Below, piece after piece: positions 1-36,717 of a stretch of 36,717 bases of DNA. The translations under genes and the position numbers were made by a program. The notes beneath the pieces are model-generated. The model worked only from the letters and a program-made list of their open reading frames with translations. It was not told where the DNA came from and did not search any database. Source of the stretch: a virus. The stretch lies in IMG/VR virus record IMGVR_UViG_3300023231_000002, positions 1-36,717 of that record. One strand, 5' to 3'. Every line of letters starts with the position of its first letter. Within the stretch, counting starts at the first letter, position 1.

Positions 1-127
1 GTTGTAAACCATTTAAGAAAGTGTAGTTTCTATTTTTGTACGCAAATGATCAACGTCTTTTTTGAAAAGTATATCGCAATTCCAAGGAAAGTACCCGTTC
101 ATAAAATCGCCTCCATAAATGAAAACG
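1..127. repeat. Terminal direct repeat, copy 1 (circular-assembly overlap)
   Basis: Read base by base: 1..127 is identical to 36591..36717 (127/127). Confidence 0.95.
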
Positions 128-279
128 CTAAATCCATAAGTTTCTGTATATATTTCAATATAATTACCTGCTTTATTAGTGAAGCTTATTTTAATTCCTA
201 AGCGTTTATTATTTACTACATCTTGTCCTTTAGAGGTAAAACCATTTGCTAGTATCGATTTGTAAATGTCTTGTATCAT
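13..279 (-). CDS. Hypothetical protein, 88 aa
   Basis: ATG at 279..277 checked. Lies in the low-GC small-gene block. No recognisable motif. Confidence 0.55.
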   Translation of the reverse strand: MIQDIYKSILANGFTSKGQDVVNNKRLGIKISFTNKAGNYIEIYTETYGFSVFIYGGDFMNGYFPWNCDILFKKDVDHLRTKIETTLS

Positions 280-445
280 ATTTATTAATTTTGTGTTTAA
301 AAACGGTGTACAACAATATATAAAAATAATAGCGTTTCCGTGCTTAATCGGTGGTTTATACTTATTTATTTAGTCTGTTTAGTACTCGAAATTCTGTTTG
401 TTTTTATCGCTACTATTCTTATATTTAACGTTGTAGATAATAAAT

Positions 446-685
446 TTACCTGCGTTTTCGCTTTTTACGTTTCTTTCGGTTTTTTATGCAAGTCTGCTCG
501 TGCTTCTTGTAGTTTGGAATAGGTTCTTTCGGGTCAATCCAAGGTTCTTTAAATTCAGGAAGTCTTGTGATTAAAAATGGTTCAGGTTCTCTTAAATCGG
601 TAAATTGACTATCTACAACATCATGTAAAACACATATATTATTAGTGTTTCCCGATCCTATTACTACTATTTTCTTTGAATCCAT
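446..685 (-). CDS. Hypothetical protein, 79 aa, with poly-basic C-terminal tail (KNRKKRKKRKRR)
   Basis: ATG at 685..683 checked. The Lys/Arg-rich tail suggests nucleic-acid binding, but only weakly. Confidence 0.5.
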   Translation of the reverse strand: MDSKKIVVIGSGNTNNICVLHDVVDSQFTDLREPEPFLITRLPEFKEPWIDPKEPIPNYKKHEQTCIKNRKKRKKRKRR

Positions 686-725
686 AATATACGTTTTTTA
701 CATACGGGCGTTGCAGGTAATAAGA

Positions 726-953
726 CTACTCACCGTAGTGTTTAACGCAGGCAAGAGCAACATCTATCAAAGCATCATTTGCCTCTTTTTCTGTATCAAA
801 TACAGGCTGTGTACTTAACATTAGTTTGTGAATGTCACCATCTCTTGTCATATAACAGAAAGAGGCAAACTTTCCGTTATCATTTTTAGCTGAGGTTACC
901 ATAATATTTTCAGGATAATTGCCTGCTAATTCCATTGCTGTTAATACTGTCAT
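726..953 (-). CDS. Hypothetical protein, 75 aa
   Basis: ATG at 953..951 checked. No motif recognised. Confidence 0.55.
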   Translation of the reverse strand: MTVLTAMELAGNYPENIMVTSAKNDNGKFASFCYMTRDGDIHKLMLSTQPVFDTEKEANDALIDVALACVKHYGE

Positions 954-1010
954 TTGTTTTATATTTAAGTTATTAGTTTCAATTCCGTAGGCTTACATAC
1001 CCACAACAAT

Positions 1011-1054
1011 GGCTAAAACTCAACCCTGCGGGTCGCTTCGCTTGAGTTTTAGCC
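1011..1054 (-). other. Perfect 13-bp stem hairpin (ggctaaaactcaa / ttgagttttagcc) with GC-rich 18-nt loop; possible U-tract-less terminator
   Basis: Arms 1011..1023 and 1042..1054 are exact reverse complements. The hairpin sits 17 nt downstream of the stop of gene 1071..1277. No U-run follows it on the minus strand. Confidence 0.35.
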
Positions 1055-1070
1055 AAACCGTTAGCTGTCA

Positions 1071-1277
1071 TTAAAACCGCTTCGATTTACGAATTTCTTT
1101 AATTAATTTTTTCACTTCTCTATAATGTTGTTCACACATTGGTACGGCATCTGCTTCGTGGTTATCAATCATTTCTTCGAGCAGGCGTAATGAACGAACA
1201 AGCAACGAACCGCTAACATCGGCTATAAAATCATTGCCGTTCTGTGCTTTATCCGAGGTTTCGTTCTCTTTATTCAT
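1071..1277 (-). CDS. Hypothetical protein, 68 aa
   Basis: ATG at 1277..1275 checked. No motif recognised. Confidence 0.55.
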   Translation of the reverse strand: MNKENETSDKAQNGNDFIADVSGSLLVRSLRLLEEMIDNHEADAVPMCEQHYREVKKLIKEIRKSKRF

Positions 1278-1346
1278 TTTGTGTTTAATTTAAAAGTTAG
1301 TGCGTTTTAACGGCAACGCTTCATAGCCGTAGCCGTTAGGGTGCAT

Positions 1347-1646
1347 TTAGAGAAAGATCGTCACAACCCAACCCGATAATAAAGTAAATCCAGCCATTAA
1401 AACTACAAATACCATATTAGTTGCAAATGTTTCCCAAAACTTATCTTTATCAGATTCTTTATCTATTTTTGCTTTAATAAAATTGATTAAGAATATTATT
1501 CCAATTGCTTCGACAACCCTTAAAGGCTGCATTTGAAATATTGGTACAATAAACCATAACCATAGTTTTGAAAAAACAAAACCGTTAATAATTGGGCTAA
1601 TAATCATAGCCAACAATACTGTCATAAATTTTCCGAAATTTTCCAT
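1347..1646 (-). CDS. Small integral membrane protein, 99 aa
   Basis: The ORF-track start at 1703 is TTG. The first ATG is at 1646 (MENFGKFMTVLLAMI...). The protein has three hydrophobic segments. Confidence 0.55.
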   Translation of the reverse strand: MENFGKFMTVLLAMIISPIINGFVFSKLWLWFIVPIFQMQPLRVVEAIGIIFLINFIKAKIDKESDKDKFWETFATNMVFVVLMAGFTLLSGWVVTIFL

Positions 1647-1807
1647 TTTAATTGATTTTAGATGAATAAATAATAAACGACACCCTAACAATGTATATAG
1701 CAAATTGGGGGTGTCGTTCCAGTTTGCAATATTTGTGCTGTTAATTTACTTTATGTAGCTCGATAGGGTAGCGCATTTTAATCCCCAACTTGCCATATAC
1801 TTAACGT

Positions 1808-2098
1808 TTATAAGCAACCTAAAACGACATCGTAGCTAGCCATAAAAATATCATGCTTACATGGGTAATACTCTCCTTTAACTCCACGAATAATCCAGTC
1901 AGCGTGAGTAATTTTCATATCTCCTTCAAGTGTTCTAATTGCTAAGTGAGAAGTTCCGCTCATGTTTGATATATTCCTGTGTTCATTTGGGTCGTCCCAA
2001 ACCTTTACGAGTACTTCATTTGGGTTATCGCCAAATGATTCGATAAACTCTTTAATGTTAGAGTAAATCGGTGCAGTATATTGAATTGCATCAATCAC
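1808..2098 (-). CDS. Hypothetical protein, 96 aa (GTG start)
   Basis: The start codon at 2098..2096 is GTG, and the next in-frame Met is residue 46. The C-terminal G-x-KGE-YYPCK-x-DIF pattern recalls small phage beta-barrel proteins, but I cannot name the family with confidence. Confidence 0.45.
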   Translation of the reverse strand: MIDAIQYTAPIYSNIKEFIESFGDNPNEVLVKVWDDPNEHRNISNMSGTSHLAIRTLEGDMKITHADWIIRGVKGEYYPCKHDIFMASYDVVLGCL

Positions 2099-2315
2099 TA
2101 CTGGTTTCTTTTTAAATTTTTACATTGTTTTTTTTTATTTTAAATTGTTATTAATTAAGTCCATGAAAAAGGCAGCTTATAACAGCACCTACCCAAAAGA
2201 GGGGTTTTAGTGGTTATATGGAGTTCTGTACTTCGGTTATTATTCATTTTTATATTCAAAATTTGTGCTTCGTAATCCCCTCCTTCGGGTAGCTGCATCA
2301 CGTTAACTACAATCA

Positions 2316-2651
2316 CTACTTTAGGAGTTCTAATAAATAGTTTGCGTGACAGGGAGAAGAAAGAGAACAAAAGCAAGCGAGGTTTTTACCCTTCAATTCG
2401 TTTAAATCTAATTTCTTTAATCCTATTTGTCCGTCAATCCAACAGCTATAACATTCAACGGCTTTTTCGGCAGCACCTTCTTTTTCTGTGTATAATATAC
2501 CACAGTAATTGCCATCCTTATCTCTTACAACCCAATAACCAGCCTCAAATAAAACCTTGAAGGGATTTCCCCATTTAGTGCCTCTATTAACACATTTAGT
2601 ATTTTCAGGTAGTTTAAATCCTTTTGTTCTCTTTCTTTGTACTCGTATCAT
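2316..2651 (-). CDS. DUF4326 domain protein, 111 aa
   Basis: N-terminal RKRTKGFKLPEN...NRGTKWGNPF and C-terminal KGKNLACFC...PCHANYLLELL match the DUF4326 pattern as I remember it. Confidence 0.7.
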   Translation of the reverse strand: MIRVQRKRTKGFKLPENTKCVNRGTKWGNPFKVLFEAGYWVVRDKDGNYCGILYTEKEGAAEKAVECYSCWIDGQIGLKKLDLNELKGKNLACFCSLSSPCHANYLLELLK

Positions 2652-2788
2652 AATTTCGTTTTTAATTACCCGTGCCAGTAGTTAACACGGTATATAATTT
2701 ATAAGCCAATTAAGGCTTGTTTTTAATTTGTAAATTTTGTGCTATGGCTTACAAAACCATATACTCAACGTTGTAGGCAATAAGCCTA

Positions 2789-3034
2789 CTAAGATTTATG
2801 ATTAGGAAAGTATTGTTTTTGTTCTTTCTTAGATAGTTTTCTGCCACCTCCAGCCACTTTTCCAAATAGTGTTACGGTTGGTATATCGTAATCCTTTAAA
2901 TAGTGATATCCCGCCATTGGTATATTAGTGCTTATGGTAGAAAATACATCTCCGTAATTTTCGCATAATACAGCAACCTCTTTTAATACATTATTTTCAA
3001 ATGTTAAATGTGTCTCTAAAATATTGTAATTCAT
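2789..3034 (-). CDS. Hypothetical protein, 81 aa
   Basis: ATG at 3034..3032 checked. This is the last gene of the low-GC block. Its stop is followed by a 6-bp hairpin (2773..2789). Confidence 0.5.
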   Translation of the reverse strand: MNYNILETHLTFENNVLKEVAVLCENYGDVFSTISTNIPMAGYHYLKDYDIPTVTLFGKVAGGGRKLSKKEQKQYFPNHKS

Positions 3035-3045
3035 TTTCGTTGTTT

Positions 3046-3330
3046 TTAATTATTACTCTGGATGTATTTTGGCACACCATGCTCTCTGTGAGTTTCGCTG
3101 GCTGTGCTCATCACATATATCCGGCCCAAATCAATCATTTTTTTGAGGAGCTTGCCATCTGTTGTTTTTGTGAGAATCAGCAGCTTGCTCTCATCACCCT
3201 CAAAAATCATGTAGGGCTTTTGATAATAAACATCACAATGGGGATCAGATTTTTTGAGCCCGTTTGAGAAATCACCCAAATGGGCTTTTCTCCAATAGAT
3301 TTCTGTTTTTATCAGATCAGGATAAATCAT
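3046..3330 (-). CDS. Hypothetical protein, 94 aa
   Basis: ORF-track ORF 3046..3432 trimmed to the internal ATG at 3330 (MIYPDLIK...). Its first 34 codons are simply the translation of the 10-bp iteron array. Confidence 0.5.
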   Translation of the reverse strand: MIYPDLIKTEIYWRKAHLGDFSNGLKKSDPHCDVYYQKPYMIFEGDESKLLILTKTTDGKLLKKMIDLGRIYVMSTASETHREHGVPKYIQSNN

Positions 3331-3368
3331 GATTTTTTCAGTTTTTAAAAGTTTGGAGCAAAAAAGTG

Positions 3369-3445
3369 AATCCAACAAACCTACAAACCAACAGCATCCA
3401 ACAGAAAACGGCACTAATCCAACAGAATCCAACAGAATCCAACAG
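3369..3445. repeat. Iteron array: six copies of AATCCAACAG (three perfect tandem copies)
   Basis: Perfect copies at 3416, 3426 and 3436. Copies matching 9/10 at 3369, 3385 and 3395. The array lies in the 218-bp gap downstream of the primase-helicase gene and is followed by a very AT-rich tract (3446..3548). Confidence 0.75.
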
Positions 3446-3548
3446 TGATTTGATAGTTATATTATTGATTTTTAAAAACTTAAGATATTTGTAGGTCTGT
3501 AGGTTTCGTTTTTTCATTTTCACTAGCTTTTATGATATTTTTTAAAAA

Positions 3549-6500
3549 TCATCCATTAAATGGAATCTCATTATTTTCCCCACTTCCTCCACCCTGCAAG
3601 CGATTCCCCAAATCATTAAGGGCTTTCTGAGGCTCAAATCTCCCATCACCCTCTGGATTTCCTGAATTTTTGTAATTAGTGGATGCTGTTGGTTTCCCCA
3701 TGTTTATCAGGTCAATCCCCAGCTTTTTGTTGGATAGCACCATGGCAGATGTGATTTTTCGGGCAGAATTTGGCCGAGTGAATGCTGTGGATTTATAAAT
3801 CCCCACATAGGCTGGGCTGTTTTCAAGGTATTTTAAAAGGCTCTGCTTGTTCATTCCATTCCTTCCATACTGCTGGCGATATGAGCGCAAATATTCAGCA
3901 TGGATTTCATTTAATCGAATGAAAAGCATCTCCTCATGGCCACAAGGGAATTTCTGTTCAATGCCTTTCCTTTTTACTTTTATAGATGGCCCCACCACAA
4001 ATTCATTTTTAAAATGCCACCCCTCCTCCAGCTGGCCATTGTCTGCCAGATATAGCACAATATTCCAAAACTCTCCCAGAGCATCAGAATTCTGTATGAG
4101 AGCAGAGATTTCCCCCACTTGAGAGGCACACCATTCCCGGATATATTTCTCATCCCATGGCAGCTTAAATCTCTGACTGATAAAAATCCCACATGCTGCC
4201 ACAGCAGCATAATTCCTGAGCACCCTATCTATATAATATATTTTTTCTTTATCTAGCTGGAGCCCAATCTCACTCATCACTTTTCCAAAAAGAGCACTGT
4301 ATCCTTTAGAAAATTGATCTCTGAGCTTTAAAATTTCAACTATCATCCCTGTGAGCTCATGCTCTGCTCCATTAATATCATTTTTTAGCATCTGATAGGC
4401 TGCTTTTTGAGCCTCAGAGAATTCTGAGGAGCTTTCAAATTCCAACAGCAAACATCTGGAAAGGGCAGAATTATCATCCCGAGTGCTCAAATATTGCCCT
4501 GTGAGCACAATAGCTGAATTATACTGCTGAGTTTCTGTTTTTTTCTTACTTCCTCCCTTCCCTCTCTGCCTGCCTGCTCCATCATAGGCTGCCTTGATAG
4601 CTTGGAACCTCTCCTCTCTCATTAAAGCATCATCAAACTCATCCAAATTCACCACACAGTTTTTATACTGATCCAGATATTTTGAAAAAGCAAAATCTGT
4701 GGCTTGATGAACATTCAAAGGAGGTATGAGCCCATTGTGAGGAGCAAAAAAAACAGATACCAGAGATCTGGCAAATTCAGATTTTCCAGATCCTTTTGGG
4801 CCAAAGCAGCTCATCATTGGAGTTTTGCCCACAGCTTTATTCACCAAATCTTTAAACAGGCCCACCAAACAGAATGCAGCTCCAGCCATAGCTTTCCCCG
4901 GATAGCACTCCTCTAATAGTTCACACCATTTCTCAAAATTAATTTTTGGTTCTACATATTTAAGGTACCTATCATTTGAATAGTGATCATCTGTGCCAGA
5001 TGCCTCCAGATAGATTTTGCTTATGGCTGGGGAGAAATATCTTTTATCCTCCAGATCCACAATCCCCATCTCTGAAAACGGAACCAGCGTTCCATTGTGC
5101 CATGCCATATTGAACCAAGAGAAAAATCCATTTTGCTGCCATCCCAAGCTCTCCAGCTCCATGCATGATGGGAAATTCCCTGATATTTTACTCAATATCC
5201 TCATGAGCTCTGATCCATTCCCTGCAAAAAGAAAGTTTCCCTGATCATAACAAACCTTTTTAAAAGCCTCCAGAGAAACCAGAGCAGAACTCTCAATATC
5301 AATCACCTGCTGATTGAATCCATTATCAATCTCAATCAATCTTTTGTTATTATCAATATTCATGATGTGAAAAAATGGCTTTACAATAAAATTGCTCACA
5401 TTCACTCCATCTTTCCCATTCTGCTTTTGAAAATAGTATCCTGTTTTTTCCTTCTCAATCAGCTCATAAAATCCCCACTTGATAAACTCCCCCTCATCCA
5501 CCCCCACTGGCAGAGCTCTTTGATCCTGTTTCAAAACCTGATGGCCAGCCTTTCCTTTTTCAATCCTTGAAAGTTCTTTTTGAAATATAGACGCACTCAC
5601 TTTGAGCTTCTTTGCAATCTGCTTGGAGTATCTATCTCTCACAATATCACTGGGCAATAAAAGCAAAATCTCACAGATACTTTCTGCTGCATTTGCCAGC
5701 TCCATTGGATTATCCCCAGCAGCTGCCCAATATTCAGCAGCTGCCCACAAAACAGCATCTTGAGAGCAGGCATTTAACTCAATGGAACCACCCCCAGAGA
5801 GGATTTTATCTGCATCTTTTCCTCCCTCGGGGATTGATACCTGAATTTTTGAAAATCCGGCCTCAATACAGGTGGGAATATCTTTTAAAATGGATTTTCT
5901 CCCTGGCCCATCATCATCTTTCATGATATAGATGGCATCCGTATATCTCCGGGCCAGTTTAGCCTGCTCTATTGTGAAGGAAGTGCCGGAAGGGGCCACA
6001 GCTTGAGGATGCCCATGCTGATGGCATGAAATCACATCATGATAGCCCTCCACCAATATAAAAAATGGGATCTGTTTCTGAGCATTCAAAACTTGATGCA
6101 AACCAAACAGCACCCGGCTTTTATTATAAACAATACTTTCATGGGAGTTGAAATATTTCACATCCCCATCCTCCAGAGCTCTCCCTCCAAATCCCACAAT
6201 ATTATCCCGCTCATCATAAATGGGATAAATTGTTCTATTTCTGAAAAAATCAAAATTCTTTGAATTCTTTGTGCTGCAAAGCCCCAGCTCTTTAGCCAGC
6301 AGATAATCCTCTGGATGATCATTTATCAATTTATCAGTGATGAATCTCCATCCATCTGGAGCAAATCCAATCAGAAACTGATCAGCAGTTTCCTGATCCA
6401 CCCCTCTTTTATCTCTGATATATCCAGCCCCTGCATGATCAGCCATCTCCCAATTCTCAGCAATTTCCTTGTGATAGGTGTGAGCAATCCTGTTGATGAG

Positions 6501-6851
6501 CTTGAGCATGGCCTGCTTTTTATCCTTTTTCCCCTTTTGCTCCTCCACATCCACATCCTCCAGCTCAATTGAGATATTGTATTTATCAGCCAGCCAAGTG
6601 ATGGCCGTTGGATAATCCATTTTTTCATGCTCCATCAGAAAAGTGATGGCATTTCCCTTTTTATCACATCCAAAGCATTTAAAAATCCCTTTTTTCTCTA
6701 AAACTGAAAAGCTCGGAGTTTTCTCCCCGTGGAAAGGGCAGCAAGCTTTATTTTTTTTGAGTGATATAAAATGGCCCACCACCTCAGAAATGGAAATTCT
6801 GGATTTTACCTCACTGATTGTTTTTTCTGAAATCATTTTTTCCTCCCCCAT
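3549..6851 (-). CDS. DNA primase (CHC2 zinc finger + Toprim) fused to a P-loop helicase-like ATPase, about 1100 aa
   Basis: CHC2 finger: CCPFHGEKTPSF...FKCFGCDKKGN. Toprim: ILVEGYHDV ... MKDDDGPGRK. Walker A: CFGPKGSGKSEF. Walker B: VVNLDEFDD. An alternative start ATG at 6836 forms an ATGA overlap with the upstream stop. Confidence 0.9.
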   Translation of the reverse strand: MGEEKMISEKTISEVKSRISISEVVGHFISLKKNKACCPFHGEKTPSFSVLEKKGIFKCFGCDKKGNAITFLMEHEKMDYPTAITWLADKYNISIELEDVDVEEQKGKKDKKQAMLKLINRIAHTYHKEIAENWEMADHAGAGYIRDKRGVDQETADQFLIGFAPDGWRFITDKLINDHPEDYLLAKELGLCSTKNSKNFDFFRNRTIYPIYDERDNIVGFGGRALEDGDVKYFNSHESIVYNKSRVLFGLHQVLNAQKQIPFFILVEGYHDVISCHQHGHPQAVAPSGTSFTIEQAKLARRYTDAIYIMKDDDGPGRKSILKDIPTCIEAGFSKIQVSIPEGGKDADKILSGGGSIELNACSQDAVLWAAAEYWAAAGDNPMELANAAESICEILLLLPSDIVRDRYSKQIAKKLKVSASIFQKELSRIEKGKAGHQVLKQDQRALPVGVDEGEFIKWGFYELIEKEKTGYYFQKQNGKDGVNVSNFIVKPFFHIMNIDNNKRLIEIDNGFNQQVIDIESSALVSLEAFKKVCYDQGNFLFAGNGSELMRILSKISGNFPSCMELESLGWQQNGFFSWFNMAWHNGTLVPFSEMGIVDLEDKRYFSPAISKIYLEASGTDDHYSNDRYLKYVEPKINFEKWCELLEECYPGKAMAGAAFCLVGLFKDLVNKAVGKTPMMSCFGPKGSGKSEFARSLVSVFFAPHNGLIPPLNVHQATDFAFSKYLDQYKNCVVNLDEFDDALMREERFQAIKAAYDGAGRQRGKGGSKKKTETQQYNSAIVLTGQYLSTRDDNSALSRCLLLEFESSSEFSEAQKAAYQMLKNDINGAEHELTGMIVEILKLRDQFSKGYSALFGKVMSEIGLQLDKEKIYYIDRVLRNYAAVAACGIFISQRFKLPWDEKYIREWCASQVGEISALIQNSDALGEFWNIVLYLADNGQLEEGWHFKNEFVVGPSIKVKRKGIEQKFPCGHEEMLFIRLNEIHAEYLRSYRQQYGRNGMNKQSLLKYLENSPAYVGIYKSTAFTRPNSARKITSAMVLSNKKLGIDLINMGKPTASTNYKNSGNPEGDGRFEPQKALNDLGNRLQGGGSGENNEIPFNG

Positions 6852-7279
6852 GCTTTAACCATTGAAACCACTGCTCTCAAAAACCCCAAAACCCTCTCTT
6901 TAAATGATGGCCTCCTCCTCCTCACACTTTTTGCCTGTGGGGATTTTTTCTCATGAAAATCTTTACCTTTCCTTTTCTCCTCCACAGGCAGATTCATGAT
7001 GGCCTGCACATAAGCATCCACAGCTCCCCATCCATGAGATTTCAAAAGCCTCATCATTTCTTTTTCGTGATCTATATAATCAGAAACCATGGCCATATAA
7101 TATTTACTTGATATGATGGCCACCTCTTTTCCCTTCACTTTTATGCTTTTCATCCCCCTATTCAGAAGTGCCTCCCCCAGCATTGACCTCCGGCACAGAA
7201 TAGCCTTTCCCTTTTGATCTGTTTTTAAAACTAAAGGCAAGTTTTTTGAATAGGCTCTAATTTTCCCCCGCTTACTCAT
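6833..7279 (-). CDS. Hypothetical basic protein, 148 aa (replication module)
   Basis: The ORF-track start at 7336 is TTG. The ATG at 7279 (MSKRGKIRAY...) overlaps the upstream stop by 8 nt. No motif recognised. Confidence 0.5.
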   Translation of the reverse strand: MSKRGKIRAYSKNLPLVLKTDQKGKAILCRRSMLGEALLNRGMKSIKVKGKEVAIISSKYYMAMVSDYIDHEKEMMRLLKSHGWGAVDAYVQAIMNLPVEEKRKGKDFHEKKSPQAKSVRRRRPSFKERVLGFLRAVVSMVKAWGRKK

Positions 7280-7691
7280 GGCCCACCTCCAATCCTTTGC
7301 TTTTCTTATCAAGGATCTCATCAATTTCTGAAACAATTAATTTGATTGAATCATAAAGAGAAAAATCCCTTTGGATTACTTTTCTGCTGTGAATAACAGT
7401 GGCATGATCTTTCCCTCCATAGAATCTCCCAATGTCCTGAAATGGCTGAATGGTGTACCTACAGCAGAAAAACATGGCCATCTGTCTGGGGAATAGAATT
7501 TTTCTATCTCTACTCTTGATTTTCACCTCCTCGGAGGTGATTCCAAAATAATTGCACACCACCTCATTGATTCCCTCAATTTCCAGCTTGTAGGGAGTGT
7601 TTTTTCCTCTAGTGCCTGTTTTGATGGCCAGCATTGCAATCATATCAATGCTGTTTGTATCTATCTTACTATTACTAAATTCTATTATCAT
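7272..7691 (-). CDS. DnaA C-terminal (domain IV) DNA-binding protein, 139 aa
   Basis: FPRQMAMFFCCRY...IGRFYGGKDHATVIHSRKVIQ aligns by eye with E. coli DnaA domain IV (RPRQMAMALAKELT...[22 protein letters not shown]). There is no AAA+ domain. Confidence 0.8.
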   Translation of the reverse strand: MIIEFSNSKIDTNSIDMIAMLAIKTGTRGKNTPYKLEIEGINEVVCNYFGITSEEVKIKSRDRKILFPRQMAMFFCCRYTIQPFQDIGRFYGGKDHATVIHSRKVIQRDFSLYDSIKLIVSEIDEILDKKSKGLEVGHE

Positions 7692-8110
7692 CTTTTCATA
7701 GGATTTGTGGTGATTGGGCCAAGCTTTGCATCTGAAAACTGGATCAGTTTATTCCACCAATTCACTGGCTCTCCATTCTCAAAATCTTTTTCCCACTGGA
7801 TGTTTTCAAAAAAAACCAGCTCTTTTTTCATAGTATCAGCCATCCTCACTACTTCCATGGCTCTTTTGCATTTCATAAAGCCCGGCATGGTAACTATCAA
7901 ATTGGCCTGCAAAATTATGTAGGTGATTTGAGCCATGGTACTTGCATCATCATTGTGAGTGGCAAAAAAATGATTCCCAACAAAAGCTTTTGGAGGATCT
8001 TTTATCAGTTTCCACCTCCCCACAAGAGCAGTGAATTCCCTTTCTGATTTTGCTGCTTGATATTGGCTGCTAATAGGCCCAACAATGAATATCATCTCAT
8101 TTTTTCTCAT
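7688..8110 (-). CDS. DUF4406-like / nucleoside 2-deoxyribosyltransferase-like protein (tentative)
   Basis: IFIVGPISS near the N-terminus and LIVTMPGFMKCKRAMEV resemble the DUF4406 pattern (I-x-GP-x-S ... LPGW-x-S-x-GA-x-E). Start is ambiguous: GTG 8140, ATG 8110 or ATG 8095. Confidence 0.4.
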   Translation of the reverse strand: MRKNEMIFIVGPISSQYQAAKSEREFTALVGRWKLIKDPPKAFVGNHFFATHNDDASTMAQITYIILQANLIVTMPGFMKCKRAMEVVRMADTMKKELVFFENIQWEKDFENGEPVNWWNKLIQFSDAKLGPITTNPMKR

Positions 8111-8136
8111 GATTTTATTGATTTTAATTTCTTGGA

Positions 8137-8403
8137 TCACCCAAAAAATTCGGTTAATTCTGAAAGTATTTTTTCCCGTGATGATGAGCCTGCTCCGGGA
8201 ATGAGGGCATGGATTTCTGTTTTGTGATTGCTATAGAAAGCCCTCACTCCTTTATCTGATGCTTTTGGGTAGAATTCCACCCACTTTTTCACCACATTAA
8301 GCGGGTGAATAATCAGGGAATATGGCACCCGACTTTTCTCTGTTCGGATGAGAAATTCCCTCACCCTCACTACTTTTTTCAGCAGCATCATTCCTTTGCT
8401 CAT
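8137..8403 (-). CDS. Hypothetical protein, 88 aa
   Basis: ATG at 8403 forms an ATGA overlap with the upstream stop. Confidence 0.55.
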   Translation of the reverse strand: MSKGMMLLKKVVRVREFLIRTEKSRVPYSLIIHPLNVVKKWVEFYPKASDKGVRAFYSNHKTEIHALIPGAGSSSREKILSELTEFFG

Positions 8404-8663
8404 GCCAAGTGAGTTTTTGATACTGAAATTTCTCCTCTGGCACTCTTTTCAATCTCTCCCCTCCTTTTGTCTTCTCTTTCTGCTAGTATGAGCAGCACCC
8501 TCATGATTTTCTCATTTGACCTTTGCCCGTTTTTCACCATAGAGATCATGGATGGATGAAACTCATGATTGAGCATTTCACTGGCCTGCTCTCTGTAGTG
8601 GCTTGGCAGCCTCTCAGATAGTGTTTTGAGAGATCTCAGAGATAATTTTTTCTTTTTCGGCAT
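8400..8663 (-). CDS. First gene of the leftward early operon; possible Cro-like HTH protein, 87 aa
   Basis: ATG at 8663 checked. The segment HPSMISMVKNGQRSNEKIMRVLLILAE loosely resembles the second half of an XRE-type HTH. Position next to the divergent control region fits. Confidence 0.35.
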   Translation of the reverse strand: MPKKKKLSLRSLKTLSERLPSHYREQASEMLNHEFHPSMISMVKNGQRSNEKIMRVLLILAEREDKRRGEIEKSARGEISVSKTHLA

Positions 8664-8833
8664 TCTTTTTGTGATATATTATTTTGACGGTCACTAAACA
8701 ATAACTGAATAGTTACCAAACTATCACAAAAGTACATTTTTAATTGAATTATGAACCTTTTACAGTACTTAAATAAATATTAACCGTAAATAAATACAGA
8801 ATTATCTGATCATAAACGCTGATTTTTAAGGCT
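8664..8833. promoter_or_regulatory. Divergent control region between the early operon and the recombinase gene
   Basis: 170-bp AT-rich gap. It holds a perfect 10-bp inverted repeat, ttttgtgata (8667..8676) / tatcacaaaa (8722..8731). Minus-strand TACTTTTG (8734..8727) matches the Bacteroidota -7 box TAnnTTTG and overlaps the right arm. Confidence 0.4.
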
Positions 8834-9469
8834 ATGGAAACAAAAACCCTCAAAACCCTCAAAACCTATGTGATCCGAGCCATAAAAAAAGAGCAGATGG
8901 CTCAAAATCCATTTGATTCCTATAAGGTGAAAGGGCAAAAAGTGGAGATGGTGTATCTCACCAGAAGAGAAGTGGCCCGGCTGGAGGAGCTTTATGATAC
9001 CCTCACAGATTTATCATTGAAAAGAACCCTCCAGAGCTTTTTATTTTGCTGCTTTTGTGGAGGAATAAGAGTGGGAGATCTCCCTTTTTTAAACCAGCAC
9101 AATAAATCATTGAGTGAGATTCACTATGTGCCCAATAAAACAAGAGAATCCTCCTCCAAAGTGATCAGAATCCCCATCAATAAAAAAGCCAGAAAACACA
9201 TCAATCCAGCCGGGAAAATTGTGCCCACCTACTGCTCACAAGTGATGAATAGGCATTTAAAAACATTGGCTCAATTGGCTGAAATTGAAAAGCCAATCAC
9301 TTTCCATGTTTCCCGCCATACTTTTGCCACCTTATTTCTCCAGATGGGGGGGAAAGTAGAAGTACTAAAAGAGCTCATGGGTCATTCAGCCATCAAATCT
9401 ACGATGCAATATGTGCATGTCACAGATCAGAGCAAGCATTCCCAGATGGATGCCATGGACAATCTCTAA
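8834..9469 (+). CDS. Tyrosine recombinase, catalytic domain only, 211 aa
   Basis: Catalytic signature present: GGIRVGDL (Arg), HVSRHTFAT (H-x-x-R), GHSAIKSTMQYVHV (His...Tyr). The N-terminal arm-binding and most of the SAM-like domain are absent, and the 170 bp upstream cannot encode them. Confidence 0.85.
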   Translation: METKTLKTLKTYVIRAIKKEQMAQNPFDSYKVKGQKVEMVYLTRREVARLEELYDTLTDLSLKRTLQSFLFCCFCGGIRVGDLPFLNQHNKSLSEIHYVPNKTRESSSKVIRIPINKKARKHINPAGKIVPTYCSQVMNRHLKTLAQLAEIEKPITFHVSRHTFATLFLQMGGKVEVLKELMGHSAIKSTMQYVHVTDQSKHSQMDAMDNL

Positions 9470-12168
9470 GTCGCTATCCCAGCCAGCTTTTCCACCTTTT
9501 CCTTTCTGGCTTGTTCATCCTCCAGATCTCTCAATGGCAGATTCACTTTGAATTCTCTTTGCCATTTGTTCATGATAGCATTCTGCTGTTTTATCAGAGC
9601 AATGAGCTCAGATGATCCAGCTCCCGGATCTGCTCCCCCAAAAACTCCACCTTTTTCCATCCTCAGATTCTCAGAGGCCCCTTTGTAGTTAATGCCCGGC
9701 ACTTGTCCAGATTCATTGATGCTCCTTAAAGTAGGCAAAGTGGATGCATTCACAGAATTTTTACGGATGATCATTTCTCCCCCTTCCATCTCTGCTCTCA
9801 CTTGGCCTGTGGATGGATCGATCACTGGCATGCCTCCGCTGGAATGAGAGGGGCCATTTAGCACATCAAACATTCCTCCAGCTGCATATTTCTGGGAGGC
9901 TATCATGGCCACTTGCCCCGCTGTGGATGCCACAATTGCAGGGATGGCAAGCGGGGCCAAAACCCCTGTTTGTGCAGTTGTTTTAGTGATTGCCAAAGCA
10001 CCATTTATCAATGCCTGAGCTATATCAATGCCTTTCTTTTTATTAAAAGCTGCTTTTTGAATTTTTTCTTTTTCCTTTTCATATTCAGCCTCACTGATGA
10101 TTCCAGCATCCTTTTTCTTTTGCAATCCATCCAGCTCCCTTTGCTCATTCCTATCAGCCCCTTGGCTCAATAAAGTGAACCCTGTATCCAGAGCCTCAGA
10201 AAGCATTTCTCTTTTTGCCTCTGCCAGAGCTCTTTGGGATTCCTCCTCTTTTTTTACTTCCTCCTCCAAATAAACCCCATGAGCCTCTGCCCTGCGGGCA
10301 TATCCCTCCAGCATCAATTGATCTTTGACGGCCTCCAGCTCCACAGCACTATCAATCTCCAAAAGATTCTGTGCCTCCAGCCGTTCCATTGTCTGCATCA
10401 TCACCCTATCAGCTGCCCCGGAGGATTCTGGTTTGCTCTGTTTTTTATTGGAAAGCTCCCCAGATATTTCATTGATTTGCTTTCTCAGGGATTCTTTGAG
10501 CTCTGGAGAGATAAATTGATTTTTGAGCAGCTCATTTGATTTTTTGAGCTCCTTTTTCAGCTCTTGAGTACTCATTTGAGAGAATGATTTTGCAGCATTC
10601 CCCCCAGCCGCTGCTGCTGATTCTGTGATTTTAGGATCTTCAAAGAAATGGGCAAATGGCTCTACCACGTCATCCATGAGCTGTGCCACACTATCACCAT
10701 AAGCACCCAAAGCTTCTTTAAAAGCCTCTGTGCCATTGTCCATTTTGAAATCAGAAAGAAAATCAAAAGCAGCTTTTCCCCCTTCGATTAACGCCCTGAA
10801 ACCTGAAATCACAATTTCAATCTGAGTGATGAAAAGTTTCAAGGGGAGCATCAAAAGTTTCACTGCTGTTGTTACAAAATCCAGCACGTTCACCGTTGAT
10901 TCACCCTCATCACTCATGAGCCCCATGGATTCCCCGAGCTCAGAAAACGCATCCTGCAGGCTTGAAAAATTATCTTGAATATCTTTTGTGGCCTCCTGAA
11001 AACCAACCACTATCATGGATATCACATTCACAATGGCCATCAATCCTCCCTCTCCCTCAGAAAATTGCAGAATAAGGCCATCCCATGCGGAGCCCAATAT
11101 TTTGAGCCTGCCATCTAAAGTGTTCAATTGAGTATCAGCCATTTTCTCTGCTGCTCCTCCAGCATCACCAAGGGCCACAGCGAGCTCTCCCACTTTCTCA
11201 CTCTGCTCTGCTAGTACAAGCAAGGCAGCCTGCCCCCTTTCTCCCACCAGATCATTGGCAATGGCCAATCTCTCAGCTGGAGAGGTGGCCTCGTCCAGCG
11301 CTTTTTTCACATTCCCCAGGGATTCAGCCAATGGCTTTCCATCTTTTGAGAGCTCGTTGAATATTTTTTTCAATGATGTGCCAGCCATTGAGCCATGAAT
11401 ACCACTATCAGCAAGTTTTCCCAGCATGGCAGCAGTATCCTCAATGGAAACCCCAGCAGCCCGAGCCAGTGGAGCAGCAGCTTTCATTGACTCTTTCCAC
11501 TTTTCCATATCAAGGCCAGAGGATGAAAAGCTTTTTGCCATCACATCCACCACCCGCTGCATATCTGTGGCCTCAAGGCCAAAAGCCCTGAGTGATGATC
11601 CGGCCACTGTTGCCGCCTCTCCCAGCTCTGTATTGGTAGCAGCTGCCAGAGATAAAGTGGCCTCTGTTACGTTCAAAATTTCTTGCTCACTGAATCCCAG
11701 CTTTGCATATTCTGTTTGCAAATTACTCACCTCCGCAGCAGTAAAGGAGGTGATGGCTCCCAATCTTTTGGAATCAGCCTCCAGAGCCACAATCTCCTCC
11801 CGGGTTTTCCCGAGCACTGAGGCCAGATTGGCCTGAGCTTGCCCAAATTCTTTGATGGTATTAAATGCCCCCCTCAAAACATTAACCAGAGTGGAGATGG
11901 CAAGCAGTGGCCCCAGCTGAGCTTTCATAAAATTGCCAAAGCCTCCCCATGCTTTTCTCATTCCCCCCACTTGCTTTCTGTGCTGATCCAGCACACCCTT
12001 TATTTTGCGGAGCTCCTTCACTTTTCGATTGTAATCATCAGATCCTCTCTCTGCTTTTTTTACTGAATTTCTCAGAGAGTGAAATTCCTTTTCAATGGCC
12101 TTGATATTATCGGCCACCTCTTTGCCATTTATTTTAATGGTGACTTTTCTATTCTCTGTTGCGGCCAT
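9466..12168 (-). CDS. Tail tape measure protein, 900 aa
   Basis: TP901-type tape-measure core recognised (LGAITSFTAAEV...LGFSEQEI...ATLSLAAATNTELGEAATVAGSSLRAFGL...AAPLARAAGVSIEDTAAMLGKLADSGI). Long Ala/Glu-rich helical regions and size fit. Confidence 0.85.
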   Translation of the reverse strand: MAATENRKVTIKINGKEVADNIKAIEKEFHSLRNSVKKAERGSDDYNRKVKELRKIKGVLDQHRKQVGGMRKAWGGFGNFMKAQLGPLLAISTLVNVLRGAFNTIKEFGQAQANLASVLGKTREEIVALEADSKRLGAITSFTAAEVSNLQTEYAKLGFSEQEILNVTEATLSLAAATNTELGEAATVAGSSLRAFGLEATDMQRVVDVMAKSFSSSGLDMEKWKESMKAAAPLARAAGVSIEDTAAMLGKLADSGIHGSMAGTSLKKIFNELSKDGKPLAESLGNVKKALDEATSPAERLAIANDLVGERGQAALLVLAEQSEKVGELAVALGDAGGAAEKMADTQLNTLDGRLKILGSAWDGLILQFSEGEGGLMAIVNVISMIVVGFQEATKDIQDNFSSLQDAFSELGESMGLMSDEGESTVNVLDFVTTAVKLLMLPLKLFITQIEIVISGFRALIEGGKAAFDFLSDFKMDNGTEAFKEALGAYGDSVAQLMDDVVEPFAHFFEDPKITESAAAAGGNAAKSFSQMSTQELKKELKKSNELLKNQFISPELKESLRKQINEISGELSNKKQSKPESSGAADRVMMQTMERLEAQNLLEIDSAVELEAVKDQLMLEGYARRAEAHGVYLEEEVKKEEESQRALAEAKREMLSEALDTGFTLLSQGADRNEQRELDGLQKKKDAGIISEAEYEKEKEKIQKAAFNKKKGIDIAQALINGALAITKTTAQTGVLAPLAIPAIVASTAGQVAMIASQKYAAGGMFDVLNGPSHSSGGMPVIDPSTGQVRAEMEGGEMIIRKNSVNASTLPTLRSINESGQVPGINYKGASENLRMEKGGVFGGADPGAGSSELIALIKQQNAIMNKWQREFKVNLPLRDLEDEQARKEKVEKLAGIAT

Positions 12169-12540
12169 TTATTTGAGTTTCATTGATTGCGTTGTTAAAT
12201 CAGCAGATATTTTCTGCAAATCATCCCCCAGCTGGGGCACTGTTTTAGAAAGGCCATTACCAATCCAATTGCTCCCTTTTATTCCTTTTGAATAATATGA
12301 AACACTCCCCCTCTCAATGGCCCCGCTCTCCACACCATGATGCAGGATGTATCCATACCTTTTCACATCTGTAGAAATTCCCCATGGCTCATCACCATCT
12401 TTTCTCACTTTGGTTTTCATGCCCCGGATGAGCTTACCTGATTTTTTGTGACCATTGGATGATGCCGCAGCTTTTAATGCTGCGTTGATTCTGGGGGCAT
12501 GTTTTTCTGCCACTCTGGAAAGCTCTTGATCAATATTCAT
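12169..12540 (-). CDS. Hypothetical virion protein, 123 aa (weak HK97 gp10-like resemblance)
   Basis: SGKLIRGMKTKV...YGYILHHGVE loosely resembles the gp10-family pattern. Its stop abuts the tape-measure start. Confidence 0.3.
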   Translation of the reverse strand: MNIDQELSRVAEKHAPRINAALKAAASSNGHKKSGKLIRGMKTKVRKDGDEPWGISTDVKRYGYILHHGVESGAIERGSVSYYSKGIKGSNWIGNGLSKTVPQLGDDLQKISADLTTQSMKLK

Positions 12541-12552
12541 GATGAGATGAAT

Positions 12553-13335
12553 TTATGCTCCGCTATTACAAAGCCTTGAAAGCACATAAATGATATCCAG
12601 AGTTGAAACTTTATAATCCCCATTAAAATCCCCCCGAGCTGATGATGGTACAATGAATTGATAGGGCTCAAAATAAAAAGTAGTATCTGGTGTGGAATAC
12701 CACCGATATTCCCCCAATGCCCCTGCTTTACAAAATGGATATGGGGCCTGATTAAGTACGGCATACCCTTCCCCTGTGCGCCTGTATTCTGCTCCCTTCT
12801 CAAAAGTTCTCATTTCAAGTGCATGATGGCCGTTGCATTCTGGGATATATCCCTCACAATCCGGCCCCACATAAACCTGAAACTGTAAATCCTCCCCTGT
12901 GCCAGCAAATGAGCCATCCACCCACCACTGAACAGAATCAAAATCTAAATCCTGATTTCCTCCCCAGAGCATAGAGCCATCATCATTCCTTGTATAATTT
13001 TGCTCCCTCCACTTTGTTTGAGAGCAAAAATTCCCCTCTTGAAAGTAGGGAGCACAAGCAGGGATGATATCCTCATAATGAGTGCCGAAATAAGGTAGAA
13101 TATCAAAGAGTAAATCTTGAAAATTCAAGCACTCAGACCCCCCTGTTTTCATTTCCGCCACTGATAAGCAGCTATCAATCAGCCCAATGCTCAGCTCAAT
13201 TTTTAAATTGTGCTTTGTGGCATAATCTGTGATAAATAGATGGTATTGCTCAGCAGTCTCTGGCAGAGGAGTGCTAAATGGCTCACAGCTCAAAAAGCTG
13301 ATGGAAATCATGATTGCAAAAAGAAACTTTTTCAT
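12553..13335 (-). CDS. Secreted lipoprotein, 260 aa, Cys/Trp-rich, with a C-terminal dockerin-like calcium-binding repeat
   Basis: N-terminus MKKFLFAIMISISFLSC (signal peptide plus lipobox-like Cys17). C-terminal DFNGDYKVSTLDIIYVLSRL matches the D-x-N-x-D-x-x-V-x-x-x-D dockerin/EF-hand-like repeat. Confidence 0.6.
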   Translation of the reverse strand: MKKFLFAIMISISFLSCEPFSTPLPETAEQYHLFITDYATKHNLKIELSIGLIDSCLSVAEMKTGGSECLNFQDLLFDILPYFGTHYEDIIPACAPYFQEGNFCSQTKWREQNYTRNDDGSMLWGGNQDLDFDSVQWWVDGSFAGTGEDLQFQVYVGPDCEGYIPECNGHHALEMRTFEKGAEYRRTGEGYAVLNQAPYPFCKAGALGEYRWYSTPDTTFYFEPYQFIVPSSARGDFNGDYKVSTLDIIYVLSRLCNSGA

Positions 13336-13430
13336 AGGAGGCTCGTTTGATTAAACCAAACCTACTGAAATTCAATCCATTTTTATGGACAGCAGCCAGT
13401 TATGGAAACTAGAAACTAAAATTTAATTAT

Positions 13431-13682
13431 ATGAATGCTCAAATTGAAAGGATTAATGCAATGGCAAATAATGGGGAAGTAACAAGAGAGCTGCTCTCTT
13501 TAATTCTTGATTTTCATCAGCTCCATGCTTATGATACACTGCTAGAATTCTTGCAGCAAAGAATTCTGGGGATAATCACCTCAAAAGATGTATTAACTTT
13601 TGAATCCCTTTCTGAAAACCCCCAGAGATTTGATCTCCATGATCTGCTCTCTGTGATAAATAAACTTTGCAGCACCAAATAA
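13431..13682 (+). CDS. Opposite-strand small helical protein, 83 aa (moron-like)
   Basis: ATG at 13431. The stop runs directly into a hairpin terminator. This is the only plus-strand gene inside the late region. Confidence 0.5.
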   Translation: MNAQIERINAMANNGEVTRELLSLILDFHQLHAYDTLLEFLQQRILGIITSKDVLTFESLSENPQRFDLHDLLSVINKLCSTK

Positions 13683-13720
13683 AAAAAGCCCTAGTGATCA
13701 TCACTAGGGGCTTTTTTTTG
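13681..13720. terminator. Bidirectional rho-independent terminator
   Basis: Perfect 10-bp arms, ccctagtgat (13689..13698) / atcactaggg (13700..13709). Flanked by A7 (13681..13687) and T8 (13712..13719), so a U-run follows the stem on both strands. Confidence 0.7.
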
Positions 13721-13754
13721 TTTTAGTATTTTGTTATTGGGATTTGAGCCATTA

Positions 13755-14018
13755 TTATCCCCACCCATTTTTTCCACTATACTCTGTTTTAAAGCCCTTC
13801 ATCTGCTGGATAACTTGCTCTCCAATCCCTCCCGGATCCCCGTAAAACACAAACCCCATTCCTCCCGGTAGTTTCCCGGTTTTTACCACATCATTTGCAG
13901 GGGAAACTACCCTAATTTTACTCTCCAGCCCCTTTCTCACAGGGCATGATATTCTATGGGGCCACCCTGCCCATCTAAATCTCCCTTGATACATATAAAC
14001 TCTCCCTAGTTCTGCCAT
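13755..14018 (-). CDS. Hypothetical protein, 87 aa
   Basis: ATG at 14018 lies 4 nt after the stop of the upstream ORF. Last ORF before the terminator. Confidence 0.4.
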   Translation of the reverse strand: MAELGRVYMYQGRFRWAGWPHRISCPVRKGLESKIRVVSPANDVVKTGKLPGGMGFVFYGDPGGIGEQVIQQMKGFKTEYSGKNGWG

Positions 14019-14022
14019 CAGT

Positions 14023-14671
14023 TCACTGTTTTATCTGCTGGCCTAAGACATTAAATTTTGAGCCTGCAATTGTTTCTCGTTCTTTTTTCTGTTCATCAAT
14101 AGACAAATTCAAAAACCAGTTTTCACTCCACCACCAATCTCCGCACCCTGTCGACCAGCTCCAGCCGTCTATATTCACATAATATGGCCCCGGCTCCAGC
14201 TCAATTGTAAAATGCCACTCCTGCCTTGTGGGATCATAGACGGGCATGCAGCAGTAATTTTCAGAGGTCGCAAAATAACATTGGGTACCCCACACAAAAT
14301 CCATCTCTGAGCAGCTCCCCCCCTGATAAAATATCCATGGTGATACCCTCCAGCGGCCCATGATTCCCAATTGATGTACTATCCTCATCCACATAAGGCT
14401 CCTCGGGAGTTGTGCCCACATAAAACTCCACCATCCCTCCATGAATCACCTCAATAGTGTACCACAGATCATCATTGGGATAATGGCATGGATATGCCGG
14501 GAAAGTCCACCCCGGATCAAAAGGAATTTCAAAAGCAGAGGTGCAATCATAATTGCAAAATGATTCAGGTGATTGCTCCTCCACTGCAATTGCATCTGCA
14601 CAAAAATCATTTGGGCACTGGCTAAAAGCAGAGAAACCCCATAAAAGTAAAATAATTAGAAACCCTCTCAT
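14023..14671 (-). CDS. Secreted Cys/Trp-rich protein split into two overlapping frames at a G7 tract (frameshifted or phase-variable), about 216 aa if fused
   Basis: Frame A (14261..14671) starts with a signal peptide (MRGFLIILLLWGFSAFSQ). Frame B (14023..14442) looks protein-like only downstream of the C7 run at 14317..14323. Loss of one G, or a +1 shift there, joins ...MDILSGG to SCSEMDFVWGTQCYF... Confidence 0.5.
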
Positions 14672-14934
14672 ATAAGTCCCCTGTTTTTTGCTTTTCTCAG
14701 AGCGTTTTTTTCATCCCTTGCAAAGATTTCAACCCCATCAAAATAGAAAGCTTTCACTCCCTGCCGCCCCCTGATGCTGGCAGCATTCTTTTCCTTTTGG
14801 ATATAATTCAGCCCCTCCCTCCTGTTTTTTGGAGCAGGATGAAACCTCCTCTTTGTTCCCGGTTTTGTGGGCTCAACCTGGCTGGCCCCCATCATCCCAA
14901 TCATCCCTGCAATAAGTAATAAAATTTTTTTCAT
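14668..14934 (-). CDS. Small secreted basic protein, about 88 aa
   Basis: Signal peptide MKKILLLIAGMIGMMGASQ. The ATG at 14934 forms an ATGA overlap with the patatin stop; the track start at 14940 is also ATG. Confidence 0.55.
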   Translation of the reverse strand: MKKILLLIAGMIGMMGASQVEPTKPGTKRRFHPAPKNRREGLNYIQKEKNAASIRGRQGVKAFYFDGVEIFARDEKNALRKAKNRGLI

Positions 14935-15860
14935 TCCCATAGTTTCTTTGTTTTGCGGGCAATCACTTGCCCTGTATTATAGCAATAGTGAAATAAATTC
15001 TCTTGATGTTTCAGATCAGTATCATAAACCCCCTCCATGAATCCAGCTGGCTGGAAAAGCTCTATCAATTCAATGCCCATTTTTTTGCAATAGGCCCGGA
15101 GCTCAGACTGATCATTTTTACTGATTTCAAAATTCATGATAGCTATGGATCTCATCAGCATATCCAAAATATTTTTTGGCTCTGGCAATCCATCCAGCAC
15201 AGAATCCAAAATCTCTGGTCTGCTGTAAACAGCCACCACTATATCCAGTCTTTTATAACAATAATCTTTGAGGCTTTTGATAGGTAAGTGATTTCGCAAT
15301 CCCCCATCTGCTCCTGATTTGATTATTTCACTAAAAACAGGGATTGATGAGGAGGCTGAAATAAAATCATCCATGGGCATATCAGTATGGCCTGCTCTAT
15401 TGATGGCCCCCAGCTCAATGGCTCCTGATTTAATATTCACTTTTTCTGCATATACTGAAACTCCAGTTCTCTTGATGGCTTGATAAACCGACATTCTGCC
15501 AGCCTCCACAAAAAAATCTGTGGCATAAATGGATTTAAAAAGCTCCTGTTTCAGCTTTGACATATCCCCCAGATAATTCCTGCCCCGGATGATATTCATG
15601 ATAGCGTAAAATCTCAGCCCCCCCTTTTTTGTGAGGGGAGCTCGTTTCCAGAAATCTTTGGGCTGGATATTTTTGAAAGCCTCTGCTTTTTGACTCACCA
15701 CCCCAGCAGCCACAAAGGGAGCAATAATGGCCCCGGCACTAACTCCGGCCACCATTTCAAATATCATCCCCTCCTCCTCTAGTGCTAGAGCATAACCAGC
15801 GTGGCCAGCTATTTTTGTACCTCCCCCAGAAAATAAAATTCCTATGTTTTTTTTGCTCAT
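14931..15860 (-). CDS. Patatin-like phospholipase, 309 aa
   Basis: GILFSGGGTKIAGH (oxyanion-hole G-G-G-x-K), AGVSAGA (G-x-S-x-G nucleophile) and SGADGGLRNHLP (catalytic D-G-G). No signal peptide. ATGA overlap with the endolysin stop. Confidence 0.85.
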   Translation of the reverse strand: MSKKNIGILFSGGGTKIAGHAGYALALEEEGMIFEMVAGVSAGAIIAPFVAAGVVSQKAEAFKNIQPKDFWKRAPLTKKGGLRFYAIMNIIRGRNYLGDMSKLKQELFKSIYATDFFVEAGRMSVYQAIKRTGVSVYAEKVNIKSGAIELGAINRAGHTDMPMDDFISASSSIPVFSEIIKSGADGGLRNHLPIKSLKDYCYKRLDIVVAVYSRPEILDSVLDGLPEPKNILDMLMRSIAIMNFEISKNDQSELRAYCKKMGIELIELFQPAGFMEGVYDTDLKHQENLFHYCYNTGQVIARKTKKLWE

Positions 15861-16306
15861 GGCTTGAAAATTTTAAATAAGTCTTGGCCCGTATAAGCGC
15901 AATCTATATGGCTCCAAGTGGTGGTGAATTCAGGATCTTCAATCCTAGTGATCCTGCCTGATTGGATGAGCTCCCCCTCCATTGTTTTTAATTCCTCCAG
16001 AACCTCAGAAGGGCTGTATTTACACACAAAATCAAAAGCTCTCCCAAACTTATGCTGGGATAAGCTGGAGCCAATACCAGAGGAAAATGGCCTGAGCCCA
16101 GAGAATGCTCTTGTGCCACCCGCAGCCCAATTATTTACTGTAAAAGGGCAGCCCATTTTTTTTCTCACTATCTGGAGCCCTTCAATGATTCTATTATCTA
16201 AAAACTTCAATGGCCTGATTGTGCCATCATAAAAATCTGGATGAATCAATTCATCCAGATAAAAGTTTTCTGTGATTTTAATCCTCTTTTCTTGTGGGAT
16301 GAGCAT
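15857..16306 (-). CDS. Peptidase M15 family cell-wall hydrolase (endolysin), 149 aa
   Basis: Zinc-ligand pattern SQHKFGRAFD (H-x6-D) plus WSHID, as in M15/VanY-type phage peptidoglycan peptidases. Confidence 0.8.
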   Translation of the reverse strand: MLIPQEKRIKITENFYLDELIHPDFYDGTIRPLKFLDNRIIEGLQIVRKKMGCPFTVNNWAAGGTRAFSGLRPFSSGIGSSLSQHKFGRAFDFVCKYSPSEVLEELKTMEGELIQSGRITRIEDPEFTTTWSHIDCAYTGQDLFKIFKP

Positions 16307-16479
16307 TATTTTTTCTTTTTAAAAGTGATGAGAGCAGATCCAATCAAAGCCCCTGAAATGATGCTCATAAAAATCACCCCACCCAAAAAGGAAACCTCTT
16401 TATCTAGGAAAATAATAGTGATAAGAGAGCCCACCCAAACAAGGCAGATGAATAGGAAATGCGGGAAACTATTATTCAT
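16306..16479 (-). CDS. 57-aa two-TM holin-like protein (absent from the ORF track, below its size cutoff)
   Basis: Hand translation: MNNSFPHFLFICLVWVGSLITIIFLDKEVSFLGGVIFMSIISGALIGSALITFKKKK. Two hydrophobic helices and a Lys4 C-terminus. ATGA overlap with the upstream stop and TAATG overlap with the endolysin start. Confidence 0.55.
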   Translation of the reverse strand: MNNSFPHFLFICLVWVGSLITIIFLDKEVSFLGGVIFMSIISGALIGSALITFKKKK

Positions 16480-16937
16480 ATCTCTAAAAATTTAAAAAAG
16501 ATGATTGATGCCACTATGAGCAGCGATAAATTGATAATGAAATAAATGAATGCTGGGTTTGATTTTTTTCCGAAAACAAAAGAGAGGATGCTTTTAGCCA
16601 TGCCATCCATACCGTTCTCTGAGAGGTGAAAAAAAGGTAAATCTTTTTGAAAAAATCTGATTTTGAGGCCATTCAGGGCCCATGCGAAAATACTATTTCT
16701 AGCTACTGCCATGAGCACTATTATGGGCCAAAATTTTAAATCTAAAACTAAAAGCAGGCTCCAAAGCATCCCCCACAATCCTGCAAAAAGAATGTGGTAT
16801 TCTCTATCAAGCTCACCAGCATCCTGCCCCCCTTCTCTTTGATATACAATATGAAACCGCTGGATGATAAAGTGGATTTTAGACTCCACAACAGCAATTG
16901 AGAGGATCAATAAAAACAGAATGATATTTATCAGCAT
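16476..16937 (-). CDS. Four-TM membrane protein, 153 aa; first gene of the lysis operon
   Basis: ATG at 16937 checked. Four hydrophobic segments. No family recognised. Confidence 0.55.
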   Translation of the reverse strand: MLINIILFLLILSIAVVESKIHFIIQRFHIVYQREGGQDAGELDREYHILFAGLWGMLWSLLLVLDLKFWPIIVLMAVARNSIFAWALNGLKIRFFQKDLPFFHLSENGMDGMAKSILSFVFGKKSNPAFIYFIINLSLLIVASIIFFKFLEI

Positions 16938-17063
16938 AGTGAGGATGGTTTTAATGAAAGCACCAAGGCCAAAGCCCTGATGCTTTATTGTTCGAGGCTC
17001 CGAGCTGTTTTGCAGGCTATCAAACCCACAATCCCCCCAGAGCCTTTCTAGGGTGTTTTTTTT

Positions 17064-17146
17064 TGCATCGGAGTGTTCGTGGCTCTATATCCACCACGAA
17101 CCTCTCCGCTTAACCAAATCAAGTGATGATAAACCACTCCGATGCA
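17064..17146. other. Structured element: 12-bp outer stem enclosing a 7-bp hairpin; possible ncRNA or protein-binding site
   Basis: Outer arms tgcatcggagtg (17064..17075) / cactccgatgca (17135..17146). Inner arms ttcgtgg (17076..17082) / ccacgaa (17094..17100). Bracketed by the 11-bp direct repeat tcaaacccaca at 17020 and 17157. Confidence 0.35.
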
Positions 17147-17239
17147 GTGGGAATAGTCAAACCCACAGCACCCTTGTCAATAAGAAATTACTCTCATCTG
17201 CTCGTTTGCAGATTCATGTTGGCTGTAAATATATGATAA

Positions 17240-17253
17240 TATAGAATTCTATA
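17240..17253. promoter_or_regulatory. Perfect 14-bp palindrome TATAGAATTCTATA (possible operator)
   Basis: Seen in the non-coding gap upstream of the lysis operon, in very AT-rich context. Confidence 0.3.
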
Positions 17254-17381
17254 GTATTTAAATACGGAAAAACCGTGTCAAAAACCAGCTTTCACCTCTT
17301 TTTTAATTTTATTTTTGGTACTGTGGGCTGATTATAGCCTTGATGTGACAAGGGGATGAGAAAAGAAAGATATTTCCTCCC

Positions 17382-17828
17382 TCAGTTTTGATTGTTAGTA
17401 AAACAAGAAATGGGGATTGTAATACCAACAGAGCTGCTGTAAAAAACAGAATTCCCCATCAGATTGAGCCTCTCTCTGCTTTCAGGGTATTCCAACAAAG
17501 CCCCAGCATCTCTCTCACTAGCTTTATGCTTGCCCCACAGCTCTGGATGATCCAGCAAACCCTTTTTACTGTACTTGTTTTGAGTAAAAACAACATCTGA
17601 CATATATGCAATGGCTGCCACACCGATCAAAGCAAAGCCATTGATCTCAAGGCCATGCTGATCCTGCATTCCCATCATCACAATACTGGCCCCCACAACT
17701 AAGGAAGCCCCCAGATACCTCTGATTTATCTCTTTCATGGGGTTATTATCTGGGAAATCAGAAAGCTTTTGAGATGCCGCAATCAGGCTGGAGAGGATAA
17801 AAATGGCTGTGATTAGTAGTTTCATCAT
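17382..17828 (-). CDS. Membrane/secreted protein, 148 aa
   Basis: Signal-like N-terminus MMKLLITAIFILSSLIAASQ plus two internal hydrophobic segments. Last gene of the virion operon. Confidence 0.5.
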   Translation of the reverse strand: MMKLLITAIFILSSLIAASQKLSDFPDNNPMKEINQRYLGASLVVGASIVMMGMQDQHGLEINGFALIGVAAIAYMSDVVFTQNKYSKKGLLDHPELWGKHKASERDAGALLEYPESRERLNLMGNSVFYSSSVGITIPISCFTNNQN

Positions 17829-17904
17829 TTAACAGTTTGAGCTGGGGAATATACCCAATAAATTCTGGTAAACTTCAAAAACCTCTCCAAAATTAAACAG
17901 CATG

Positions 17905-19971
17905 CTAATCCACATTAAATTTCCTCAAGTATAATGAGGCTATTGATTTCCCTTTTAGGCTGTCTTTGATGGAAATCTGCTCCACAATAAATTTCTGATT
18001 TTCAATAATGAGCACTTTATCAATCAGCTCCTCTGGATTCATCGGGCCAATATCAATTTTCCTTTTTATCCTCACACTATTGATCCTGAACTCATACCAT
18101 GGCTTTAAAAGCAAATCAAAAACCCCAATATCCTCCTCATCTAAATTGAGGGAAAAACTCAAAATATCATCCCCTTCATAATTATAATTAAATGGAGAGG
18201 AAAGTGGGTAATCACCCACCTCCCCAGCCTCAAGGCCATGGAAAATTGATAAATAAACAGGCCATGTTTTTTTGCCCTGCTCAATCCATTCTGAGCTCCC
18301 AGACTCTGAGATGCTCGGCCCCAGAAAATCATCTGTGCCATCATTAATCTCAGCCACCTCTGGGAGTTTTGCCCCCAGACTGATCACCACCTCTTTCCCT
18401 GATCCAATACTCACCTTTTTTAAATCCAATCCAATCAATTTCCAATCAAACAGGAAAAAGCCAGTATAGTCTGCCACAGCTATCTGATTGGTGTTTTTCA
18501 CTAGATAAGCAAAACCGGGCCTGGCCGTTGGTAGGTCTGAGAAAGCACCCACCTCCCCATCCAAAACAGCAGGGTATTCATCTACATCATTCCCCCATTT
18601 CAAAATGTATTTTTTACCCTCAAAAACCTCCTTTTCAAAATCTGCAGCCCAGAATTCCATCTTTTCTCCCTGCTCTGTGAGCTTGTTTTTGCTGAGAGAG
18701 ATATCCACTATTTTTGTGATAGAGTTGTGTTTTATAGTGCATCCCAATACTTTTTTGCAAATCTTCAAAAACTCTCCCACAGAAATATCCGGCACACAAT
18801 CCCCCAAATCAAACTGCCCCTGCCAATTATTGAGATAGTTACTCCCGTTATCAGCATTGAATACAAGAATTGTGGAACCCTCCAAAACATCAAAACCCGC
18901 CCCGGCCCAGTATATCTCAAAGCCAGAGGATTGAGTGGAATCAGCTGTGAAAGAGTTTGAAATTATCACCTCCTCCTGCCCCCCTGTTATCCCTGTGTTC
19001 TGCTGAGTTGATTGCCCAATGAATTGAGATGTTAAGGTGCCCCCCCCCGGAGCTGGGCTAATAATCAATTTCACATAAAAGATATAGTATGCCCCAGAAA
19101 CTAAGGGATAGAAAGTGGATGCCGGCAAGGTTATGCCATCAGCTGTGGTATCCTTTATAATCTCATCAAATGAAATTGGGGTGAATATCGTTGTGGGGAT
19201 TGCTGTGGTGGATGTTTTTGCAGCCTCTAAGGATTCAAAGCCGTTGATTTTATCAATAGCATGCAGGCCAATCAAATGGATTTTCATGAACCTTGAATCA
19301 TTCATCACATCCCCTGAGATGCTAAAACCAAAATAAGAAAAGCACTTTTCTAAAACATGCAGCAAATAAACCTGTGGGAGCAGGCTGAATTTTGTGGCTG
19401 ATGTAGTGTTTGTTTTAAAGCTCTGAGAGGTTTGATCCCACACATTAAAAATCTCCGGGGAGTAATCCCCTGAGCCATAAAACCCCTCACATTTTAAAGA
19501 GGGAAAGCAAATGGCTGCATCTGGATAGGGTAATAAATTCAGGGCCCCAGCCTCATCTGCAATATCAGACGGGGAGGTGCCCAGATCCATCTGCTCAGAG
19601 ATCACCTCTCTGATTGTTACCCCCTCGGAAATGCTCCCATAAGAAAATACCAGAAACGATGTATCAAGCTCTTTTTTATCTCTGCCCATCATGCCCTGCT
19701 CCACTAGAATTTTCCCCACATGCTTGAGGGCTCCATTCTTGTAGTACCTCGCATCATATAAATACTCCCTGTTTCCCACCTCTATTTTGTGGGCCAAACC
19801 CAAAATCTCACTATTTCCCTCCACAGGAATCCTCATCCCCATGGCAAAGCTCCCCGGCATGCTCTCATTTGAAAACAGCCCGCTTTTATACTCAAAGGAT
19901 GCATTAAAATCTGCGGGGAGGTTTAAAAACCGCTCCCCACCATTCACCACCACACTGATATCTATTGCCAT
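17905..19971 (-). CDS. Large virion protein, 688 aa (putative tail fibre / receptor-binding / baseplate protein)
   Basis: Call rests on size and position at the distal end of the structural operon only. Contains a G9 homopolymer (plus-strand C9 at 19040..19048). Confidence 0.35.
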   Translation of the reverse strand: MAIDISVVVNGGERFLNLPADFNASFEYKSGLFSNESMPGSFAMGMRIPVEGNSEILGLAHKIEVGNREYLYDARYYKNGALKHVGKILVEQGMMGRDKKELDTSFLVFSYGSISEGVTIREVISEQMDLGTSPSDIADEAGALNLLPYPDAAICFPSLKCEGFYGSGDYSPEIFNVWDQTSQSFKTNTTSATKFSLLPQVYLLHVLEKCFSYFGFSISGDVMNDSRFMKIHLIGLHAIDKINGFESLEAAKTSTTAIPTTIFTPISFDEIIKDTTADGITLPASTFYPLVSGAYYIFYVKLIISPAPGGGTLTSQFIGQSTQQNTGITGGQEEVIISNSFTADSTQSSGFEIYWAGAGFDVLEGSTILVFNADNGSNYLNNWQGQFDLGDCVPDISVGEFLKICKKVLGCTIKHNSITKIVDISLSKNKLTEQGEKMEFWAADFEKEVFEGKKYILKWGNDVDEYPAVLDGEVGAFSDLPTARPGFAYLVKNTNQIAVADYTGFFLFDWKLIGLDLKKVSIGSGKEVVISLGAKLPEVAEINDGTDDFLGPSISESGSSEWIEQGKKTWPVYLSIFHGLEAGEVGDYPLSSPFNYNYEGDDILSFSLNLDEEDIGVFDLLLKPWYEFRINSVRIKRKIDIGPMNPEELIDKVLIIENQKFIVEQISIKDSLKGKSIASLYLRKFNVD

Positions 19972-21563
19972 ACCTTGTTGATATTTGAAAATGCTGTTTC
20001 CTCATTGAGAGAGAATATGATTTTTGCGGGGAGATTATTTGTGTTTTTAAAATCCTTCACTCCAGCTGTTATCTCTGGAGATTCCACCCTCACTGCAATC
20101 CTTTTTGTGAGAGCACCATCCCTCACCATTAAAAACACATTTGGGGATATTAAAAGATCCTGCAATGCCTGAGTTTGTTTTTTTGGAATGGAGCCAGTGC
20201 TGATTTCAATCCCTGATTTTAGCCTATGATTAAAATCAAAATCAATGAGATCACTGCTCAGAGGATTATTGTTCTCTGGGAGCTTCAATGATTCATAATC
20301 AGCAGAGGATTTCATTTCTCTCTCACCAGAAAAGCAAATTGTTTCTGCCACTCCAAAGCTGTTGTAATACCCCACCATCAGCATCATTTTTGATGGCTCA
20401 AGGATATTAAAAAGCATAGAGGCCAAAATATTCAATGAGTTATCAATCACCCTCAATGAATATTTGTAGGGAGTTTTCCCAGCATGGATCACATTTAAAA
20501 GCAGCTGATCATATCCAGCTGGCACTGCCCAAATATTATTCTCAGAGTATTGGCTGGAGCTGTACAGAGGATCTACTGATGAAAACGCCAAGTCCACAGA
20601 GTTGGTGCCATCAGTGAAATAAATAGTATAGGCCAGTACTAAATCAGTGATTGATTGAGAGGGATCTGTATTTATAAAATGGAGCCAGTGGAAAGCGTCC
20701 TGAGCTATCAGCACCCCCTCAGGCTGATGAGTGAGGAATTTTGATTTCACCCTAAACTCATCAATCAAACTTTCTGCTTTATCATAAGACCGAAACCCAC
20801 CTTTTGAGATTGCTATATTTTCAGATATAGTGATGGGGTTTTCTGTTGGTGTGTCCCCATAATATTCCGAAAACTCAATGCTCATTTTCACTGTGCCTGT
20901 ATCTGGGGGAGAGATGAAATTGAACCCTGTAGCCAAAGTGAAAAGGGAAAGCTGATCAATAGGGAAAAGCTCATCCACAATGGCTGAAAAATTCCACTCC
21001 AAAGTGCCATCATCCTCTGGGATTTTATATACATAATCACTATATATTTTATCCCCATACCCTTTATCTAATACCACCCGGGCCCTCACCCTAAAATCAG
21101 CATCATACCAGAAATGCACCCCAGCCACATCTCCAGTTGGATTGGCAGTATAACCTGTATGAGTGAGTGTGATGGTGAAATCTGGGCCATACTGCAAAGC
21201 TTTAAAGGTGAGGGATGCAGAGCCATCAGAGTAAATCTCATAGAATTCATTTACTGATAGATTAACCAATAAAAAAGGAATCAATGAAAGTAAATATTGA
21301 TATGATGATCCTGAAACATAGGCTGGCAGCTCTGTGCCACTATCATCTGGAGCTGCCACAAAAGAGAATAGAATCTCCCCCCCAGAAAAAGAGGGAGATT
21401 CAAATTTTAAAGTATCTCCAATCCCAGGATTGGAGAGCAATCCCCATCTGGAGGAGGATTTCACCCCCTCAGAGGAAAGGAAATTTTCAGTATCTAGTGA
21501 AAAATTTATTGGATTTTTTGATAAAAGAACAGCCTCCGGGCTTGTTGTGATTATTACTGCCAT
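19962..21563 (-). CDS. Large virion protein, 533 aa (putative tail/baseplate component)
   Basis: Size and position only. Overlaps neighbouring genes by 10 nt at each end. Confidence 0.35.
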   Translation of the reverse strand: MAVIITTSPEAVLLSKNPINFSLDTENFLSSEGVKSSSRWGLLSNPGIGDTLKFESPSFSGGEILFSFVAAPDDSGTELPAYVSGSSYQYLLSLIPFLLVNLSVNEFYEIYSDGSASLTFKALQYGPDFTITLTHTGYTANPTGDVAGVHFWYDADFRVRARVVLDKGYGDKIYSDYVYKIPEDDGTLEWNFSAIVDELFPIDQLSLFTLATGFNFISPPDTGTVKMSIEFSEYYGDTPTENPITISENIAISKGGFRSYDKAESLIDEFRVKSKFLTHQPEGVLIAQDAFHWLHFINTDPSQSITDLVLAYTIYFTDGTNSVDLAFSSVDPLYSSSQYSENNIWAVPAGYDQLLLNVIHAGKTPYKYSLRVIDNSLNILASMLFNILEPSKMMLMVGYYNSFGVAETICFSGEREMKSSADYESLKLPENNNPLSSDLIDFDFNHRLKSGIEISTGSIPKKQTQALQDLLISPNVFLMVRDGALTKRIAVRVESPEITAGVKDFKNTNNLPAKIIFSLNEETAFSNINKVWQ

Positions 21564-22039
21564 AGATCCTCATTATATGATATTAATGAATTAAAATCCT
21601 TTAGGGTAAGTTTAAACCAATATCCAGAGATATCTAGTGTATCCACCATATCAAAAGAAACAGATCCTGTATCAAGGCCCGTGAAAATCTCACAGCCATC
21701 AGCATGATCTTTTAGGAGCTTTGCTAGGATCTCAAAGCCTATGCTCATGGATTTATCAAAAGCTGCCACCTCTTTTGTGAAATCCCCCTTTGGATGTTTC
21801 ACCCAAACCAAAAACCCAAAAGAGGTGAAAGGGATGGCTGAATCAGAATCCCCTATCAATTTACCAGATGATTCACTCAACTGGAGGATCACCCCTCCAT
21901 GGGGCACATGCTTTGATATTTGCCCGAGCTCGGAAACATTGAACCGGGAATAACGGGGATTTTTATCAGTGTGATTTATTGATGAGTGGCTGGTGGCCAC
22001 CTGTTCAAAATAGGCATCCAATTTTAAAACTAGGCTCAT
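21554..22039 (-). CDS. Hypothetical structural protein, 161 aa
   Basis: ATGA overlap with the upstream gene. No motif recognised. Confidence 0.5.
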   Translation of the reverse strand: MSLVLKLDAYFEQVATSHSSINHTDKNPRYSRFNVSELGQISKHVPHGGVILQLSESSGKLIGDSDSAIPFTSFGFLVWVKHPKGDFTKEVAAFDKSMSIGFEILAKLLKDHADGCEIFTGLDTGSVSFDMVDTLDISGYWFKLTLKDFNSLISYNEDLWQ

Positions 22040-22788
22040 TTTTGCGCTTTTAATTTTTCAGCTTGCTCCTCTGTTTTTTCCAAATAGGTCATTACATAAA
22101 TAACCTCCATGCTATGTACTTTTTCAATGGTGCCAAATTTATCACCAGCCAGATCCACCACTAAACCATAAGGCCCGAAATCTGAGGAGGAGGATTGATC
22201 CTGATTGTGGATTTTAGGAAACTGCTGCTGGAGCCATTTCCTCTGAGCCATCCATGAGATGCTGACGGCATTTATTTTCCATCCCGGGAATACCTTAAAA
22301 AGAAAGGCATAAAAGTGATGGAACCTGTAGTGATACCCCATACCAAATGGAGTGTATAAAATAGCTGCTAATCGTCTGAGCTCCAGTTTTAGTTTTTTCG
22401 TTGGCTGGCTTTCCTCTACCATAGCAGCTATTTTATCACTATAAATCCCAGCCATCAGCAGCTGATTGAGCTGGAGCCTATCCATGAAATCCTTTGGCCC
22501 ATAGAATATCCATAAACGTGGAATCATGGATCTGGCATCACTCCATGGATCATTTAACCATGCCAAGCATTTTGCCACCTCTCTCAGCATAAAAAGTGGA
22601 TGAGCTCTTAAAAATGCAGAGCTCACTCCCATCCTCTTTAAAAAAAGTAGCAGTTTATCCCTCTCCAGCTGTGGCCTAGTGGCAAGCTCTAAAAAATGAG
22701 GGAGCTGCTTTTTTGGCACTTCCTCCCAGCTTTCTGCTAATTGCAGCAGCTTTGATTTCCCTTTTGATATGAATTCAATCTCTTTCAT
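22036..22788 (-). CDS. Hypothetical protein, 250 aa
   Basis: ATGA overlap with the upstream gene. No motif recognised. Confidence 0.5.
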   Translation of the reverse strand: MKEIEFISKGKSKLLQLAESWEEVPKKQLPHFLELATRPQLERDKLLLFLKRMGVSSAFLRAHPLFMLREVAKCLAWLNDPWSDARSMIPRLWIFYGPKDFMDRLQLNQLLMAGIYSDKIAAMVEESQPTKKLKLELRRLAAILYTPFGMGYHYRFHHFYAFLFKVFPGWKINAVSISWMAQRKWLQQQFPKIHNQDQSSSSDFGPYGLVVDLAGDKFGTIEKVHSMEVIYVMTYLEKTEEQAEKLKAQK

Positions 22789-23447
22789 TTCATCAAAAAT
22801 GATCCAGCCATAAAGCCCACCCCAAAATTGAAAGCTCTAGTTTCATAAAATGGCTTTTTCTCATCCACCACAAAATTGGTGAGAGCAGAGGTTTGAATCA
22901 ATGGATTGGAATGGCTCACCACTAAAACTGGGAGTGATTTTCTGAAAAAACCCCTTTTCTCTAGTCCATAGCTCACTGTAGTGGTATTGGGGATTTTTAA
23001 ATGATTTATTTTCAATCCCAATTCATTCACCTCTGCTGAGAGAGAGAACTTTTTTGAGCTGTCTAAAAAAGCTGCAGGGATTTTTAAAAAAAGGGAGGAA
23101 TCTATCTCCACAGTTTCAAGAGATTGGACAGCTGGCACCATCACATCCCTGATCTCTGTGATAGTTCTCACAATAGCCTGCTGTTTTACTTCTTTTAGTT
23201 TTTTATACTCTTTTTTTAGTAGTTGAGTGGCAAGCTCTTGAGAAACCAGAGTTTGCTCCTGAATCACCAATTTTTTGCCCTGCTCTGAGATCACTGCTCT
23301 AAATTGAGAGCTGTCCTGTACCAATGAAATATTGTTTTTGGAGAGAGCTGAAATTTCATTTCTAATGAGCCCACTCCTAGAGAGCAGCAGCAACAGCAAA
23401 AAAAACAGAATACCACTCCCCGGATTTAGGAATTTATTGATCTTCAT
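22785..23447 (-). CDS. N-terminally membrane-anchored coiled-coil protein, 220 aa (i-spanin-like topology, speculative)
   Basis: Hydrophobic anchor GILFFLLLLLLS followed by a heptad-like Q/E/K-rich region. TAATG overlap with the holin-family gene. Confidence 0.35.
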   Translation of the reverse strand: MKINKFLNPGSGILFFLLLLLLSRSGLIRNEISALSKNNISLVQDSSQFRAVISEQGKKLVIQEQTLVSQELATQLLKKEYKKLKEVKQQAIVRTITEIRDVMVPAVQSLETVEIDSSLFLKIPAAFLDSSKKFSLSAEVNELGLKINHLKIPNTTTVSYGLEKRGFFRKSLPVLVVSHSNPLIQTSALTNFVVDEKKPFYETRAFNFGVGFMAGSFLMK

Positions 23448-23869
23448 TATTTAGATTTTAAAAAATTATCCATTTTTGATTTTATCCTCCCCCAGATATC
23501 AATACCCGTTATATCTCCAATGTTTTCGATGTTACTTTGAAACTCAATGGCAGAGATAAACCCTGCCACCATATAGGAGAGAGGGATGAAATTTTCCACC
23601 CAAGTTCCCTGAAAATAAACCAGCTCAAAACCACGGCTCAAAAAGACAGCCATGAAATAATAAGTGATTTTTAAAACAGTGGCTCGGAGTGATTTTGATT
23701 TTATAACCTCTCCCCGCTTTTTTGCTGCTCTCACCCCCGTGATCACATCACAAAAAACCAAAGTGATCATCACAAGTAAATAGGGCCAGATTGGCTCAAA
23801 AAAGCTCAATGCAAAGCCAGAGCCAACAGCTAAAACTTTAAATAAAATGGAGGTAGGATTTTCAAACAT
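23447..23869 (-). CDS. Holin-family membrane protein (Phage_holin_4-like), about 140 aa
   Basis: VFCDVITGVRAAKKRGEVIKSKSLRATVLKITYYFMAVFL matches the D-x-x-TG-x-x-A-x-x-x-x-x-x-x-S-x motif of LL-H-type holins, with flanking TM segments. Start moved to the ATG at 23869 (TAATG overlap). Confidence 0.55.
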   Translation of the reverse strand: MFENPTSILFKVLAVGSGFALSFFEPIWPYLLVMITLVFCDVITGVRAAKKRGEVIKSKSLRATVLKITYYFMAVFLSRGFELVYFQGTWVENFIPLSYMVAGFISAIEFQSNIENIGDITGIDIWGRIKSKMDNFLKSK

Positions 23870-24864
23870 TAAAGGCCGGGATAAATACCACTCCCCGAAG
23901 TCGGGGAGAGGGATGATGGTGAGGTGTGGGCAGTATAGCAATCACTACCAGAATACAGTGGATAATCATCAATATTTTCAATCAGATGCTTTTTCAAGAG
24001 ATCAATAGCAGTGGCAGCCTCCCTTTTATTAAAAATCATCATCCTGTTAATGGGGGCAAACTCCAGATTCTTTTGGCCGTTGTTACTTGTTGCACTGGAA
24101 TCCCTAAAGCTCATCATTAGTTTAGGGCCGATCACAGAAATATTCATCTCCTCGCTGGCCCATGATAAGGTAAAGTGAACAATGGCCCGCTGGATAAATG
24201 GAATGAGAGGGGCATAAACCCCAAAATCATTGCCTATCATGATCTCATTCTTGATAAAATCATACAAATCACCACAGAGAGCTGGCTTTATCACTTGCTC
24301 CTCCACCCTACTCATCACTGGCCTCAAATTGTGGAGCATAAAAGCTCCCAGCTGAATGGATGTGTATTTATTAAAATCTTTGGGTATATTAATCAGATTC
24401 CTCATGTTATCTGCTCGGGCATCACTTGTTTTATACCCCGTAATATTCAGGCCCTCAGCAGTCAAAAAATCCAGTAGCCTATCCATGCATGCCTGCCCAT
24501 CCATAGAGAGCTGATCCCTGAAAGCGTTCACTCTAGCCTCACTAGCTGGAACATGAGTGTCTGATTTTGTAACATGAAACCCGCCATCAGTGGCCGTTAT
24601 ATTGTTGTATGAAACGCATTTTTCCTGAGCCAATAAAGCAAGGGGAGCCCTGCATAAATCTAGGAGCTTCCTATCTAAAACAGAAAATGAATCATCATCC
24701 ATGGCTGTGAGCAAATTCTCCAGAGGAGTGATCCCAATCACTGGCTTTATAAACTCAGCCTGAGAGAGAGAGAGAGCATGCTTATAGCTTGCAAATTCTG
24801 TGGATCTTGTAGAGGGAGCAAACTCCCACATCAGATCTGCTGTATTAATTAAAAGTTTTTCCAT
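23869..24864 (-). CDS. Hypothetical virion protein, 331 aa
   Basis: TAATG overlap with the portal candidate. Contains a (CT)7.5 microsatellite (24762..24776). Confidence 0.55.
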   Translation of the reverse strand: MEKLLINTADLMWEFAPSTRSTEFASYKHALSLSQAEFIKPVIGITPLENLLTAMDDDSFSVLDRKLLDLCRAPLALLAQEKCVSYNNITATDGGFHVTKSDTHVPASEARVNAFRDQLSMDGQACMDRLLDFLTAEGLNITGYKTSDARADNMRNLINIPKDFNKYTSIQLGAFMLHNLRPVMSRVEEQVIKPALCGDLYDFIKNEIMIGNDFGVYAPLIPFIQRAIVHFTLSWASEEMNISVIGPKLMMSFRDSSATSNNGQKNLEFAPINRMMIFNKREAATAIDLLKKHLIENIDDYPLYSGSDCYTAHTSPSSLSPTSGSGIYPGL

Positions 24865-26264
24865 TATGCTGATGGTGATGGTTTTGTGGCCTCTGCTCCT
24901 GTATCAAGCGTGGTGATGAGTGAATTTCTCACTCTAAATTCTAATTTTCCCGCATATTTTTCCCCCTCAATCTTGCGGGGCAGCAGTTTCTCATGCCAGC
25001 CATTGAAACGAGCAATCAGATTCAAAGGTGCCAGAGCCCTATCCTGAGCAAATTTAGCCATGGAAAGCCTCTGATTAAATGCCACCCTATTTCCTGAGCC
25101 ACTACCAGCTCCAAGGCTCCCCCCGGGAGCATTGCCAATCATGGACTGATGCAGGCCAAGAGCTGATATCTTATGCTCTGATGCCTCTCTTGAATCTTCC
25201 ACATAAACTCCATCTTTTGTGATGTGCCCCTTTAGCTCCTCAATTTTCCAGAATTCTCTGTGCATCTGATGCCTATCCAGCCACTCCATGGAGCTCACAT
25301 GAACATTGCCAGCCCCTCCAGAGCCTTTCATGAACTTTTTCCAAGCATTGAGCTCTGCCTGCTGGGCAGATTGCTTTTGGCTGATATCCATTTTATTCCA
25401 CTCCTCTTTTCCAAATCGCATGGGCCAATAATCCATATCAATATGTATGTGATATTTTATGGATGCTTGATTTTCCATGAGGTATTTTTTAAACATGGCA
25501 ATCACTTTGGAGATATCCATCCAGCCTGAATTTCTTGCTGTATTCCAATCGGGCTGCATGTGATTTAACCTCCCTAGATCTGGGATTTTCAGCACAAAAA
25601 TAAATTGGGAAATATTGTCTTGGTTTTCTTTTATAAAATCCAGCTTCCCATATTCAGGCAAAGCTTTGATTTTTGTAGTGGTAGATTTTGAATAGGATGA
25701 TGATCCGTGATCCATATTCACTGCCACCTCTTTGTGATTTCCTTTAACATCCACCACATCCACCCGGCAATTTTTTGCCCTTGTAGTGTGGCACATCATC
25801 CTCACAATTTTCCGAGCCCCCAGAGCTTCATTCAAAATCAGCTGAGGGAAAGCCATGGCTGAGAAATTAAGATCCAGAAACATCTGCATTAATGAAAAAT
25901 CAATGCTTGAATCATGGAGGAAATCCTCAATTTCTTCATCAATTATAGCCTCAAAATATTCATCTCCATCACTATCCACCCGTCTGAAACCATAGGAGAT
26001 GCCTCCCCCATACTGCATTTCACTTTTAAATCTTACCCCGGGCAAAATCACAGTATCATCCTCAGCTGCTGCCTGCAATAGCTGGGGGAGATTATCCTCT
26101 AGCCCCCAAACTGCATGCTCCTTATCACTGGAGGGATTTTCTGAAACCCCGGGCCTCACTGAGGCTGGGAGCTTATTGAAAACCTCCCTCCAAGAAAGCA
26201 CTGTTTGCTCTCCCTCAATGTAAAAGGCTGAAACATCTCCAGCAGATCTAATATTTTCAATCAT
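24864..26264 (-). CDS. Portal protein (candidate), 466 aa
   Basis: Size fits, and it lies one small gene downstream of TerL. The segment ISALGLHQSMIGNAPGGSLG...FAQDRALAPLNLI resembles the conserved portal core motif. Confidence 0.6.
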   Translation of the reverse strand: MIENIRSAGDVSAFYIEGEQTVLSWREVFNKLPASVRPGVSENPSSDKEHAVWGLEDNLPQLLQAAAEDDTVILPGVRFKSEMQYGGGISYGFRRVDSDGDEYFEAIIDEEIEDFLHDSSIDFSLMQMFLDLNFSAMAFPQLILNEALGARKIVRMMCHTTRAKNCRVDVVDVKGNHKEVAVNMDHGSSSYSKSTTTKIKALPEYGKLDFIKENQDNISQFIFVLKIPDLGRLNHMQPDWNTARNSGWMDISKVIAMFKKYLMENQASIKYHIHIDMDYWPMRFGKEEWNKMDISQKQSAQQAELNAWKKFMKGSGGAGNVHVSSMEWLDRHQMHREFWKIEELKGHITKDGVYVEDSREASEHKISALGLHQSMIGNAPGGSLGAGSGSGNRVAFNQRLSMAKFAQDRALAPLNLIARFNGWHEKLLPRKIEGEKYAGKLEFRVRNSLITTLDTGAEATKPSPSA

Positions 26265-26521
26265 ATCACCTCAATTTCGTTGAATTTCATGATGAGCTTT
26301 GTATGGATAGGCACTGGATGAGAGTTTCCACTTACCACAGTCACTGTGCCATGCTTGAAATCATTGTGATTGGAGCCACTACTCACTGCCCCGGTTAATC
26401 TCAAGAGCCTGCCCCCTGTTTTTCTGGATTTATCACAAGATATGAACTCAATGGAAAAAGGGGCTTTTCTCAAATCTGAGTTTCTGATCTCTGAGAGCAC
26501 AGTTTTCAATCCAATTACCAT
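26261..26521 (-). CDS. Hypothetical protein, 86 aa
   Basis: ATG at 26521. Its stop forms an ATGA overlap with the portal candidate start. Confidence 0.5.
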   Translation of the reverse strand: MVIGLKTVLSEIRNSDLRKAPFSIEFISCDKSRKTGGRLLRLTGAVSSGSNHNDFKHGTVTVVSGNSHPVPIHTKLIMKFNEIEVI

Positions 26522-26753
26522 GAATCAAAAATAAGAAACAAGGGATGGAAAATATGGACAACAGGCCAAAAGCATGATTTCATCAAAAAATGGATTCAAT
26601 CTGGGGCAGATTTTAAAATATCAACCCTCTGAAAGCTAGATTTTTAAAGTCGTTTCTAGCAATCCAGAGGAGGAGTGTAAAAACAAAGTCCACCCCATGC
26701 CCTGTTGAGAGATGGGAATTCTACACAAAAAAAAATAGGTTATATGAGGGGAT

Positions 26754-28436
26754 TCAATAAAATCCAGAAACAAAGGAGCCCCCAGAGGAGAGGCCCACAA
26801 TATCTTTGATCACTCCAAAAATGAGCGTATCCCCAGCATCACTCAAGTGGGGAGCCTGCTCCTGCGGGTAATCTTTCCGCCTTTCCTTTGTCTTGTCCTT
26901 CTCATATCCATTGGTGCCCACCTTCATTGGTGTGAGCTTACAGCTCAACGCCCAATCATCTGCATTTCTGGAGTTGTATTTAAACAAAGGGATGGAGGCA
27001 TCCTGATGAGATAAAATCCTCTCCCACATCTCGTATCTGTACTGATGAGAGGGAGTTTGGCCAATATCAATGAGCTCCACCTCCCATGATCCAAATTCAT
27101 CCTCCTTGGATAGCATCTCACTAAATTCCTGATAATATGCAAAATCAATCACAGCACTTGTGCCTTTAGCAGTGTGATCATAGTAATACCTCACTTTTTT
27201 GCTGCTGTGGTGCTGATAGTAAGCCTTAAACTTGAGAGCCAAGTGCTTGAGCTTATTGGGATGCAATACATACAAGCTGTTCAGAAATCTATATTCATCA
27301 CCATACCTCTGGCCCACCACCAATCCATTGATGCTGCCCCCATAATCAAGAGCCACATCAAGGGGCTGCCCAGATAGCACATCATCATCCATCCTAGAAT
27401 CCACATGAGATGCCTGATTCAAATCATAGTTTATCCCATCCAAATAGGTATTGTTATATTTCACATAGCCATGCTTTTCATCACTCAGATCAGGATAAAA
27501 ATTCATCTTCACTGAGCCTTGTTTTTTGTTTAGGATAGAGGTGTTGAATGATAGCGGGGAAAGTGTCCGGCTCATTTGGGTGAAATAAGCAGGCCCGAGG
27601 ATATCAAAATTACTGAAACTATCAGCCTCAGAATAGTAGATCATTTGAGGAATCCCATTCACTGCATTTCCTTTCCTTAGCTCATTGATCAGCTTTTCAC
27701 ATTCTTTAATCTTAAAAGTATATCTCTTTTGAGTTTGAGGGGAGGCTTTTGATAGAGATAGTTTCATTCTTTGGATCTCCCTCTGTAAATCTAAAACAGC
27801 ATTCACCCTGTTGAGATTTTGTTTCTCTTTATACAGTTTCTCTTTATCCAGCAGCCAAAGCCCTTTTTCTGCTGTTGGCATATCGGAAGTTAAAAGGATT
27901 GAGTGATGGCTGGCATGCTTACCAAATAAAGCTAGGTGGCCCCTATTGGCTGGCAGCAGCTCCTCCTCAAATCTCTGCTGATTTAAAAATTTGGCCTCAT
28001 CCCCCACAATCCAGTCAATATTCAAACCATTAGCTGAGTTTGGCCTGTCTTGGCTGACTAAAGTCATAGCTGAGCCATTCCTCCAGTGCATTAAATACTG
28101 AGCTTTCAAAGGGCAATTATATGGCCTTTCCCATTTCCATGAGGCTGGAGCAAACTCCCCAAAAAAGAAATCTCTCCCCCTGATATATCCATGCCTCTCC
28201 AGCCCCTCCAATATACCCGGGAGAGTTTTAGTGAGCATCGACTGATAAGTATCAGCCACCATCACCCCCAAACTCCGGGGCATATCAAAAACATTATCAA
28301 TGATCCGGGGAGCAATCCGGCCAGAGGATTTCCCTGTGCCCCTTGCCCAGATATCAATCTCAACAGGGGCATTCACTAGATTAGCCCGGAGCTGTGGGGG
28401 ATTGTAATATACTTTTTTTATGTTTTCATCACTCAT
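26754..28436 (-). CDS. terL: Terminase large subunit, 560 aa
   Basis: Walker A IWARGTGKSSG and Walker B WIVGDEAKF, with a C-terminal nuclease-sized domain. Size and context are typical. Confidence 0.9.
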   Translation of the reverse strand: MSDENIKKVYYNPPQLRANLVNAPVEIDIWARGTGKSSGRIAPRIIDNVFDMPRSLGVMVADTYQSMLTKTLPGILEGLERHGYIRGRDFFFGEFAPASWKWERPYNCPLKAQYLMHWRNGSAMTLVSQDRPNSANGLNIDWIVGDEAKFLNQQRFEEELLPANRGHLALFGKHASHHSILLTSDMPTAEKGLWLLDKEKLYKEKQNLNRVNAVLDLQREIQRMKLSLSKASPQTQKRYTFKIKECEKLINELRKGNAVNGIPQMIYYSEADSFSNFDILGPAYFTQMSRTLSPLSFNTSILNKKQGSVKMNFYPDLSDEKHGYVKYNNTYLDGINYDLNQASHVDSRMDDDVLSGQPLDVALDYGGSINGLVVGQRYGDEYRFLNSLYVLHPNKLKHLALKFKAYYQHHSSKKVRYYYDHTAKGTSAVIDFAYYQEFSEMLSKEDEFGSWEVELIDIGQTPSHQYRYEMWERILSHQDASIPLFKYNSRNADDWALSCKLTPMKVGTNGYEKDKTKERRKDYPQEQAPHLSDAGDTLIFGVIKDIVGLSSGGSFVSGFY

Positions 28437-29067
28437 GAAAATCTGTATCTACAGCAGATCGAGCTGCCATTTCATTTATCAATTTCTCTGCAAACTTTAT
28501 TGGATCAACAGATTTTGCAATTCCCAAATCCTCCACATTTGTTGTGATGTGAACCTCAATTTTGCCAATCTCAGCCCAATTGGGGATTTCAGCTCCAGCA
28601 TCTTTATCAAAACCTGTAACTCTGCGGAGCTCACTCAATGCATCAATGTAGGATTTCAGGAGCTTTGTATCTAGCTGGGGGAATTTCTTTTTCTCCTCGG
28701 GGCTATCTATAGAATGATTGCCGTGGATGTGCTCATGGATCTCAGCTATGGTTTGAGTGAGCTTATCCAAAGAAAACTGTCTCCAATATGATTTTTCAGC
28801 TTTGGGCCTTGATCCATAGATGTACATAGCATCCCCCACCAAAGCATCTGCTGATCTTCTGGATATATCATACATATTGAGGAGCATCTTTTTTGCTTTT
28901 GATATCCCCCACCTATGAATAAGCTCATGAGCTGAAAGGCTCCGCTCAAGCATCTCATTTTCTTTTTCCGACAACCTCACATCATGCCCTGAAAGCCATA
29001 GAGCCACCTTATCCCTAGAGTGGGCAATCACGCTGATTTTCTCTGTTGGTTTGCTTATATCATCCAT
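28429..29067 (-). CDS. Hypothetical protein, 212 aa (terminase small subunit candidate by position only)
   Basis: The track start at 29088 is TTG. The ATG at 29067 overlaps the upstream stop by 8 nt. Lies immediately upstream of, and overlapping, terL. Confidence 0.3.
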   Translation of the reverse strand: MDDISKPTEKISVIAHSRDKVALWLSGHDVRLSEKENEMLERSLSAHELIHRWGISKAKKMLLNMYDISRRSADALVGDAMYIYGSRPKAEKSYWRQFSLDKLTQTIAEIHEHIHGNHSIDSPEEKKKFPQLDTKLLKSYIDALSELRRVTGFDKDAGAEIPNWAEIGKIEVHITTNVEDLGIAKSVDPIKFAEKLINEMAARSAVDTDFHE

Positions 29068-29722
29068 GAGTTTCTTTGAATTTTTCAATCTCTTTTAAAA
29101 TCTGCTCTCTGTTTCTGTATTCTGCTGGATTTCGGAGAGCCCCCGTTTTTTTCCTGTGGGCTTTTTCCTTTGCCACATAGTTTAAAGCCTGTGGATGCAA
29201 ATCCAGCAGCTCAGCAGCTCTTTTCAATTCATTTGGCATTTCTTTTTCTGTTGTGCCCGGCATTCTTTTTCTGTGATCTCTGTAGTAATCCAGAACCCTC
29301 CAAGCTGATGATATTCTTTCCTGTAATTCAATAATATCAAAACAGATTTGGGATCCCCAAGAGATATCTGGATTCCTTCGCTGGTTTTGATTTCTGGTAT
29401 AATAGATGGTTTTTAAAACCCCTCTCATCTCATCAATATTGGTGTACCAGATTTTAATATCACCATGGATGAGTTTTAAATCTGAGGGGAAATCATCTGT
29501 GGAGAAATCCCCAAATTTTGAAGGGAGAGAAACGGCTGCCAGCTCTGAGAAAAGCAGATCAATTTTATCCCTTGAGAAAGGGCAATCAACAGCCACAATA
29601 GTTTTGAAAACTGGCTTTATCAGCCCTTTTTTAATGGCTGAATCAATAATCTTTAAAGCCAGAGCATGAGGGGATTTCTCATTTTTCCAAACAGCTATTT
29701 CATTCTGGATAGAATTCTCCAT
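29060..29722 (-). CDS. Hypothetical protein, 220 aa
   Basis: ATG at 29722, about 10 nt after the terminator U-run. No motif recognised. Confidence 0.5.
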   Translation of the reverse strand: MENSIQNEIAVWKNEKSPHALALKIIDSAIKKGLIKPVFKTIVAVDCPFSRDKIDLLFSELAAVSLPSKFGDFSTDDFPSDLKLIHGDIKIWYTNIDEMRGVLKTIYYTRNQNQRRNPDISWGSQICFDIIELQERISSAWRVLDYYRDHRKRMPGTTEKEMPNELKRAAELLDLHPQALNYVAKEKAHRKKTGALRNPAEYRNREQILKEIEKFKETHG

Positions 29723-29731
29723 TTTTTGAGC

Positions 29732-29760
29732 AAAAAAGGCCGGATAAAGCTCCGGCCTTT
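29732..29760 (-). terminator. Rho-independent terminator closing the head module
   Basis: Stem ggccgga (29738..29744) / tccggcc (29751..29757), extendable by AAA/TTT. On the minus strand it is followed by U6 (plus-strand A6 at 29732..29737). Confidence 0.7.
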
Positions 29761-29779
29761 AAAATTTATTTTGAATCAT

Positions 29780-29980
29780 TTATTTTACTTCGCTGGGCTT
29801 TTTGCCCTCTGCTTTCTCTTGTTTTGGTGGCTTCACATCCACAAGCACTATGTGCTTGAAAGAGGGATCTTTTGCCAACCTGAGCAGAGCTGCATCAGAA
29901 ATATCTTTTGCAGTGTACGAATTGCCCCTATGACAAAACCTCACAGGGCATGATTTCAATATCTTGGGAGATTGTTCCAT
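29780..29980 (-). CDS. Hypothetical protein, 66 aa
   Basis: ATG at 29980 checked. Basic C-terminus. Confidence 0.45.
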   Translation of the reverse strand: MEQSPKILKSCPVRFCHRGNSYTAKDISDAALLRLAKDPSFKHIVLVDVKPPKQEKAEGKKPSEVK

Positions 29981-29983
29981 CTT

Positions 29984-30520
29984 TTATGGAGTAGGCTCTG
30001 TGATAACACCCTGATAAAACAAGAGTGATGGCTGGTAGGATCTGATTTTAAATTCATATCCTTTCACACCCTCTTTCACTGTTCCGGCTTTGAATGAGTG
30101 ATCTGGGGCAATCTTAGCTGGTGCACAGCTGGTTCCAATCTGCAAGCGGTTTGTGCCGTTACAAGGGAAAGGCTCCACCACACAAATCAGCTCTGGATCA
30201 TCCAATAAAAAAGCCTCAAACTCAGCAGATGTGCCCGGGAAAAAGCATAAAACCTCCACCATTCTGCCCTTGGAATCTTCCTCACCAATTCCAGCGGATT
30301 CCAGATCCCTTTTTTCTGCTGTGGTGTACATCAAGCGAAAACCATCAGTGCCCACAGTGAAAGTGTGATCTCCGTCAATTGTTACCTTTTCAGCCTGAGA
30401 TGATGGGGTTGCAAATACAGAGGCCAAAACATTGAACTCTGAAAGCTCTGCATACCAAACATTACCGAGGCCCGGAGTGGTATTAACTCCAGCTGTTTTT
30501 AAAGTGATTCCAAAATCCAT
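29984..30520 (-). CDS. Hypothetical structural protein, 178 aa
   Basis: TAATG overlap with the upstream gene. Beta-rich composition. Function not recognisable. Confidence 0.5.
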   Translation of the reverse strand: MDFGITLKTAGVNTTPGLGNVWYAELSEFNVLASVFATPSSQAEKVTIDGDHTFTVGTDGFRLMYTTAEKRDLESAGIGEEDSKGRMVEVLCFFPGTSAEFEAFLLDDPELICVVEPFPCNGTNRLQIGTSCAPAKIAPDHSFKAGTVKEGVKGYEFKIRSYQPSLLFYQGVITEPTP

Positions 30521-30897
30521 TATTCCACAGCTTTTATAAGCTCAGCACCATACTTGATGAGCTTTGGTAGATACTTAGCGAATTTCTCAGGGCTCTCTGC
30601 AATAGCTTTGGCAGCCACTGGCTTGCCATCTACTGTGATCAGTGGCTGAGTGATCTCATACTTTTGCTTTTCAAAAACAAAAGTTGGATTTCCTGTTTTG
30701 GCTGTACTTGCTGCCTGTTTGTTTGCTGTTTGCAGCTCTGCAATAGCAGCCACCAATTCAGTTTCCACCTCCTTTGAGGCTTGCAGCTCAGCTTTTAGGG
30801 ATAGTATTTCAGCACTCCCAGCTGCTGTGGATAGTGCTTTCACCATCTCAATCAATTCAGCTTTGCTGAGTTTTGATAAATTTTGAGGATTTGACAT
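30520..30897 (-). CDS. Ala/Glu/Lys-rich coiled-coil protein, 125 aa (head-associated, function unknown)
   Basis: ATG at 30897. Follows the capsid candidate and its hairpin. Confidence 0.5.
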   Translation of the reverse strand: MSNPQNLSKLSKAELIEMVKALSTAAGSAEILSLKAELQASKEVETELVAAIAELQTANKQAASTAKTGNPTFVFEKQKYEITQPLITVDGKPVAAKAIAESPEKFAKYLPKLIKYGAELIKAVE

Positions 30898-30925
30898 AAT
30901 AAAAATGTGTTAAATGAGTGAAAAC

Positions 30926-30948
30926 CCTCCCAGCTGTTCACTGGGAGG
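30926..30948 (-). terminator. Hairpin after the capsid gene (attenuator or partial terminator)
   Basis: Perfect 8-bp arms cctcccag (30926..30933) / ctgggagg (30941..30948) with a 7-nt loop. On the minus strand it is followed by GUUUUCACUCAUUU. Confidence 0.45.
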
Positions 30949-30963
30949 ATTTGAAAATTTCAA

Positions 30964-31926
30964 TTATGGATTCATCTCCAAATTATTTGTGAAAACATTC
31001 TCTGGAATAGCAAAGCCATATCCTTTGTGGTAATCATTCCAAACCTTTACTGTTCTGTCCATAGATTCAATCTGATATCTGGATTCATTCACGGCATGTT
31101 TAAATGCCACAATAGCATTGCTTTTCTCTGTTGCTATGATTTTATCAGAGGTTCCCAGAGCTTCCTCTCCAAATACTTTGATGTTCGGGTAAAGTCTTAA
31201 AACATCGATCTCAGCCTGCTGATAATTCATGTTGTATTTTTCAATCATCCCCTCTTTATATAAAGCATGATTTTCAACCGACATGATCAGAGGCATCATT
31301 TTTCTCCTGTATCTAATATTGATATCATTCACAAAAGCCTCCACCTGATCAACAAAAGCCTCTCCTGTAGTGGCTAAAGCACCAGTGGTGATGGGGGCAA
31401 TTCTGCCCGATGTAATGTGTGCGTTGATGGTGAATTTTACACCATTCATGGCTGTGCTAACTGCTCCAGCTGTGCCGGGAGTGGGAGGTGCTAAAAACTC
31501 TCCATTATAAGCTTCATTTAAAATGCAATCCTCAATTGATTTGGGCTGGATATGCTCCTCAATTAACCATCTTATGAGTGGCCATGTTTTTCTGTCCTGA
31601 TCAGATGATGAAAGCCAATCCATCCACGTATCCACAAGATCATCAGGGGAAAGGGCCACATCATTTTTGAGCCTAAATAAAGGGATGGGAGATGGAGTGT
31701 ACGTTTCCTCTCCAGCTGGGCTCCAATCATTCTGGAAAGGCTGCAAGACTCTTGACATTGCAACAGATGCAAGCTGAAAGATTGAGGCATCCTTTGATTC
31801 TCTGCGGGTAAAATGCTGATCAAAAGTGTTTTCAGCATAAAGCTGTTTGAACATTCTTGAGCTGTTCTGCCCTGAATTGAGGTAGTAATCCCCGTATTCT
31901 GTTATTAAATCCGTTACTATCGACAT
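30964..31926 (-). CDS. Major capsid protein (candidate), 320 aa
   Basis: Lies immediately downstream of the protease/scaffold gene and is followed by a hairpin. Size is typical of HK97-fold capsid proteins. No diagnostic motif recognised. Confidence 0.6.
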   Translation of the reverse strand: MSIVTDLITEYGDYYLNSGQNSSRMFKQLYAENTFDQHFTRRESKDASIFQLASVAMSRVLQPFQNDWSPAGEETYTPSPIPLFRLKNDVALSPDDLVDTWMDWLSSSDQDRKTWPLIRWLIEEHIQPKSIEDCILNEAYNGEFLAPPTPGTAGAVSTAMNGVKFTINAHITSGRIAPITTGALATTGEAFVDQVEAFVNDINIRYRRKMMPLIMSVENHALYKEGMIEKYNMNYQQAEIDVLRLYPNIKVFGEEALGTSDKIIATEKSNAIVAFKHAVNESRYQIESMDRTVKVWNDYHKGYGFAIPENVFTNNLEMNP

Positions 31927-31952
31927 TGTTTATAAAATTAAAAAATTAAAAA

Positions 31953-33107
31953 TCAGTGAATTGATGATGTGCCGTGAGCTTGATCTGCTCTCTGATTGTG
32001 GGCTAATTGAGCTGATGGATCTGGTTCTGGTGGTGGATCATCCCCCGAATTAATACTGGCACCGGGAGCAAGCTTTTCAAGCTTAGCACAAACAAGAGCA
32101 TGATCTGATTTTAAGGATGTAGCAGTGGCCACAATCTCAGCCACCTCCACTCCCAGCACAGCAGCTGCATCAGTGATGGTTTGGTTTGAAACTTTCAGAG
32201 CTTGCTCTGACGTTGAAAGTGATGCTTTTACATCACTCAAATCTGAGGCAGTGATCACATCACCCTCTTTTAAAGCAGCTGTGATTTCCTCTAAAATAGA
32301 GGCCTTTTCATCAGCACTCAATGCTAAAATTTTGCCACTCTCTAAAGCAGCCTTTAATGATTCAAAATTCATTTTGGATTCTGGTTTTGGTTTTTCTTTT
32401 GGTGTTAATGCAGCTCTAATCATAGCAAACCAATTTTGCTTTGCCTCTGGGGCTTTCATTGATTGGATATGCTGTGCTGCAATGGATGCATAGGTTTTCC
32501 CCTTAAAAGCTGAGGCACTTGGTACCCCCTCAACAGCTATAGGCTCTACTATATCCACTAAACTGGCAGCAGCAGCCTCATCTGAGGTGAAAAAATTATC
32601 CTTGTAATTTAAAAAAGTGGTGGTGGCATCCTCTACTGGCTGGCCTGTTTTCGAGGATATCAAAAGGGCCATGGATTTATCAAAAACATCCAAGGTTTTT
32701 GCCATCTCTCTATGATCAGCAGCATTGCCATAAACTCCTGATGAGGAATTGTGAATCATTAAAATGGCATTTTCTGCCATGTGTACTTTATGCCCTGAAA
32801 TAGCTATCAATCCAGCCATGCTCATTGCCACTCCATCAATCCACGTATGTACCTCAGATGAGGATTGAGCTATTGCATTTGAAATAGCAATCCCCTCCCC
32901 CATTGAGCCTCCATAGGAGTTGATTCTCACATTGATGAGAGAGAACTCCTTTTCCAAAGCTTTAAACTCCTCTGTGAATTTTTTGGCAGTATTGATCTCT
33001 TGATAAGTGTCATAATCAAACCCACCAATATCACCATAAAGCAATATTTCAGCAGATCCATCTGCTGCATTCTTTATAATATCCCAATATTGCTGGCTCA
33101 TAAGCAT
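31953..33107 (-). CDS. ClpP-family prohead protease fused to an Ala-rich scaffold-like C-terminal region, 384 aa
   Basis: ILLYGDIGG...INSYGGSMGEGIAISNAI...IDGVAMSMAGLIA...ILMIHNSS follows the ClpP/S14 pattern, with Ser in the xMSMAG motif and His in MIHN. The C-terminal 170 aa are A/E/K-rich and helical. Confidence 0.85.
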   Translation of the reverse strand: MLMSQQYWDIIKNAADGSAEILLYGDIGGFDYDTYQEINTAKKFTEEFKALEKEFSLINVRINSYGGSMGEGIAISNAIAQSSSEVHTWIDGVAMSMAGLIAISGHKVHMAENAILMIHNSSSGVYGNAADHREMAKTLDVFDKSMALLISSKTGQPVEDATTTFLNYKDNFFTSDEAAAASLVDIVEPIAVEGVPSASAFKGKTYASIAAQHIQSMKAPEAKQNWFAMIRAALTPKEKPKPESKMNFESLKAALESGKILALSADEKASILEEITAALKEGDVITASDLSDVKASLSTSEQALKVSNQTITDAAAVLGVEVAEIVATATSLKSDHALVCAKLEKLAPGASINSGDDPPPEPDPSAQLAHNQRADQAHGTSSIH

Positions 33108-33178
33108 TGAAAAGATTGTTCTGTTCTCAGAGTGTGCAAATTGGGAAATGAGAGCTGAGCAAAATGGACAGATTTTAA

Positions 33179-33652
33179 CTAAAAATCATAAGAGGGAAAT
33201 GGATTTGTATTTAAGCATTGAAAGCTCATAGATAAAATATTTCCCTCAGAAAACTTTTCCCCATGCTTTCTGCTATTCAATAAAATGGAAACTGGCTCCT
33301 CGGGTGTTCCTATTAAGTACGTTTGCCCATTCTGATTGGTGTATTTTACTAAAAAATCCTTTTTGCCAGCTGCCTTTAATAGCTGCACCCTATCAGCAGT
33401 ATCAGTAGTGGCTCTCCCTGATAAAGCAAACCTGAAACCCTCTGCTCCCTCCAGTTCAATCCTCTGCTCTGATGCCTCAGATTCCCATCTTGTGAAAACA
33501 AAATTCTCCCAATCATTCCCCCCAGCAAAAACAATGGCAGAGGCTACTGCTTGATTGTAAATATCAGGGAATGTGGTGATGCCATTTTCAATATCATAAA
33601 CATCAATGGAGCAAACTCCCCCATGGGATTGGCTTGTCATTTTTCCTAGCAT
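33179..33652 (-). CDS. Hypothetical protein, 157 aa
   Basis: ATG at 33652 checked. No motif recognised. Confidence 0.5.
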   Translation of the reverse strand: MLGKMTSQSHGGVCSIDVYDIENGITTFPDIYNQAVASAIVFAGGNDWENFVFTRWESEASEQRIELEGAEGFRFALSGRATTDTADRVQLLKAAGKKDFLVKYTNQNGQTYLIGTPEEPVSILLNSRKHGEKFSEGNILSMSFQCLNTNPFPSYDF

Positions 33653-33694
33653 TTTATTGATTTTTCATGGACAAAAAGCCCCATTTTTGCTTAT

Positions 33695-34177
33695 CTAATT
33701 GATAGCCATTGTTTTGAGCTTGCTTTTGTACCTATTCACAAGCTTCTGAGCTGTGAATTCAGGCAAATCATCAATGGAGAGATCATATTTCTGAGAGAAA
33801 TCTCTAATCAGCCCAATCTGCATCTGCTTTTCAGCATTAATCATCAGCCCCTCGCTTTTAGTTACAAATTGGCAAAGCTCCTGTTTCCACATTTTTTCCA
33901 GAAAACTATCCAGCAAAAGCATTTTATCAGGAGAAATCCAGATTTCAACACTCCTCCCAAATCTGTTTGGTTTTGATTCCTCTGGTAAAAAAACAATGGT
34001 TTCATGGGAATGCCTGAAAGCTCCTGTTTTCACTGTTGGCATTTTTTCAATCAAAATATTCAACAGCTTAACCAAAGGGCCATGATACTCGTGGCATTTT
34101 GAATTATTCAATTTAAAATCCAGCCATTTACATGAAACAGGGGAGAGATAAAGCTTTAAAGCTGATTTTCTACGCAT
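33695..34177 (-). CDS. Hypothetical protein, 160 aa
   Basis: ATG at 34177 overlaps the upstream stop by 8 nt. Confidence 0.5.
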   Translation of the reverse strand: MRRKSALKLYLSPVSCKWLDFKLNNSKCHEYHGPLVKLLNILIEKMPTVKTGAFRHSHETIVFLPEESKPNRFGRSVEIWISPDKMLLLDSFLEKMWKQELCQFVTKSEGLMINAEKQMQIGLIRDFSQKYDLSIDDLPEFTAQKLVNRYKSKLKTMAIN

Positions 34178-34466
34178 CCCCCGGCTCTAAATTTTCAAAT
34201 TCAGGATATTGGCTCTCAGCTATCCTCACCACATGCTGCAAAAAGAATGCAGCGATGGCCTGTTGAGCTGGGCCATCCAAGGTGATTGGGTATGGCCAAG
34301 TTCTATCATTGAGCTCATCCCATGCTCTTGTTGTCAAAATCAACTCATCACTATCAAAATCAAACTGGATGAGCTTTGGTTTGCCGTTTGGATCTTCCAA
34401 TTGCACTGGCTCATTCTCTCCATTGTCAATTTTTACTTTGCCGTTTTTTTTGAATAAAAATTCCAT
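34170..34466 (-). CDS. Hypothetical protein, 98 aa
   Basis: ATG at 34466 checked. Confidence 0.5.
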   Translation of the reverse strand: MEFLFKKNGKVKIDNGENEPVQLEDPNGKPKLIQFDFDSDELILTTRAWDELNDRTWPYPITLDGPAQQAIAAFFLQHVVRIAESQYPEFENLEPGDA

Positions 34467-34476
34467 AGCATTAAAT

Positions 34477-35301
34477 TTAAAAATCTCCGGGTGCCATCAT
34501 CATGCAGAGAGTAGAGAATGCTGGATCATAATCCAGCATTCTTTTCAATGAGAATAACGTCCAAACCTTCCCAATATTTTCGGTATTTCTGGTGATTGTG
34601 TACATAGTATTTGCAATGGAGATGGATGAAAAAGGAGCATGCAAACCAGATGAGCCCTGATTTAGCCAAATTTCAAAATATCTACGAGTAAACCCCATCC
34701 AATTAGTGATTGAGCCTGTGGAGTTGGTATTTATAGCAGCCAAATGATTTACCAAATTAGTTGTGCCATTCACTGTGCTATTGAAAATATATGTGCCCGT
34801 TAAATGGCATTGCACCACCCCATTGGAATAGGTTTGCCCCCCCAGCACATCAGTGAAACGGATTTTTGTGCCGTGGATATTGTTATAAAGGAGCAGGGAT
34901 GGATTGGATGAGTCCAATTGCTGGCAGTATAAAGGATTTGCTGGCACTGAATTGTACCAAGCAACAAAAGTGGAATCTTGCATCCAGTATCCCTCATCAT
35001 AATCCATGTATGATGTAATCTGCTCAAGTGGTGGCCTGTGGTATTGGATGCCAGATTTTTCAATCACCTCCCCGGGAATAACGATATTAACAGCTGCTGG
35101 AGCTGTGCCTATTATTCCAGTATCATCTGAAATACTAACATCAGCCAAAACAGCAGTTTCCCCACTAGCGATCTCTAAAGAAAACGATTCATCAGAATTC
35201 TCTGCAATGGCTGGCAAACAAGTGGCCCCAATATACATCAAGGGGAATGAGGCAGAGGCAGATACTGGAGTACTTATATTGAATGAAACAATAAATCCCA
35301 T
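34477..35301 (-). CDS. Hypothetical protein, 274 aa
   Basis: ATG at 35301 shares one base with the upstream TGA stop. Confidence 0.5.
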   Translation of the reverse strand: MGFIVSFNISTPVSASASFPLMYIGATCLPAIAENSDESFSLEIASGETAVLADVSISDDTGIIGTAPAAVNIVIPGEVIEKSGIQYHRPPLEQITSYMDYDEGYWMQDSTFVAWYNSVPANPLYCQQLDSSNPSLLLYNNIHGTKIRFTDVLGGQTYSNGVVQCHLTGTYIFNSTVNGTTNLVNHLAAINTNSTGSITNWMGFTRRYFEIWLNQGSSGLHAPFSSISIANTMYTITRNTENIGKVWTLFSLKRMLDYDPAFSTLCMMMAPGDF

Positions 35302-35684
35302 CAGCTTGTTGCTTGTTTTGAGAGATAGGTTTTAGACAAGCAGAAAAGCTCCTCCACCACTTGGATCAAACTCAGCTCACCATCCTCAGCATCCCCATCA
35401 GCAGTGGTGATTTTTATTTCAGCCTTGAATATCTCATGAGGCCATTCATCACTTTCTCCAGATTCAATTTTGATTCTGATCTGGCCAGTGGCTGGATTCA
35501 CAGTTTCAATATCTGAAAAATCAGTGAGAGCATTCAATGAGAATCTGCCCAGAATTCTGGCCGGATTGGAGGTGCATATCAAAATCACTATCCCTGATAA
35601 GTCAGTGATAATGATTGGAGATCCATCTGGAGTGGTGAGATTAAAATCAATTTCAAAATCCTCACCAGGATACCTTGTTTCCAT
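35301..35684 (-). CDS. Hypothetical protein, 127 aa (beta-sandwich/Ig-like impression only); first gene of the late operon
   Basis: ATG at 35684 checked. Preceded by a 197-bp non-coding region. Confidence 0.5.
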   Translation of the reverse strand: METRYPGEDFEIDFNLTTPDGSPIIITDLSGIVILICTSNPARILGRFSLNALTDFSDIETVNPATGQIRIKIESGESDEWPHEIFKAEIKITTADGDAEDGELSLIQVVEELFCLSKTYLSKQATS

Positions 35685-35835
35685 CTATTGCTTTTCACAA
35701 AGATGCAGATGAGATTTGAATTTCTATAGACAAGTGCAAGATACTGAAATATTTGAAAATCACGCCATAACTCTCCGAGTAACGGCTTTTAACAGCCGCT
35801 AAAAATCATTGCGAAAAGCAACGAATTTTAGCTTA

Positions 35836-35845
35836 GTGTTAGGTG
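35836..35845. repeat. GTGTTAGGTG, left arm of the 10-bp inverted repeat flanking the methyltransferase gene
   Basis: Exact reverse complement of 36542..36551. Confidence 0.8.
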
Positions 35846-35881
35846 CAATAAAATAAAAAATCCCACCGCACTTTTGTTTTT

Positions 35882-36508
35882 TCAAAACAATTTGGTTTGC
35901 ATTTGTGTCTCTCTCAGCCATTTCATTGCTTTATTATAATATTCTGTATCACGTTCACAGGCAGTTAAATCAAACTTTTCTTCGTGGCAAGCAATCGCTA
36001 TACTTCCGCTTCCTAAATGCGTATCTAATATTTTTAATCCATCCTTGCCAAACCTGTCTAATATCCATCTATACAAATACACTGGCTTTTGTGTTGGATG
36101 TATTCTTTCAAGTCCATCTTTAGCATTTGCACCAACCCAACTTTTAGATATTTTACGCAATGCACCATCAAAAGAAGTCCAAGCCAATTCACCATCTGCA
36201 AAATCATTATCCCCAGTTCCTTTATCCCAAAATAACCAAGCCGAAGTAGGTTTTAAATATTCTGTCATATAGTTCCCACCCCAAACAATTTGATTTTTAC
36301 TTACTCTAAATAATTCATCAAAGTATTCTTTGTCTGGTATTTTAGAGTCCCAATCTTCAATACCTCTATATATTTTCTTTTCCCCATTCCCTAACGTCAT
36401 TTTGTTTGCTCCAATCCCATAAGGTGGGTCAACAATAGCCAAATCAAAGTAGTTATCTTCGTATCGTGCCATTAGTTCCATATTATCTTCATTCGTTATT
36501 TTAATCAT
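35882..36508 (-). CDS. DNA methyltransferase (beta-class N6-adenine / N4-cytosine, DPPY type), 208 aa; orphan
   Basis: Motif IV DLAIVDPPYGIG, then IHPTQKPV, then AdoMet motif I LDTHLGSGS, in the order typical of the N6_N4_Mtase family. No nuclease gene adjacent. GGGAGG lies 8 nt upstream of the ATG. Confidence 0.9.
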   Translation of the reverse strand: MIKITNEDNMELMARYEDNYFDLAIVDPPYGIGANKMTLGNGEKKIYRGIEDWDSKIPDKEYFDELFRVSKNQIVWGGNYMTEYLKPTSAWLFWDKGTGDNDFADGELAWTSFDGALRKISKSWVGANAKDGLERIHPTQKPVYLYRWILDRFGKDGLKILDTHLGSGSIAIACHEEKFDLTACERDTEYYNKAMKWLRETQMQTKLF

Positions 36509-36541
36509 TTTTTTTGCCTCCCTATTTTTTTATTTTACAGC

Positions 36542-36551
36542 CACCTAACAC
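36542..36551. repeat. CACCTAACAC, right arm of the inverted repeat flanking the methyltransferase gene
   Basis: Exact reverse complement of 35836..35845. Lies 34 nt upstream of the methyltransferase ATG. Confidence 0.8.
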
Positions 36552-36586
36552 GTAATATATGGCATAGAAAAAACGCCACATATTAC
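36552..36586 (-). other. 12-bp stem hairpin downstream of gene 13..279 across the circular junction
   Basis: Arms gtaatatatggc (36552..36563) / gccacatattac (36575..36586). One position is a G-U pair on the minus-strand RNA. 11-nt loop. Confidence 0.35.
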
Positions 36587-36590
36587 CATC

Positions 36591-36717
36591 GTTGTAAACC
36601 ATTTAAGAAAGTGTAGTTTCTATTTTTGTACGCAAATGATCAACGTCTTTTTTGAAAAGTATATCGCAATTCCAAGGAAAGTACCCGTTCATAAAATCGC
36701 CTCCATAAATGAAAACG
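36591..36717. repeat. Terminal direct repeat, copy 2 (circular-assembly overlap)
   Basis: Identical to 1..127. Contains only a duplicated 3' fragment of gene 13..279. Confidence 0.95.

Follow-up and report, generated by a model that had tools for sequence, protein, structure and literature searches.

The SaPI Rep protein is both helicase and initiator, and recognises penta- or hexanucleotide iterons through a winged-helix domain at its C-terminus (PMC9371898; PMC7581432). In SaPI origins 6–12 of these short iterons follow the rep ORF directly, around an AT-rich centre with at least two iterons per side running in opposite directions, and in SaPI5 the primase and Rep genes (pri, rep) are fused (PMC9371898; PMC7581432). 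[quoted passage not shown]

The viral DNA analysed here (the window, 36,717 nt) represents a whole genome in circularly permuted form, and 13 contigs of about 36.7 kb, drawn from several sources, carry it. An earlier note on this sequence had pointed to a 218-bp gap, 3331–3548, in which short repeats and an AT-rich tract beside a replication gene formed a candidate replication origin. The flanking gene ends agree with that gap, which lies between the primase-helicase gene, 3549–6851(−), and an ATG at 3330, with all local genes on the minus strand. The candidate origin is likewise supported by the anatomy of 80 related loci and by the Rep/Cch fold predicted for the adjacent protein, and since the characterised SaPI Rep/Cch-type origins have the same layout, we consider with good confidence that 3369–3504, with its flanks, would be a vegetative (theta-type) replication origin of the SaPI kind. 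The locus resembles the SaPI type (SaPIbov1 Rep, Rep1, PriRep5) in the features recognisable at the level of sequence: a Rep/Cch helicase fold matched over its full length, short iterons directly 3′ of the rep ORF (nine here, 6–12 in SaPIs), an AT-rich centre and opposed arms with at least two iterons on each side. The fusion of primase to Rep is a further likeness to SaPI5. The coordinates of the features are collected in the table.

Table. Features of the iteron locus and the adjoining genes (positions in the window; cores are hexamers of the form TGTWGG).
Feature	Position	Strand	Remarks
First gene downstream of the array	3046..3330	−	94 aa from ATG
Right (downstream) iteron arm	3369..3445	−	Seven TGTWGG cores
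Right-arm cores	3372, 3380, 3388, 3398, 3419, 3429, 3439 (+ strand positions)	−	Read on the minus (gene-sense) strand
Possible promoter −7 box	3376..3383	−	TAGGTTTG, built from the last two iterons
AT-rich spacer between the opposed arms	3446..3489		44 nt, 86% AT
Left (upstream) iteron arm	3490..3504	+	TGTAGGTcTGTAGGT, two cores opposing the right arm, 8-nt spacing
Second AT-rich stretch	3505..3548		From the left arm to the primase-helicase stop codon
Primase-helicase	3549..6851	−	1100 aa
Possible auxiliary iteron copies	3680..3735	+	Within the 3′ part of the primase-helicase gene, which is poorly conserved
Rep/Cch-like (DUF927-type) helicase half	3702..5504	−	Residues ∼450–1050; Walker A GPKGSGKS
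DnaG-type primase half	5532..6851	−	Residues 1–440; CHC2 zinc ribbon, catalytic core, Toprim; Pfam E=1e-30

The repeats described in the earlier note were recovered in full. Three perfect head-to-tail copies of the 10-mer AATCCAACAG occupy 3416–3445, and the three copies matching at nine of ten positions are found at 3369–3378, 3385–3394 and 3395–3404. Allowing up to one mismatch brings the matches of the 10-mer in the window to 14, where 4.1 would be expected, a number reached by none of 100 shuffles, and six of these matches fall within 77 nt. The clustering at 3331–3548 is far beyond chance. In parallel, TRF reported a tandem array at 3368–3445 with a period of 10. An isolated extra exact copy of AATCCAACAG at 2436–2445(+), ∼1 kb from the array and inside the DUF4326 gene 2316–2651(−), is probably a chance occurrence.

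The TGTAGGT direct repeats and their inverted partner were also found where they had been described, with TGTAGGT present twice at 3490–3504 and the inverted CCTACA at 3380–3385. The TGTAGGT pair is, however, no separate feature of the AT-rich tract but the left arm, inverted, of one iteron system whose core is written as TGTWGG, because TGTTGG (the main repeat on the minus strand) and TGTAGG differ at one core position. The window holds 32 TGTWGG hexamers, about the number expected from composition, and nine of them lie within 3372–3503, against an expectation of 0.18 per 200 nt. These nine cores, 45–177 nt past the primase-helicase stop codon, form two unequal arms, seven in one orientation and two in the other, with the AT-rich spacer between them. 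Past the stop codon, the layout in gene order is thus an AT-rich stretch of 44 nt, two cores, the 44-nt spacer, seven opposite cores, 38 nt (3331–3368) and the ATG at 3330. Six of the right-arm cores are of the CTGTTGGATT type and one is TGTAGG, and their spacings in gene order (10, 10, 21, 10, 8 and 8 nt) place five of the seven in a 10/21-nt helical phase.

Two further copies may serve as auxiliary iterons within the primase-helicase gene itself, where ∼0.2 would be expected. The first, at 3680–3695, is a perfect 16-nt reverse complement of 3385–3400, the second, at 3726–3735, reads TTTGTTGGAT, and both share the orientation of the left arm. Such in-gene copies are not general among the relatives (13 observed, 7.4 expected).

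The AT-rich DNA of about 100 bp that had been reported next to the repeats is the most AT-rich 100 nt in the 36.7-kb window (3449–3548, 80% against 59% overall). That AT-rich DNA beside the iterons would provide an unwinding element stands as proposed; the whole 100 nt is a less fitting candidate than the 44-nt spacer between the arms, 3446–3489, which we infer to be the likely DNA-unwinding element. Only 0.14% of the 44-nt windows across the whole window are as rich in AT as the spacer. At the position equivalent to the second AT-rich stretch, a terminator-like hairpin is present in some relatives (L023, L054 and Ingeline).

Public gene calls begin the downstream gene at TTG 3432, within the repeats. 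The ORFs drawn over the array had been taken as mere translations of the repeat. The 10-nt period does not keep step with the codons, and the arrays of the relatives lie in a stop-free frame of at least 50 codons, in any frame, in only 9 of 38 lineages; judged from their reading frames, these arrays are non-coding. Scans of the array region for tRNA genes and Rfam families gave no match and single-strand folding gave no unusual structure, which together rule out an RNA gene or a structured single strand as the identity of the region. The cumulative GC skew of the window, a check named in the earlier note, is monotonic because the genes are all on one strand, and is uninformative on the origin.

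The upstream protein joins two recognisable halves. A family profile matched Aquifex DnaG (2au3) with E=5e-113, and by its sequence the N-terminal 440 residues are a bona fide bacterial DnaG primase. The helicase half, which includes a C-terminal domain at residues ∼926–1050, was examined through an AlphaFold2 model of residues 450–1100 (pLDDT 85.9). Foldseek gave SCCmec Cch (5dgk, E=1.6e-15) as the best PDB match, followed by SaPIbov1 Rep (8tch, E=1.8e-13), both spanning the full length over ∼620 alignment columns, with SaPI5 PriRep5 and PriRep1 next in line; 7ola and 7pds were also among the matches. As modelled, residues 450–1100 are homologous in structure to SaPIbov1 Rep and SCCmec Cch along their entire length. 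At the sequence level Cch was the only PDB match of this half, with a family-profile E-value of 2.5e-9 against 5dgk; as a single sequence the protein scores E=0.0037 against Pfam DUF927 and misses the cut-off, and PF06048 is carried by some of the homologues. In the isolated model of the C-terminal domain (pLDDT 87.7) the elements follow one another as helix, hairpin, helix, helix, hairpin, a succession compatible with a winged helix. A fold search of this model against the PDB gave nothing better than E=0.24, the matches to PadR and LmrR having a probability of ∼0.1 or less.

The nearest proteins in a collection of 5.8 billion sequences are 34–36% identical to the primase-helicase. A scan of viral contigs with the single protein gave no match, and an alignment-based scan returned 80 related loci with primase-helicases 25–39% identical. 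Near-identical contigs of the same phage carry an identical region and therefore give no conservation signal. The strongest 6-mer cluster of the whole 8–13-kb locus starts 0–600 nt past the primase-helicase stop codon in 42 of the 80 loci and 600–3000 nt past it in a further 19, giving an array in 61 of 80. Clusters of at least seven copies elsewhere in the locus were found in none of the 80; the top clusters elsewhere have 4–6 copies, which is noise level.

Dereplication at 80% identity left 38 lineages carrying the array, with 6–14 copies over 115–246 nt, and in 30 of these it lies within 600 nt of the stop codon. The recurring layout consists of 2–3 copies (8–10-nt spacing), an AT-rich gap of 35–90 nt and 4–9 copies (10–11-nt spacing), the inverted group being either the first group or a terminal one. 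The largest gap of the array is more AT-rich than its locus in 36 of the 38 lineages (mean 76% against 56%). A left arm of 2–3 inverted copies at 8–10-nt spacing is seen in L049, L016, L010, L012 and L085. As far as sequence comparison can tell, then, at least 38 distinct phage lineages share this layout behind their primase-helicase genes. Named members of the family are Cellulophaga phage Ingeline and Porphyromonas gingivalis prophages. The iterons of L016 and L049 are those most like the iterons of the window; in both loci the primase-helicase match spans ∼1040 query residues, yet no open frame across it is longer than ∼720 codons, which may point to a split, a frameshift or an interruption in the gene.

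While position and architecture are kept, the core varies by lineage in ∼15 classes, among them TTCTACA, AACTACA, ACCTACA, GGCTACA, TGTTGGA, TCCCAAC, AGGCGGT, CTTACTT, GACAACA and TGTGGAA. Because the recognition sequence diverges within a retained architecture, the pattern suggests a cis site co-evolving with the protein that binds it. Among twelve window proteins compared with the ORFs of the 80 loci, the primase-helicase alone is a conserved neighbour. Iteron similarity correlates with primase-helicase identity at r=0.62, a weak association confounded by shared ancestry. Likewise, with the primase half as internal control, the association of iteron class with residues was higher in the N- and C-terminal domains of the Rep-like half than in the primase half (mean AMI 0.20 against 0.135), a difference that is again weak and confounded by ancestry. 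The array binder is most likely the C-terminal, Rep/Cch-like half of the primase-helicase.

A different binder had been hinted at, in that the iterons of the origin might be bound by the phage-encoded 139-aa DnaA-domain-IV protein (7272–7691) or by host DnaA. That protein has a strong Bac_DnaA_C match (E=4e-23), and CTGTTGGATT bears a loose likeness to a DnaA box; yet no TTATCCACA-like box with up to one mismatch occurs in 3331–3548, and the 17 one-mismatch DnaA boxes of the window are scattered. Moreover, a single one of the 80 related loci encodes a homologue of the protein, compared with the array in 61, and the cores of the relatives, such as TTCTACA, AGGCGGT and CTTACTT, bear no relation to DnaA boxes. 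The suggested link is thus unsupported, and we regard a DnaA-dependent array as highly improbable; the array should be filed as a SaPI/Cch-type Rep origin and not as DnaA-related. The 139-aa protein, 7272–7691(−), is essentially DnaA domain IV alone, with its sole homologue among the 80 loci in L018, and might act at DnaA boxes as a competitor or a mimic of the host DnaA.

Arrays that start as far as 1–4 kb past the primase-helicase, as they do in some lineages, count against the origin reading, and so does the place of two of them behind an integrase-like gene. Phage032a carries a GTTGGA array with the same layout of two inverted copies plus four, 2.1 kb downstream. In Ingeline (L086, Cellulophaga phage Ingeline_1) a GTTCCA array at 9498–9954, 2.4 kb beyond the primase-helicase, comes straight after an integrase-like gene, and a GTTCCA array in L005, at about 12264–12480, also directly follows such a gene, the distances from the primase-helicase in this sub-lineage being 2.4–4.3 kb. 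The position of these two arrays behind an integrase-like gene suggests that inserted genes can separate the origin module from rep. The same two loci could be read in favour of a recombination site, with the repeats as arm-type or accessory sites of a tyrosine recombinase (attP or a multimer-resolution site), since arm-type sites are short repeats in both orientations. The recombinase gene of the window, however, lies 5.3 kb from the array on the other strand (8834–9469(+)), integrase homologues occur in only 11 of the 80 loci and mostly away from the array, and the position of the array tracks the primase-helicase. We therefore give a recombinase site next to no credence.

The recombinase gene 8834–9469(+) encodes a short (211-aa) tyrosine recombinase, which may be an integrase or a multimer resolvase, and is the only confidently annotated plus-strand gene here. 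A tandem repeat of AAAACCCTC (2.7 copies) lies at its 5′ end, 8843–8866, and the gene converges on the 3′ end of a tape-measure-like gene, 9466–12168, which is the last of the late block, an unusual order. The large late ORFs, ∼12500–35300(−), are mostly without PHROG match (688, 533, 560, 466, 331, 320 and 309 aa), and those of them that were also scanned against Pfam gave no significant match; the only recognisable late genes are those for a ClpP-like protease (31953–33107) and the tape-measure-like protein. At 35882–36508(−) the window encodes an N6/N4 DNA methyltransferase domain protein, whose gene adjoins small early genes after the circular wrap.

The array might alternatively serve transcription only, as operator sites for a regulator at the promoter of the genes from 3330 onward. 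TAnnTTTG is the −7 promoter box of Bacteroidota, a consensus known from Bacteroides promoters, and TAGGTTTG matches it on the minus strand 46 nt upstream of the ATG at 3330. The array is intergenic, and −7 boxes in and just after the arrays of the relatives number 20 against 4.4 expected, in 15 of 38 lineages. Promoters are expected in intergenic DNA in any case, though, and in most relatives the box follows the array and is not in it. Furthermore, the Rep-like primase-helicase alone, and no regulator gene, is conserved with the array, and an AT-rich core flanked by two opposed arms, with 7–14 copies in all, is the layout of an origin like those of the SaPIs. Purely transcriptional control is accordingly improbable, and we take the −7 box to mark a promoter that borders or overlaps the origin rather than a competing explanation.

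The full −33/−7 Bacteroidota pattern was not found at the locus, and a sigma-70 promoter and terminator scan, with a model ill-suited to Bacteroidota, found nothing. Over the window as a whole TAnnTTTG is not enriched (30 against 35 expected). Four intergenic boxes, at 8727–8734, 13357–13364, 17888–17895 and 26526–26533 (minus), lie shortly upstream of minus-strand gene starts and are candidate Bacteroidota-type promoters marking operon starts. The product of the first gene downstream of the array matched no family and lacks homologues in the related loci.

Returning to the origin, the mechanism we propose follows that of the SaPI Rep proteins. The 1100-aa protein joins a DnaG-type primase to a predicted self-loading initiator helicase of the SaPIbov1-Rep/Cch type, and its Rep-like half would recognise the TGTWGG iterons, probably via its C-terminal domain. 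One oligomer would assemble on the seven-copy arm and another on the opposed two-copy arm, the 44-nt, 86% AT spacer between them would melt, and helicase rings would load on the single strands without a separate loader. The fused primase would then lay down the first primers for a host polymerase. Elongation by the host enzyme is presumed because the ORFs scanned included no recognisable polymerase; the PHROG scans of the large late ORFs were empty, and this negative evidence is weak.

We would also mention, as a doubtful extension, that the origin may double as a switch, with Rep loading gating downstream transcription or transcription activating the origin, and with the left (TGTAGG) and right (TGTTGG) arms differing in affinity. 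If so, the last two iterons, which form TAGGTTTG, would tie Rep loading directly to the downstream gene block, and arms of unequal affinity would make helicase loading ordered or asymmetric.

Several differences from the described systems accompany the likenesses. The SaPIs are Firmicute satellites, whereas the present genome is that of a Bacteroidota siphophage (tailed phage), and the sequence identity between SaPI Rep and the helicase half is ∼10–12%. The fused primase is a complete DnaG of the bacterial kind, CHC2 zinc ribbon included, and the arms are unequal in copy number (seven and two) and differ in core (TGTTGG and TGTAGG). While the C-terminal domain of SaPI Rep is a winged helix, the model here is only compatible with one and had no significant PDB match. 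SCCmec Cch, a DUF927 protein and MCM-like ‘active helicase’ (5dgk), is the best structural match of the helicase half, and Cch2 shares a putative iteron origin just past its own gene; the SCC elements, however, are chromosomal cassettes with a separate, unusual primase, in contrast to the phage considered here.

The alpha protein of satellite phage P4 unites primase, helicase and a C-terminal origin-binding domain in one polypeptide, and its octamer iterons, TGTTCACC, lie in repeats near the gene. By this description alpha resembles the protein predicted here, in which primase, helicase and iteron recognition would likewise be combined in one chain. P4 replication needs two separated cis elements, ori and crr, whereas one array is evident in this window. 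The iteron plasmids (RepA, TrfA, pi) and lambda O are also alike in that repeated initiator sites adjoin an AT-rich unwinding element and that initiator and iterons diverge together. They differ in having iterons of 17–22 bp and dedicated WH-domain initiators that recruit the host helicase through a loader, whereas here the cores are of 6–7 nt at 8–11-nt spacing and the initiator would itself be the helicase. Neighbouring ORFs scanned with Pfam and PHROGs included no dedicated WH-domain initiator. A classical iteron replicon of the RepA/TrfA or lambda O type is disfavoured by the 8–11-nt repeat unit together with the lack of such an initiator among the scanned neighbours.

A literature search for earlier descriptions of iteron origins in Bacteroidota phages returned nothing, although their absence is not proven thereby. 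The principle is already known from the SaPIs; the finding is an extension of it, and its value lies in the breadth of the family and in the many specificity classes. In a marine Bacteroidota phage that can hardly be annotated elsewhere, it provides a defensible origin annotation. More broadly, the related loci suggest that the SaPI-type module is widespread in Bacteroidota siphophages of sea water, the human gut and the mouth, Ingeline and the P. gingivalis prophages among them, in which it is fused to a cellular-type DnaG primase. The ∼15 natural pairs of protein and iteron specificity would form a ready data set on how this initiator family reads DNA, and could supply orthogonal replicons for the Bacteroidota, a group poor in genetic tools.

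Follow-up and report, generated by a model that had tools for sequence, protein, structure and literature searches.

We identified a patatin-like phospholipase of 309 amino acids (aa) in a lysis-type gene cassette of a complete phage genome (~36.6 kb), whose host is probably a member of Bacteroidota. Its placement in a cell-bursting gene cluster suggests that a lipid-cutting enzyme is used alongside a wall-cutting enzyme for escape, and our leading, if tentative, explanation is that the patatin is a late-expressed, non-essential and holin-dependent lipolytic accessory of the cassette. The whole stretch of DNA analysed (36,717 nt) is called the window below.

Identity and fold of the patatin

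The patatin gene (14931..15860, minus strand) encodes a predicted cytoplasmic protein, for which PF01734 was the sole matching Pfam family, with a score of 71.5 bits (cutoff 27.7; E=1.4e-19) over residues 9-197. The motifs from which a first-pass annotation of this DNA had recognized a patatin-like lipase, namely GGGTK at 12-16 (G12-G13-G14), GVSAG with Ser41 and DGG with Asp185, were invariant or nearly so in alignments of 19 and 58 sequences, and the predicted catalytic Ser41/Asp185 dyad and GGG oxyanion loop are intact; the profile search confirmed the family, and the alignments the dyad. NCBIfam returned nothing more than sub-threshold matches to the patatin-family models VpdC and RssA. 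The AF2 model (pLDDT 91.5, pTM 0.91) has a compact PlpD/CapV-like patatin fold. When it was compared with CapV and other solved structures by Foldseek, as the annotation had proposed, the closest were the compact bacterial patatins PlpD, AbCapV and CapE, and the top 33 PDB matches were all of the patatin/cPLA2 fold. The protein consists of one soluble enzymatic domain, with neither a structural or tail-attachment domain nor an extra sensor domain. An N-terminal signal peptide, already reported missing from the lipase, was found neither on it nor on the endolysin.

Endolysin and holin candidates

Upstream of the patatin lies the gene of a 149-aa LAS/M15-type zinc peptidase (15857..16306, minus strand), which we assign as the endolysin on the basis of its PHROG match, its zinc triad and its fold. 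It matched phrog_894 'endolysin' at E=9.7e-15, while the match to Pfam M15_4 was sub-threshold (E=0.034, 15 bits, cutoff 25); some of its homologues match PF08291. The H-x6-D...H signature noted in the first pass corresponds to H85-x6-D92 and H133, a triad invariant in 16 homologues. Sequence-only PDB searches gave nothing, or spurious TPR-repeat matches, and fold comparison was needed instead: the best PDB match of the AF2 model (pLDDT 92) was 1lbu (prob 0.99, E=4e-3), the Zn DD-peptidase on which the M15 family was founded. Sonic hedgehog (Hedgehog-N) and VldE came next, and TM-scores were just 0.3-0.5. No signal or SAR sequence was found on the peptidase. It is a minimal enzyme beside small membrane proteins, as is typical for endolysins.

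Two of these membrane proteins are holin candidates. The 153-aa protein (16476..16937, minus strand) has 3-4 transmembrane (TM) segments predicted from hydrophobicity and is a holin or antiholin candidate without a match in Pfam, PHROG or NCBIfam; its homologues occur in the related phages L003, L005, L008 and L100, and the ATGA coupling of its gene to the 2-TM gene is constant. The 57-aa protein (16306..16479, minus strand), with two TM segments and a KKKK tail, resembles a class II holin in generic features (size, TM domain, charged C-terminus and endolysin adjacency), and counterparts of 62-67 aa with charged tails were found in L003, L005 and L008. The earlier description of this ORF as holin-like therefore stands with regard to its two TM segments, charged tail and position next to the M15 gene, but it had no significant family match in Pfam, PHROG or NCBIfam. 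The sole significant holin-family match in the genome is instead a 164-aa Phage_holin_4_1 protein (23447..23941, minus strand; PF05105, 37.5 bits, cutoff 22.2), which also gave sub-threshold NCBIfam matches to the holin_1 and holin_tox_secr models. Its gene lies within the structural gene block, 7 kb from the cassette, and is conserved in L003, L005 and L008.

Organization and boundaries of the cassette

The cassette genes form a minus-strand chain in the order 153-aa multi-TM protein, 57-aa 2-TM protein, 149-aa LAS/M15 peptidase, 309-aa patatin and secreted proteins. All the ORFs of the first-pass annotation, including the 57-aa one, and all its overlapping start/stop junctions were recovered as described, with ATGA overlaps at 16476-16479, 15857-15860, 14931-14934 and 14668-14671 and a TAATG junction (1-nt overlap) at 16304-16308 between the 57-aa and M15 genes. 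The ATGA at 14931-14934, which joins the patatin to the following 90-aa gene, requires the second ATG of the latter, at 14934. No promoter or terminator serves the patatin gene alone, and its neighbours overlap it at both ends. Such overlaps occur at 24 of the 45 same-strand junctions genome-wide (nine of the 4-nt type; junction table) and are the norm in this genome, not special to the lysis block. The claim that the lipase is translationally coupled to the endolysin thus retains the ATGA overlap at 15857-15860, but this junction exists in the window only and overlaps are found throughout the genome.

Upstream, the chain is preceded by a 444-nt intergenic gap (16938..17381; junction table), likely a transcription or regulatory boundary. 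Within the gap, matches to a sigma-70-like consensus were at background frequency and none above it. The Bacteroidetes promoter motif TTTG-N17-23-TAnnTTTG showed no enrichment, and the gap contained no match to it. Downstream, a strong bidirectional intrinsic terminator (13689..13709; 9-bp stem with T-runs on both sides) closes the cassette transcript and sets apart a unit encoding a lipoprotein, a 123-aa protein and the tape measure protein (TMP). As the cassette is bounded by this gap and this terminator, the patatin and the TMP belong to separate transcription units. The block as a whole has tail-fibre-like genes (for proteins of 533 and 688 aa) on one side and the TMP gene on the other. 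Beyond the gap, a 148-aa secreted or membrane protein (17382..17828, minus strand; predicted signal peptide cleaved between AAS and Q, Gly-rich hydrophobic segments) is encoded first after the 688-aa tail-fibre-like gene. It heads the cassette region in all relatives, has homologues at the identical position in L001, L003, L005 and L008, and matched nothing in Pfam, PHROG or NCBIfam. The last ORF of the chain by ORF calling (87 aa; 13755..14018, minus strand) had no BLAST homologue in the relatives and may not be a real gene.

Secreted proteins and the search for spanins

The patatin is followed by a small secreted cationic protein of 90 aa with a signal peptide (14668..14940, minus strand; weak phrog_37413 match), the mature form of which would have ~70 aa, with 18 K+R versus 7 D+E. 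A C-terminal motif is common to this protein and the small basic proteins encoded after M15 in L001, L005 and L008. It is a conserved component of the cassette and a candidate rival of the patatin for outer-membrane disruption. The next gene, for a secreted Cys-rich protein (14023..14671, minus strand), is split over two reading frames, represented by the ORFs 14261-14671 (136 aa, with a signal peptide) and 14023-14442. In relatives it is a single protein of 240-270 aa that matches both frames here by tblastn, and the frame change falls at ~14325-14340, within 'GATATTTTATCAGGGGGGGAG'.

Past the terminator, a 260-aa lipoprotein (12553..13335, minus strand) was found by lipobox scan, with an FLSC lipobox and a C-terminal dockerin-like motif. 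Its gene directly follows the patatin in L001, L005, L008 and L096, and it had no match in Pfam, PHROG, NCBIfam or PDB sequence searches. When all start codons in the 12-18 kb region were scanned for spanin-like genes, it was the sole lipobox ORF, and no small or embedded one was present. The 148-aa family was considered as a u-spanin, since the L001 member has a lipobox and a C-terminal TM domain, and was rejected because the lipobox Cys is not conserved but confined to L001. The first-pass statement that no spanin equivalent is established for phages of Bacteroidota-like hosts is dated, as u-spanins have been predicted for such phages (PMC12596118, PMC8776804), though none was detectable here.

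Conservation in related phages and origin of the patatin

The patatin is present in six of six members of the phage subfamily, whose proteins share just 31-66% identity. The genes for M15, the small cationic secreted protein, the 4-TM and 2-TM proteins and the patatin are contiguous across the subfamily in permuted order: here the patatin separates M15 from the cationic protein, which in the other genomes directly follows M15. A survey of endolysin-patatin adjacency, suggested with the first-pass annotation, accordingly gave a mixed answer, in that cassette membership is kept in the subfamily while direct adjacency is confined to the window; the relatives have one to three other genes in between, and in L096 a DNA methyltransferase gene lies between the two and precedes the patatin. 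Adjacency of patatin and lipoprotein (four of six) is more constant than that of M15 and patatin. The subfamily patatins form one monophyletic, deep-branching clade and were therefore vertically inherited and retained. The L005/L006 patatin carries two in-frame TGA codons ahead of the GGG loop and may be disrupted and inactive; for L005, a 1-nt indel suggests itself as a simpler reading of these codons than stop-codon recoding.

The stretch from the tail fibre gene to the integrase is flexible in its cargo: there, the sister phages L100-L102, which share the tail genes, primase and integrase, encode the membrane proteins, the 123-aa protein and a lipoprotein but neither patatin nor M15. Because the TMP gene lies elsewhere in the sister phages, its proximity to the patatin is a subfamily-specific rearrangement. 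The 123-aa gene upstream of the TMP gene was considered as a tape-measure chaperone and rejected, as it is not beside the TMP gene in the sister phages; a PDB sequence search with its product gave no match. The relatives, which carry full integrases, are temperate. Megablast against the deposited phage collection found no related genomes, and tblastn only four patatin matches, all weak. A profile scan with the 123-aa family in IMG/VR and JGI metagenomes recovered only relatives already in our set, and the family is rare outside the Logan assemblies.

Patatins of other phage lineages adjoin MazG, methylase, HTH or DNA polymerase genes, that is, replication/methylase settings, and three contexts (L011, L094 and L096) place a patatin beside a DNA methyltransferase. 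In the unrelated phage L012, the patatin is paired with a small 2-TM protein and lies just upstream of chaperone-like genes and the TMP gene; a 338-aa neighbour there had no match in a PDB sequence search. The closest cellular homologues (~30-35% identity over the full length) are Bacteroidota RssA-like patatins encoded downstream of ksgA-mgtE in Flavobacteriaceae. They share with the phage protein a C-terminal extension with an EISKND motif and the lack of a signal peptide, but belong to the chromosomal core genome, away from any phage or lysis genes. As these homologues are cytoplasmic housekeeping genes in the KsgA-MgtE operon, not defence-island genes, the patatin clade is not intrinsically a membrane destroyer.

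Proposed role in lysis and alternative explanations

In the explanation that we tentatively favour, the patatin and the signal-less LAS/M15 endolysin would be co-produced and would accumulate in the cytoplasm. Permeabilization of the inner membrane by a holin, for which the neighbouring 2-TM/4-TM pair, the distant Phage_holin_4_1 protein or both are candidates, would then allow both soluble enzymes to reach the envelope. There, the M15 peptidase would cut peptidoglycan and the patatin would deacylate glycerolipids of the outer-membrane inner leaflet and the damaged inner membrane, yielding lysolipids and free fatty acids that would help rupture the outer membrane. By analogy, the patatin would be a functional counterpart of LysB, spanins or disruptins. 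The earlier hypothesis of a lipase that substitutes for a spanin is partly supported, by a genuine patatin in a conserved lysis-type cassette, but the adjacency to the endolysin is specific to the window and the sister phages have no patatin. The intact active site, the lack of a signal peptide as in the endolysin, the place in one overlapped and bounded chain, retention in all six members as a single clade, contiguity despite permutation, the lack of a spanin-like gene in 12-18 kb and the 2-TM pairing in L012 speak for a role in lysis, as do the precedents of LysB, the phage WO cassette (PMC9203015) and a non-spanin disruptor (bioRxiv 10.1101/515445). Against it, a cytoplasmic phospholipase could reach the inner membrane before holin triggering, the conserved cationic secreted protein could perform the outer-membrane step instead, M15-patatin adjacency is limited to the window and less constant than that of patatin and lipoprotein, the cellular homologues are housekeeping genes, the sister phages do without a patatin, the L005/L006 copy is maybe inactive, and other lineages carry patatins in non-lysis settings.

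A possible though less probable explanation is that the patatin is cargo (an auxiliary metabolic gene or moron) derived from a Bacteroidota housekeeping patatin, which remodels or salvages host lipids or conditions the infected cell, and which merely sits in the flexible region between tail fibre and integrase where lysis genes and other cargo accumulate. The housekeeping operon of the cellular homologues, the lineage-specific occurrence of the patatin, absent from sister phages that share the tail genes, primase and integrase, and the probable disruption of the L005 copy are consistent with this. So are the methyltransferase neighbours in L011, L094 and L096 and the MazG or DNA polymerase neighbours elsewhere, except that these contexts belong to separate patatin lineages. 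Viral patatins occur chiefly in giant viruses, and one published survey counted a viral patatin among putative auxiliary metabolic genes (PMC9469726). Cargo is, however, harder to reconcile with a gene that lacks its own promoter and terminator, is overlapped on both sides within a lysis-type cassette, and has stayed contiguous with M15 and the membrane proteins in all six members despite shuffling. If the patatin is cargo, the subfamily is a documented case in which a temperate phage lineage took up a housekeeping patatin from Bacteroidota and has stably kept it.

It is unlikely that the patatin is a CapV/CapE-like, membrane-targeting exclusion or abortive-infection effector of a temperate phage that kills the cell or blocks superinfecting phages, the alternative raised in the first-pass annotation. 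CapV and CapE are among the closest solved structures, the relatives are temperate, and the neighbouring lipoprotein and secreted proteins are of kinds often used for exclusion. However, the matches to the PADLOC phospholipase-effector models PDLC00757/00758 were weak (E=0.0026 and 0.0078) and covered ~60 residues round the nucleophile elbow, and PADLOC found no cyclase, CD-NTase, sensor or other defence partner among 15 window proteins, its other match being one DNA methyltransferase. Moreover, the patatin lacks a sensor domain, is translationally chained to late lysis genes rather than independently expressed, and has housekeeping cellular relatives. Least probable of all is that the patatin, possibly with M15, is virion-associated and breaches envelope lipids and wall for DNA entry, an idea prompted by the position of the block between tail-fibre-like and TMP genes, the similar place of the L012 patatin and the entry or exit role considered for the phage WO patatin (PMC3173496), but opposed by the strong terminator before the TMP unit, the subfamily-specific proximity to TMP, a soluble patatin devoid of structural domains and a minimal M15 flanked by small membrane proteins as typical endolysins are.

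Comparison with known lytic systems

Among established systems, LysB of mycobacteriophages is the lipid-ester-cleaving partner of the endolysin LysA, non-essential and attacking the outer lipid layer in the final step of lysis; it is a cutinase-like alpha/beta-hydrolase with a Ser-Asp-His triad that cleaves mycolyl-arabinogalactan esters. The phage cassette resembles this system in having a second, lipid-cleaving enzyme beside the peptidoglycan hydrolase, but its enzyme combines the patatin fold with a Ser-Asp dyad and would act on Gram-negative envelope glycerolipids; a cutinase-like fold was not indicated, as Pfam gave only Patatin and all significant fold matches were patatin/cPLA2-type. 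PlpD (5fya), AbCapV (9jeh, 8zr9) and CapE (9iom) share with the phage patatin the catalytic arrangement of GGG loop, GxSxG and DGG (Foldseek E ~1e-12 to 1e-13, TM 0.6-0.65), at sequence identities of just 14-20%. Unlike the phage patatin, which has no secretion domain, PlpD is carried as the passenger of a type Vd autotransporter, and CapV and CapE are switched on by cyclic nucleotides that a neighbouring CD-NTase makes, a partner that the window lacks.

If the favoured explanation holds, the patatin would act at the same step as spanins and disruptins, namely the removal of the outer-membrane barrier after peptidoglycan degradation (bioRxiv 10.1101/515445; PMC12596118). Spanins fuse membranes and depend on a lipobox and/or a TM domain, whereas the patatin is a 309-aa soluble enzyme; the phiKT gp28 'disruptin', a 56-aa cationic peptide and non-spanin outer-membrane disruptor (bioRxiv 10.1101/515445), is more similar to the 90-aa cationic secreted protein than to the patatin. 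In a survey cited in bioRxiv 10.1101/515445, about 15% of phages of Gram-negative hosts had no recognizable spanin, and the only alternative demonstrated is a cationic peptide; a lipase as endolysin partner, if true, would be a new enzymatic solution by which spanin-less phages breach the outer membrane. It is conceivable, although we regard it as doubtful, that the patatin is the founding enzymatic phospholipase-type lysis protein of Gram-negative (Bacteroidota) phages, released by a holin with a canonical endolysin and dissolving the outer and residual inner membrane by lipolysis. [quoted passage not shown]

The idea of a lipase in lysis is not unprecedented, because a 'patatin-based lytic cassette' has already been put forward as a hypothesis for the Wolbachia phage WO (Symbioviridae; PMC9203015, PMC3173496). 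A part in entry or exit has been discussed for its patatin as well (PMC3173496). In phage WO, the patatin is thought to replace the endolysin, there being no conserved endolysin and no detectable peptidoglycan, and it has ankyrin-repeat partners; in the window, a LAS/M15 endolysin is present, the patatin would be additional, and no ankyrin match was found in Pfam or PHROG searches. The host phylum and phage lineage also differ, as does, by inference, the patatin clade, and the likeness is drawn from published descriptions. In both systems, the patatin gene of a temperate phage neighbours one for a small holin-like membrane protein, and the block adjoins the tail module, a layout represented here by the 2-TM and 4-TM genes of the overlapped patatin chain between the tail-fibre-like genes and TMP. 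A lytic function of the patatin described here, if true, would give the phage WO patatin-lysis hypothesis an experimental footing.

Patatin identity and transcription unit

All of the ORFs and junctions listed in the first-pass annotation were found in the window, and the 309-aa protein that it had taken for a patatin-like lipase (14931–15860, minus strand) is a patatin, matching PF01734 at 71.5 bits (cutoff 27.7) without a PHROG family match. Its catalytic residues are in place, with G12–G14, Ser41 (GVSAG) and Asp185 (DGG) conserved across 58 homologues, and its AlphaFold model is confident (pLDDT 91.5). When the predicted fold was compared with solved structures, PlpD, AbCapV and CapE were nearest, and ExoU and VipD were more distant. 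Patatins in the viral structure library belonged mostly to giant viruses, nudiviruses and ascoviruses, and to only one or two tailed phages.

The gene lies in a minus-strand chain that is bounded upstream by a 444-nt gap and downstream by a strong bidirectional terminator (13689–13709); the chain encodes, in order, a 4-TM protein (16476–16937), a 57-aa 2-TM protein (16306–16479), an M15 peptidase (15857–16306), the patatin, a 90-aa secreted protein, a frameshifted secreted Cys-rich protein and an 87-aa ORF. These bounds place the patatin in a lysis-type unit, not in the downstream unit of lipoprotein, 123-aa protein and tape measure protein (TMP). The start/stop overlaps, previously read as translational coupling, are real but unremarkable, as 24 of the 45 same-strand junctions of the genome overlap.

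The small secreted protein following the patatin (14668–14940, minus strand) is cationic, its mature form of ~70 aa holding 18 K+R versus 7 D+E; it has a conserved C-terminal motif, and its homologues directly follow M15 in three relatives (L001, L005 and L008). The Cys-rich gene (14023–14671, minus strand) is split over two frames near 14325–14340, the frame changing at GATATTTTATCAGGGGGGGAG (T4 and G7 runs), and its counterparts in relatives are single ORFs of 240–270 aa; the split may stem from erroneous sequencing, pseudogenisation or programmed +1 frameshifting. An 83-aa ORF (13431–13682, plus strand), the only sizeable opposite-strand ORF nearby, separates the cassette from the lipoprotein gene; it ends at the shared bidirectional terminator and keeps its orientation in L003/L004. 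The 260-aa lipoprotein (12553–13335, minus strand) has an FLSC lipobox and a C-terminal dockerin-like motif, DFNGDYKVSTLDIIYVLSRLC, conserved among relatives; it matched no family and no PDB entry, and in four of the six subfamily genomes its gene comes immediately after that of the patatin.

Endolysin, holin candidates and a putative lytic role

The 149-aa protein proposed as an M15 peptidase fell below the Pfam M15 threshold, but a match to phrog_894 ('endolysin'), the zinc triad and a LAS fold speak for the assignment: H85-x6-D92 and H133 are invariant among homologues, and the predicted structure (pLDDT 92) is best matched by the M15 prototype 1lbu. The 57-aa ORF has holin-like features, as had been suggested, but the sole holin-family match in the genome is a Phage_holin_4_1 protein (23447–23941, minus strand; PF05105, 37.5 bits versus a cutoff of 22.2). 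Its gene lies in the structural block directly after DUF6712, ~7 kb from the endolysin, and is conserved in L003, L005 and L008. Both are candidate holins, the former by its features and the latter by family match. At the equivalent post-DUF6712 position, L094, a phage with another patatin lineage, has an M15_3 peptidase.

The first-pass interpretation is supported in part; tentatively, we regard the window patatin as a holin-dependent lipolytic helper of lysis. Because neither it nor the M15 protein has an export signal, both would remain cytoplasmic until a holin opens the membrane, whereupon peptidoglycan cleavage by M15 and lipid deacylation by the patatin would act jointly on the envelope. 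No spanin-like gene was detectable around the cassette (12–18 kb), but the earlier statement that no spanin equivalent is established for phages of Bacteroidota-like hosts is dated, since there are predictions of u-spanins in Bacteroidota phages elsewhere (PMC12596118, PMC8776804). The outer-membrane step could instead fall to the cationic secreted protein, whose role would then resemble that of the phiKT disruptin (bioRxiv 10.1101/515445).

Conservation across the subfamily and alternative roles

Homology searches and contig look-ups yielded five further subfamily members (L001, L003/L004/L007, L005/L006, L008 and L096), whose proteins are 31–66% identical to those of the window. The patatin is present in all six genomes, and a rough NJ tree groups the subfamily patatins in one monophyletic clade. 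From a 688-aa tail-fibre-like gene to the lipoprotein, the subfamily has in common a ~150-aa secreted/membrane protein, M15, the cationic protein, an ATGA-coupled 4-TM/2-TM pair and the patatin, except that L001 is without the 4-TM/2-TM pair and the L096 contig is cut off upstream. Gene order differs among the genomes, with 4TM-2TM-M15 in the window and L003, M15-cationic-4TM-2TM-patatin in L005 and L008, and M15-cationic-patatin in L001. This contiguity survives order shuffling, which argues for functional linkage of the cassette genes. The endolysin–patatin adjacency did not extend to relatives, as M15 and patatin are direct neighbours only in the window, where the patatin stands between M15 and the cationic protein. 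The sister phages L100–L102 have tail genes, the 123-aa gene, integrase and primase in common with the subfamily, and their corresponding region encodes membrane proteins and a lipoprotein, with no patatin or M15 found by BLAST. In the unrelated phage L012, the patatin likewise has a small 2-TM protein as its partner, immediately ahead of the TMP block.

In L005 and L006, from two samples, two in-frame TGA codons immediately precede the GGGTK oxyanion loop (L005 9927–9971, 'GGG CTT TGA GTT TGA GGA GGA GGA'), and the called L005 gene (260 aa) begins after the GGG loop. These codons probably reflect a 1-nt indel that left a disrupted gene, so this patatin may be inactive.

Several comparative findings count against an obligate lysis role, among them the M15–patatin adjacency confined to the window, the sister phages lacking both genes, the L005/L006 copy and the housekeeping setting of the closest cellular homologues. 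As the main alternative, itself rather unlikely, the patatin may be cargo that the phages have kept and that acts on host lipids to some end other than lysis. Other phage patatins adjoin MazG (L009), methylases (L011, L094) or DNA polymerase (L103); being separate lineages, they count only weakly against a lysis role in the window clade. Within the subfamily, the gene before the L096 patatin encodes a DNA methyltransferase (phrog_757, E=1e-51). Patatin and DNA methyltransferase genes directly adjoin in three independent phage contexts (L011 8854–10909, L094 9768–11502 and L096 587–2197).

The suggestion of a CBASS-like killing effector is poorly supported. In Flavobacteriaceae chromosomes (L015, L017, L018, L020, L037, L080), a conserved operon encodes TPR, DUF4286, GGACT, KsgA (rRNA dimethylase) and MgtE proteins with patatin last, and no phage genes lie near the closest cellular homologues. 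This housekeeping setting implies that the ancestral enzyme was a tolerated cytoplasmic protein rather than a toxin, and may point to a housekeeping function, as yet uncharacterised, in this patatin clade. A virion enzyme is disfavoured by the terminator and the single-domain architecture of the patatin.

Genome and putative host

An exact 127-nt direct repeat (1–127 and 36591–36717) bounds a unit of ~36.6 kb, so the window comprises an entire genome, which is either circular or flanked by direct terminal repeats; no DNA-level relative was found among deposited phages. The minus strand carries nearly all genes, which include a primase, TMP, head maturation protease, DUF6712 protein, Phage_holin_4_1 protein, orphan DNA methyltransferase and the C-terminal half of a tyrosine integrase. 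The integrase ORF (8834–9469, plus strand; 211 aa, PF00589) spans only residues 193–412 of the relatives' 395–412-aa integrases, and the 143-aa gene adjoining the L096 integrase is missing; the phage may descend from a temperate lineage and have lost the ability to lysogenise. The TMP gene (9466–12168, minus strand) is the last of the late block, next to the integrase and downstream of the tail-fibre-like genes and lysis cassette, and sister phages L100–L102 have the canonical TMP-162-530-700 aa order; judged by gene order, its position is an unusual relocation.

The cellular homologues of the patatin are all from Bacteroidota. Signal-peptidase I sites predicted by eye from ORF translations have Gln at +1 in the cassette secreted proteins (AAS↓QK, AFS↓QC, GAS↓QV; 17382–17828, 14668–14940, 14261–14671), as do homologues in L001–L008, a feature described as the Bacteroidetes 'Q-rule' (PMC5837995). 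These observations point to a Bacteroidota host.

Comparison with known lytic systems

In full-text searches of one literature library, no report was found of a patatin and an endolysin in one lysis cassette, or of a Bacteroidota phage with a lysis-cassette patatin. The phage family of the window is small and uncultivated, and we infer the function of its patatin throughout; the proposed lytic role is nonetheless concrete and testable. The concept of a lysis patatin has precedent in the lytic cassette proposed for Wolbachia phage WO, where a patatin would replace a missing endolysin (PMC9203015, PMC3173496), whereas the window patatin stands alongside one. With LysB, the lipolytic lysis enzyme of mycobacteriophages, the functional analogy holds, although the folds differ.
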